Shown here: positions 1 through 64,000 of the stretch, in pieces
Layout of the letters: every line of letters starts with the position of its first letter
Position numbering within the stretch: the stretch's first letter is position 1
NCBI GenBank assembly: GCA_951406725.2
Contig: OX597829.1
Span: forward strand, 26,350,001 to 26,414,000
DNA length: 64,000 bases
Direction: 5' to 3'
Source of the DNA: Octopus vulgaris
Taxonomy: Eukaryota
The notes under the pieces: generated by a model
Seen by the model: only the letters and a program-made list of their open reading frames with translations
The model's database searches: none
What the model was told of the DNA's origin: nothing
Position numbers and translations under genes: made by a program

Positions 1-413
1 TGGCACCAAATCCAAATACACCAGTAGGTATGTCACCGGCGGAACTGATGTTTGTGAGGAAAATAAAATCAGTCTTCGACAAATTGCTACTTGTTAAGAA
101 AAGAAAAATAGCAATGGATAATACAGCAAGATATTTCAAAACTGGTGATAATATATTTGTTAGGGCATATAAGATCGGAAAAGAAAGTTGGGAAGATGAC
201 GTGATTACCAAACGCATAGGAAAAATGTCATACTTGGTAAAAGGAAGGAAAGGAGGAGTACACAAGAGACACATGAATCAACTTAAAAAAAAAAGATTCG
301 TCGACAACAAACCCAAGAGAATGGAAGAAACAATGGAATGGTTATATGATACTTTTCAAGTAAGAACGCCACTACAAAAAAAGAGAACCCAGACGCACAA
401 GCGAAAGAAATAG
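1..413 (+). pseudogene. Gypsy/Ty3 LTR retrotransposon integrase C-terminal fragment (K02A2.6-like), cut by the window edge
   Basis: Translation APNPNTPVGMSPAELMFVRKIKSVFDKLL...FKTGDNIFVR...W..DVITKRIGKMSYLVK...HKRHMNQLK matches the TP..G.SPAELMFGR integrase tail and GPY/F-like region of Gypsy elements. Confidence 0.8.
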
Positions 414-582
414 AAAATGTACGGAGTTACTGGAATTGGATGCCAAACGAAAAAATATTAAATTTCTAACTGTATAAAAATCCCCACTCAAAATAAGGAG
501 GTGGGATGATGTAAAAATTATTGCTAATAAAATGAAATAAAATTACACTCCCTAAGAAAAAAGAAAAACTTAAAAGGGGAGT

Positions 583-775
583 TGGTATGGGGATAATAAT
601 AATAATAATGCAACATCTCTCCCACGTGACGAGTGGTATGTTCTAGACGTTACAAATACTGTGACGTCGAGGAGTCGGGGGTAGTCGTTCATAGATAGTC
701 GTATCTTATTTGTCTAACTAACTATATTGCTATACCAGAGTGGACGTTATAACAATCCGATGTTGGATTACAACA
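583..775 (+). mobile_element. Putative 3' LTR of the Gypsy element
   Basis: Polypurine tract AAAAGGGGAG (572-581) downstream of integrase, followed by a TG...CA-bounded segment (tggtatgg...ttacaaca). No second LTR in the window to confirm. Confidence 0.4.
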
Positions 776-1109
776 GTAACACACTGCCTGAATACCAATC
801 TTGAGTAATTAGGCTTCTCAAAACGGAGAAAGCTGATTCGAAGATTACAGATCCAAACCATCACTGGAACCGTAAAAATCAATAACATTTTCCAGAAGTT
901 TATCATCTAAATATCTATGAGCATGTCTAGGAATGCAAGTATATGCATGAGAATACATACATAAAATAAAACATAGAAATCTTTACGTATACATACATAC
1001 AAAAATACTCTGTTAATGTTGTTGAGATTCCACTGAAGGAACCTTGAATTTAAGTTAGAAATCTTGAAATAAGACTGAATAAAGACATGCATACGTACGT
1101 ACGTACACA

Positions 1110-1151
<42 letters not shown>

Positions 1152-1158
1152 CACACAC

Positions 1159-1211
<53 letters not shown>

Positions 1212-1318
1212 ACAAAAATCGGTCTTGCCAGCTATCAGAGGCGCCAACATGAATGAGGAAGTACAAAGATAAAGAATTACTCGGAAACGACGAGGAGGCG
1301 ACGACGATTTTTTTGCGT

Positions 1319-1362
<44 letters not shown>

Positions 1363-1483
1363 GTGTGTGTGTGTGTGTCTGTGTCTGTACGTGCGCGTAC
1401 GTGTGTGTACACAACAGCAACAATAATAATAATGTAGCTCTGCTTAATAATAATAATAATAATAATAATAATTATATATATAT

Positions 1484-1639
1484 GAGTGGCTGCGTGGTAA
1501 GTAGCTTGCTTACCAACCACATGGCTCCGGGTTCAGTTCCACGCTATGGCACCTTGGGCAAGTGTCTTCTACTGTAGCCTTGGGTCGACCAAAGCCTTGT
1601 GAGTGGATTTGGTTGACGGAAACTGAAAGAAGCCCGTCG

Positions 1640-1703
<64 letters not shown>

Positions 1704-1937
1704 GTGCGCGCGCGTATGTGTGTGCGCGCGCGTATGTGCGTGTGTGTGTGTCTATGTTTGTCCCCCATCATCGCTTGACAACCGATGTTGGTGAGTTTAC
1801 GTCCCCGTAAATTAGCGGTTCGGCAAAAAAGACCGATAAACAAAGTACTAGGCTTACAAAGAATAAATCCTGGGGTCGATTTGCTCGGCTAAAGGCGCTG
1901 CTGCGGCAGTCATATGACTGAAACAAATTAAAGAATA
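1484..1937 (+). mobile_element. tRNA-derived SINE (family A) with internal microsatellite
   Basis: A-box-like tggctgcgtggt, B-box-like ggttcagttcc, CORE-like accttgggcaag, internal (TA)/(TG) tract after gaagcccgtcg and tail gactgaaacaa; about 20 homologous copies in the window. Confidence 0.85.
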
Positions 1938-2484
1938 AATACATACATATATATCATTTATTTATTTAAAGGTCACAGTACATGCATTTAAGGAAAATAT
2001 TTATTTTACCATTACACGGTAAAAAAAAATCCCTTTTGTGCCAGCATAATAACATCTGTTTAAGAAAACTGTGTCCCTGGAAAAGCATGCGAAGTAAAGA
2101 TAGATGCAGATTTTCCTTGTATACTTCGTTTGTATTCATGTTATTGTATAATAGTAATTACAGATAGAGATGGAGTAAAGTTCTAAAAAAGTGAGCTGAG
2201 CTAGTGACAGTGAGAGTCGAGGAAAGTTGTCTCGCATAGTCGCTGATTATAACTTTCCTTTTTCCCTCTGGCCGTTTGTCTTTAGCAGCTGCCTGCTTGT
2301 GGCCACGATTCTAGTGGTCCGTTCACTAACTGATGGTTGCTCTCTCTAACTCGGGTTCTCACTAACTAGCTTTTGCTTGGAGGTTCTTGTTTTTATAACT
2401 ATCCAGAAGGATAGACATATCGTTGAGAACAATAGATTTCGTTGGAGGTCTCTGATATCTGCATTCTAGCTTGACAACCGATGT

Positions 2485-2538
<54 letters not shown>

Positions 2539-2579
2539 TGTATGTATGTATGTATGTATGTATGCATGCAAATATGCAT

Positions 2580-2793
2580 GTGTGTGTATATGTTTGTGTG
2601 TCTGTGTTTGTCCCCCTAGCATTGCTTGACAACCGATGCTGGTGTGTTTAGGTTCCTGTAACTTAGCGGTTCGGCAAAAGAGACCGATAGAATAGTACTA
2701 AGCTTACTAAGAATAAGCCCTGGTGTCGATTTGCTCGACCAAAGGCGGTGCTCCGGCATGGCCGCAGTCAAATAACTGAAACAAGTAAAAGAG
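2580..2793 (+). mobile_element. SINE family A, 3' half
   Basis: gtttgtccccc...cttgacaaccgatgctggtgtg...ggccgcagtcaaataactgaaacaagtaaaagagta matches other copies. Confidence 0.8.
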
Positions 2794-5065
2794 TAGCTAT
2801 TGGTAAAACAGAAGAGGTTAAAAGGGTCAAGTGGCGAAGACATTATTTTGCTTAGCGAAGACATCTGGCAAATGTAACTACTGTCACAGAAAAACTATTG
2901 TTTTACCGTGAGAAAAATGCTGTTGAACTGTTAACTTAAATTTGGCTATCAAGGATCGAATCCACGCCATGCCTGCAAGATCCACTACATATATTAGTAG
3001 TTTCAGTCATTCAACTGCGGCCATGCTGGTCACCGTCTGGAAAGGTTTAGTCGAACAAATTGATTCTAGTACTTTTTTTCCTAAGCTTAGTGCTTATTCT
3101 GTCGGTCTCTTGCATTATCTGTTTGTTTGTATATATTTATAGATACATACAAACAAACATGCATTTATATAATGTAGTCTCTATCTAGGAACATAATCAA
3201 TTTCGGAGACCTGTTGGTTAACCAAATTGTTATTTACATAAATAATTGAAGTAGATGCAATTAAAGATAATCCGTTCCAAGCCCAAACCAAATTCAACAT
3301 CAAATGCATTAAACCATTTTTTGTCCATCCATCAACAGCATATACATAAATATATACTTCTACGATAAATATATACGCATGTGTGTCTATGTACGTGTAT
3401 GTGAGTGAGTGAGCGTGAGCGTGTGCATGTGTGTGTGTGTGTGTGTGTGTGTCTGTTTGAATGCGTGCGTGTTTATATATATGTATCTATGCATGTGAGT
3501 GTGTATGTCTGTTTGAATGCGTGCGTGTTAATACATATGTATCTATGCATGTGAGTGTGTGCGTCTGTATGTCTTTTCGCTTTGTTTTGCTCATCATTTA
3601 CTAATATAATTCGCTGGAGAGAAAATATAATATCATATGAATATTAACATGATTTCCCACTGATTTTGTCATTTTTATTGACACCCTCATGCTCTCATTA
3701 ACAATTTTCATCGTGTACATTTTTCAATAATAGATCCGTAATTACTAAAAACACGAGCGCTCTCATTGTAAACAAATAGTTAGTGTCAATACAAACGGTG
3801 CCAACTTTTTTGTAGTTCTTCAGAAAGAGACGTCCGGGTCGTTCGTTGTTAGTTAGACGTAGGATGACCTAGACCTGTTGAATAAAATTATATTCCTTAT
3901 TTGAAAACAGATAGGGATTAACGTCGGTAAGAGCACCAGGCTGTAAAATAACCTTATGAAATATTCGTCCAAACCCATACCTGCATAGAAAACGGATGCT
4001 AAATGAACGAACGAATACATAAGGACCTAATACACAGTATCCCGACCTCTTCTGCCCTGAGGTAGCCTTGCCAAGCCTTTCAGAAATCCACAGAAGCCGT
4101 ATTAGAAAATCTAATATGACAGTTGTTTTTGTTTTTATTCAACATCAATATAACAAAACTTTGTGCCTGGATAATAACATGTGTGTAAGAAAACTATGTC
4201 CCTGGAATTGATAATAAAACATTTTCGGTACCAGTATAGTATGCAGTCTACCACGGTGTAAAACTATAGCTAGGGTTATCTACCTTAAAAACTACTCGCT
4301 ATCACCTCACCTTTCCACTTGCGGTTTACCTTACATTGAAATGTTGCAGAAAGATTTTTATACACGTGTCATCTTGACAGAGGAAACAGAAGTCACATTT
4401 TTATAAGATTACAATCTGCTGGATACACAACAAGAGGCAGATCCCTGACATCGATATGGTGCTATCATGCAGGAAAAATAAATGCATGATAGAGGTGAAC
4501 AATTCAGGCCTGTACTTCGTTGTCCTCGAAAGAGGTGTCAAACTTCACGTTCAGTTCGTAAAGGAAACCAAATTTTCCATTATACGGACATTAACAGCAA
4601 ATTAAACTGCAAGCTGAGCCTGAGTGAGATTTTAGAACTAATATTTTTCTTTTGTCATGTATATACCCATGACCACAGAAGTGACTCTGACAGGAAAATC
4701 TAAAAATGCAATAACTGTCTGGAACAATATGTGCCGTGAGGTGTGTGGAACCATAGTTCGTCATGAACGACGAGGTTCATGACGAACTATGTTTGGAACA
4801 AATGATGACCCCATTCAGATCAACGAAGCAAGATTTGTTGGTCGACGAAAATACAATTGAGGGAAAATGCTGAATGGCAACAACGCTCCTCTCTTCGAAG
4901 ACAGTAATGCAGAACAGCGAAAGAACAGGAACCATGGATGTAGAATTGATGGGCCGTGGGTTTTTGGTTGCAAACAAGGCTCAGACTATCTATACTTTTG
5001 TGTGGAATGGCGTGACGAAAACAGTCTGATACTACTTATTGAAAGAGAATGTGAAAAAAGTTCAC

Positions 5066-5126
5066 TGGGCCGACCAAAGCCTTGTGAGTGGATTTGGTAG
5101 ACGGAAACTGAAAGAAGCCCGTCGTA

Positions 5127-5166
<40 letters not shown>

Positions 5167-5380
5167 TGTGTGTGTTTGTGTGTCTGTGTTTGTTCCCCTA
5201 GCATTGCTTGACAACCGATGCTGGTGTGTTTATGTCCCCGTTACTTAGCGGTTCGGCAAAAGAGACCGATAGAATAAGTACTGGGCTTACAAAAAGAATA
5301 AGTCCCGGTGTCGAGTTGCTCGATTAAAGGTGGTGCTCCAGCATGGCCGCAGTCAAATGACTGAAACAAGTAAAAGAGTA
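5066..5380 (+). mobile_element. SINE family A, 5'-truncated, inside Merlin transposase
   Basis: Starts gggccgaccaaagcc, ends gtaaaagagta; transposase frame continues on both sides. Confidence 0.85.
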
Positions 5381-5563
5381 ATTCATTCAGATGAATGGCC
5401 CGCTTATAATTATTCAAATGCCATAAGTTATCACCATCTGACAGTGAACCATCAACGACATAATGTGGATCCAGTGACCGAAGAACACATTCAGGCCACT
5501 GAGCGATCATGGTTAGGTTCTAAAACTATGATTCTGAAAAAAAAAAAAAAAAAAAAAATGAGA

Positions 5564-5975
5564 GGCGCAGGAGTGGCTGTGTGGTAAGTAGCTTGTTTAC
5601 CAACCACATGGTTCCGGGTTCAGTCCCACTGCGTGGCACCTTGGGCAAGTGTCTTCTACTATAGCCTCGGGCCGACCAATGCCTTGTGAGTGGATTTGGT
5701 AGACGGAAACTGAAAGAAGCCTGTCGTATATATGTATATATATGTATGTGTGTGTGTTTGTGTGTCTGTGTTTGTCCCCCTAGCATTGCTTGACAACCGA
5801 TGCTGGTGTGTTTATGTCCCCGTTACTTAGCGGTTCGGCAAAAGAGACCGATAGAATAAGTACTGGGCTTACAAAAAGAATAAGTCCCGGTGTCGAGTTG
5901 CTCGATTAAAGGTGGTGCTCCAGCATGGCCGCAGTCAAATGACTGAAACAAGTAAAAGAGTAAAAGAGTAAAGAG
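5564..5975 (+). mobile_element. SINE family A, full-length young copy inside Merlin
   Basis: ggcgcaggagtggctgtgtgg head, (gtaaaaga)n tail; gagaggcg repeated at both junctions. Confidence 0.9.
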
Positions 5976-6831
5976 AGAGGCGTTGGTACTGAACTTTTCC
6001 AGTCACATTTTGATCATTTCTGCTGGAAGATGATGAGGAAAGACTCAGTTGATTTATTTGTATCGTTAAAGTGGATTGTCTTGATTTATCTGGGTAATTT
6101 CTTTATCATATAAAATAATATAAGATTCAATTTTTCTCATTGGTGTAATTTCTTTATAATGTACCAAGTGTTTTTATCTCTGAAATATATGAAGTTTTTT
6201 AATCTTTGAAATAGCTGAAAGATAAGGTAGATAACTCTGGCTATACTGTTTGACACCATGGTGGACCGCATAATATGCTAGCACCAAATTTTCTTTATTT
6301 TACCAATGTTAGTTTATAGTAAACATAAAACAGATGACAATACAAAAATAAAATAGACAACAATACAAAATATAAGATGGCAATAATATTTATTGTTGAA
6401 ATAGTATCAAAATGTATTTTTGACTCTAAATTACCGATCATAATACCACATATGTATATATGTTTTGCGACACCCCAGGGCGGCGTTACACCGGTTGGGA
6501 ACCTGCGACCTAATAAATAAATACAGAAATAATTTTTTTAATATATATGAATAAAAGTAGCCTTACATTAGAGTAGTAATTTGTTCAGTATTGAGGGATA
6601 TGGAAGAGGTGGTGGGAGGAGGCTATTAATGAGAAGAGGTGGCGAAAGAAGTGTCGTCCTTCCTAGCTACTTTTGTTCAGTTTCTTCTGGTTTGTAGCGG
6701 GAACATGTGTTGTTGTATGAAAAGAGCATTAAGTTTTGTTTATATGTGCAACGACCATGTAATTATCGGCTCACCACACAAATTTGTTGCGATTGGCTAA
6801 AATATCCACCACATTAGTTTTTGGCCAGTTA

Positions 6832-7150
6832 TAAACAAAACAGCACAGCTCCCATGACTTTCGGAAGCATTTTTTCACGCTAAGAGTTGCTGAAGTATGG
6901 AACAAACTGCCGGCATCAGTTATTAGTTGTCGGAGCACTGCATCCTTCAAAACTTCCATGCTTCCTGAGATTCGCCAACACTACACCTGATTTTCTCCTC
7001 CCCATACATACGCAAGCATGTATCTGACTCATACACTGTCCACTTTCCAGACATTTGTACATTACTGCATATGCTTTATATGCACTTTTAACAAGTTGTG
7101 GTGCACCTGAGCACTGTATACAATAATTTCATTTATTATTATTTTTATTA
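6832..7150 (+). mobile_element. CR1/L2-group LINE 3' end (ORF2 C-terminus plus 3' UTR)
   Basis: QHSSHDFRKHFFTLRVAEVWNKLPASVISCRSTASFK matches the conserved FF..RV...WN.LP tail, followed by a UTR and (TTA)-rich tail. Confidence 0.8.
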
Positions 7151-7544
7151 TTTAGCCCTGAGTTAAATGTCGCACGGGAATTGGATTGAAAGTCCAATCG
7201 CGATGCGTGTAAGATTTATTTTAAGCGACAAATTCTGTAAGTGTCATGAAGACTTTTTCTTCATGAACTGGTTTGACAAAAATTTTACGAGTTAGATGGG
7301 TGAGCGCTGCCATTGAGGTGATTTGCAGGATCCAGCCTTCCAGAGGAGAATCGACACACAACGGAGTCATATAACCAATGATGGTCTAAGTTTAATTACC
7401 AGGATGCTGGAGAATGACAACCCGATAGAACTTGTTAATGTTTCATTGTGTACGAATTACTGTGTAAATTTTACGAAGGAATAAAACCTCAATGTTTATT
7501 TCAAAGATTGCCTCTCTTATTCATTTATATTCATCGAACACGTA

Positions 7545-9050
7545 ACATAATATTGTACAATGAGATACACGATCCATTCGTAAAAACTGGAGACACCTTC
7601 GTATCTGTTGTGGTTTAGGACTGCGTTATCGCTTTCGTAAAAAAGGCATCAAAGATTAACTGTTTTAACCACGATTTTTGTACCTTCCAAAGGTCGGGCA
7701 TTATGGTGTCATTGAAGTGATTCATGCTCAGACCCACAGTAGCTATAATAGGGTAATATCCATTGACCAGTTTAAAGCTGACCTTCACCAGAAAACAGTA
7801 CAATCTTTACTGCTTCCACTTCTTCGCAAACCATGCTGTTTTCTATTGGCGAGTTCACTCCTGTGCTTCGCCACCAACTCTTCAATGTCAATTGTGTCTA
7901 CTCCAACCTTATGGAATTGCCCAGACAGAGTTTCTTGCAGTGCAGATTTTTTTCTCTTATCCTCAAAACCAAGCCTTCAAGCTCTCTTAGAGGCTTAGCT
8001 TCAGGCTAGAATTACCTTCAAGCAGCGCACAGACTACACACTAAAGCCTCTTTCCAAGCAAGCTGCTATAATCATTAGCATTGCATTAGTAATATTAAAC
8101 TACTTTTCCAAATGTCTTCAGTGTCAAATCACTGGAAAAAGTGGCCTCCAAGCATTTTCTAAAGGGAGCCTTCGCATAGAGTTTTAAACATTAGAAACGA
8201 CTTACAAGTCCACAAAGTGGAGAAGTGGAGAAGTGGAGTTGAGTTGAAAAACAGGAAATGCACTTTTACAAAAACTAAGCCATTCTGGTAATTGGTCCAT
8301 TAAATATGGACGGTAGGTTTAGCCCTTATCCATGCCCTAAAAGGATTTCAGAGGAAGATTGCTGTCACGTGAAACAAGCAAAGCATCTCCCAGTCCTTGT
8401 GGTTCAACCGCCACAAAACAACAAGACGGTTGTTATGAATGTTTTGAATACACTGGACTTTTCTGAGTGGAAAACAAGGAGAACTTTTATCTCACAGCCC
8501 CACAAAGCATTCACACAGTAGTAAGTTTAGCCAGTCAATCATTGGTTAGTGGCCATGCATTGAACTTTCGTTTGTAATACATTATCGACGAAGTATCTTT
8601 TTTCCAAAAGAAAAAAAAAATCCCCGTTTTGTCACAGATGAGTTCCTGCTGCGACACGAAACTACCCTTCTCAATAAGGATTAGAAATATAACGTGACAC
8701 TCACGAACTGCTTTATTTCCTGCATTTGCACACTCACCATGCCACACAACACTATGTAAGCGATTTCCTTTCCGAAATCTGGTAAACCAAGAAAATCCAC
8801 TTGTGTAGTATCACAACCACCTGGAGAATTCGTTCTAAGACCATCAAACAACTGTTTGTTTGTTGCAGAAATTACAAGACCACGCTGTTACAAACAATTT
8901 CATTTTCTTTAATTCACACCAAAAATAAGATTCCTATTTTTTCAAAAAAATTGTTACATGGTATGGCTATTTACTTAGCTGCCCGAATTATTTTGAATTT
9001 ATTATTTTCTTTCAGTTTGGTGCAGATTGTTTTGCCATTCTATATTCGGA
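7545..9050 (-). pseudogene. Tigger/pogo transposase, heavily degenerate
   Basis: Minus-strand pieces across frameshifts: WFTRF..LHSVVWHGE, IEKGSFVSQQELICDKTG.FWKK, FVKVHFLFFNSTPLL, IDIEELVAKHRSEL, matching Tigger1-type DDE_1 transposase motifs. Confidence 0.8.
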
Positions 9051-9059
9051 AATAAAGTT

Positions 9060-9650
9060 GCTAATACTATCAGCATGGTATGCAGTTGCTTGTGATTTCA
9101 GCGATAAGTACAATGTCGATATTAAAGAACTTCTTCGACCTGGGGAACAACTTAGATTCCAAGACGGAAGTCTTCGGACCTTGTTTGCAATTCGGGTGAT
9201 TCTTACAGAATTCCTGGGACCCGCAAGATGACTGGATGGATTCCGGATAGTAGTCTAAGGGAGACAATCCCTTGCGTTTGACCTTTCTTCTTTGTCTGTG
9301 TGTCCGTAAACTAGCCACGTGGCCTTTTCTTTCTCCATTTCGAAGAGAGGTTATAGGCTACCGGTCATTAGGGTCCGATGAGACGTGTGTAAAGCTTTAT
9401 GGATGCGAAACCCTGGGTAACCCTATGAACCGGTCATAATTAACATTCTCTAAATACTCTACTGCTCTATAACTTCGAGTGTGCTTTGTCAAACCATTTG
9501 ACGGTATAATCGTCGTGAAACTTGGATTTTTTCTACACCAGAAGTATTCCGGCCTTGGCATGGATCCTGACAGCGTTCATAGCCCCGTACTCGGGTTGAG
9601 CGCTTCTCTGGAAATACCCTAACTTCACACCCTACTGATTTTAGCCGTTT
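9060..9650 (+). mobile_element. Penelope-like element 3' end (GIY-YIG C-terminus plus pLTR with hammerhead)
   Basis: + frame NLDSKTEVFGPCLQFG*FLQNSWDP parallels CLNSRTGLFA*CPYMAKYLLRFWSPP of the Penelope at 43 kb; HHR follows at 9361. Confidence 0.6.
9361..9433 (+). ncRNA. Type I hammerhead ribozyme (CCGAUGA core variant)
   Basis: Helix I uagggu/acccua extended by uca/uga and ccgg/ccgg; core CCGAUGA; GAAA; palindromic helix III ACCCUGGGU; GUA site. Helix II poorly paired. Confidence 0.7.
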
Positions 9651-9752
9651 ATATATATATAAAGGGAAAGTTTACGAAAATAAACAAAAGACGAAGGGAA
9701 GTGGAGTACAAACAAACAAATGTATTAGGATAGCGCTCAGTAATAGAAAAAG

Positions 9753-9790
9753 TCTTTTACGTTTCGAGCCTACGCTCTTCGACAGAAAGA
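9753..9790 (-). ncRNA. Minimal hammerhead-like motif (Penelope pLTR type)
   Basis: ucuuu CUGUCGA A GAGC-guag-GCUC GAAA CG UA aaaga; core has A6U. A related, more decayed copy lies at 51089-51121 (-). Confidence 0.5.
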
Positions 9791-9848
9791 TACACAGAAA
9801 AAAAATCAAGGAGAGAAAAAATGCGTGTAGGAGCTAAAGATCTATCAT

Positions 9849-11226
<1,378 letters not shown>

Positions 11227-11227
11227 G

Positions 11228-11605
11228 TAGGAGTGGCTGTGTGGTAATTAGCTTGTTTCCTAACCACATGGTTCAGGTTCAGTCCCACTGCGTGACAACT
11301 TCGGCAAGTGTCTTCTATTATAGCCTCGGGCCGACCAAAGCCTTGTGAGTGGATTTAGAAGACGGAAACTGAAAGAAGCCCGTCATGTGTGTGTATATGT
11401 TTGTCTCTTTGTGTTTGTACCCCCTCCCCAGCTTCGCTTGACAACCGATGCCGGTGCGTTTACGTCCCAGTAACTTAGCAGTTAGGCAAAAGATAGAATA
11501 AGTACTAGGCTTACAAAGAATAAGTCTTGGAGTCGATTCGCTCGACTAAAGACGGTGCTCCAGTATGGCCGCAGTCATATGACTGAAACAAGTAAAAGAA
11601 TGAAA

Positions 11606-11610
<5 letters not shown>
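11228..11610 (+). mobile_element. SINE family A
   Basis: Full head-to-tail homology to other copies. Confidence 0.85.
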
Positions 11611-11690
<80 letters not shown>

Positions 11691-11819
11691 CAGAGAGACA
11701 GAGAGGGAGAGAGAGGCAAAGAGAGGGAAAGAAAGAGAGAGATAGAGACAGAGAGAGATTTAACCCAAAACCTTATGTATATATATATGTATGTATGTAT
11801 GCATATGTACATACTTACA

Positions 11820-12676
11820 TATATATGTTTATACACATGCATATATAGGTACAGGATATCAAAAAAGGTAAACAACATGAAAAACGAGAACATGAATTAC
11901 AAAAACATAGAAAACGAACTTTTTTTGATCACGAAAGAAACAAATGGGAAAACGAGACAGACAACATAAAGAACAATCCCTTCGTCAGTTGTCCACTGTT
12001 TTATCTACTCCACATTTTGAGTGTCAGAACAAGATGCGTCTTCATCAAAACAGTCGCTCCCGCAATGCAAATTAAATAAAATTTGGGATTTACAGAGGGT
12101 CAAAGTTGGTAACAAAAACAGGACAGTTAAAACAAACGGTGAGGGTTGTTAAGCCATAACGTGGTGAAGTGGTGAACGCTGGTAAACAAGCTTTGACAGG
12201 AGACAGGCAAAAATGCATGCTATCTCTTGTAGCTGAACGAGAAGAAAGAAAGAAATTCGAGTTAGGAGAAGAAAGATGGCTGCTGGTCACATGTGAACAA
12301 CGAGAGAGTCAACGAAGAAGTGTGAGGGAAAGAGAGGGACAGATAGAGAACGGTAAAAGGAAGGAGAAGAATTAGAGAAATGGTGGGAGAGAAAAAAGAA
12401 AATAGAAAGCGAAAGAGAGAGAGGAATAGAGATTGTGATAGAATAGTGTCGAATCAGCATTATTAAGATAAAACTTACTTGGAAATGGATACGTGGCGTT
12501 CGATCATATAATAATATAAATAATATATATATGCATATATATATGTGTATATACACGTGCATATATGAGTACAGGGCGTCAAAAAACGTAAACAACATGA
12601 AAAACGTACTTTTTTGGAACAACAAAAGAAACAAATAGAAAAACGAGACAGGCGACATAAAGAACAATGCCTTCAT

Positions 12677-12732
<56 letters not shown>

Positions 12733-12995
12733 TAATAAATCATATATATGCATACATACAAACATATATGTACGTACCTACATCTACATGTATATATACA
12801 TGCATATATAAATATATATACGTGTGTACATGACACCACAAATAGACGTAGAACTCAACGAGAAACGAAAAAGTAAAAACAGCATGGAACGGACCATTTT
12901 TTTAACAACGAAAAAACAGAGTACAAGGCAACTACATAAGGAAAAATCCCCTTCATCAGCTGTCCCTAGTTCAACTCCAGCGTGTATCGAAGGTG
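11820..12995. repeat. Dispersed non-coding repeat family in (AT)n (partial tandem modules); homologs at 33500-34185, 34700-35100, 56730-57000
   Basis: Shared blocks aaacaacatgaaaaacg, cccttc(a/g)tcagttgt, gtcaaa(g/a)ttggtaaca.aaacaggacagt and gtcacatgtga recur at these sites. Confidence 0.6.
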
Positions 12996-13262
12996 AGGAC
13001 AGAACACACACACACATATATATATATTGGTATAAAATTTCAGGAAGAGATAAAGTAGTAACAACATATACTAAACAGTAAAGCGAGTAGCTACATCAAA
13101 GTGGCAGATGAACGTCACTACTAGTTTAACCACAGGCGGATTCTCTGCCAGCTGGTTTTCGGTGCAAGCTCTGCACCTTTTATATACAATATATCACTAG
13201 CAGGGGAAGCGATATATAAATTTAGCCCAACAGCTCATATATATATTCAAATTTAATCCAAC

Positions 13263-13334
<72 letters not shown>

Positions 13335-13335
<1 letters not shown>

Positions 13336-14674
13336 TGCTGCTAATTTCAATTCTAATAAATTATTTCTTCTGGCATTTTCGTGCCGGTCATTGTTATTGC
13401 ATCTGCAGGAATTCTGATTTGTGTGCCGTGGTGAAAATCTTCTTCATTGTGATTAAAATGGCACCAAAAGGAAAAGAATTGTCTAAAGATTTGAAGAAAA
13501 TTATTTTTAATTTGCACAAGAATTATTTAGGATACAAGTTAATTAACAACCGAATACATATTAGCGTAAACACAATTGCCAAAGTAATTCAGAAGTACAA
13601 AGCTACTGGATGGCTAAGCAATAAACATCATCCAGGTCGTCCTTCTATTTTAACTGCACATGATATTCGCCACATCCAACGTTGCGTGATGGACGACAGG
13701 CGTCATACCGCTTCATCTTTGGCCCAAGAAGTATCTTCTGATAGTGGAAATGGTGTATCCACCCAAACAGTGCGCCGATGTTTGAACCGGTGTGGTTTTC
13801 ATGGATGCATTTCTCATAGGAAGCCTCTCCTCACTGCCAGGCATAAATCATGTTGTATTTCTTTTGCCGAAGCCTATGAGAGTAAGAGGAAGGAGTTTAG
13901 GAATATTTTTTTTTTTTCTGACGAGACTAAAATCAACTTGTTTGGGTCAGATGATTTGGGTCAAACGAGTATGGCAACAACCAGATGAAAATAATAGCAA
14001 CAAATGCACCGTGCCTACCGTGAAATGGCGACGGAAGTGTTATGCATTGGGGATGCATGAGTGCGCCTGGTGTGGGAGGACACACATTTTTTGAGAGAAC
14101 AATGGATTCAAAACTTTATTGTGACATATTGCAGAAAACAATGTTGAAAAGCATCATGATAATAACCCTAAACACACTTCAAAGATGCCGATTAAGTTTT
14201 TATCAGATAAAAAGGTGAAGGTATTGCCTTGACCTACCATTGTCACTTGATTTAAACCCAATGGAACATCTGTGGGGTGTTTTGAAAAGAAAGGTTGAAG
14301 AGAAAAAAACCGTAACATAACACAGTTGAAAGACATCATTCAGGATAAATGGAGGTTGATTTCATCGGTTAAATGCGGAAATTTAGTCGACTCTATGCCT
14401 TAATGCAGTCATTGAAAGCAAGGGCAGTCACACCGAATATTGAATATAGTAAATAATCCTTTTGGGTGTCCATATTTTTGTATCGTTTGAAAATTAATAT
14501 TTCATTCATATCTTTGAAAATGTTTAATGTTTTGTGTTCCAAATTTGTATAAATGCTTGCATTTATGATATATTTTATTCAGTATAAATTTAGTTTCATT
14601 TCCTTCGGTATTATCAGAGTAATGGCAATTTTACTGAAATCTTTTAGGAGTGTACATACTTTTGTGAGATACTA
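13335..14674 (+). mobile_element. Tc1-like transposon, left TIR missing; transposase from ATG 13458, frameshifted
   Basis: MAPKGKELSKDLKKII paired-like HTH, GRPSILT, TVRRCL, RKPLL, FSDETKINLFGSD, HDNNPKH, LNPMEHLW; right end gtgtacatacttttgtgagatacta with a similar internal copy near 14461 (IR/DR type). Confidence 0.9.
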
Positions 14675-14678
14675 TATA

Positions 14679-14976
14679 TCTTTATATATAAAAATGAAGT
14701 TGTGTGTCTGTCTACTCCGATTTAGATTCCTAACTACTCCCACATTTTGCGGAGCAGTTTAACCAAAAGCGGGTATCTTATAGTCGTGATTCATATCGAG
14801 CCCTTCTGGGTATTAGCGCGCGTCTACGATGAGTCTACGATTTACAAAAAAAATTTACCATCATTTTTGCGCATTTTTAATGATTTTTGCTCGGTTTATA
14901 TAAGGGAAGTAACTCTTTAAAATGCTTATACAGTTATTTCCCTTACAAACCCGAGCAACGCCGAGCGATACTGCTA

Positions 14977-14977
<1 letters not shown>
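14679..14977 (+). mobile_element. Non-autonomous Helitron (~300 bp)
   Basis: 5' TC (tctttatatataaaa), subterminal GC hairpin-like cccgagcaacgccgagc, 3' CTAG; inserted between A and T with no TSD. Confidence 0.8.
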
Positions 14978-15039
<62 letters not shown>

Positions 15040-16042
15040 CAAATTGAGATAGGAGTTGTAAATGCAACCCTCCATGGGATAACATATATCCAATATACTG
15101 CTAGTGAAGTACCCAACAAAGTTAATACATAAATGTTAAGAATTGTGATGCAATTAATTCTTAATTAATTCTTATTTTTCTTATACGTACGAGTACGCAA
15201 ATGCTTATTTAAATGTGTATATAAGTATATGCGAATGTTTGCAGATGCAGTGCATGAGAGTGTATATGTATATGTGCAGATGTGCGCGTGTATGAGCGTG
15301 TGTGTACAAATGTTGGTATAGTTTTTCCCATGCCTACACTGGTGTTGTAGAAATCTAACGCTCTCAACAAACCAACCGTAAGGAAGACAATGGTAATTTA
15401 AATTCAAATCCACAAGCCAATCATATTTTAGCGCTAGATCCGCATCTATTTCTGAAAGTAATAGTGTATTTATGTCACAATGAAAATTATAAACTTGAAC
15501 TCGGACGTAAATATGTGCACCTGTGGATCTTAATGTAGTGTAAACAGAATGCTTGTACTTCATATTTCGTATGTATATGCGGATATTTAACACTTTGCAT
15601 GGTATTGTAGTACTATTGTGACTATATTGATAATAATAGAATCTATGTATTGTTTTTCTAGTATTAGCGTTATTAATAATAATATGAAGGATGATATTGA
15701 TAGCATTAGTGGTAATGACAAAGATAATGATGCTAACATTAATGACATTTTGGAAATTAATAAGAATTAATATAATGTACTCCTGACTCTGTATATCTGC
15801 CTTTAGGTATTAATATGTGTCTGTTTTTCTACATTGTAATTATCACAATATTAAGTTGAAAAACTGTAACATTGAATGTGGAACATATGTATGTTTATTA
15901 ATTTATATTATTCATATCATTATGTATATGTATATTTATATGTATAAGAGTATGAGTATATGCACTCATATGTATATGTATATGTTTTATTATGGGTATG
16001 TACCCACACCTGTATAAGTATGTATGTAATCTGATTTGTATC

Positions 16043-16176
16043 ACATAATCTCCGAAGAGGCCTTAGGATATTTTTGTAAATGTCTCATTTATAACTACAT
16101 ATTGACCTACCATAAACGGCTAATATAAGTAAAATGAGACATACTTATCTACATGGCCGAAACAGCTGTAAGATGT
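16043..16176 (+). ncRNA. Type I hammerhead ribozyme with long helix II
   Basis: aucu CCGAAGA ggcc...(augucucauuu/aaaugagacau inner stem)...ggcc GAAA CAGCUG UA agau; palindromic helix III. Confidence 0.72.
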
Positions 16177-16431
16177 AGTCTATATTTATATTTATAAGTA
16201 CTTATATTTACATTCTCTTATACATATTCTACTTATTGTATAACATTACTCTTTTATGTACACTCCTTTATGTACACTGTTTTGTTCTACATTATTATGT
16301 TTAACCTTATAGTTTCTTATGTGGTGGTTTAATAAAGTATGTGATTGAGTATTATCTGGTAATTGATATTTGATTTCGATGTATTTCTCCATTTTCTTAT
16401 TTTGCATATATATATATATATGTATGTATGT

Positions 16432-16475
<44 letters not shown>

Positions 16476-16826
16476 GTTTAAGAACATTTGTACTCTTTCA
16501 TGAATAAAAAATTGATGAACTCAGCAGGCTTAAGTAGATGTATATGAGAATTAAAAACTAAAGATATAAAGTACAAATTAAAATGGGAAATAATATGTAA
16601 AACGAAATCATATAGAATAGGTAATGAATTTTGTCTTCTGTGTACACACAAATTTATGGAAATATTAAAAACTAAAATAAGAGTGATCAACACACAGAAT
16701 GAACGAAAAATTAAATGTAAACATAACTTGAATTACCTATTTAATAAGATGAGGTAACATTAGATTCGTTAGAAAATAAATAAAACCCTAATTTTAAATT
16801 TAAAAAATTAATCATAATACTTAGAT

Positions 16827-17059
16827 ATAATTAATAATCATATTTTATTATTTAGTATAACCGGAATATATCTAGTTATTTATATAAAAATGTAAGAAAA
16901 CATTTAATTAAATTCTAATTTCAAATATTTTAGTTTTAATAAATAATTAATAATCATATTTTATTATTTAGTATAACCGGAATATATCTAGTTATTTATA
17001 TAAAAATGTAAGAAAACATTTAATTAAATTCTAATTTCAAATATTTTAGTTTTAATAAA
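16827..17059. repeat. 116-bp tandem duplication in very AT-rich sequence
   Basis: ataattaataatcatatttt...gtataaccggaatatatctag... occurs twice; ccgg at 16861 and 16977. Confidence 0.9.
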
Positions 17060-17736
17060 AAATTCTAGTATAATATTAGATGATATTATTCTAAATTTTT
17101 AATCTTGATTTAGAAACTCAATTTTAAGAGTAACGTCAATTTTAAGAATAATAGTATAATCAATATATATATTTATATTATAATTATAAAAATTATAAAA
17201 AATTAGATTTTTACTGATTTTTACTGACTTTTAATAATTTCAAAATATTTTAAAATATTTTATAATCATATGTTTAGTAATTTAGTTTACCTATTACCGA
17301 TCTAGAAATTTAATTATTTATTAAAGTTAACATATAAATATAATAAAAGAAAGTAGACTATTCCCATCATACATTCACTTCCGGCTTCTCCTGATTTATT
17401 ACTATTCACTTCCCTTACACGGTAAATATAAAATATAGAAAATACCTTTTAAGAACTTTTAAATGTTAAAAAGAATTATCTCCCCTATACAGTAGCTCTC
17501 AATGTTGGATTATACGATTGCGTCATTTGGTAGCCATGTTTAATTCGCGGAGAGAAAATTACCATACAGATAAGTTAATATTTCTTTTTCCTAAAATTTC
17601 TTTTTTTCCCTCTATTTTTATTCTACATTTCTATTCCTTATTTACTAAAGTAAATTTATTCCGACAACTTCTAGTTATATAATTTTAGCTTGTCATGTCT
17701 TTATATAGGATGTAAATAGCAAAAGAAGTTCATATA

Positions 17737-17849
17737 ATCTAGACCTGAAGATTTGCATTATAATCGTTTTAATATGGTATTGTATTTCGAGACGTTGTAT
17801 TTCAGCAATATTGAGGAATATTTTGTCATGAAACGCGCGTAGTTTATAT
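17737..17849 (+). ncRNA. Type I hammerhead ribozyme, helix II degenerate
   Basis: uagac CUGAAGA ... GAAA CGCGCG UA guuua; helix I pairs and helix III is palindromic, but helix II closing pairs are broken. Confidence 0.55.
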
Positions 17850-18084
17850 AATGTAAAGAATATGATTTAAAATAAGAATTGTAGATATTAATTTTAATAA
17901 TTTTTAATATTTAGTCCTATATGTACCTATCGTGGATAACGTCGTTCAATGATGATTGAGTTGCTTGAGGGTGATTCTGTCTCTTAAACCTATCTATATG
18001 TATGTATATAATACAGTGAGTAATTCATTTTAGTTCCACTAAATTGAACTTCTCTCCCCTGTGGATCGGAAATAACTTCCCTAA

Positions 18085-18159
<75 letters not shown>

Positions 18160-18161
<2 letters not shown>

Positions 18162-18626
18162 GACCTCCTTCAGTCATGAATGTCCATGGGATTGCACCTA
18201 GAAAGTTACCCTCTGAGGTACAAGTCTGAGCAAGGTTGTTTATGGAAGACCAGCAGTCGACCACACATACCAGCCTCCCCTCTTCATGCCACCGATGGAA
18301 AGACAAAGGGAAAGACAAAGGGAAAGACAAAGGCCGATACAGCTTGGCACCAGTGACGTCGCAGCCCATTTATTAACGTGCAAGTGGCTGAGCACTCCAC
18401 AGACACGTGTACCCTTAACGTAGTTCCCGTTACACAGAGTGTGACAAGGCTGGCCCTTTGAAATGCAGGTACAACAGAAATAGGAAGAAAGAGTGAGAGA
18501 AAGTCGTGGTGAAAGAGTTTTAGGTGTTTTCGCTCAATCAAAACTCACAATGCCCGGTCTGGGAATCGAAACCGCGATCCTACGACCGCGAGTACGCTGC
18601 CCTAACCAATGGGCCATTGCGCCTCC
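18160..18626 (-). mobile_element. tRNA-derived SINE (family B)
   Basis: Minus-strand head ggaggcgcaatggcccattggttagggcagc...ggtttcgattcccagacc with A and B boxes; the body is unrelated to family A. Confidence 0.75.
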
Positions 18627-18649
18627 ACACACACACACACATATATATA

Positions 18650-19400
<751 letters not shown>

Positions 19401-19591
19401 AAATTTCTTGTCATACACATAGGCGCGCGCACACATACATACAAATGTATAAAATTCAGTCTTGCTAGACATCGGAGAAGCCAACATAAACGAGGAAGTA
19501 TAAAAATAAAGAATTATTCGGAAATGACGAGGAGGCGACGACGATCTGTATGTGTGTTGGGTGGGATGGGGTGGGGTGTGTGTATACACAT

Positions 19592-19611
19592 TAACAATAA
19601 CAATAATACTG

Positions 19612-19657
<46 letters not shown>

Positions 19658-19740
19658 CAACAACAACAACAACAACAATAACAATAACAATAACAATAAT
19701 AATAATGATAATAATAATGATAATAATAATAATAATAATG

Positions 19741-19817
<77 letters not shown>

Positions 19818-19892
19818 AACAATAACAATAATAATAATGATAATAATAATAATAATGATGATAATAATAATAATAATAATGATAATAATAAT

Positions 19893-19947
<55 letters not shown>

Positions 19948-19957
19948 TGATGATGAT
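19592..19957. repeat. Compound (AAT)/(AAC)/(GAT) trinucleotide microsatellite
   Basis: Directly visible; source of the poly-N/I/L ORFs. Confidence 0.97.
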
Positions 19958-20180
19958 GGTGGGGGGACAAACACATACACGCATACACACACAAACATAC
20001 ACACACACACACGTACATACATACACACACAGATATATATATATATATATATATATATCAACAATAAAGGAACGGCCATAATAGGCCATTCACCCACTAG
20101 AAATAACAGCCAAAGCTTCAACCGCAAATAAAAGTTAATTCAGTAAACCAGGAGAAAATTAAAAAAACATTTACCCTGTA

Positions 20181-20287
20181 ATTTCTTATACGATATACCG
20201 TTTCATCTGCTGATTAATGGTAAACTAACCTGATTAAATTAAATCAAGCCAATCTTCCACAGGCCCTCAGATTCTTCAGTAAGAAAT
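20181..20287 (-). ncRNA. Type I hammerhead ribozyme (array copy 1)
   Basis: Reverse complement of the motif at 22059-22165. Confidence 0.88.
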
Positions 20288-20673
20288 AGCCCAAGACGGA
20301 ACAGATATTTTCACGAGGCATTTCCGACGTTGCCAAGTTTATATCTGACCTAAAATTTTCAAATCGTCGCACTCGCGCCAAATTTATCGGCAGCAAATAA
20401 ATATAAGCCGTCGATTCCATTACGGAATTAACCAGAAAATTCATAATTAATCAATATAGGCTGCCAAAAAAAATTTTGTAGAATTCTTTTGCCACCAGCG
20501 GCCTAGTAGGAAAAAATTAAAATAGTCATAGACCATTTTTAAGTTCAACATCAACAATAAAGGAACGGCCATAATAGGCCATTCACCCACTAGAAATAAC
20601 AGCCAAAGCTTCAACCGCAAATAAAAGTTAATTCAGTAAACCAGGAGAAAATTAAAAAAACATTTACCCTGTA

Positions 20674-20780
20674 ATTTCTTATACGATATACCGTTTCATC
20701 TGCTGATTAATGGTAAACTAACCTGATTAAATTAAATCAAGCCAATCTTCCACAGGCCCTCAGATTCTTCAGTAAGAAAT
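20674..20780 (-). ncRNA. Type I hammerhead ribozyme (array copy 2)
   Basis: Reverse complement of the motif at 22059-22165. Confidence 0.88.
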
Positions 20781-21166
20781 AGCCCAAGACGGAACAGATA
20801 TTTTCACGAGGCATTTCCGACGTTGCCAAGTTTATATCTGACCTAAAATTTTCAAATCGTCGCACTCGCGCCAAATTTATCGGCAGCAAATAAATATAAG
20901 CCGTCGATTCCATTACGGAATTAACCAGAAAATTCATAATTAATCAATATAGGGTGGCAAAAAAAAATTTGTAGAATTCTTTTGCCACCAGCGGCCTAGT
21001 AGGAAAAAATTAAAATAGTCATAGACCATTTTTAAGTTCAACATCAACAATAAAGGAACGGCCATAATAGGCCATTTACCCACTAGAAATAACAGCCAAA
21101 GCTTCAACCGCAAATAAAAGTTAATTCAGTAAACCAGGAGAAAATTTAAAAAACATTTACCCTGTA

Positions 21167-21273
21167 ATTTCTTATACGATATACCGTTTCATCTGCTGAT
21201 TAATGGTAAACTAACCTGATTAAATTAAATCAAGCCAATCTTCCACAGGCCCTCAGATTCTTCAGTAAGAAAT
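21167..21273 (-). ncRNA. Type I hammerhead ribozyme (array copy 3)
   Basis: Reverse complement of the motif at 22059-22165. Confidence 0.88.
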
Positions 21274-21657
21274 AGCCCAAGACGGAACAGATATTTTCAC
21301 GAGGCATTTCCGACGTTGCCAAGTTTATATCTGACCTAAAATTTTCAAATCGTCGCACTCGCGCCAAATTTATCGGCAGCAAATAAATATAAGCCGTCGA
21401 TTCCATTACGGAATTAACCAGAAAATTCATAATTAATCAATATAGGGTGGCAAAAAAATTTTGTAGAATTCTTTTGCCACCAGCGGCTAGTAGGAAAAAA
21501 TTAAAATAGTCATAGACCATTTTTAAGTTCAACATCAACAATAAAGGAACGGCCATAATAGGCCATTCACCCACTAGAAATAACAGCCAAAGCTTCAACC
21601 GCAAATAAAAGTTAATTCAGTAAACCAGGAGAAAATTTAAAAAACATTTACCCTGTA

Positions 21658-21764
21658 ATTTCTTATACGATATACCGTTTCATCTGCTGATTAATGGTAA
21701 ACTAACCTGATTAAATTAAATCAAGCCAATCTTCCACAGGCCCTCAGATTCTTCAGTAAGAAAT
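21658..21764 (-). ncRNA. Type I hammerhead ribozyme (array copy 4)
   Basis: Reverse complement of the motif at 22059-22165. Confidence 0.88.
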
Positions 21765-22058
21765 AGCCCAAGACGGAACAGATATTTTCACGAGGCATTT
21801 CCGACGTTGCCAAGTTTATATCTGACCTAAAATTTTCAAATCGTCGCACAATATATTGATTAATTATGATTATTATTTAATTGATTAATATATGATTAAT
21901 TATGAATTTTCTGGTTAATTCCGTAATGGAATCGACGGCTTATATTTATTTGCTGCCGATAAATTTGGCGCGAGTGCGACGATTTGAAAATTTTAGGTCA
22001 GATATAAACTTGGCAACGTCGGAAATGCCTCGTGAAAATATCTGTTCCGTCTTGGGCT

Positions 22059-22165
22059 ATTTCTTACTGAAGAATCTGAGGGCCTGTGGAAGATTGGCTT
22101 GATTTAATTTAATCAGGTTAGTTTACCATTAATCAGCAGATGAAACGGTATATCGTATAAGAAAT
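22059..22165 (+). ncRNA. Type I hammerhead ribozyme (array copy 5); predicted cleavage after GUA at 22157
   Basis: Helix I auuucuua/uaagaaau (8 bp perfect); CUGAAGA; helix II aucug/cagau enclosing ~58 nt with inner hairpin gauuggcuugauu/aaucagguuaguu; GAAA; helix III ACGGUAUAUCGU (near-palindromic); UA. Confidence 0.9.
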
Positions 22166-22550
22166 TACAGGGTAAATGTTTTTTAAATTTTCTCCTGGTT
22201 TACTGAATTAACTTTTATTTGCGGTTGAAGCTTTGGCTGTTATTTCTAGTGGGTGAATGGCCTATTATGGCCGTTCCTTTATTGTTGATGTTGAACTTAA
22301 AAATGGTCTATGACTATTTTAATTTTTTCCTACTAGGCCGCTGGTGGCAAAAGAATTCTACAAAATTTTTTTGCCACCCTATATTGATTAATTATGAATT
22401 TTCTGGTTAATTCCGTAATGGAATCGACGGCTTATATTTATTTGCTGCCGATAAATTTGGCGCGAGTGCGACGATTTGAAAATTTTAGGTCAGATATAAA
22501 CTTGGCAACGTCGGAAATGCCTCGTGAAAATATCTGTTCCGTCTTGGGCT

Positions 22551-22657
22551 ATTTCTTACTGAAGAATCTGAGGGCCTGTGGAAGATTGGCTTGATTTAAT
22601 TTAATCAGGTTAGTTTACAATTAATCAGCAGATGAAACGGTATATCGTATAAGAAAT
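22551..22657 (+). ncRNA. Type I hammerhead ribozyme (array copy 6)
   Basis: Same as 22059-22165 with one substitution in the helix II insert. Confidence 0.9.
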
Positions 22658-22880
22658 TACAGGGTAAATGTTTTTTAAATTTTCTCCTGGTTTACTGAAT
22701 TAACTTTTATTTGCGGTTGAAGCTTTGGCTGTTATTTCTAGTGGGTGAATGGCCTATTATGGCCGTTCCTTTATTGTTGATGTTGAACTTAAAAATGGTC
22801 TATGACTATTTTAATTTTTTCCTACTAGGCCGCTGGTGGCAAAAGAATTCTACAAAATTTTTTTTGCCACCCTATATTGA

Positions 22881-22933
<53 letters not shown>

Positions 22934-22964
22934 GGCGGGCTTCTTTCAGATGATGATGATGATG

Positions 22965-23175
22965 ATCTTTTTTCTTTCACTTGTTTCAGTCATTTGACTG
23001 CGGCCGTGCTGGGGTACCGCCTTCAAGGGGCGTAAGGAATCGACTCCAAGGTTTAATTTTTTAAAGTCTAGTACTTATTCTATCGGTCTTTTTTGCCGAA
23101 CAGCTGGTTTACGGAGACATAAACACCCCAACATCGTTTGTCAAGTGCTGGTGGGGAACAAACACAGACACAAAG

Positions 23176-23237
<62 letters not shown>

Positions 23238-23400
23238 TTACGACGTGATACTTTCAGTTTCCGTGTACCAAATCCACTCATTAGGCTTTGGTCGGCCCGA
23301 GGCTATAGTAGAAGACACTTGCCCAAGGTGCCATACAATGGGACTGAACCTAGGACCATGTGGTTGGTAAGCAAGCTTTTTACCATACTGCCATGCCTGC
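22965..23400 (-). mobile_element. SINE family A
   Basis: Reverse-complement homology with an internal (CA)n. Confidence 0.8.
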
Positions 23401-23409
23401 CATATATAT

Positions 23410-24260
23410 ACAGAGTGTTCGAGCTAAATTTAAGTTTGCGTAAAAGGAAATGAAAATACGATAGCCCATTCTAAAATAAAAATATTTTCTTAAAGAAACA
23501 AAGAAAAGTATCATTAAGATTATAACTCAAAGAAACCGCCCTCAGCTTCCACCACGGTCTCAAAACATCTCCTGAACCTTGGCACATACATTGTTCATCA
23601 TGTCTCAGGGGAGATTATCGAACATTTTCATTTTGGTCAGTAGTTCGGCCTTGATATTGCAGTCAGAGCAGTTTGGAGTCTTTCTCAACTGCGCCCCATA
23701 GATAGTTATTCGTGAGGTTACAAATCGGGGAAATTAAATAAGAAACAGGAGTTGGTGAAGCGGTAGAAATTTTCCGACAACCTCTTTTGACTTTTTCCGG
23801 GGGGTAACGCAGGAAGCCGAATCCTACTGCTACACATGGCTTTCCAACAGCAACCCTCTCTCATGGGAGTTTGACCACAGTCTCCTGCAGCTACACATAG
23901 CCGTCTGAATTAAACCTAAGGCCCTATTTGTAGATTTGGGGATTGAATTTCGATGTGGGGACGCCTGCTGTGTCACATCCTGCTGGCCACGGCTTTGTAG
24001 TCTCCGTTGCAACTGTCCATGTCACGTCAAATTGCCTTTACAATGTTCACAGAGCATTGAGCAGCAATCATGATGTTAACATTTTTATACCCGGCGCTAA
24101 TCATCCTGATACAGGTAACTCTTTTCTAATATTCGGATGGCTTCCAGTATTCCATGTTAGCTAACTTTTTCTCAGCTACAACTTTAACCTTTATGCACTC
24201 CAACGCTGTTGACTTTTCACCAGTACATCAAGCTGTTCTTTAAAAAATATATTTTAATTA
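23410..24260 (-). mobile_element. Tc1/mariner-superfamily transposon remnant; related pieces at ~48170-48390 and 49860-50460
   Basis: TA + cagagtgttcgagctaaa terminus; minus-strand QxDSA and SP.....NYLWGAVEKD catalytic-region motifs, degenerate. Confidence 0.65.
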
Positions 24261-24436
24261 AACTTAGCACGCGCGCGCACACACACACATACACATATAT
24301 ATAAAAACAAATGTGCATATATATATATATATATATATTTATATACCCACATACACATATGTATGTGTGTGAAAGAAAGTGAGAGTGAGAGTGAGAAAGG
24401 GAGAGAGAGAGAGTGTGTGTGTGTGTGTGTGTGCGC

Positions 24437-24474
<38 letters not shown>

Positions 24475-24704
24475 CTGTGTCTGTGTATGTGTATGTCTGT
24501 GTTTTTATACATTATCTTTTACTGGATTCAGTTATCAGACTGTGGTTATGCTTGGGTACCGTCTTGAAGAATTTCAGTCGAACGAATCGACCCCTCTCTC
24601 TCTATACACGCGCACACACACTCACACACGTATAATATATACATACATACATGCATACATACATACATACATACATACATACATACATACATACATACAT
24701 ACAT

Positions 24705-24739
<35 letters not shown>

Positions 24740-25312
24740 TACATACACACACAAATATAAATGATGTGAAAAAACAAGGTGATCCAGGGAAATGGAATAA
24801 AATACAGTCCGGCTAAAATAGAAGATAGGAGGAATGGAAATATAAAGAGGCAAAAATGAATGAAAAAAATATAAGTTAAAATAAAACAAAAATTAGTTAT
24901 GGTTTCAAATTTTAGCTCGGGGTTAACAGAGGTGCTGGATATCGACCCCCCCCCCCCAGTACCAGACTCGAAAGAACGAAAGGTACAGTCGGCCCCTGTG
25001 GAATTGGAACGAAATTCCGTTAGGCATTTTGTCCGGCGTATTAGGTAGTGCAAAGAAAAATAATAAAAGTAGAAAGAGGGCGAAGTCAATAAAAATAGTG
25101 TGAAATCAATGAAATGGAAGTTTTAAGAAAATAATTTTTTATAACGTAAGGTGTACTAGCCATCTGAATGTGGCTAGCCACTGGGGGTGGGGTGTTACTG
25201 ATGCTTTTAGCCCCAGGCGATCAACGTCACCAGATGGACTTTATACACTATCTCAGTGCCCTTGTGTTATTTGCAAAGGGAGGTCATCCTCCCTCGAGGA
25301 CCTAAGTACTAC

Positions 25313-25355
25313 ATACGGACTATAGTTTCAAGGTAATTGCCTCTCGTCAACGCAT
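25313..25355 (-). ncRNA. Type I hammerhead ribozyme (C3U variant)
   Basis: augcg UUGACGA gagg-caauua-ccuu GAAA CUAUAG UC cguau; all three helices pair, palindromic helix III, GUC site. Confidence 0.78.
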
Positions 25356-25568
25356 GGTAAGCACCGGTCTTCGATGAAGGAGTCTCCATACGCTCGACAA
25401 CGTAAGGTGTACTAGCCATCTGAATGTGGCTAGCCACTGGGGGTGGGGTGTTACTGATGCTTTTAGCCCCAGGCGATCAACGTCACCAGATGGACTTTAG
25501 ACACTATCTCAGTGCCCTTGTGTTATTTGCAAAGGGAGGTCATCCTCTCTCGAAGACCTAAGTACTAC

Positions 25569-25611
25569 ATACGGACTATAGTTTCAAGGTAATTGCCTCT
25601 CGTCAACGCAT
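25569..25611 (-). ncRNA. Type I hammerhead ribozyme (C3U variant), second copy
   Basis: Identical to 25313-25355. Confidence 0.78.
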
Positions 25612-25769
25612 GGTAAGCACCGGTCTTCGATGAAGGAGTCCCCCTGCAAATAATATATAATGTTTTTCACAGCAACCACTGTCACTGATTTAGAAAAACT
25701 GTCTGAAAGCAATAATAAATCTCTGAACGAGATATAAACAGTAACCGCTCGACAAGTTATCCTTTATAT

Positions 25770-26150
25770 CTCATAGAGTTCTTGAATGTGAATTTTACTT
25801 TATGCTTACAATTGACAATAAGTTCTTTACGTTTATTAAGGTTTCTTTTTCTGTGTCTGCGAAGAGAATTTCGAGGGGCTCACAGACACAGAGTTTGCCA
25901 AATCTCTCATAACTGCTATAGCCAGAGTGGACCATTTAAGTTAATAGTTAATGTTTTGGGAATTGAGCGAGTGAATGCCTTCAGCTAAGGAGTTATTAGA
26001 TTTTAAGTTAACATTACAAAAAGTATGTATATGAGTTGAGATTCTGAGCTTCACGGCTTAGTGATGGTTCCGATGTAAGATTTAGTTGTGGAGCCGGTAG
26101 TTTTCACACACACATTAAACGGTTTTAAATATTAGCATATGTAACTCGTA
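25770..26150 (-). pseudogene. Penelope-like GIY-YIG endonuclease C-terminal fragment
   Basis: Minus frames: SLAEGIHSLNSQNINY*LKWSTL, KLCVCEPLEILFAD..TLNKRKELIVNCKHKVKF, matching the CxLC..EK / LNKRSEL..KCRH tail. Confidence 0.75.
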
Positions 26151-26196
26151 CTAAATGTGTTGAGTGGCTTTCTTTTTTTTGTTTATCCACTCATGG

Positions 26197-26227
<31 letters not shown>

Positions 26228-26268
26228 TGTATGTATGTATGTATGCATGTATGTATGTATGTATGTAT

Positions 26269-26313
<45 letters not shown>

Positions 26314-27010
26314 GAAAAAAAACACATTTTATCAATCCAAAATGAACAATTAAATTATACCATCTAGAAAATTACATATAATAGAAATATTAAAATTAAA
26401 ATAACAATAAAATGTCAAACAAAAAAAATAATAATAACATATATAAATTGTATATATTTTCTACAATTTATATACGTTATTATTAGTTTTTTTTCGCAAT
26501 TTACTTAATCTTTAACATTTTATTGTTATTTTAATATTAATATTTCTATTATATGTAATTTTCTAGATGGTGTAATTTAATTGTTCATTTTGAATTAATA
26601 AAAGGTGTTTTTTTCTAATTTTATATATATATGTTATATTGTGTGAAATTTAATTTAGTATTTCTAAATTGAATTTTTTTTCTTGTAAGTTTTGGATTAT
26701 ATTCCCTCAAATATTAATAATTATTATATATATATATATACATTTATATGTGTTATACTAGAGCATACGGTCTATCAATAATGACAGAGCTATTGTTAAA
26801 AAATATACACGATGAAAATTGCTAATAAGAGTATGAGGATGTAAATAAAAATGTCAAAATAAAAATTAAAAAATGTATATTTATCACTCCCAAATATTTT
26901 GCTTCTAATAAGTACACTATGTTGTAGTAAATGATTCGCTCGTTATTCTTCTTTATCTTATTTTGTTCAAGTAGTGCTCAGCTTTATTTCACAAATTTTG
27001 TGCATGTATA

Positions 27011-27422
27011 GGCGTAGGAGTGGCTGTGTGGTAAGTAGCTTGCTTACCGACCACATGGTTCAGGGTTCAGTCCCACTACGTAGCACCTTGGGCAAGTGTC
27101 TTCTACTATAGCCTCGGGCCGACCAAAGCCTTGTGAGTGGATTTGGTAGACGGAAACTAAAAAGAAGCCCGTCGTATATATGTATATATATATGTATGTG
27201 TGTGTATGTGTTTGTGTGTCTGTGTTTGTCCTCCCAACATCGCTTGACAACCGATGCTGGTGTGTTTACGTCTCCGTAACTTAGCGGTTCGGCAAAAGAG
27301 ACCAATAGAATAAGTACTAGGCTTACAAAAAATAAGTCCTGGGGTCGATTTGCTCGACTAAAGGTGGTACTCCAGCATGGCCACAGTCAAATGACTGAAA
27401 CAAGCAAAAAAGAGAAAAAGAG
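27011..27422 (+). mobile_element. SINE family A, full-length
   Basis: ggcgtaggagtggctgtgtgg head through gactgaaacaag tail. Confidence 0.9.
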
Positions 27423-28167
27423 ATATGTATTCAAAACTACCCCAAAAATATGCATATTTACACATGATCTTACAAACAAGTTACATATATTTTCTGAAGG
27501 TTTTCAAGCAACAGCGGGTTTCTATTTGCGTAGAAGTTGCACATTTAGAGTATATTTGACACATTCCATGCAAAAGTTACTAATGTACACAATGAGCATT
27601 ATTGTTCACATTCAGGGCAATAGTTCCTGAAGAAATTTATAAATACAAATGCATATAGTTTATTAAATATATATTGATTATGCAAAACAAATCGTGTGTG
27701 TGTGTGCTTGTGAGAATTGCCAGCACTTCGAACAAAATGATAAAAATTTCTTCTTGCTTTACATTCTGAGTTTATATGTCAACGAGGTTGACTTTGCCTT
27801 TCAATCTTTCGGAGTTGATAAAATAAGTATTAGATGAGTACTGAGCTTGGTATACTCAACTAATACCCAACAAATTCCAAACCTTTTGCCTATTGTAAAA
27901 AGGGTTATATATATTGATTAGTTTTACCCATGAAAAAAGGAGAAAATTAATTTGATCAGATATTATGAAAATAATGAAAATACAAACGTTAGTCGACTTA
28001 TAAGACAAAGAAAACAACAGAATGAACTTTCGAATACAAAATCTAAACAAAACAACTCCAGCCCGTATCGAATGATTTAGAAAGTGGGACAAATTCAACA
28101 GCTTTAAATGGTTAAGTATTACTCACAAAATAGAAGTATATATAAAAATGCACGTGGCGTAGTATGA

Positions 28168-29303
28168 ATATTGATTGCAGAAAGAGATGTGGGACAGAAA
28201 CACACACATGTACTTCTGTAAGTGCGTGTTTATATGCGTGTATGTATGGTGAGCCAAAACAAACATTATCGATACGCTATACTTTATTATTTGTTTAAAA
28301 GGCAAGAGAGCAGCAGAAACTTGAAGAACGGCATGTGTCGTGTATGGAAAGGAAGCTTTTATGGAAAGTGTGTGTGTTCCAGAAGAAGCTTTTCAAGATT
28401 TTGATTGAGAAGTTTTTCCGTTCAAGATGCACCTTACTCTGGACAACCAATTGAGATTAACAGTGATAAAGTGTAGTTGGTCGAGACCAACCCCTATTAT
28501 ACGACTACTATCATCGCAGATATTCTTCAACTATCGAAATCAAGTGTTGAAAATCATTTGCATCAATTTACGTCAGCAGGCTCGATTCTTGGATTCCACA
28601 TCAATTGAATGAAGAGAACATGAATTTCCATCTGCGAGCCGTTTTTGAAGAGAATGGTGACAGGGGACGAAAAATGAACCTTCTATAAAATTATGGAACG
28701 CAAACGATCATGGGAAAGGTGCGATGAACCACAAACAACCTCCAAAGCAGGAGTTCACCAAAAGAAGGATATGCTTTTAATTTGGTGGGATTGGAAGGGT
28801 GTTGATTTTACAAGCTTCTTCCCATGGACAATACCATCAATGTAGATTTGTATAGTGACCAGCTGAACAAATCAAATACGGCTATCCATCAGAAGCAGCA
28901 TCGTGACTTGCTAATCATCAGGGTATTGTCTTTCACCACGACAGTGCCAGACCACATACTTCTTTGCAGACGAAGCAGAAGTTACCTGGGGCTTGACTGG
29001 AGCTCCACCCTTCATATTCGCCCGATATGACACCTACAGATTTCCACCTGTTTCGGTCGCTTTAAAATTCACTGAATGGACAGACCTTTTCAGCTCTGAA
29101 AAGGATATAATAATTCACTCGGAAGAGTTCGTCATCAGTAAAACAGGAAATTCCTTTGAGTAGAGATTAATGGGTCTGCTGTCAAGATGGTTGCAGATAG
29201 TGAAAGTAAACGGTAATTATATCATTGATTGAATAAATCGCTCTATGTTTAAAATTTGTGCCTTATTTTCCTTTAAAAAAAGCGGACATTTGACCAACCC
29301 AAT
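28168..29303 (+). mobile_element. Mariner transposon, degenerate
   Basis: LDSWIPHQL, MVTGDEK, IWWDWKG, FHHDSARPH, HPSYSPDMTPTDFHLFRSL; right TIR-like tttgaccaacccaata. Left boundary uncertain. Confidence 0.88.
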
Positions 29304-29322
29304 AATCATGTATGTGTGTATA

Positions 29323-29418
<96 letters not shown>

Positions 29419-30170
29419 TATTTTCTTCCCTCCTGTCGTCGTTCACGTTTCTTTTTTTGCTCTTTTTTCCCTTCTAGTTCAAATGGTTAAGCGTTATACA
29501 TACAAAAAAGTATATATACAAATACAAGTAGCATATTACCAGAGCGCGCGCACACGCACACGCACATACAGTTAAGTGAGATTCGGATACGAACCTTGTA
29601 AAATGCAGAACAAATTTCGTCCGCAGTTATTGGTTACCTGATGTCATCATATAGTAGAAATGCACATGCTACTGGATATACACCAAGAATTCCATAGTAT
29701 CCGTAGAGTTTATATAGATAGAAAAAAAAAGGTCAGGAATCTCATTACAGGCTGATGAGACCTGCTACTGATTCTATGTAAACCAATGCTACTTGTTTCA
29801 TGGTCAGACAGTTGGCGACTAAACCGGCTCCTTCACTTGAGTAACTAGCTACTCTTGTGAGGATGGTGTCTGGGCAGCCGGCAGGATTAAAAACAGGACA
29901 TGTCAAATAGTTGATAATAACAGCAACATTAATATAGATAGTTGCAGGCCCAAAATAGCATTATTTAGAGATAGAATTAAAATTATATTAATCATAAGGA
30001 CTCGCTTTTACGTCTACCTGCTAGAAATGAGAGCTAAAACATTTAAACCATCAAAATAACACTGAAAATAATCACAATCAACAGTACTCGGGCGAAACGG
30101 ATCGAAAAAATCCCTCACATACCTATATAGCATAAAGCTATATTTTTTGGTAAAAAGTGCATCTTTATGA

Positions 30171-30244
<74 letters not shown>

Positions 30245-30309
30245 ACCGTGTGTACCGTTGGCGATTTTTTTCCTCCGTCTTCCCTTCTTTGGATCTTTCC
30301 TCTTCCTAT

Positions 30310-30344
30310 GTTTCTGACGAAGAGCTCCGCTCGAAACGTTACAC
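30310..30344 (+). ncRNA. Minimal hammerhead-like motif in a short (AT)n-embedded repeat (30241-30443; homolog 35803-35955 on -)
   Basis: guuu CUGACGA A GAGC-ucc-GCUC GAAA CG UU acac; the 35.9-kb copy has helix I guuu/aaac but lacks helix II. Confidence 0.55.
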
Positions 30345-30442
30345 TCTCCTTCTTTCCTTCTTTCCTGAGCGTCCAATAACACCATACTTGTTCCATTTCC
30401 TCGCGTTGTTGTGTTTTCTCTTTGTGCTTTCATGTTTGGATT

Positions 30443-30675
<233 letters not shown>

Positions 30676-30984
30676 TGTTCCTTCTCGAGCCATGCTTGGC
30701 TCATAAGGGCCGGTTTCCCGGTTTCCTTGGCGTATAGGTTCCCCACCTTGACAGGACTCCGGTCCCTCGCAGGTGAGCTGCAAGGTGCAGGAGGAAAAAG
30801 TGAGTGAAAGTTGTGGCGAAAGTGTCAACAAAAGTTCGCCATTACCTTTTGCATCTGACATTCTCTCTAGTCACTGCCAGAATGATTTTTTTGGGGGGGG
30901 GGTCTCTTTCTGACATATATTATGTTTTTAAACAAATCGCGTCCATAAATTTATACTAATGACTAAATTGACACTGCTTAAATT

Positions 30985-31036
<52 letters not shown>

Positions 31037-31560
31037 ACATCTATAGTATAAGGGAGAAAGCTACTCGCTAGTTCGTTGGACTTATGTAACTTTTTCTAAA
31101 AGAAATAATTCATTATAGTTTCCATTGTCTACAAAATCCTTAAAAATTTCCATTTTCATATATATATATATTTTTTTAATGTGGTTTTCAACAGTCTTTT
31201 CCACTTTATGTTCCTAAGTCAATACACTTTATCTTACTGTTTAAAAACCGTATCCTTTCATTATTTGTCTTGTAACTTGACATCTTAGTTCTCTGTCAAG
31301 ATGCAATATTTTCAACTTTGTATATTCCAACTGCTGTTATTATTATTTGATAAGTCCAGAATGGCCGAAACCGGTTATACGTCAGTTTAAAAGATTTAAT
31401 ATGCTTAAATTTTTAATATAATTATATTAAATATTACACTTGCTTTTAGTCTTTTGAATTTGTCTAAAAAGAATATAAAATCTTTTAATGTTATTGAACA
31501 TTTCACCCAATTTTCGTTTATATAAGTGTATAAGTGTGCGTTGTGCATGTATGTATATAT

Positions 31561-31680
<120 letters not shown>

Positions 31681-31889
31681 TTAATATATTATATATATAT
31701 ATATATGCTTGTACAAATATACATATATGTATGCACATATATATATGTATATAAACATACACATTTTTATGTTTATATGCGTATATATGTATATATATAT
31801 ATGTGTGCGAACAAGGAAAATAAAACATTACTGTTACAATAACAATCCCACTGAGAAGAAAGATATGAAAACAAATGCAAAAAGAGATG

Positions 31890-32075
31890 ACCTGGTTGCA
31901 AATAGTAAAATAAAAAATGCAATGCTGAGATAAGAAAGCATGTCTTTAAGCGAACGAGTGTTTACGTAGAAACATTATATACAAATGTACTGTAAGACCA
32001 AGTGCACATGTATATGCATACATGGGTGCAACGCGCGACAGCTTCAAAAATCGCTCGACCCAATAGATAAGAAGA
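31890..32075 (+). pseudogene. Penelope-like GIY-YIG N-terminal fragment
   Basis: CN..DKKACL.ANECLRRNIIYKCTV...YAYMGATRDSFKNR (with frameshift) parallels SCSCRDKNLCPLNGACMSETIIYEATV..IYVSLTEGNFK at 43.3 kb. Confidence 0.7.
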
Positions 32076-32362
32076 TATTCCAGTCCATATATTTGCAGCA
32101 TTAAAATTTTAGGGTGTTCATTTATCTTTATAAAACTCAAGATATGTCTATGCTAAAAAATAGACTGAGTAAGGGGTTTGTTTATTTTACATTGTATATT
32201 TTTTTATTTTTCATTTCTATTAATTTATTTTTGGCATCTTGTTTAATATTTTTATACCTTTGTATTCTCGTGTTGCTCTTTGTCAATGGAATGCTGGAAA
32301 TAGAATATGGGTATGCAACAACGGGAAAGTATAGGGGAATCCAGCAGTGCTCTTGAACCCAC

Positions 32363-32483
32363 TCACCCGAAGACGTGCAGGTACACTACTGTTATTTTAT
32401 CATATTAATACAATAATGGGCATAATATGTGTAATACTCAACAATTACAAGCCAATACTAACGCGCAGAAATAATTGTAGTGG
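32363..32483 (+). ncRNA. Type I hammerhead ribozyme, long helix II, decayed
   Basis: ucac CCGAAGA cgugc...gcgca GAAA UAAUUG UA gugg; downstream of the GIY-YIG fragment. Confidence 0.6.
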
Positions 32484-32766
32484 TTTGCATTAAAGCCTGT
32501 TCATTCCATCTTCTATTAAAACATTTTTGTATGAATTCAAGGGATATTATCGGATTTCCAATTTATATCAAGTGAAAGGAAAATTCTTGCTGTTCGACTA
32601 CACGTGGTATCTGATAGCCGTACAGGAGCTTCGGAAAGCACGCAAAAAGATTATTACCCAGGTGACATATATACATACATGCATGCATACATACATACAT
32701 ACATACAAACATACATACATACATACATACATACATACATACATACATACATGCATACATACATAC

Positions 32767-32818
<52 letters not shown>

Positions 32819-32876
32819 TGTATGTATGTGTGTATTTATGTGTATATATATATATATACATACACACACACATGCA

Positions 32877-32923
<47 letters not shown>

Positions 32924-33016
32924 AAAGAGAGGCAGAAAGAGCAGTTAAAGTCGAACTCCAACGTGTTGATTGGCCGCTTGTCCGTTTGTTTTTATTTTAT
33001 TTTTATTTTAAAAACA

Positions 33017-33395
33017 GCGGAGCAGCTGTGTGGTAAGTAGCTTGCTTACCAACCACATGGTTCCGGGTTCGTTCTACTATAGCCTCGGGCCGGGCATAGC
33101 CTTGTGAGTGGATTTGGCAGACAGAAACTGAAAGAAGATCGTCGTATATATGTATATATGTGTGTATGTGTGTGTATGTGTTTGTGTATCTTTGTTTGTC
33201 CCCCAACATCGCTTGACAACCGATGCTGGTGTGTTTACGTCCCCGTAACGTAGCGGTTCGGCAAAAGAGACCGATAGAATAAGTACTAGGCTTACAAAGA
33301 ATAAGTCCTGGTGTCGTTTTCCTCGACTAAAGGCTGTGCTCCAGCATGGCCGCAGTCAAATGACTAAAACAAGTAAAAGTGTAGAGAGTAAAGAG
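33017..33395 (+). mobile_element. SINE family A (small internal deletion)
   Basis: Homology to other copies; lacks the accttgggcaag block. Confidence 0.85.
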
Positions 33396-34268
33396 AGCGG
33401 CCATTCAACACGTTGGAGTTCGGCTTTGACTGCCCTTTATCCCTTTCTTTGTCTTTATATATATATGTATATATATATGATAATAACAAATAAAAGACAG
33501 AAGATGGAATATATGTGCATATATACATACGTATATGTACATACTTACATCTATATGTATATATATATGCATATGTGTGCACAGGACGTCATGAAGCGTG
33601 TACAATAAAAAATATACGAAGTACGAATACATGGAATATGAACTATTTTTTCGAACAACGAAAGACACAAATGGAAAACAAGATAAACAATATAAAGAAC
33701 GACACTTCATCAGTTGTTGGCTGTTACTAGTCTCGTATTTCGAGCATTTAACAACAATATACGTTTTTGATAAAACAGTTGCTCCCGTAATGCAAATTAT
33801 ATAAAATTTGGAATTTTGCGGAGTCAAAATTGGTAACACAAACAGGACAGTGATATCAAACAGGAAGGGCTGCAAAGCCTAAACGAGGTTGTGGTGGCGA
33901 ACGCGTAAATCAAGCTTGGACAGGAGACATACAAGAACATGTCTCTCCCTCTACCTCCTCCTCCTTTACTCACGTGGCTCCCACGTGACCGTCAGCCATC
34001 TTTCCGTCTTCTCCTAACTTATGTTTCTTTCTTTCTCTCCGCTGTAGCTGGAACAAGTAAGACGTGTTCTTGTCTGTTTCCTGTCCAAGCTTGATTTACG
34101 CGTTCGCCACCACAACCTCGTTTAGGCTTAGTAGCCCCTCCTGTTTCGTATCACTGTCCTGTTTGTGTTATCAATTTTGACCCTATTTTCCGTTCGTTTG
34201 TTTATTATCATACTATTTGACTCCTGAAAATATTATTCACGTAATGGAACGCAATCTTTATTTTCTTA

Positions 34269-34367
<99 letters not shown>

Positions 34368-34394
34368 CTCTATTTAAAAGCAGCAGAAATATAA

Positions 34395-34443
34395 CAAAAG
34401 CTATTACTCATAGTTTCACGTTCCCGTTCGTCAGACAGTTTTG
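34395..34443 (-). ncRNA. Type I hammerhead ribozyme with canonical core
   Basis: caaaacugu CUGACGA ACG-ggaa-CGU GAAA CU-aug-AG UA auagcuuuug; helices I, II and III all pair. Confidence 0.8.
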
Positions 34444-34555
34444 TTAATAAAACTGTCCGACGAACGGGTAATAAAGTAATAAAGCATATTACTCTACCTC
34501 TGGTATTTGAGTACTCTTTTTTCCACCTTGTTTCACATTTATGTGCTTAATCCGG

Positions 34556-34598
<43 letters not shown>

Positions 34599-34603
<5 letters not shown>

Positions 34604-35472
34604 GAGGGCTTCGAATGTCCCGTCCTGTGGTTCTTGTGTCGTCTCTGTGGCGTTTCATGTTCTTGTCCATGTCTGTAATTATTTTTACTGTTTACCTATA
34701 TAATCGGCGGCTACGTATCCACAATTGTCCTTATACGATAAGTATATTTTTTTCTCAAGCATTGATACGACTCTTAATCTTTCTTTGTCTCTCTCTCTCC
34801 TCCCTTATTCCCCCTCCTTTCTTTCCCTCTCCATCCGTTTCCCCCCCTTCTACGTTTCTCTATCTCTCTCACCTCCAGCCCCCTCGATCTGTCTCTTTCT
34901 TCTCCTCCCTCGTCCACCTTCTCTCTCTTTTCATCTGTCCCTTTCTCTTGTCTTTTGTTCTCACGTGACCGCTAGCCGCTGTTGAACGCTCTTTTCGTTC
35001 CAGCAGCCGTTGAAGCAACACGTACTTGTTCGTCTCCCTGTGGCCATTAGGCACAACTTCATAAGCTAGCCCCATGCTCAATTCGTCCTGTCGAAAGACC
35101 CTTGTCCTACGTCCTGGTTTTGTTTTGTTGTTTATTTTTTATACTTTATTTTTACCGTTATTGCTTTTACGTTTTTGTATTCTTATTGTTGTCACGTATT
35201 CTGTATTTTTGTTCGTGTACTTCGTTCGTTTTCCGTCCTCGTGTTGTATACATTCGAAGCTTTCTTCCAGGGGATCTAATGCACTTGGCTTAGATTTCCC
35301 GTGGCGGGCTGGCCATATCGGAGCAATCTCAAGATTAATCAGCCGAAATTGCTAAGATGATCTGGTTCTTGACTGATGACTGAGGGCTTCGAATGTCCCG
35401 TCCTGTGGTTCTTGTGTCGTCTCTGTGGCGTTTCATGTTCTTGTCCATGTCTGTAATTATTTTTACTGTTTA

Positions 35473-35480
<8 letters not shown>
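34599..35480. mobile_element. Non-coding element with ~100-bp terminal direct repeats, flanked by (TA)n
   Basis: tgactgagggcttcgaatgtcccg...tttacctatata identical at 34599-34702 and 35377-35480. Confidence 0.75.
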
Positions 35481-35517
<37 letters not shown>

Positions 35518-35685
35518 GGAACAAAAACGCAATCGAATACAATAAAACATTCGTACAGATAGACGTTACAAGGCGGACAAGAGAAACAACATGTGAGAAG
35601 GACAGGCAAATAAAAGACGGGTCATTCGTGGCCTTCTTTCCTCAGTCAAGTCCCAGAAGTCACGACCGTTTTGGGCAGTTACACT

Positions 35686-35806
<121 letters not shown>

Positions 35807-35952
35807 ATCCAAACATGAAAACACAACAATGCGAGGACGTGGAACAAGTATAGTATTATTGGACGCTCAGGAAAGAAGGAAAGAGGGAGGGTTTAACGTT
35901 TCTTCGTCAGAAACATAGGAAAATTAAAGATCCAAAGAAGGGAAGACGGAGG

Positions 35953-35992
<40 letters not shown>

Positions 35993-36036
35993 GGTAAATG
36001 AAAGACGGAAGATGGAAGTTATAAGAAATGTTATTG

Positions 36037-36142
36037 ATCACTACAATTGTTTTGACACATCTAGCATCGATCCTTCACGTGTGGGATACTTAACAACTGG
36101 TTCAGGAGCATCCAACGGTACAGGTGTATCTCTTCGGGTGAC
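36037..36142 (-). ncRNA. Type I hammerhead relic in dispersed repeat (36000-36330)
   Basis: gucac CCGAAGA gauaca...uguguc AAAA CAAUUG UA gugau; single G12A lesion. Confidence 0.65.
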
Positions 36143-37084
36143 AAATAGATATAACTCGTTAAAATAGCAGTTCCGTAATGTATTTTCTCATTTTGTATAA
36201 AGAAAAGCAGCAAATTAAAGGATATATCTTCAAATATATAGAAGATCAGTAATAAAATAACAGTTGTAAACGAGAAATGAATACGCAATACAGCGAGAAA
36301 AGTATTAAAATAACCGTTAACGGATATGGATATCTGAATGCCCGCGCGCAAGCTCCATGGTGCATGTAACCTCGCTCATACAAGCATCCACGAAGATGTA
36401 AGCATACGCACACGTGTGGTTTGATGTACACACGTTCACATAGCGAATTAAATAGCTACTTGGTGTTTATAAAAATGGAGAGGTTAAAGTTAAACTTAAT
36501 TCATCCATATCTTAAAGTAAATTATGTTAACAGTCACTCAATTGCCTACCCACTGCATTGTGCGAATGCACATTTACATGCATATAGGCATCCTGAGAGT
36601 CTTTCAGAAAGATCTTCTCATTTGTTCACAGAATAGACAGGGATTCCTCGGAGCAGAGTTGGCATCTCCTGGAAATGATATATGGCTTAGCGTGCCTTAG
36701 TATGGGCCAAATTATGATATACTTAATTTTATCTTCCTTAAGTCGCTACACAAAATCGGTAAAAAGATGTTGAATGTCTATTATTGATTTTCTTGAAGCT
36801 GGCGACATGGTTGCGATTAGAATTCTTAAAGGAATCAGCCATTTGCCCAATGTAAACATACGGCATTCCCCTTGTGTCACGGTACATTTATATACAAGAT
36901 TTGTACTCATACAGAAGTTCATCAATGAGCACTTTTATTATATTAATTTGTACATATGGCAGTTCTGCCTTCATTTTCCGACATTGTTACCGTGTTATCT
37001 ATATCATAATCATTTCTACTATCACAAGTGGCCGTATTTGGTGCTTTTTATTGCAGTTTACTTCTCCTTCGTTCGTATTTAGAT

Positions 37085-37849
37085 GCGTATGTTTGCTAGA
37101 TCCAGTAGGCATGAAGATTGGTCTTAATTGTTTGAAAACACGCTCTGGAGTGACAAGGTTGTATGCTATGTTAGGGGTTTCTTCAATCGTCACAACTGCC
37201 ATTACTGGGCGTCGTGTGATAAGGATCCGAACATGACAGTTGAGAGGATGCAAACTCGACCAACAGTGACTGTGTGGTGCGGAATGACGGCAGCGAGAGT
37301 CATCAGCCCATATCTTATGCGTGACACCATGTATACGGACTGCTATCTTCAGCGGCTCGAAAATTACGTGTGGCCCACGGTGTCTGGCTGGGATACCATT
37401 GGTGACCTGATATTCATGCAGGATGGTGTACTACTCCATTTTGCTCTTACATGTGTGCGCGCGGTTAGATCAACATTTTCCATGACGTTGGATGGGACGA
37501 CGCAGACCCCATGAATGGCCTCCAAGAAATCCATATCTTACTCCAGGTAATTTTTACCTGTTGGGTTACACAAAAGAGATGTACAAGATAAAAACCTCAC
37601 ACATATGGAGACACGGATTCAGGAAGTTATCAATGATATGCCAGACGACGTCCTTCAGAAGGTTGTTCTTTCTATCCCTGGTCATTTGAGGAACTGGTTG
37701 ACGCCACCCTTGCTTATGTTGAAATATGAAGATTTACTTTCATTTTCCCATGTAATAAAGAACATGTATCATTTGTTTCAATAAATTTGTAAAAGGAATA
37801 TGGATTTTATTACCAATTTTTATTGCCTACTTACTTTTCACCCACCCTG
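37085..37849 (+). mobile_element. Tc1/mariner-superfamily (Tc3-like) transposon, 3' part
   Basis: WSD..., NRHNCHYW, VTVWCG, IFMQDG..HFA, HEWPPRNPYLTP.NFYLLGY.K; right TIR ttacttttcacccaccctg followed by TA. Confidence 0.85.
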
Positions 37850-37859
37850 TATATATAAA

Positions 37860-37906
<47 letters not shown>

Positions 37907-38195
37907 TAACGGAGGCTAGATGCAAAGCAGTGTTTTGGTATGAGCACAATTTAGGTTAGTTGAAATGTGTTTGTCACTTATTTCAACTGTTAAAAGGCAA
38001 ATACACTGCAGTTACCACAGAGAAAATTTTTTTTTCTCATGATAAAAAGGTGTAAAAACACCCAATTCGTTCAGTGTCGCCATCTCTCGGGAATCTCAGA
38101 CATCTATGTTTCGAGTTTTGTTGACATATAGCAACTATATGTATGTATATATACATGCGCGCGTACACACACACATACACGCACACACACACACA

Positions 38196-38306
<111 letters not shown>

Positions 38307-38334
38307 TTTCTCACACACACACACGATGGTAGGC

Positions 38335-38605
38335 TGAATGCGCGTGGCCTAAGGATTAGGGCAATTACACTCATGATCGCTAGCGATTGAGGATCCGATT
38401 TCCAGACACAGGGCGGGGTGGGAGGACGTTTTGCTTTTGAGTAAAAACCTTCATTTCACGTTGCTCCAGTTCCTCTTTCGATCAGAAGGGGATGTTGGCC
38501 TGTTCACCTAGCCAGCGGGGTGGCATCATTCGAAGGCTAAAATGATGCAAAGCGCATTATGACCAGCGATGTGTGACAACATCTGATAGTCTGGTCGGTC
38601 ACGTG

Positions 38606-38608
<3 letters not shown>
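38335..38608 (+). mobile_element. tRNA-derived SINE (family C), degenerate
   Basis: Head gcgcgtggcctaaggattagggc...gatccgatttccagac resembles the family B head; distinct body ending ggtcggtcacgtgat. Confidence 0.6.
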
Positions 38609-38665
<57 letters not shown>

Positions 38666-39237
38666 TATTCTCCAGATTTAATGTTTTAGCAAAGAAACTC
38701 AATTCATAGATAGCTCTTCAATTATAGAAAACTTATATGAAAACTTTTCCGAATGTCTCGTCTTCTTCATAAATACACAAATAAATGCCCAAATATGGGT
38801 TAGTCATTCGACTAGGTACAGGAGAAAACGACTGCTTTATTTCCATACATCGACGATTGAGTTTCATAGAAAGGGCAGTGAAACTCTTCTCAAGTTTATC
38901 CTCTACCACAATTTGACGACCGGTGCTGGTTGATTTCCGCCCCTTTTAATTTAGCGGTTCAGTAAAAAAATAAAAAACCGATAAAATATGTATAAATATA
39001 CGCCAGGCTTCTTTTACTTTCCGTTTACCAAATCCATTCACAAGGCATTAGGGTTACAGTAGAAGACACTCGTGGAAGGTGTCACGCAGTGGGACTGAAC
39101 TCGGAACTTAGTTCGTACCGCACAACCGTGCCTGCGCCTCTGTGTGTGTGTGTGTGGGGGGGTGTACGTGTGTGTGTATACATGTACATTTGGTTAATGA
39201 GAGAGACGGAAGACGGATGATATGAGAAGTTTTATTA

Positions 39238-39342
39238 ATCATTACAATTGTCTCGAGCCATCTAGCATCAAGTCCTACGGGTGAGATACTTAACAACTGG
39301 TTCGGGAGCATTCAACGGCGTAGATGTGTCTCTTCGGGTGAT
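39238..39342 (-). ncRNA. Type I hammerhead relic, paralog of 36037-36142
   Basis: aucac CCGAAGA gacacaucua...uagauggcuc GAGA CAAUUG UA augau; a different single core lesion from its paralog. Confidence 0.6.
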
Positions 39343-39554
39343 AAATATAAGTCGTTAAAGTAACAGTTCGGCAAGGTAACTTCTCAGTTCGTGTAAAGAA
39401 AAGCAGCAAATTAAAGAAATATCTTCATTTATATAGAAAATCAATAATATTAAAACAGCAGATGCAAAAAAGAAACGAACACACAATATAGTGAAAAATA
39501 GTATTAAATACACAACGAAAACTGTGAAAGTGAACGTGCCTTACCGGTATATTA

Positions 39555-39619
<65 letters not shown>

Positions 39620-39729
39620 CACACACATACAAACACACAAAAAAGGACACACACACACGTCCACACACACGTCCACACAAAAACGCACCCCCCCCCCACA
39701 CACACACAAACACACAAAAACACACAAAA

Positions 39730-39786
<57 letters not shown>

Positions 39787-39839
39787 CACACACACACACT
39801 CATACATAAATTTTCAGCCCGCCTCGTATATATATATTC

Positions 39840-40230
39840 TTTTATTCTTTTACTTGTTTCAGTTATTTATGATTGTGGCCAAGCTGGAACATCACCTTTA
39901 GTGGAACAAATCGACCCCAGGACTTATTGTTTGTAAGCCTACTACTTATTCTATCGCTCTCTTTTTGTCAAACCGCTAAGTTACGTAAACACACGAGCAT
40001 CGGTTATCAAGCGATGGTGGTGGTGGTAGGGGACAAGCACAAATATACAAATACACATACACACACATATGACGGGCTTTTCTCTGTATCCATCTACCAA
40101 ATCCACTCACAAGACCTTGGACGGCCCGAGGTTATAGTAGAAGACATTTGCCCAAGGTGCCTCAGTGGAAAATTGAACCCGGAACCATGTGGTTGGGAAA
40201 TGATCTTACCACACAGCGACACTATGCCTA
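39840..40230 (-). mobile_element. SINE family A
   Basis: Reverse-complement homology. Confidence 0.8.
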
Positions 40231-40769
40231 TATATATATATATATATATATATATACTTACATATAAGAGAACAAAGTGTACGTACGCCGCTATATGTGT
40301 ATATATATATATAAATACAAAATAGGATATAATCATTAAAACGGTTATACCAGTGGCCAGCGTATAAACACCATATCGGTAAAATTAATATTTAAGTATA
40401 TATTTATAAATACATAATTATAATTAAGGGCGCTGGAGAGAACAGATTTAGAGTGGTTTGTAGACATTTGATATCTACTTTTAGCGTATTGGCGTTGTCC
40501 CAGTGCCCTTAATTAATTATAATTATGTATTTATAATTATATACTTTAATATTAATTTTACCGATATGGTGTTTTTTTTTACACTAGCCACTGGTGATTA
40601 TATCCTCAATTTATACGTATATATGATTTTCAGTTCTCTTATCATTATAATTGCTCCGGTATTATTCTGAAAATAACTACATGGCTGAGGCGGGCGAACA
40701 GATACAATGTATACGTGGGAAATGCATGTATGTATTTGTATCTGTCCGCAAGTATTTATCGGCATGTAT

Positions 40770-41110
40770 TCTTTTATTTGTTTGACTGCAGCTATGCTGG
40801 AGCACCGCCTTTAGTCGGACAGATCGAGTCCAGTACCTATTCTTTGTAAGCCTAGTAATTATTCTATTGGTGTCTTTTCCCCGTACCGTTAAGTTACGGG
40901 GACATAAACACATCAACAGCGGTTGTCAAGCGATGGTGGGAGAGACAAACACACACACACATATATATACGACAAGCCTCCTTCAGTTTCCGTCCGCCAA
41001 ATCCACTCACAAGGCTTTGGTCGGCCCGAGGCTATAGTAGAAGACACTTGCCCAAGGTGCCACACAGTGGGACTGAACCCGGAACCATGTGACTGGTAAG
41101 CAAGCTACTT
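40770..41110 (-). mobile_element. SINE family A
   Basis: Reverse-complement homology. Confidence 0.85.
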
Positions 41111-41199
41111 TATTTCATAAAATTTGTCATATAGACAGTACAAAGATTGTGTAACTTTGCGGGCTGGACAAACACATTAATGAATGAAAATGAAATAAA

Positions 41200-42190
41200 A
41201 TGAATAAATGAGAGACGAAACCCAACACCCGCCGATTGGATTTTTCTCGAAAACATATTTTCTTTTTTTTAAAAAATCAATATGAGGTTTCAAACCTCTT
41301 ACAGGAAGGAGGCACTAAAACCTCTTACTTAACATGTTTCTATTTTAAACACACAATTGAGATTATAAACCACTACAAATAATACAATAAGATGAGGTTT
41401 CAAATCCTCTAACGAGGCTTTTTCACCTCCTACTCATCGATATATTCATCATTATCTTCAATGCCGTTTGAGTTCCTGTATCCCGCCATTTCCCATGCCT
41501 CACTCATGTAGGACATGTAAGTCGTGTAAGGGCCACCCGGCCATATGCGACACTCCTCCCCAAATCCTTTAAGCCTTTCCCACAAGGGAAACCTTATGAC
41601 CTTCACAGCTATCTGCGGAGGCCATTCGGGATCCCTTGTGAAGGGCATTTATGTCTCTTTATGTTCTTCTACTATTTTTTACACCTCCCCGCCCTTGTAG
41701 AAAAAGATAATTCATCATCTTTAAGAGTGGGGTCGTTTCTTCCACCGTGCGTGACACAACTTCGGGACATGGAGATGGCACATCATCTTCCCCCTGCGAT
41801 GACCCGTTCTTCTTTCTTTTTTCTATTCTTCCTGACTTCGGGAGAGTGGAGCTTTTCCGCTTTGTCCGGAGTCTCTCCCCCACCTCCCGAAGCCTTAGGG
41901 TCCTTCAGCAGGCAACTATTGTTGCCCGCCTTCTTCCTTTTTAATCCTTTTAAGCCTCCTCAACCACATCCACCTCTCCCTTTGACCGGATGGTATCTTC
42001 AATCCAATCCGCCTCGGTGCCTGGGGGCAACCCACATACCCAGGCTTTTATTAATTTTCTCCTGCAGTACGGCGGGAGGAACAGAATTTGGTTGCTCTCT
42101 AAAGGCTGACTCGCAAATGTGCGAGCCTTTTCCCAAAATCTTAAGATATTGAGCTGTCCGAAATTCATAAATCGTTCAGCCTTGTGCAAA
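41200..42190 (-). mobile_element. Possible L1/Tx1-like ORF1-derived fragment
   Basis: GC-richer coding-like segment; ILFLPPYCRRKLIKAWVCGLPPGTEADWIEDTI resembles the V.GLPP RRM-like block of L1/Tx1 ORF1. Stops present; no RT seen. Confidence 0.4.
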
Positions 42191-42229
42191 AAAGGAGAAC
42201 AAGTTTAGAGTGGTTTGTAAATCAGTTAT

Positions 42230-44790
42230 CCAGCCATCGAAAGAATGCTATGAAAATTACCGTTAAACAAAGGGAAATTACTGAGTGATTGACCGTTATT
42301 AAGACAAAAGAACTATTAGAATGACCGCTGAGGGGAGGGAGTAAAGATAAGGGATTGAAAATGTTCATAGTATTCACGTAAGCGCGCATGTCCATACCTA
42401 CACATACGCGCCCGCACACCTACGTATATGCGCCTATAAGTATATACTCATCCACCCTCACTTGAAACACACACATGCTCACCCACACATTCGCCTAAAA
42501 ATATATACGTACCAGTACACACGCTCGCATACACACATGGGCACAAAAAAGGTTCATGCACACGTCTATATACGCACAAGCACAAGAAAAAACATGCCTA
42601 AAGGCAAAATACACAAAAATGTGTAAAAAAAAGCAATAAGAGTAATATATGTCTATATAGGCACATACCCGTGCACACGCACACATCCACACGCGCGCAC
42701 AAAAAATTTCATATACACGTCTGTATACGCACAGGAAAAATGCAGAGTGGAAGGTAGAATACAGAAAAAATATGTGTAAAAAATATATGAGCAATATAAA
42801 AACCTATAAAACAATATCACTATAAATATGTATAAAATATATATAAAAAATATGTAAATATATATAAAAATATTTAAGAAATATAAGTAAAAAGTATAGA
42901 AAGATAAAAAGCTTGTACGTGGACACAATATAGAAAGCAAGTCCTATTTGTAATCTTGGGGGGGACCAAAAACGCAACAAATATTTAGCCATATACGGAC
43001 ATTATGCGAAAAGTCCAGTTCTTGAATTTAGACACGTGGCAGGGTCTAAGCTGCTTTTCTAGATGAGCCATCTTTCCATATCACAAAGACCGCACTTTCC
43101 ACTGCCGTTGGTGTAGGGCTTACACTTGGCTAAGACCTTCCAATGGATGTTGTAACTGACACCTTTATCTTTTAAGGACCGTATATGACTGGATAATTTA
43201 GTCGTTTGATTATTGAAACTGGCCTTGAAATTACCCTCTGTAAGGCTCACGTATATCTTCGTCGAAACCATGTCCTTAGTGGATATAGAGTCCACCGTGG
43301 CTTCATAAATGATGGTCTCGGACATGCAAGCTCCATTTAGCGGGCACAAATTTTTATCCCTGCATGAACAGCTGGTTTCATATTGTGGTTTTTGTGTGTT
43401 GTGTGCGATTAAATTTTTAAAATTAGTAGTTGAGCTGAAACTGATTTTTAAATTATGTCTATTGAAGAGCTTTTTGTAACTATCGTTGACTGGAAAATGT
43501 CTATCTATCAGTGCTAAGAAATACTTGTCTATATTGACGGTCACTTCGGGTGAATAGGGTGAGTGTGTGGACCAGATAGTTTTCCTATTCCTATGTTTCA
43601 TCTTCTTTATTATTGGACTGATGGCAGGTGTATAGGTTATTTCCTCGCTAAATCCTCTATCTTTTAGAGCCTTATTATATACTGGGGCAACGCTATTAAA
43701 ATGTCCCTATCGTAGGGGAGGCTAAAAATTATTTTGCTAATGTTGTTAACTAAATTTTTAAACACTACGGGGGTGGGGGGATGGCAGGAAACCACATTAA
43801 TATAACTAAGTCTATCGTTGGGCTTCTTATAAGGCTTATAAATATTCTTATTTAGATCTAAGGATACACCTAAGAAATTGACAACCGCCAGGTTGGTGTC
43901 TGTAGTTATGCTAAGACCGAAGGTTTTCATCAAATGGATAATGTCCTTTCCAAAACGACCTTGTGCTGGTCCATTGGTATTTGCGGTTAAGGCGGGGGCA
44001 TCATCTTTGTAAATGGCGAAGTATACGCCAGGAAAAGTCTTGCCTAACGTATCGAGTAGAAATAGTCCAATAAGATTGCATACGCCTGCTCCATCATATG
44101 ACCCCCATGCTCACATCGAAAGCACCCTCTGTATCGGTAGTTTTGACCCACTCTGCGTTCTCGCTGAAGAGTAAAGTCTTTCTAGCATGAAAGATTATGT
44201 CCTTATTCTGTGTACTGATTTCTATGAATTCGCTTGCGAAGGTGAGGGTTTTATTTTGCAGTTCCTTAGAGATAGAGGCATAAAAATCGACAATATCGAA
44301 TTGCGTGAATCTCGCTTTATTCTTATTCTTAATGGCTTTAAACCAGTCAACGACTTTTATACTATTGGACCATTGTACTAACCAAGTGGCATTCCTGACT
44401 TTCGCATTGATTTTTCCTAAAATTTCTTTACTAATAATGCCAAATTCTGATTGCGCTGGGTTAATAAGCCTACATTTAGAATTAGATAGGAAGTTCTTTT
44501 TATGGTCTTTAATAGTTATAAAGGCTTCTTTTTTGGGGAGGACCTCTATTTTTTTTTTTTATCTAATTTAAGTCTGGCGGCGATAATGCTAGCTTCTTTA
44601 TTAATTTCGTTATAGGTTTGTGGCCTAGCCTTGGTGTAATTATTCATGATGCTGTTGTGTAGAAGTCGTGAATATGTGCTGTTTTCTACAAGGTATAAGT
44701 TCTTGGTTTTATCGGAAAAAAAGTACCTTTTTGGGGGAACTTTTATGTAATTGATATCTTTTTCAGTTTCTGTTGGAAAGTGTTAAAAGA
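42230..44790 (-). mobile_element. Penelope-like retroelement (RT plus GIY-YIG), 5'-truncated and frameshifted; Cys pattern suggests Naiad clade
   Basis: RT motifs MGSYDGAGVCNLIGLFLL, IYKDD, VNFLGVSLDL, YINVVSCHPP; linker SCSCRDKNLCPLNGAC; IIYEATV/IYVSLT GIY-YIG; CGLCDME; LNSR..CPY tail; 3' UTR to ~42230. Confidence 0.92.
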
Positions 44791-44820
44791 CTTACGAAAT
44801 TTATATATATATATATATAT

Positions 44821-44865
<45 letters not shown>

Positions 44866-44895
44866 ATATATATATATTTATATATGCATACACAC

Positions 44896-44929
<34 letters not shown>

Positions 44930-44958
44930 TATATATATATATTTCAATATGTGACCGC

Positions 44959-44994
<36 letters not shown>

Positions 44995-45916
44995 GCGGTC
45001 ACATATTGAAATATATATATATGTATATATATGTATATATATATAATAAGTACTTGTTGAGCACTGGGGTTGATGTAAATCGACTTAACCCCTCTCTCAA
45101 AACTGATGGTCTTGTGCCAAAATCCGAAACTACTAACTCCTCCTCCTTATCTCAAAATAACCTCTCATCCTCATTCCTCAACTTTCTATTAACTGCTCTA
45201 CTCTCTCCTCCTCCGTTATCTCTTTATTACTCGACTTGTCATCTTCTCATTGCCACTACCTTGTGTTCCCGCCCACTGTTCCAGTGCCCATCCTAACACA
45301 AACACACACGTACAGGTACGCATACACAAATACATGCACACTCACACATATATGCCCTTTTTCCACTCCTAACCACGCCTGCTTTTTATTATCTTCTGCT
45401 AACAATTTTCTTTTTACCCCCCTTTCCTTCTACTTCCTACGTCTCACTATCGCATTCTACCTCTAACTATCACTCACATTTATTTCACTGCCTCTCCCTA
45501 ATTCCCCCCCCTCCTTATTTGCATTCCGTTGTCTCCCTTTTTTCCTCACTCCTCCTCTTTTCGTTCTTCAACTCTCTTTCTCCCTCACCTTCCCTCCTTC
45601 CTGCCCTCACCTTAGACTCTCCCTTTCTCTTTACCCACTCTTTCTCTTATCACATCATCCTTTAGCCCTTACATATTTTCAAACTCTCTTTCCCCGCCTT
45701 TTCTGTCATCCGTTCTCTCACTTTCTTTCTCTATGTTTGTTTGTTTGATTCTTTCTTTCTATTTCTCTTTCTCTCACTTTCTCTTCATTTTACAGTCTCC
45801 TTCCCTCCAACCATCAAACTCTTACTTTAGACTCTCTCTCTCTCTCTCTCTCATCCTTTGACCCTTTCATATTTGCTAACTCTCATTTTCCCCCACCTCA
45901 TTCTTCCATTTCCTCG

Positions 45917-45917
<1 letters not shown>

Positions 45918-45979
<62 letters not shown>

Positions 45980-46043
45980 TCCTTCCTTCTTTCTTTCTTT
46001 CCTTCTTTCCTTCTTTCTTTCTTTCTTTCATTCTTTCTTTCCT

Positions 46044-46077
<34 letters not shown>

Positions 46078-46219
46078 TTTCTTTCTTTCTTTCCTTCTTT
46101 CTTTCTTTCTTTCTTTCCTTCTTTCTTTCTTTCTTTCTTGATTTCCTTCTTCCTTTCTTTCTTTCTTTCTTTCTTTCCTTCCTTCTTTCCTTCTTTCCTT
46201 CTTTCTTTCTTTCTTTCCT

Positions 46220-46263
<44 letters not shown>

Positions 46264-46359
46264 TCCTTCTTTCTTTCTTTCTTTCTTTCTTTCTTTCCTT
46301 CCTTCCTTCCTTCTTTCTTTCTTTCTTTCTTACTTGCTTTCCTTCTTTCTTTCTTTCCT

Positions 46360-46438
<79 letters not shown>

Positions 46439-46440
46439 TC
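45918..46440. repeat. (CTTT)n polypyrimidine tract; complementary (GAAA)n at ~46720-46896
   Basis: Directly visible. Confidence 0.97.
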
Positions 46441-46722
46441 CCTTCCTCTAACCTTTACTTTTAGATTCTTTCACATCACCCTTTAATCCTTTCACACGCC
46501 CCTTTTTCTCTCTCCGTCAACAATCTCTTTATTCGTTCTTGAAGTCTCTCTCCTCCTCGTCCTTTAAACACTTTCATACAACCCTCACTCTGTCTTCTAT
46601 TCGTCGCTCCCTTCATTACCCTCCTTACCATTCGAGTAGGAGATATTGGTAGTGAGACGAATGCACAACGAGAAAAAAAAAAGAAAGTATAGAGATAAAG
46701 AGGGAGGGAAAATATAGAGTGA

Positions 46723-46754
<32 letters not shown>

Positions 46755-46843
46755 AATAAAGAAAGAAACAAACAAACAAACAAACAAATAAACAAATAAA
46801 CAAAGAAGAAAAGAGGAAAAAGAAAGAAGGAAGGAAGGAAGGA

Positions 46844-46895
<52 letters not shown>

Positions 46896-47155
46896 AATTG
46901 GAGGGAGAATAAGTTTTTATAGGAAAATGAGCGATAGATAGCTGGAAAGAGCGAGCGATAGTCGTTCAGCTTCTATGTATGTATGTATGTATGTATGTAT
47001 GTATGTATGTTATGTATGTTTGTATGTATGCATGTATGTATGTATGTATGTATGTATGTATGTATGTATGTATGTATGTACGTACGTACGTATGTATGTA
47101 TGTATGTATGTATGTATGCATGCATGCATGCATGTATGTATGTACATGCGTGTGC

Positions 47156-47186
<31 letters not shown>

Positions 47187-47199
47187 TGTATGTATGGAG

Positions 47200-47594
47200 T
47201 CTTTTACTCTTTCACTTGTTTCAGTCAGTTGACTGCAGCCATGCTGCAGCACCGCCTTTAGTCGAACAGATCGACCCCAGAACTAGTTCTTGTTCTATCG
47301 GTATGTTTTATCGAACCGTTAAGTTACGAGGACGTAAACACACCAGCATCGGTTGTCAAGCGATGTTAGGAGGACAAACACCAACACAAATACACACACA
47401 TACACACGCACACACATCTGCATATACATACGATAGGCTTCTTTCAGTTTCCATCTACCAAATCCACTCACAAGGCTTTGGTCGGCCCGAGGCTATAGTA
47501 GAAGACACTTACCCAAGTTGCCACGCAATGGGACTGAACGCGGAACCATGTGGTTGGAAAGCAAGCATCTTACCGCACAGCCACGCCTGCGCCT
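47200..47594 (-). mobile_element. SINE family A, full-length, inserted in (TATG)n
   Basis: Reverse-complement homology; (tatg)n on both sides. Confidence 0.88.
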
Positions 47595-47734
47595 ATGTAT
47601 GTATGTATGTATGTATGTATGTATGTATGTATGTATGTATGTATGTATGTATGTATGTATGTATGTATCTATCTCTTTCTCTCTCTTTTTCTGTCTGTTT
47701 CTCTCGTTTCTTTTTCTGTTTAATTACATATTCT

Positions 47735-47802
<68 letters not shown>

Positions 47803-48446
47803 ATGGTAAGCTTCCACACGATAAAATATAACACCTATTGTTTGTATTCCAATCGGCACCTTTCAGTGTGGTCAAGGTACCCAAAGAATGATAAAGGTAC
47901 CCCAAAAGTGGTCAAAGTATCCCAAAGATGGTATAATTGCTGAATGTAGGACATGAGAAAACCTTATCCTCAATAGGTAGTATGAACTTGTAGGTAAAGC
48001 TAAAGAACAGAAGATCTTCAGAGAAGAATTCTCCCTCATACCAGATTTTCGGTCCCAAACTCTTTACACTTATGGGGGCCAGGCCGCATCTTGATCATGA
48101 CTTCTGAGCAATCATCTGCTGTTACACTCTGTATGCTGGGTGTTGGATTTAAATTTGACAGTTTGCATAAAATGAGAAGAAAATACAGTATCCAGTCGAA
48201 AAATAGAAGTAATTTTAAAAATCAAAAATTACCAACGAGATTATGGCTGGGAGATACAAAGAGATCCACTCGAGGTACCACCACGGCCTCAAGACGGCTC
48301 TGAAATCTGGTGCGTGCATTCTTCATTGTATCTCTGGGAAGATTTTCGAACACCTCCTTGTTATTGGTTCAGCCTTGGTGTTGCAGGTAAATAGGCCCGG
48401 ATTAAGACCCATGAAGGCCCTAAACACTTAAAATATATTGGTGTTC

Positions 48447-48494
<48 letters not shown>

Positions 48495-48718
48495 GTGAGG
48501 ATAAAATTCTTTTCGAAAATAAAAAAATTTTCTCGAAAAGATTTTATCAATGGCCAGCATATTAAAAAATACCTTTAACGGTTAAATTTATAAACAATTC
48601 ATAAATGAGGGCAAAGGAAAAAATTTCTAATGCCAAATATGCCGAAAAATTGGACATATTGTCCATTAACCATCGGCATATTTGGCATTAGAAATTTTTT
48701 CCTTTGCCCTCATTTATG

Positions 48719-48798
<80 letters not shown>

Positions 48799-49279
48799 CA
48801 AAATCTAAACAATAATTAATCATAAAATAAATAAATTTTCAAAATGAAACACAAGTAACAGTAAGAGGGAACATTTCCTTATTTTCATATATAACATGAA
48901 TTTGTACATCTTTTAGAACATTGTCATTTTATAAGATTTTGCTGGCAAATTCTTAAATTAACAAACATTTACTTACATGAAAGAAAATTACCCGAGAACT
49001 TTCTTGAAATTCTTCCAAATCTTTCTGCTAGAACTGTATTGAAACCATTTGTGGGGATTTTTTTTTTTTTTATCACAGATACATCTTTGCCTAGTGATAC
49101 TGAAAATAAAATATAACCAAATAAAACTTATTCTGACGCTCCAACTCATTAGTGCATCATTTCTGTTGAATATATTCGTCTTTAAAAAAACACACGACCC
49201 CCCCCCAAAAAAAAACAAAACAATACAGCACCAAGTGCTTCAACTGGTCGCACACCACAAGGTTCAGCGAAACCTACTG

Positions 49280-49680
49280 AAGCAAGCCAGCACGCTCGCA
49301 GTATTACCATGGGCGATGGTGAGGCTAAGGCGTTGGGAAAGCGCCAGGGAGGCAAGCTGCCCATGTTGACAAAAACTCCACAGTTAGTGGCCCAGTCTCA
49401 CTGAACATCTCAAGAGATATATATGGAAGAGATAGTTCACTGTCAGGTCCCGATACTTCAGGGGTTTTTTCTGTTTGGATACGGAAGCAGTGACCTTCCC
49501 ATTTACTGCAGTATCTAGGATGTAGCGGGGAGTAAAGGAATCGCAGATTGTGGCATCCCAAATGAGGCACTTACATCTAACCCAGGAACAGAGGGTAAGA
49601 CCATTTGGTCTCTTTCCATCACTACTGGATAATTCCGATGGCTCCAGAGCGGAGGGAATATTGGAAAATAAGATTTATTT
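49280..49680 (-). pseudogene. CRE-clade non-LTR retrotransposon, restriction-like endonuclease C-terminal fragment
   Basis: Minus frames: PSALEPSELSSSDGKRPNGLTLCSWVRCKCLIWDATICDS, ISLEMFSETGPLTVEFL, IAHGNTASVL, matching EP.GL.R.DGKRPDG..PW..GK.L.WD.T / P.A.ET.G / IQRGNAA.V. Confidence 0.8.
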
Positions 49681-49859
49681 TTGTATACATCCGATCCTCA
49701 GAATTAATCTTATGTAACCTATCATAGAGATAACGCATCCAACCTGCCTTGTTGCATAGTCGTTCTGATGGGATTTTTAATATACTTCAACTGAGAAAAT
49801 GGACTTTCAGCTGAGGAATTTGTGATCATTGGTGCTTAAAATATACGAAAAGTAATACC

Positions 49860-50460
49860 TACATTTTAGAGAAAGACATACTCAATAAAATTTATAGTTT
49901 AAAGTAATTTCTTTTGAGCTGTAAACCATTTACTATTTCTGTGGTTCCCCTTTTCTTTGATGCCCTAAGCACATGCTTATTTTGGTTAATGGTTAATCAA
50001 GTGCAGGATAGAATGCTTGGTGTCTTTCTCAAACACACCCCGCACATGGGATTACAATCGGAGAAATTAGGAGGTCAGAAATTTGGGGTTGGGGAAGTCG
50101 TTGAAATTCTCCGACAACCACTTCTGACTCTTTCCAGAGGTATCGCAAGGAACCGAATCCTGCTGTCACGCATGGACCACGAGCAGCAACACTCTCCAGT
50201 GAGGGTTTCACTACAGTCTCCAGCAGCTTCACACAAGCGTATGAATTGAGCCTAAGTCTCTGTTCATAAATTTGGGGACGAATTTCGTTGTGCGAATGCA
50301 GTCAGTACGCCTGCAGTGTCCCACCTTGCTGGTCGCGGTTTCGTAGCATCGGTTGCATTTGTCCATGTCACGCCTTAGAGCCTTTTCACTGTTAATTGAG
50401 TATTGGAAAGCAGCTACAACTTTAGTCTTCACGCTCCCAAACGCCGTTGACTGTTCACCA
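49860..50460 (-). mobile_element. Tc1/mariner-superfamily remnant, same family as 23410-24260
   Basis: KLLETVVKP, QQDSVPCDTSGKSQKWLSENF, PPNFSDCNP motifs across frameshifts. Confidence 0.7.
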
Positions 50461-50647
50461 ATACAGTAAGCAGTTCTTGCAACAAGGAGGCATATAAAAT
50501 CGTAAAATTTAACCTCAACACACAGTATATACGCCATAGAATCCAGGACACTGGCCTTATGAACCAATGGCTCGGGAAGGACCTTTGGTTCTTTGATACA
50601 TACATACATAGATACATACATGCATACATACATGCATACATACATAC

Positions 50648-50710
<63 letters not shown>

Positions 50711-50928
50711 TAGAACAATAGATGGACAGGTGTTTCTAACGAACTTTATAATTGATTAAGGAGTACATTATATCATTATACAAACTGTTTCATCAGATGA
50801 GTACATGAATTTTACATTCAAAGGCATTTAAAATAATTCAAAATTCACGGCACATACATATTTAATGATTCTACGATTGGCTCTTGCCGCAGAAAGGGCC
50901 AGTCGTAGAATCACTAAATATGTATGTG

Positions 50929-50999
<71 letters not shown>

Positions 51000-51180
51000 T
51001 TGAAATTTATAGAAAATCAAAAGACAAAGACAGGTGTATGAGCAACAAGCAAGGGTATTAACTTGACGCTCGGGAAAGTGAAAAAGTATTTTATGTTTCG
51101 AGCCTTCGCTCTTCAAAGAAAGGAAAAGGAGAAAATAAACAGAGAGAGAACAACAAAGAAAAGAAATTGTGGATTTAGTG

Positions 51181-51235
<55 letters not shown>

Positions 51236-51434
51236 AAAATGAAAGAATAGAGTAGATAAAATCCGTGTTACATATGTATTTGGCTCTTGACTGATATTTT
51301 AATCTCATTTTTCTCCACAGTAGTTTGTTTAGAGCTTAGGTTATGTAGAAACCTTCAAATAAAGAATTTTCCACATGCAGTGTTGAGTATTTATTCTCCT
51401 TGTTTGCCACTTTCGTACGTATCAAATTTACATC

Positions 51435-51522
<88 letters not shown>

Positions 51523-51629
51523 CATACCTACCTACCTATCAATCTATCTGTCTGTTTGTCTCTCTGACTGTCTGTCTATATATATATATCTGTCTGTCGG
51601 TCTGCCTGTCTGTCTGCCTGTCTATCTGA

Positions 51630-51671
<42 letters not shown>

Positions 51672-51752
51672 ATCTTTTGTTTGTATGCATGTACGTATGT
51701 CTATCTGTCTGTCTAAGTGTCTGTTATAGAACTACACACACGCGCGCATACA

Positions 51753-51824
<72 letters not shown>

Positions 51825-52569
51825 ACGTGTTAACTCAAGAAGAGGCTTTCACTGTCATATCTAACACATAAAAATATCAGAAATAACTCAAACTCACGCT
51901 CTTGATTGAAAAGCTTGAGAACATGACAACCCTTCCTCCCCTTCAAATGACTTGGTAAACTGTTTCCACACAGATAAAGACCTCCTTCCAGGCTCAGAAA
52001 CATCATGGATTTAATAGATGATGTGAGAGTGAGGTGTACAGCTTCGCCCGCTCTCTAAAGATCTAAAGATCTTGAAGAGTGCAATGAAAATGCAAAGAAC
52101 TCATCCTCATCTTCATCACCACCACCACCACCACCACCACCACCGCCGCCGCCGCCGCCACCACCACCACCATAATCATCATCACCATGCTCGTTGTTAC
52201 CGCCGCTGCCGCCATCGTCGTAGTCGTTTTCGTCGTCATCATCATTTAACTTGGATTTTCTTTTCCATGCTCTCATGGGTCAGACAGAATTTGTTGAGGA
52301 AGATTTTTTTAACGATCGAATACTATTTCTGTTACCAACCCTCTCCTGTTCCCGAGCGAAGTCATATTCCCTCATAGCCCGACATTTTTTACTGAAGACT
52401 AGAATAAAAAAATTTTAAAAAGCATTGCTTTCAGTTTCCATCTACCAAATTCACACACGAGTCTTCTGAGTGATCGGAGTCCATAATTTAAGACAGTTGT
52501 CCAAGGTGCTACGCAGGGAACTGAATCCGAGATCATGTGCTTGAAAAGCAAGCTTCTTAACTATATAGC

Positions 52570-55500
52570 AATGCTTGTACTTATTAAGAGATTACGGTGT
52601 TAAGAGACTGAGAGGATATTAAAAAGCTCAAGTCCTTCTTCTAAAAGTACAATTTTGGGACGTTAATGCTGAATGATTTTAACTTTGCCGGCGTGAACTG
52701 AAACCATGAGGAATAGCTACTTTTCTCCATGATTTCTTTACCATCGATACAAAGTCCATAATTTTGCAGTACGATGGGGTGCTGAAAAGTTCCTGGCTTT
52801 TGGTAAGAAAGTACAGGAGGATCAGCTAATTATGATTTTTCTCAACATATTCTCTTAGAATCATAGTTTTTCTAATCCATGTAAAAATACTCTGAAGGTT
52901 GGGCCGCCAACCAGGCCTTTCGCGACACCCTTAAGACCAGCACCCCCTCGCAGTTACAGTGGATCTGTGTTGCGTCTGTATAACATAGTCGTTCTCTACA
53001 GGCCTCTCTACAAAGTCCCTCTACAAAGCACTGCTTTGTCTTCCCTCTTTTGGTCAACTCCTGGAACCTAAAAGATCTCGAAGAGATCAATAATAACGCA
53101 AAAACAATTCATAGAAATGGGAACGTTTTATACAATCATTTGGTTTCCTAAAGTAGTACCTCTACAGTGCTTTGAAGTGTGCCTCAAAAACTCGAGCCTT
53201 TTCTCCTAAAGTACAGCTGTAGGGGCATATTACTGTTGGGTGAACTGACCCAGAAAAACCCTGAAACCAAGTAAATGTATCTCAACACCAGGCACAGAAA
53301 CACCCGAACTGCTCTTTAATTTCATGTATGATTTTTTCAACCCCCAACTTGTGGTTGAACTAGCTAGGCAAAACAAAAATTTTGGTGTTGATATAAATAA
53401 ATAGTTCAGTTGTTGACATTTCAGTCGAGAAAATACTTTTTGCTGTCCATGACATACTCCTTAATAATCTTAGTTTCTAACATGCCAAGATCAAACCAAT
53501 CACTCTTATCCCAACGCATGAATTTGGTAATACAGCATGAATCTTTATAAAGAAAACTGGGGAGCAATTAGACAAGGTTTATCGTTTATCGTTTGGCCTT
53601 TCACTTATAATTTCTAATAGCATTGAAAGTTAGAAGTCACCAATATATGCCCGAAACTGAAGCCAAACCAGTCACTCTTACCCCAACGCATGCATTTGAT
53701 AACACAACAGAAATCTTGACAAAAGACTGGGGAGCAGTCAAATATCTGTCGCTTATTGACTGGTCTTTCACTCTGACATGGAAGCAAATTGGCCAGAGGT
53801 TTGAGGAAACATTGTTACTTATATACACTCAAAAATATGCCTACATAAAACTCATTAGCAAAAATGCAACTCATGCACATGTAGGCCCTCAATAGAGAGA
53901 GAGAGAAAACAGAACCACTTGGCAGGAAAATTAAAAGACTTGATAAAAAATATCAGTCAATTAAAATACTATCAACAGTAACTACAATCACAGCAATAAG
54001 GACATTTGAGTAGGTAAATTATCATCTGCAGAACAGCATGAAAACATGCATCAACAACCAAAGGGTTGTAGAGAAAACAGTTATTAAAAAAAATAAAATA
54101 ACACAACCCAAAAGTATTCTATTCATTTGTTAACAAGCATGGGACCAATGTTTTACCCATTGATCCACTGACAGCATTCTCTACCATGCTTCAAAAGAAT
54201 CGTCAGAGATTTTACAGAAACAATATTTTCCCGACTTTTGTGATCTCACTGAAGTTGACTTATGTTATTTCAATAAAATCAACTTGCAGCATATCATCTC
54301 TGACACAACTTTCATTGCCTCAGACATCCTTGTAGCAATAACGAAAGCGAACATTATTTAGATAGGTTCTCTACAAGTATCCTGAAGGAAGGCTGACACC
54401 AACTTGTATTCCCTCTAATCAACCTCTGGAGAAAATCTTTATACCAAAATACTTCTTAACTATCTCCCAATTTCACTCATTTCTCGTATCATCAACGTAT
54501 TTGAAAGAGTAAAGGTACAAGAGTAACTGGCTTCCTGGAGTGTAACTGTCTCTTTAATTCCAACCAGCATGCTTCTCGTTGTGGGGGAGACTGCCTGACA
54601 CAGCTCTTGCATCACATTGATGATATCCTTAATGTTCTGGGAAAGGACTCAATACTGATGTTATATATATCTTGACTTCAGCAAAACCTTTGACAGAGTC
54701 GACTACAAGAACCTACTATTAAAATTGTCCAAAAGTCGAATCCGTGGAAAACTGCTCATTGAACTAGCTATTTGCTGGTTAGGATTAAGGTTAGCATTAG
54801 CCTTAACTTTAATAGGAAATAACATGTGACCGAAGGAATCCATTCAAACCTAGAAGAAGTCAATTGTGGTGTTCCCCATGGGATTGTTTTGAACCCACTC
54901 CTTTTCATGATGTATATAAACGACATCTCAAATATCACCAAACACAGCAAAGCAAAAACGTTTGCAGATGACTCCAAACTTCAAAGACTTAATAGTCGAA
55001 AAGAAAATCGAACAAAACGCCAGTCTGATCTGCATGTTGTAAGTCAATTAGCAGACAGAAACAACATGCTGTTAAATGAGGGAAATTTTGAACTCCTGCA
55101 TTTGCAAAATGAGATTGCCCTCAAACAACCATACCCTCTTCCTCCGGGAAAACCACTCATGGTATCCAGTAATATCAGAGACATTGGAGTAATTGTTGAC
55201 AACAATCTCAGCTGGAACACTCACACCAACAATGAAGTTGATATGGGTCACCGGATGAGCTTCTGAATTCTCAGAACTTTCCGGACCAGAGAGCCAGATG
55301 TCAAAATCACCCCCTTTTCTCCTCATTTGTACGGTCACACCTAGAATTATTTTGCCCCTTGTGATTCCCACCCCATACAAAACAAAACATTATGAGAACT
55401 GGGTCATCCCAAAGAGTAATTACAAAGAATATATAAGCGAATCGCATGACAGATATTAAGGCCCGCCTTAAAACATTACAACTCTATTCTCTTTAGCTTC

Positions 55501-55650
55501 ATCGGGATCCCTTCATTATTTATACACCATGGATAATACACTACCAGCATTATCTAAACGACATTAATATCAACTTCACAAGTCATCCAAGGTTATGAAA
55601 CTCTGTATCATATGCCCCTTCACAATTCAGGCTCACACCACATATTTACG
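52570..55650 (+). mobile_element. CR1/L2-group LINE ORF2 relic (APE remnant plus RT), interrupted near 52770-53400
   Basis: LNDFNFAGVN (GDFN-like), LDFSKTFDRVD, CGVPHGIVLNPLLFMMYINDI, FADDSKL, IRDIGVIVDNNLSWNTH, VRSHLE. Confidence 0.85.
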
Positions 55651-56442
55651 TTGCAACACAACTATTTTCCTATTTTCCTCAATAAGTCCCGCTCTAATTA
55701 ATATTAAACTAATACAACCTTGACATTGAACCCCAACACTTAACCTAAATCTATTACCTACACTAAAGCTAACTCTAAACTTGCCTCTCTGAGTGGACCA
55801 TCTATTGCAACAGAGAGGCAATATTCTTGATGCAGTGACGTTGGATTGACTCGAGTTCTGCTGTTAGTTGTTTTGTGGTAACCATATTTGGAAGTAGAAA
55901 TCCATGTAACTAAGAAGGAACAGTTTTCTTATACCAACCGGCCAGTCGCCTGCAAAACAAACACTCCCTATTTAGTATGTACACATACACACACGTACAC
56001 ACACGCGCGCGTTCACATCCACACACACACAATCAACAGGTGAGGTCTAGAGATACTCAATATAAAAATACGTAGTAATGTTCAAATAATTTCAACATAA
56101 ATTCTGAGTCTTTATCGAGGACTAAGTCTGCGGAGTAAAGAGTGGCTACAAGAAAAATCCGGGTGAGCCGATTTGGAGATGATGATGAGGATAAACACGA
56201 TGTATGTAAATATACATGCATATATGCACATAGATTAAATATACTGATAAACACATATGTACAAGTATACAGATATTTATATACATTTTGACAAATAATT
56301 TACTTTTACAGGACTATAAAAAATACACAAAACTAAGGGGAAAAATAGTTTTAAACTCGACAGCTTTTCCGAAATCTCAGAGATACGTAATAGCCGTAAA
56401 TTTCATAATTATCACATGGAATGTGCAAACAGTCATGGATAA

Positions 56443-56500
56443 GCAACAACTAGATGGTTTCAGGTATTACCGTAAGACCGGCTTCCTTCATCAGGAAGGA
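56443..56500 (-). ncRNA. Hammerhead-like relic
   Basis: CUGAUGA agg...ccu GAAA CCAUCUAG UU; core and helix II intact, helix I not pairing. Confidence 0.4.
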
Positions 56501-56560
56501 AATTTAGCTAATAGTTATTTCAAAGCCGCTGCATATATATATATAAATATATATATACAT

Positions 56561-56647
<87 letters not shown>

Positions 56648-56654
56648 TACACAC

Positions 56655-56720
<66 letters not shown>

Positions 56721-56785
56721 AATAACATATGCATATATACATACGTATATGTACGTACTTATATTTACACGTATACACACACACT

Positions 56786-56822
<37 letters not shown>

Positions 56823-57019
56823 TCTTAAGTGGGCACAGGGCGTCATAAAGCGTGTACAAAAAAATACGAAGTATGAGTACATAGAATATGAACTATTGTT
56901 TTGAACAACGAAAGGCACAAATAGAAAACAAGGCAAATAACATAAAGAACGACCCTTCATCAGTTGTTGGCTGCTTTTCTACTCTCACATTTCGAACACA
57001 CACTTATATGTTGTGTGTG

Positions 57020-57180
57020 TACAACGGTTTTCTTTCAGTTTCCGCCAAAGGATCCACTCACAAGCCTTTCATCGTGGCTTTAGTAGAAGACGTTTGCTCA
57101 AGGTGCCATGCGATAGAATTGTACCCTGAACCAAGTGGTTGGGAAGCAAGCTTCTTATCACACAGCCACGCCTGCGCCTA
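57020..57180 (-). mobile_element. SINE family A, 5' half, degenerate (another at ~52425-52580)
   Basis: Reverse complement of the head region. Confidence 0.7.
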
Positions 57181-57724
57181 TATATAAATGGCTTATAAAA
57201 ACGTTCCAAGCTGCAATTATATATATATATGTGTGTGTGTATATATGTGTATATTTATATGTATATGTGTGTACACACACACACGCATATATAAACGTAT
57301 ATATATAGAGATATTTTAGATGTTTATTCCTTAAGAGAGAATATCTACATAATATATATATATATACATATTTATAATTTATGTAGATATGCACATATAT
57401 ATGCGCAATATATATTACATATATTACGCATATATTATAAATACACACGCACACACACACACACACACAGACACATATATATATACACACACACACACAA
57501 TTTAAATACGCGTATACATACACATGCGTAAATATATATGCACGGAAACATTCGAGCTTACTCTCTCCCTCTGATATTATTTCCCTACCCAACCACTCTA
57601 CTCTCTCTACAAACACATACATAAATGCACGCGCGTTCACACACACACACACACACACACACACATGCACACACACACACACGCACACACACATACAGAC
57701 TCGCAGAAATCAGCCCAAACCCAC

Positions 57725-58080
57725 ATATCATCATCATCACCAAAGCCACAGCCGCCGTCGAACCCACCCCACCCCCACCACCACCACCACCACCACCACC
57801 ACCTCCACCACCACCACAACCACAGATTACAACACCATTCTCCCATCACTACCCTTCACCATCGCTGCCGTCACTATCACCACCATCGCTTGCCACCACT
57901 AGAACCATCGCCGCCACCTAGTTCCCCACAGCCGCCACTACAAGCAACGTTAATGTCGCCGCCACCCTCATCGACTCAGCCGCCATCACAAACAGACCAC
58001 CACAAACACACCACCACTACTACACAACACTACCCCCACCACTACAAGCATCGTAGTCGCCGCCAACACCACTACCACCT
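57725..58080. repeat. (CAC)/(GCC)-rich low-complexity tract (similar tract at 52100-52245)
   Basis: Directly visible degenerate trinucleotide repeats. Confidence 0.8.
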
Positions 58081-58399
58081 CGTGGGTGTAGATGCATCAG
58101 GGGGGAATAACTCCGGGATACCTCGCTTCAGCTCACAATCTCTTCCCTTCTTGACGCAGACAGGACGTCCCATACAGAGTGTGAGACACACACAGGCACG
58201 CTGTTATAGGTACCCACTGTGTGTATATAGCAAGGTATATATAGTACACGCACGATCACACATACATGCACACAAATACATATACAAACACACAGACACA
58301 TACACACACATGCACAAGCATTTTTAGAGAGATACATATTTATGGGTAAGCTTTGGTGTAAGAGCAGTTTATACATACATGTCAGAAATCTATGTGTAT

Positions 58400-61750
<3,351 letters not shown>

Positions 61751-61757
61751 TATATAT

Positions 61758-61883
61758 GTGGCTATTTAGTTCCTGGTCCAGTCACACTGCGTGGTACCTT
61801 GGGAAAGTGTCTTCTAGTATAGTCTCGGGTTGACCACAAACTTGTGAGTGGATTTGGTTAAAGCAAACTGAAAGAAGCCCGTC

Positions 61884-61955
<72 letters not shown>

Positions 61956-62195
61956 GTGTGTATATATATATGTATATACGTGTTTGTGTATATGTTTGTG
62001 TGTCTGTGTTTGTCCCCTAATATCGCTTGACAACCGATATTGGTGTATTTCCGTCTCAGTACCTTAGCGGTTCGCAAACGAGACCGATAGAATAAATACT
62101 AGCCTTACAAAGAATAAGTAGGTTTATTCGACTAAATGCGGTGCTCGAGCATGGCCGCAGTCAAATGACTAAAACAAATAAAGGAATAAAAGAAG
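61758..62195 (+). mobile_element. SINE family A
   Basis: Homology with a long internal (TA)n. Confidence 0.8.
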
Positions 62196-62256
62196 AATAT
62201 ATATACAGACATACACACACATATATACATATATATGTATGTGTGTGTGTGTGTGC

Positions 62257-62325
<69 letters not shown>

Positions 62326-62529
62326 CACACATACACACATATATATTGAGATGCATTGGTCATCAGATTTTTCTTGGTCCGGTTCTTTATGGCAGTCATC
62401 TAATTTATTGTGGTTAAAGGCACAGTTAATTTCTTGTGGATGACTCTACCCGCATTTTCCCCCCGTTTAAGATAATATCGATTCAATGCATACTGATAAA
62501 TCTATGTACTAATATAAATATAATATAAA

Positions 62530-62652
62530 AACATGGTACGGTGTTCAGTCCGGCTGTATTACACATTGGGCAAGTGTCTTCTACTATATGCACGGGCCGA
62601 CCAGAAGCCTTGTGAGTGGATTTGGAAGACGGAAACTGAAAGAAGCCCGTCG

Positions 62653-62721
<69 letters not shown>

Positions 62722-62925
62722 GTGCGCATATTTGTGTTTGTCCCCAACCCCAACCGATGTTGGTGTGTTTACGTCCCCGTAATTTAGTGGTTCGGTAAAA
62801 GAAAATGATAGAATAAGTACGAGGCTTACAAAAAAAAAAAAGTCCGAAGATCGACTTTTTTTTTTTTTACTAAAAGCAGTACTCCAGCATGGCCGCAGTC
62901 AAATGATTGAAACAAGTAAAAGAAT
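62530..62925 (+). mobile_element. SINE family A
   Basis: Homology with an internal (CA)n. Confidence 0.8.
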
Positions 62926-63016
62926 AAAATAGTATATTCATATACACACACATACATACTTGTGTCTTTCTTTGTCTTTCGACGCCTGTCTTTTATTATA
63001 CTCAAAATCATAAATA

Positions 63017-63222
63017 CAGGATTGGCCAAAAGTCACCTGACAGTAAAACAAAACCTTTTAATTCCAAGATCAATTTATGTTTATTACAAATTTATGTTAA
63101 GCACAACATGCTCTCAGTAAAAGCATCTAAATATTCATATTTGGAATGAATAAATAAAATTGAATATTAAGTATTTATGGAATTTTTATTTACAGTTGGG
63201 TGACTTATGTGTACACGTATGT
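63017..63222. mobile_element. Tc1/mariner-type MITE (~200 bp)
   Basis: TA-cagg..aaaagtcacctgacagtaaa versus tttacagttgggtgacttatg..tg-TA imperfect TIRs around an AT-rich core. Confidence 0.5.
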
Positions 63223-63260
63223 ATATGTATATATGTATATATGTATATATGTATATATAT

Positions 63261-63324
<64 letters not shown>

Positions 63325-63557
63325 GTATTTATAAATAAATTGACATACACACACACACATAAAATACAAAATGGGACAAGAGCGCAAAACATCTAGACAG
63401 TTAATATATATATATATATTATTAATATATATATATATGCATATATATATATATATATATACACATATATATACATATATGTTGATAGATAGATAGATAT
63501 ATATACACATATACATATATACATATACCTATATATACATATATACATATATACACA

Positions 63558-63621
<64 letters not shown>

Positions 63622-63797
63622 AATATACATACATACAGCTATCTTGCTATCAATCAATATACTGATTGGTAACGTTTATGTGTGTACAGAACACGTGGCC
63701 TCGAAAGTAGAGTGTCGAATCCCTAGCGAACTGTGTGTTGTTTTCTTCAGCAAAGCACTTCATTTGGTTTGCTCTGCATACATATATGCATATTTAC

Positions 63798-63897
<100 letters not shown>

Positions 63898-64000
63898 GAT
63901 ATATATGGGGTATATATGCCTGGTGTTTAGCATGAAGCACTTCCACAGATATCGGCATTCAGCGCATTTAAAAATCGGGAGCTTTTCCACACAACTACTC

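Follow-up and report, generated by a model that had tools for sequence, protein, structure and literature searches.

Our favoured reading, which we hold with fairly good confidence, is that a non-coding hammerhead retrozyme has inserted as two arms into a TA tract of the Octopus vulgaris genome, and that such an element cuts its own RNA and is copied by an enzyme borrowed from Penelope-like elements (PLEs), probably lap after lap from a closed one-unit template. The insertion lies in a stretch of 64,000 nucleotides, hereafter the window. Assignment of its 492-nt unit to the non-LTR retrozymes, that is, to the non-autonomous PLEs as already proposed for retrozymes (bioRxiv 10.64898/2026.07.22.740005), is supported by every genomic feature that we tested: a tandem unit of a few hundred bases with a GC content below 50%, one type I hammerhead per unit, independence of any ORF, and dispersal in a PLE-bearing genome. 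An autonomous PLE has an ORF with reverse transcriptase (RT) and GIY-YIG domains, and the 492-nt unit has none. The candidate retrozyme put forward in the earlier note is thereby upheld, as a non-coding tandem unit with one type I hammerhead each, hundreds of dispersed ORF-independent copies and a PLE footprint. The very young family to which it belongs, family A, offers countable genomic evidence on circular-template copying and on in vivo cutting, the latter being described for PLE hammerheads as an open question (PMC11167929). Two precise start sites can be named, and intact, near-identical PLE ORFs occur in the same genome, so that an in vitro reconstruction of the cycle is feasible; the priming of a short RNA at both DNA ends would also be relevant to research on retroelement-based insertion.

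Two arrays were delimited by TRF, at 20057-21849 (period 493, 3.6 copies) and 21888-22885 (period 492, 2.0 copies), both with 99% matches, and the near-identical units with six hammerheads reported in the earlier note were thus recovered. The arrays are inverted, their 5' ends lying head-to-head across a scrambled 38-bp insert (21850-21887), and (AT)n target tracts flank them on the left (20033-20058) and on the right (22884-22932). Unit numbering starts at the predicted cut, with window positions 22158-22649, one full 492-nt monomer from cut to cut on the plus strand, as the reference unit. The short-end arm (20057-21849, minus strand) comprises 3.6 units, from a 5' truncation at unit position 309 to a 3' end at 132 (20057); the long-end arm (21888-22885, plus strand) comprises 2.0 units, from a 5' truncation at 224 to a 3' end at 235 (22885). 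All six hammerheads lie inside the TA tract, four on the minus strand at 20181-20290 (predicted cut between 20189 and 20188), 20674-20783, 21167-21276 and 21658-21767, and two on the plus strand at 22056-22165 and 22548-22657. The junction insert resembles reiterated pieces of unit 222-240 and may be a product of RT jitter. A structured domain is predicted at unit 42-262 (22199-22419, plus strand), with a similar fold predicted in sister family B, and it contains both fixed start sites; the 'tail' of about 103 nt between these sites (unit 133-235; 22782-22885, plus strand) includes a strong hairpin at unit 185-221. GC content is about 35%. As the earlier note had observed, RT or endonuclease coding is not recognisable, the longest ORF within the unit being 66 aa, and no LTR layout was seen at the 492-nt unit. 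The host site is the TA tract of a common SINE-like repeat (18833-19400, 19957-20058 and 22884-23400), a similar copy of which, without insertion, lies about 1 kb upstream of the array.

The fold of the ribozyme agrees with its first description: an 8-bp helix I (ATTTCTTA/TAAGAAAT), helix II ATCTG/CAGAT, GAAA, a near-palindromic helix III and GUA, with a motif layout that places the predicted plus-strand cuts after 22157 and 22649. CUGAAGA occurs at 22067 and 22559 on the plus strand and at 21756, 21265, 20772 and 20279 on the minus strand, and all six motifs are also matched by R1, an RNA model built in this analysis. The Rfam check suggested in the earlier note gave no such agreement: there was no hammerhead at the gathering score in the window and none at E<=10 in 20000-23000, presumably because helix II bears a 58-nt extension; the remaining Rfam matches in the window are TA-repeat noise. 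The conserved core and three helices of a canonical type I hammerhead are nevertheless present, with loop 1 formed by the rest of the monomer. Two features count against an active ribozyme: the usual G10.1-C11.1 closing pair of helix II (PMC4209133) is absent, helix II closing with A-U in both A and B, and the predicted hammerhead fold lies 1.7 kcal/mol above the minimum.

Several lines of evidence indicate that this fold has been conserved. The catalytic core is unchanged in 259 of 262 copies, and two-sided changes between family A and sister family B affect 11 of 26 pairs, compared with 0-3 in slid controls. These compensatory changes fall in helices I, II and III. The covariation alignment, in which 98% of cells pair, consists of two A and six B copies and essentially represents two lineages, so the changes amount to about 11 events and not 22. 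In A the centre of the helix III palindrome is TATA, whereas older A subfamilies and B have TGCA; it is self-complementary throughout and pairs only in a duplex of two ribozymes: the computed self-duplex has -13.6 kcal/mol, versus -0.2 for the hairpin. Animal type I hammerheads have been described in a dimeric mode (PMC4209133), with which the palindrome and the predicted duplex are in keeping. Upstream of the hammerhead, blocks at unit ~298-305 and ~361-368 (window 22455-22462 and 22518-22525) are also conserved between A and B and are possible promoter elements.

Family A is young and dispersed. Searching the genome at the DNA level yielded 716 candidates, 39 of which were scored and proved about 99% identical; copies are spread over many contigs, with unique flanks and fixed ends. 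Exact junctions number 181 for the short end and 661 for the long end, the latter count including older subfamilies, to which most of the 30 long-end loci viewed belong (about 88-94% identical). The genome-wide copy-number check proposed at the outset therefore yields a young dispersed family with 181 short-end and 661 long-end junctions. The unit was found in independent sequencing runs as well, and it or its older variants also occur in four runs under other organism labels. Twenty runs contain the stretch, all as assembled contigs, and 14 of these are putatively RNA. Of four that were inspected, one contains a single 523-nt contig (492+31), which a ring and a tandem fit equally; in another, a contig extends from the short end into TA. 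Sister family B, first met beside one A copy, has a unit of about 490 nt that is 70% identical to A, and it retains both end sites, homologous to those of A. More distant relatives of the unit, at 70-78%, occur in L219, L162:7381-7479, L170 and L138, indicating a wider clan beyond A and B.

The layout seen in the window recurs across the family. In a first, search-derived set of 39 loci, one of which duplicates another, 31 are two-armed, and 30 of these pair an end at about 132 with one at 228-242 (the exception is L037). Among 100 scored loci of a junction-selected set, 77 are two-armed, and all 77 second arms scored end at 228-242, the script having sought second-arm ends in that range only; the raw listing holds no second 132 end. 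Arms thus start at either of two fixed sites, separated by about 103 nt, and a two-armed insertion uses both. Targets are (TA)n; a TA junction was a selection criterion for the short-end set but not for the 39-locus set. Where the two cDNAs meet head-to-head, the joint shows microhomology or a few reiterated letters, and among the insertions there occurs a mini-element consisting of 132+238. This combination of two arms, two sites and a tail is a PLE insertion footprint: PLE insertions have been described as a tandem plus an inverted 5'-truncated copy with a tail of 30-40 nt on one end (PMC8557442), and in vitro work has found that the RT starts at two internal sites and that both DNA strands are cleaved and extended (PMC11167929). 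At five or more junctions near the template 5' edge (L305, L283, L279, L225 and L032), TTTTTAAA is reiterated, with 44-232 bp between the arms. As PLE RTs are described as sisters of telomerase (PMC8557442), telomerase-like repeat addition by the RT is a tempting reading of these repeats, slippage or read error being the alternatives. A 57-bp match to the unit in the GIY-YIG locus L071 was considered as a link between a PLE and the unit and was rejected, being an independent mini-insertion.

The positions at which arms break off at their 5' ends are far from uniform. From the list of 181 short-end junctions we took the first 100, on contigs C1-C10, dropping one short arm with an N gap (L274) and two long arms (L299 and L304), and correcting five arms by hand (L039, L269, L299, L286 and L268). 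Of 176 arm 5' ends, 55 fall between -2 and +30 of the predicted cut, compared with 12.9 expected from the bases traversed (binomial p about 1e-20). Per 1000 nt, 7.2 ends fall in the interval around the cut and 1.6 immediately upstream of it, and no distant 32-nt window exceeds 3.1; the edge at the predicted cut itself is sharp (53 ends in unit 1-30 versus 4 in 481-492). In 16 of 77 loci the two arms share a stop at the cut (odds ratio 10.7, p 3e-5), and 6 of 22 one-armed loci end there too (p 0.004). Cut-site stops account for 41 of 149 first passes and 14 of 117 later laps, the latter in excess of an assumed 4% background (p 3e-4). There is a weaker second hot spot at unit 209-240, and in family B, in a sample biased by its query, many ends lie at 11-32. 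Most simply, many templates would end 5' at the predicted cut, and the two arms of a locus would be copies of one molecule; the pile-up suggests that the hammerhead RNA cuts itself in the animal.

Variation within and between loci was counted at 117 loci, with homopolymer positions masked. Sixty-three variants are fixed in every covering copy, 117 are found in a single copy and seven are mosaic; 46 more, covered by one copy only, stand outside these classes. Among the fixed variants, 43 span both arms and eight are private to one locus. Nineteen haplotypes were distinguished among the 56 loci with a full unit. Against one-unit copying, a few loci, such as L058 and L068, are mosaic and in part repeat every three units. 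The multimers are unlikely to stem from template jumping, since 278 of the 287 cut junctions traversed are perfect. A one-unit bottleneck per insertion explains the pattern of fixed and single-copy variants and is predicted by rolling-circle copying; a copying of retrozymes from circular RNA by PLE enzymes has been proposed in the discussion of PMC7229834. Together, these genomic counts point to in vivo cleavage and to a one-unit template that is copied repeatedly. We lean towards a closed-monomer step, in which multi-lap copying would produce the clonal tandem arms, and all the counts could be accommodated by rings occurring alongside multimers and cut linear RNAs, or by a nicked ring that its hammerhead helices keep shut. 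Fixed variants include six A>G and no T>C changes, compared with nine of each among single-copy variants (p 0.05), and G>A is equally skewed; the A>G skew is a weak hint of RNA editing.

If the enzyme is borrowed, the genome offers several possible lenders. At least three young PLE families are present, with ORFs of 775, 781 and 1312 aa, the first two with Pfam matches to RT and GIY-YIG and the third, which has no Pfam match, placed by motifs and weak similarity. All three insert in TA with two end sites, at offsets of roughly 30-55 nt, and the young 775-aa RT-GIY-YIG family lies in (TA)n with a layout like that of A, its ends falling at 677 and ~705-723. Between the unit and the three families there is no meaningful DNA similarity, the best chance-level matches being 12-22 nt, and none of the three contains a convincing hammerhead. 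A Penelope ORF always adjoining the unit, named in the earlier note as a sign of an ordinary pLTR, was found at 0 of 145 A loci, so that none of the three PLE families checked has the unit as its ordinary pLTR. A PLE-like match exists somewhere at 15 of these loci, in 14 separated from it by a TA tract and in one 1 kb away. Among the A loci examined, no fusion between the young family and a PLE was seen. In family B, by contrast, L149 (duplicated as L150) joins the short end of a B arm head-to-head with the long end of a 775-family arm at one TA site, and in L151 a B arm is fused head-to-head to an older relative of the 1312-aa family. Such fusions fit a use of the enzyme in trans, and deletion between neighbouring insertions could also generate them. 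By analogy with the anole PLE (PMC11167929), the partner enzyme of family A is likely to be of Penelope type.

The PLEs themselves have some further features. The extremely young 775-aa elements (L194, G000:C5:5976500-5986499, and L199-L213) form a 4271-bp tandem unit with copies 99.5-100% identical, in which a 454-aa ORF lies upstream of, and overlaps, the RT-GIY-YIG ORF, and they are without a hammerhead core. In the 781-aa PLE (L110:1581-5282, L099-L118), a 479-aa ORF that matches no known family lies upstream, and TGATGACGTC repeats abound in the pLTR; the pLTR of the 1312-aa PLE (L357:1763-5698) has a TA microsatellite and a T run.

A cycle consistent with these observations can be proposed. 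The hammerhead strand of the arrays would be transcribed, and the hammerheads, in predicted pairs formed via the palindromic helix III, would cut after GUA to leave an RNA whose 5' end is unit position 1, as we infer from the 5' ends that pile up there. By analogy with the enzyme of PMC11167929, a PLE RT-GIY-YIG protein would nick both (TA)n strands, and each DNA end would prime one cDNA, at fixed internal site 132 in one case and ~238 in the other. If the RNA is linear and cut, synthesis of both would run out at the cut and leave the 132+238 mini-element; if the monomer is closed, either by ligation or as a nicked ring that the hammerhead helices keep together, several laps would give clonal tandem arms. 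Head-to-head joining of the cDNA ends, via microhomology or a few reiterated letters, would complete the insertion. More tentatively, and at a little less than an even chance, the insertions might be read as a fossil record of the whole cycle, in which a monomer is primed twice by a PLE dimer at a nicked TA tract, linear RNA leads to mini-insertions and a ring to clonal arms, the RT adds TTTTTAAA in a telomerase-like manner on reaching the template 5' edge, and the hammerhead resides only in the parasite, its helper PLEs having none.

One alternative dispenses with the ring: linear read-through multimers would be cut at some hammerheads only, and clonality would come from homogeneous donors or later homogenisation. 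The stops at the cut on later laps (14/117) count in its favour and against our best explanation, as they are expected for linear multimers with a cut 5' end and unexpected for a covalently closed ring; uncut multimers account equally well for the perfect junctions, the seven mosaic variants also fit, and multimeric RNAs are known in axolotl (PMC7229834). We nevertheless regard this alternative as unlikely in view of the bimodal variant frequencies (117 single-copy and 63 fixed, with 7 intermediate), the 43 cases of fixation across inverted arms, and the 19 haplotypes in 56 loci, which need many one-unit bottlenecks, homogeneous donors pushing the question back by one step. It is very unlikely that the pile-up reflects a transcription start, an RT pause or fold-back microhomology at unit 1-40, with a hammerhead that is slow or inert in vivo. 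A hairpin is indeed predicted at unit 11-40, the same segment holds a TTTAAA palindrome that is reiterated at several junctions, there is the weaker hot spot at 209-240, and many PLE hammerheads are poor cleavers (PMC4209133). However, the edge is sharp exactly at the predicted cut (53 ends against 4), stronger hairpins yield no more than 3.1 ends per 1000 nt, one-armed loci stop at the cut too, and the fold has been kept across 30% divergence.

That the unit is the pLTR of some other autonomous PLE, the arrays being its truncated remains, gains a little from the scope of the search, which scored 150 of 6136 GIY-YIG candidates and ran model R1 on 63 sources, and from the homology of Xenopus retrozymes to pLTRs (bioRxiv 10.64898/2026.07.22.740005). 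Arms of 8-9 consecutive full units without an ORF, the 0 of 145 loci that adjoin a PLE ORF, and the failure of R1 to match a pLTR in the PLE loci examined render it extremely unlikely. The near-identity and tandem order of the units might finally suggest ordinary satellite DNA or an assembly artefact, and this explanation is refuted, with practically no probability left to it, by dispersal over many contigs with unique flanks and fixed ends, by occurrence of the unit in independent sequencing runs and by the covarying ribozyme fold.

Comparison with known systems places the octopus unit among the metazoan non-LTR retrozymes of coral, mussel and axolotl (PMC7229834) and of vertebrates (bioRxiv 10.64898/2026.07.22.740005), with which it shares a non-coding tandem unit of a few hundred bases, one type I hammerhead, low GC, dispersal and co-existing PLEs, and for which a ring template and PLE mobilisation have been proposed. 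The octopus unit differs in its 58-nt helix II extension and A-U closing pair, and the descriptions consulted in these sources make no mention of inverted insertions with two arms, of fixed start sites, of 5' ends that lie at the cut or of clonal arms. The earlier statement that the unit is long for this class holds against the 150-450 bp given in PMC7229834, and fails against the 51-972 bp of bioRxiv 10.64898/2026.07.22.740005. With EN+ PLEs and their tails (PMC8557442; anole Poseidon, PMC11167929) it has in common the tandem plus inverted 5'-truncated copy, the one-end tail, two internal RT start sites and AT-rich or (TA)n targets, and it differs in having no ORF and a tail of about 103 nt versus 30-40. 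For the anole PLE in vitro, PMC11167929 reports, in the results consulted, that cleavage was not needed, that no reads began at the cut and that uncut RNA was dominant, whereas the genomic ends in octopus point to cleaved RNA as a frequent template; among Xenopus retrozymes, eight of nine tested did not cleave, according to bioRxiv 10.64898/2026.07.22.740005. The anole and Xenopus results both weigh against our favoured reading. The Chlamys elements such as MRC1 are likewise non-autonomous PLEs with multicopy head-to-tail insertions, but as described in PMC8557442 they generally share 3' sequence with autonomous partners and belong to a clade without canonical hammerheads, whereas in the octopus unit a hammerhead is present and similarity to the three tested PLE families could not be detected. 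In the literature searched, which excluded subscription papers, Repbase, Dfam and supplements that possibly list cephalopod examples, neither this family nor a pile-up of 5' ends at a retrozyme cut was described, and the main text of PMC13282606 contains neither 'ribozyme' nor 'hammerhead'. The features that set this family apart are its long helix II, a 103-nt tail, candidate helpers that lack hammerheads, and signs of cleavage and of one-unit templates that can be counted in genomic copies.

Other repeats of this genome show partly similar traits. At 25143-25655 of the window lies another young repeat, a 256-bp tandem pair without a convincing hammerhead core; genome-wide it has 2447 candidates, 40 of which were scored at 97-100%, some of them tandem or inverted, with one fixed end next to TA, and it is possibly another non-autonomous PLE-type element. 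Several unrelated hammerhead-like motifs were noted in L151:5990-6800, L100, L107, L117, L163 and L072; they include a tandem family of about 470 bp with an inverted arm, inserted beside a B copy, and many hammerhead-like families are thus present in this genome.

Follow-up and report, generated by a model that had tools for sequence, protein, structure and literature searches.

The window analyzed here, a 64,000-nucleotide stretch of the Octopus vulgaris genome, carries a young insertion of a non-coding hammerhead repeat (retrozyme), whose 492–493 bp units form two arms joined 5'-to-5' via 43 bp of filler, the whole array lying within (AT)n, between an (AT)13 and an (AT)24.5 run. The back-to-back junction at 21850–21892 is real, and the locus is a typical member of its family, for which a single such junction is ordinary and in which the outer ends of the arms are fixed family-wide at unit ~132 and ~235, one per arm. 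Two-ended priming with fixed sites is well supported, and we regard as quite probable the complete reading, i.e., a young retrozyme insertion in (AT)n made with the help of a Penelope-like element (PLE) acting in trans, by two-ended fixed-site priming on mixed linear and continuous RNA templates. As the family offers hundreds of young, near-identical insertions obeying a hard rule of one start site per DNA end, with a donor of 492 nt and a target as simple as (AT)n, and as the genome also contains intact candidate helper ORFs, the insertion mechanism is directly testable. Animal retrozymes are also tied to the PLE machinery in this way by the anatomy of their insertions, not by co-occurrence, and a testable explanation is offered for the inverted shape of Penelope-type elements.

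Units are numbered such that position 1 directly follows the predicted hammerhead cut (window 22158), and two classes of ends are distinguished, S (short site, unit 125–135) and T (tail site, unit 228–242). Both outer ends of the array are, as an earlier note on this DNA had it, 3' ends in the ribozyme sense that merge into the (AT)n, each sharing an AT with its run, and the ~3.6 and 2 rounds of the unit estimated there agree with the 3.64 and 2.02 units measured (Table 1). The inner end of the right arm would be at unit 223 instead of 228 if one lost T were allowed, and hairpins are predicted within the tail at unit 143–163 and 186–221.

Table 1. Features of the insertion locus in window coordinates, followed by the retrozyme–PLE chimera found elsewhere in the assembly
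Feature	Position	Strand	Remark
Host repeat copy without insertion, near-identical, stand-in for the empty site	18821..19032	+	
Left host flank, part of a short interspersed host repeat	19955..20032	+	collinear with the uninterrupted copy 18821-19032
Left target run (AT)13	20033..20058	.	
Left arm, 3.64 units	20057..21849	-	outer 3' end unit 132 (S), inner 5' end unit 309
Type I hammerhead motif	20181..20287	-	predicted cut 20189
Type I hammerhead motif	20674..20780	-	predicted cut 20682
Type I hammerhead motif	21167..21273	-	predicted cut 21175
Type I hammerhead motif	21658..21764	-	predicted cut 21666
Junction filler, 43 bp	21850..21892	+	copies of unit 223-240 and 226-235
Right arm, 2.02 units	21893..22885	+	inner 5' end unit 228, outer 3' end unit 235 (T)
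Type I hammerhead motif	22059..22165	+	predicted cut after 22157
Type I hammerhead motif	22551..22657	+	predicted cut after 22649
Tail, ~100 nt, unit 133-235	22782..22885	+	extra sequence at the right outer end
Right target run (AT)24.5	22884..22932	.	
Right host flank	22933..22949	+	same host repeat as the left flank, continued
Chimera	L220:1124-3221 and L269/L270 (G000:C57 and C13:22.94 Mb)		no AT spacer at the join, (AT)n runs outside

The unit is predicted to self-cleave as a type I hammerhead, the core of which is present in each unit (six motifs in the window) and consists of an 8-bp stem I, CUGAAGA, a 68-nt stem II, GAAA and a 3-bp stem III, with GUA at the predicted cut. A search of Rfam returned no match to the unit at the gathering score, and, in predicted folds, the free fold of the unit beats the hammerhead fold by 1.7 kcal/mol. 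In a sister family showing 64–70% identity (328 identical positions across the unit alignment), the core is kept, and stems I and III differ yet still pair, i.e., they covary. This sister retrozyme family (L199–L228) has a 491-bp unit, a CUGAUGA core, a palindromic loop III and the same two-site layout. The GC content of the unit is about 34% (retrozymes being expected below 45%), and its tandem arrays, of up to 21 units, are dispersed on many chromosomes; no open frame of at least 200 aa was found in the 21-unit array, and a tblastn search of the window with PLE protein gave no match, so that the RT plus GIY-YIG ORF of an autonomous PLE was not found there.

The census of the family comprised 111 loci, namely the window, 37 loci found by similarity, 60 found by their 132 end (the first 60 not already in the set, among 100 listed of 181 exact matches), an array of 21 units and 12 loci at which the 132 end was not matched exactly. 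One locus (L058) was left out as a duplicate of another (L057); the two, 63 kb apart on G000:C11, represent one insertion duplicated together with its flanks, with the array length and internal structure differing between the copies. Two arms were present at 83/111 loci and were divergent at all 83, each such locus thereby showing the inverted 5'-truncated copy that is characteristic of PLEs. S was paired with T at 80 of the 83 (the S end of L131 having been assigned by hand), three had one off-class end and none had two ends of the same class, while at the other 28 loci BLAST showed a single arm, ending at S in 19 and at T in 9, a few of these carrying a second, very short arm within the flank. 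Within the subset chosen blind to the ends, S+T was seen at 30/31 loci (p about 1e-9 for 30 free choices). The T pattern being commoner than the S pattern (482 forward matches), 40 further loci, mostly of subfamilies at 83–98% identity, were drawn by their T end, and these gave 27 S+T pairs, two loci with a short S arm in the flank, three with another or unseen end, eight one-armed loci and no T+T pair. The rule was also obeyed by 18/20 two-arm loci of the sister family, where the query favored two-arm matches. As for the target, (AT)4 or longer was found within 40 nt on both sides at 102/110 loci, and any target-site duplication would be masked by the (AT)n.

The earlier note had read the different stopping points of the two arms as circular permutation and had expected other copies to show random permutation together with frequent divergent pairs. 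The different stopping points (132 vs. 235) and the frequency of divergent pairs (83/111) stand, whereas random permutation of the outer ends is ruled out by the two family-wide fixed sites, one per arm, and free permutation is confined to the inner ends, since the outer ones fall into the S and T classes. Its proposal that both DNA ends of a break in (AT)n were primed is supported by the census, and the pattern that it held to be fatal, in which all arrays would be direct tandems with fixed ends, is not what the family shows. No paper stating a one-site-per-end rule or describing inverted retrozyme arms was found among the openly accessible main texts searched. Directly adjoining an insertion of the family, at L127:2385-2617, is a further relative of unit 1–222, the third and a more diverged one.

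The insertion anatomy is the known PLE layout of an inverted copy plus a tail, here with a tail of ~100 nt. The available text of Craig 2021 (PMC8557442) describes an inverted truncated PLE copy, a one-ended 30–40 bp tail and a (TA)n bias, and names the origin of the tandem/inverted structures and of the microsatellite bias as open; that of Arkhipova 2013 (PMC3846280) describes the same layout. In the accessible portion of Frangieh 2024 (PMC11167929), a purified PLE protein, predicted to be dimeric, cleaves and extends both strands, two internal RNA start sites bound the tail, and the start site used in vitro is alike on both strands. The family thus shares with endonuclease-positive PLEs, as far as these texts portray them, the head-to-head inverted copy, a tail that is often one-ended, the (TA)n target and two internal RT start sites downstream of the hammerhead, but has no ORF and has a tail of about 100 nt, not 30–40; and whereas the tail is optional or often one-ended in the same portions of the PLE papers, the pairing here is strictly one of each, with no same-class pair among 113 two-arm loci. 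This one-each rule is one of genome anatomy, and the equal start-site use on both strands that the PLE shows in vitro counts against the reading.

Metazoan retrozymes are defined, and their mobilization by PLEs is proposed, in the available parts of Cervera and de la Pena 2020 (PMC7229834) and of Li, Clavereau and Pollet 2026 (bioRxiv 10.64898/2026.07.22.740005), which also propose target-primed copying of a circle. In being non-coding, low in GC and tandemly repeated, with a single type I hammerhead and dispersed multimers, the unit is like that of the non-LTR retrozymes described there, the differences being the 492-bp unit and 68-nt stem II, and the inverted arms and fixed ends, which the consulted portions of those papers do not describe (the main text of PMC7229834 nowhere uses the word “inverted”). 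L1 twin priming and dual priming, as described in what is available of Meyer 2010 (PMC2837659), resemble the present case in that both target strands prime, the arms diverge and the junction forms by microhomology or end-joining; in L1, however, the first end primes on poly(A), the internal site of the second varies and an internal deletion is left behind, whereas here both sites are internal and fixed, overlap of the arms is usual and most loci (83/111) are inverted. Twin priming of the L1 type was therefore rejected, there being no poly(A) and both sites being fixed.

Mobilization by a Penelope-like RT-endonuclease in trans is, by this analogy, likely, and two young PLE families in the same genome are candidate helpers. 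The first (L179–L197) has many intact 781-aa RT plus GIY-YIG frames, in which a CxxxxCxxC motif precedes the nuclease; its targets are (AT)n, and its ~40-nt tail includes a palindromic hairpin. The second (L269–L288), with a 4271-bp tandem period and a 32-nt AC-rich tail, also has RT and GIY-YIG, its protein being about 46% identical to that of the first. In both families, copies terminate in (AT)n, either at a short site or at a tailed one, and the inverted copies seen had one short and one tailed end in 4/4 cases (3/3 in the first family and 1/1 in the second). A comparison of the unit with 30 GIY-YIG loci and with the 3' regions of the two families (150 of 6136 candidates scored) gave no match, similarity to the 3' regions did not exceed that of shuffles, and no homology to a PLE terminal repeat was detected, a further difference from the metazoan retrozymes described; since none of these PLEs has sequence recognizably in common with the unit, the PLE partner is inferred. 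Between the S and T sites and the ends of the second family there is a resemblance in short motifs, which is a lead only, and a simple CUGANGA scan of the 3' regions of both families revealed no hammerhead. The best lead is the chimera L220/L269, present twice in the assembly as a single event, in which a sister-family retrozyme arm (S end) abuts, directly and 5'-to-5', a truncated second-family PLE copy that ends at its tail; it is possibly a two-RNA insertion pointing to the helper PLE, or else a neighboring insertion. Two further candidates, near L090 (a GIY-YIG fragment) and near L127 (a PLE), were rejected as chimeras, with other DNA separating each from the retrozyme.

In the proposed mechanism, a Penelope-like RT-endonuclease would act in trans on retrozyme RNA at (AT)n, and reverse transcription would start from both ends of the break, each at a different internal RNA site. 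The enzyme is taken to be asymmetric, probably a dimer, and to bind a single RNA so that one active site lies on unit ~132 and the other on ~235; both cDNAs would extend until falling off and would then be joined 5'-to-5' by microhomology or templated filler. Each site works alone, as the one-arm loci end at S or at T. A helix joining the S and T sites was given no weight, being found only in the fold of an excised 100–245 piece and not in the whole-unit fold. We advance a broader proposal tentatively, deeming it possible rather than probable: Penelope-type integration might be an obligatory asymmetric two-ended reaction, in which a dimer gives each end of the break one RNA start site, so that tail and inverted copy are one phenomenon; the sites could lie 100 nt apart or on two RNAs (retrozyme and PLE mRNA), the enzyme could roll a retrozyme circle up to 21 times, and L220/L269 would name the helper PLE.

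That one RNA molecule templates both arms in most events is suggested by the agreement of the arm haplotypes and by the coincidence of the inner ends beyond chance. With homopolymer-adjacent positions masked, the arms agree at 33/33 informative sites and 1/575 locus-by-site cells is mixed (149 expected), agreement for which one expressed variant per cell would be an alternative source; the inner ends lie within 12 nt of each other at 10/66 loci outside the cut window (2.7 when shuffled), and both arms end at the cut at 17/83 loci (8.2 expected). These same figures argue against dual priming, in which usually one RNA molecule would serve each DNA end and the enzyme would only set the site for each; it is postulated for L1 in the available text of PMC2837659, and the L220/L269 chimera, with a retrozyme arm and a PLE copy between (AT)n runs, speaks for it and counts against there always being one RNA, but as a single event, which may have arisen when a retrozyme inserted next to an older truncated PLE, it leaves dual priming unlikely as the usual route. 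Coincident inner ends would also be predicted if one primed cDNA folded back and copied itself into the inverted arm, the self-priming put forward for Penelope head-to-head repeats in the consulted part of PMC3846280. Each arm carries sequence absent from the other at 14 short loci, however, and the arms of L082 and L105 do not overlap at all, which excludes fold-back copying in those loci; both end classes occur in one-arm loci, and the arms of the window meet at unit 309 and 228, with no mirror point. Self-priming is accordingly very improbable as a general account and could still explain a minority of loci. Least credible of all is an assembly or read fold-back chimera: no read or contig was seen to bridge the junction, none of the listed pieces of contigs from four runs compared with 21450–21974 spanning it, a search that is uninformative for it, but the flanks, which are not mirror images of each other, match the uninterrupted paralogue on both sides, the arms stop at different fixed sites, the S/T rule holds in >100 loci plus diverged subfamilies, and contigs of the independent run X2 show arms of these two orientations meeting at other joints.

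The filler of the window junction fits the preferred reading of two primed cDNAs being joined. The jumbled centre of ~45 bp described earlier is indeed 43 bp of filler, its unit-derived pieces coming from the start of the right arm only: 21852–21869 is an exact 18-nt copy of unit 223–240, and 21880–21889 copies unit 226–235, with an AT-rich 21870–21879 in between. In 300 shuffles of the filler, the longest unit match averaged 9.3 nt, with a maximum of 13. In effect, the beginning of the right arm was copied twice and the copying aborted each time, both copies deriving from just 3' of the predicted 15-bp hairpin at 186–221. Stalling and restarting two or three times at the base of this hairpin, whether the RT or host end-joining was at work, might have produced the filler; the slippage-type origin proposed in the note is supported by these exact copies. 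Polymerase theta is a host end-joining polymerase that could make such filler. Across the 83 family junctions, 44 show an overlap (41 of them of 1–6 nt), 8 are blunt, 16 have 1–9 nt and 15 at least 10 nt of filler, and the filler at 21850–21892 is typical, as family fillers, judged by eye, mostly repeat adjacent sequence. Inner ends in the 205–245 stall zone are weakly enriched (24/194 vs. 16.2 expected, p = 0.03).

The inner ends also bear on what kind of RNA was copied. They fall at the predicted cut (unit 488–30) in 61/194 cases, against 13.8 expected, and in a length-unbiased set 32/80 arms stop at the first predicted cut and 4/42 at later ones (p = 0.0003), the stop rate going from 40% at the first encounter to 10% later. 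Since many short arms stop at the predicted cut, much of the template would be linear RNA starting there, and these data point to linear ribozyme-cut RNA as part of the template pool; the rolling-circle copying suggested in the note is accordingly narrowed, a circle being plausible as the likelier template for the long arms only. A mixed RNA pool is thus proposed, in which ribozyme-cut linear RNA would give the short arms and a covalently continuous template the long ones, as in the window, where a monomer circle has a slightly better than even chance of having been the template and an uncut multimer a slightly less than even one. Where both arms end at the cut (L074, L078, L083, L088, L102, L104, L107, L130), the S arm usually starts from unit 5–8 and the T arm from 22–24, a join that recurs within the unit's first 30 nt, which are AT-rich.

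Crossings of the cut are seamless in 274/284 cases, the remainder being seven with one substitution, one with a small duplication at the cut and two other junctions, which makes template jumping between cut monomers unlikely as the main source of arrays. That the long arms came instead, after the same two-site priming, from linear, incompletely cut multimers or from later unequal crossover, no circle being needed, is a serious contender, if appreciably short of an even chance. Later-cut stops are enriched among the arms that pass the first cut (17/115 vs. 8.2 expected, p = 0.003), and 13 variants in nine loci mark only some of the units, both of which count against a pure circle; in L038, whose arms end 4 nt apart, the innermost units of the two arms share one variant, L037 and L060 have unit-specific variants common to both arms, and multimeric retrozyme RNAs are on record in the available text of PMC7229834. 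Against linear multimers stand the drop in the stop rate after the first encounter, the presence of just four of the 13 subset variants in both arms, where about 22 would be expected if both arms copied one multimer as variable as the present arrays (assuming same-unit priming and real singletons), and the existence of one arm of 21 near-identical units. In long arrays of L094, L070, L118 and L060, the same variant recurs in non-adjacent units, for which dimer/trimer templates, later crossover or polishing errors would all serve as sources. The longest array (L141–L142, G000:C13:51750667-51761166) has a 21.15-unit arm (10.4 kb) and a 96-bp arm, its units differing mostly by singletons.

As regards the surroundings of the insertion, the target itself (19955–20058 plus 22884–22949) is a ~210-bp near-identical duplicate of a part of the host repeat 1.1 kb upstream and sits between (TAA)n and (ATG)n runs, and the window also holds two unrelated two-copy tandem duplications, at 25143–25640 and 16827–17064, with periods of 256 and 116, respectively.
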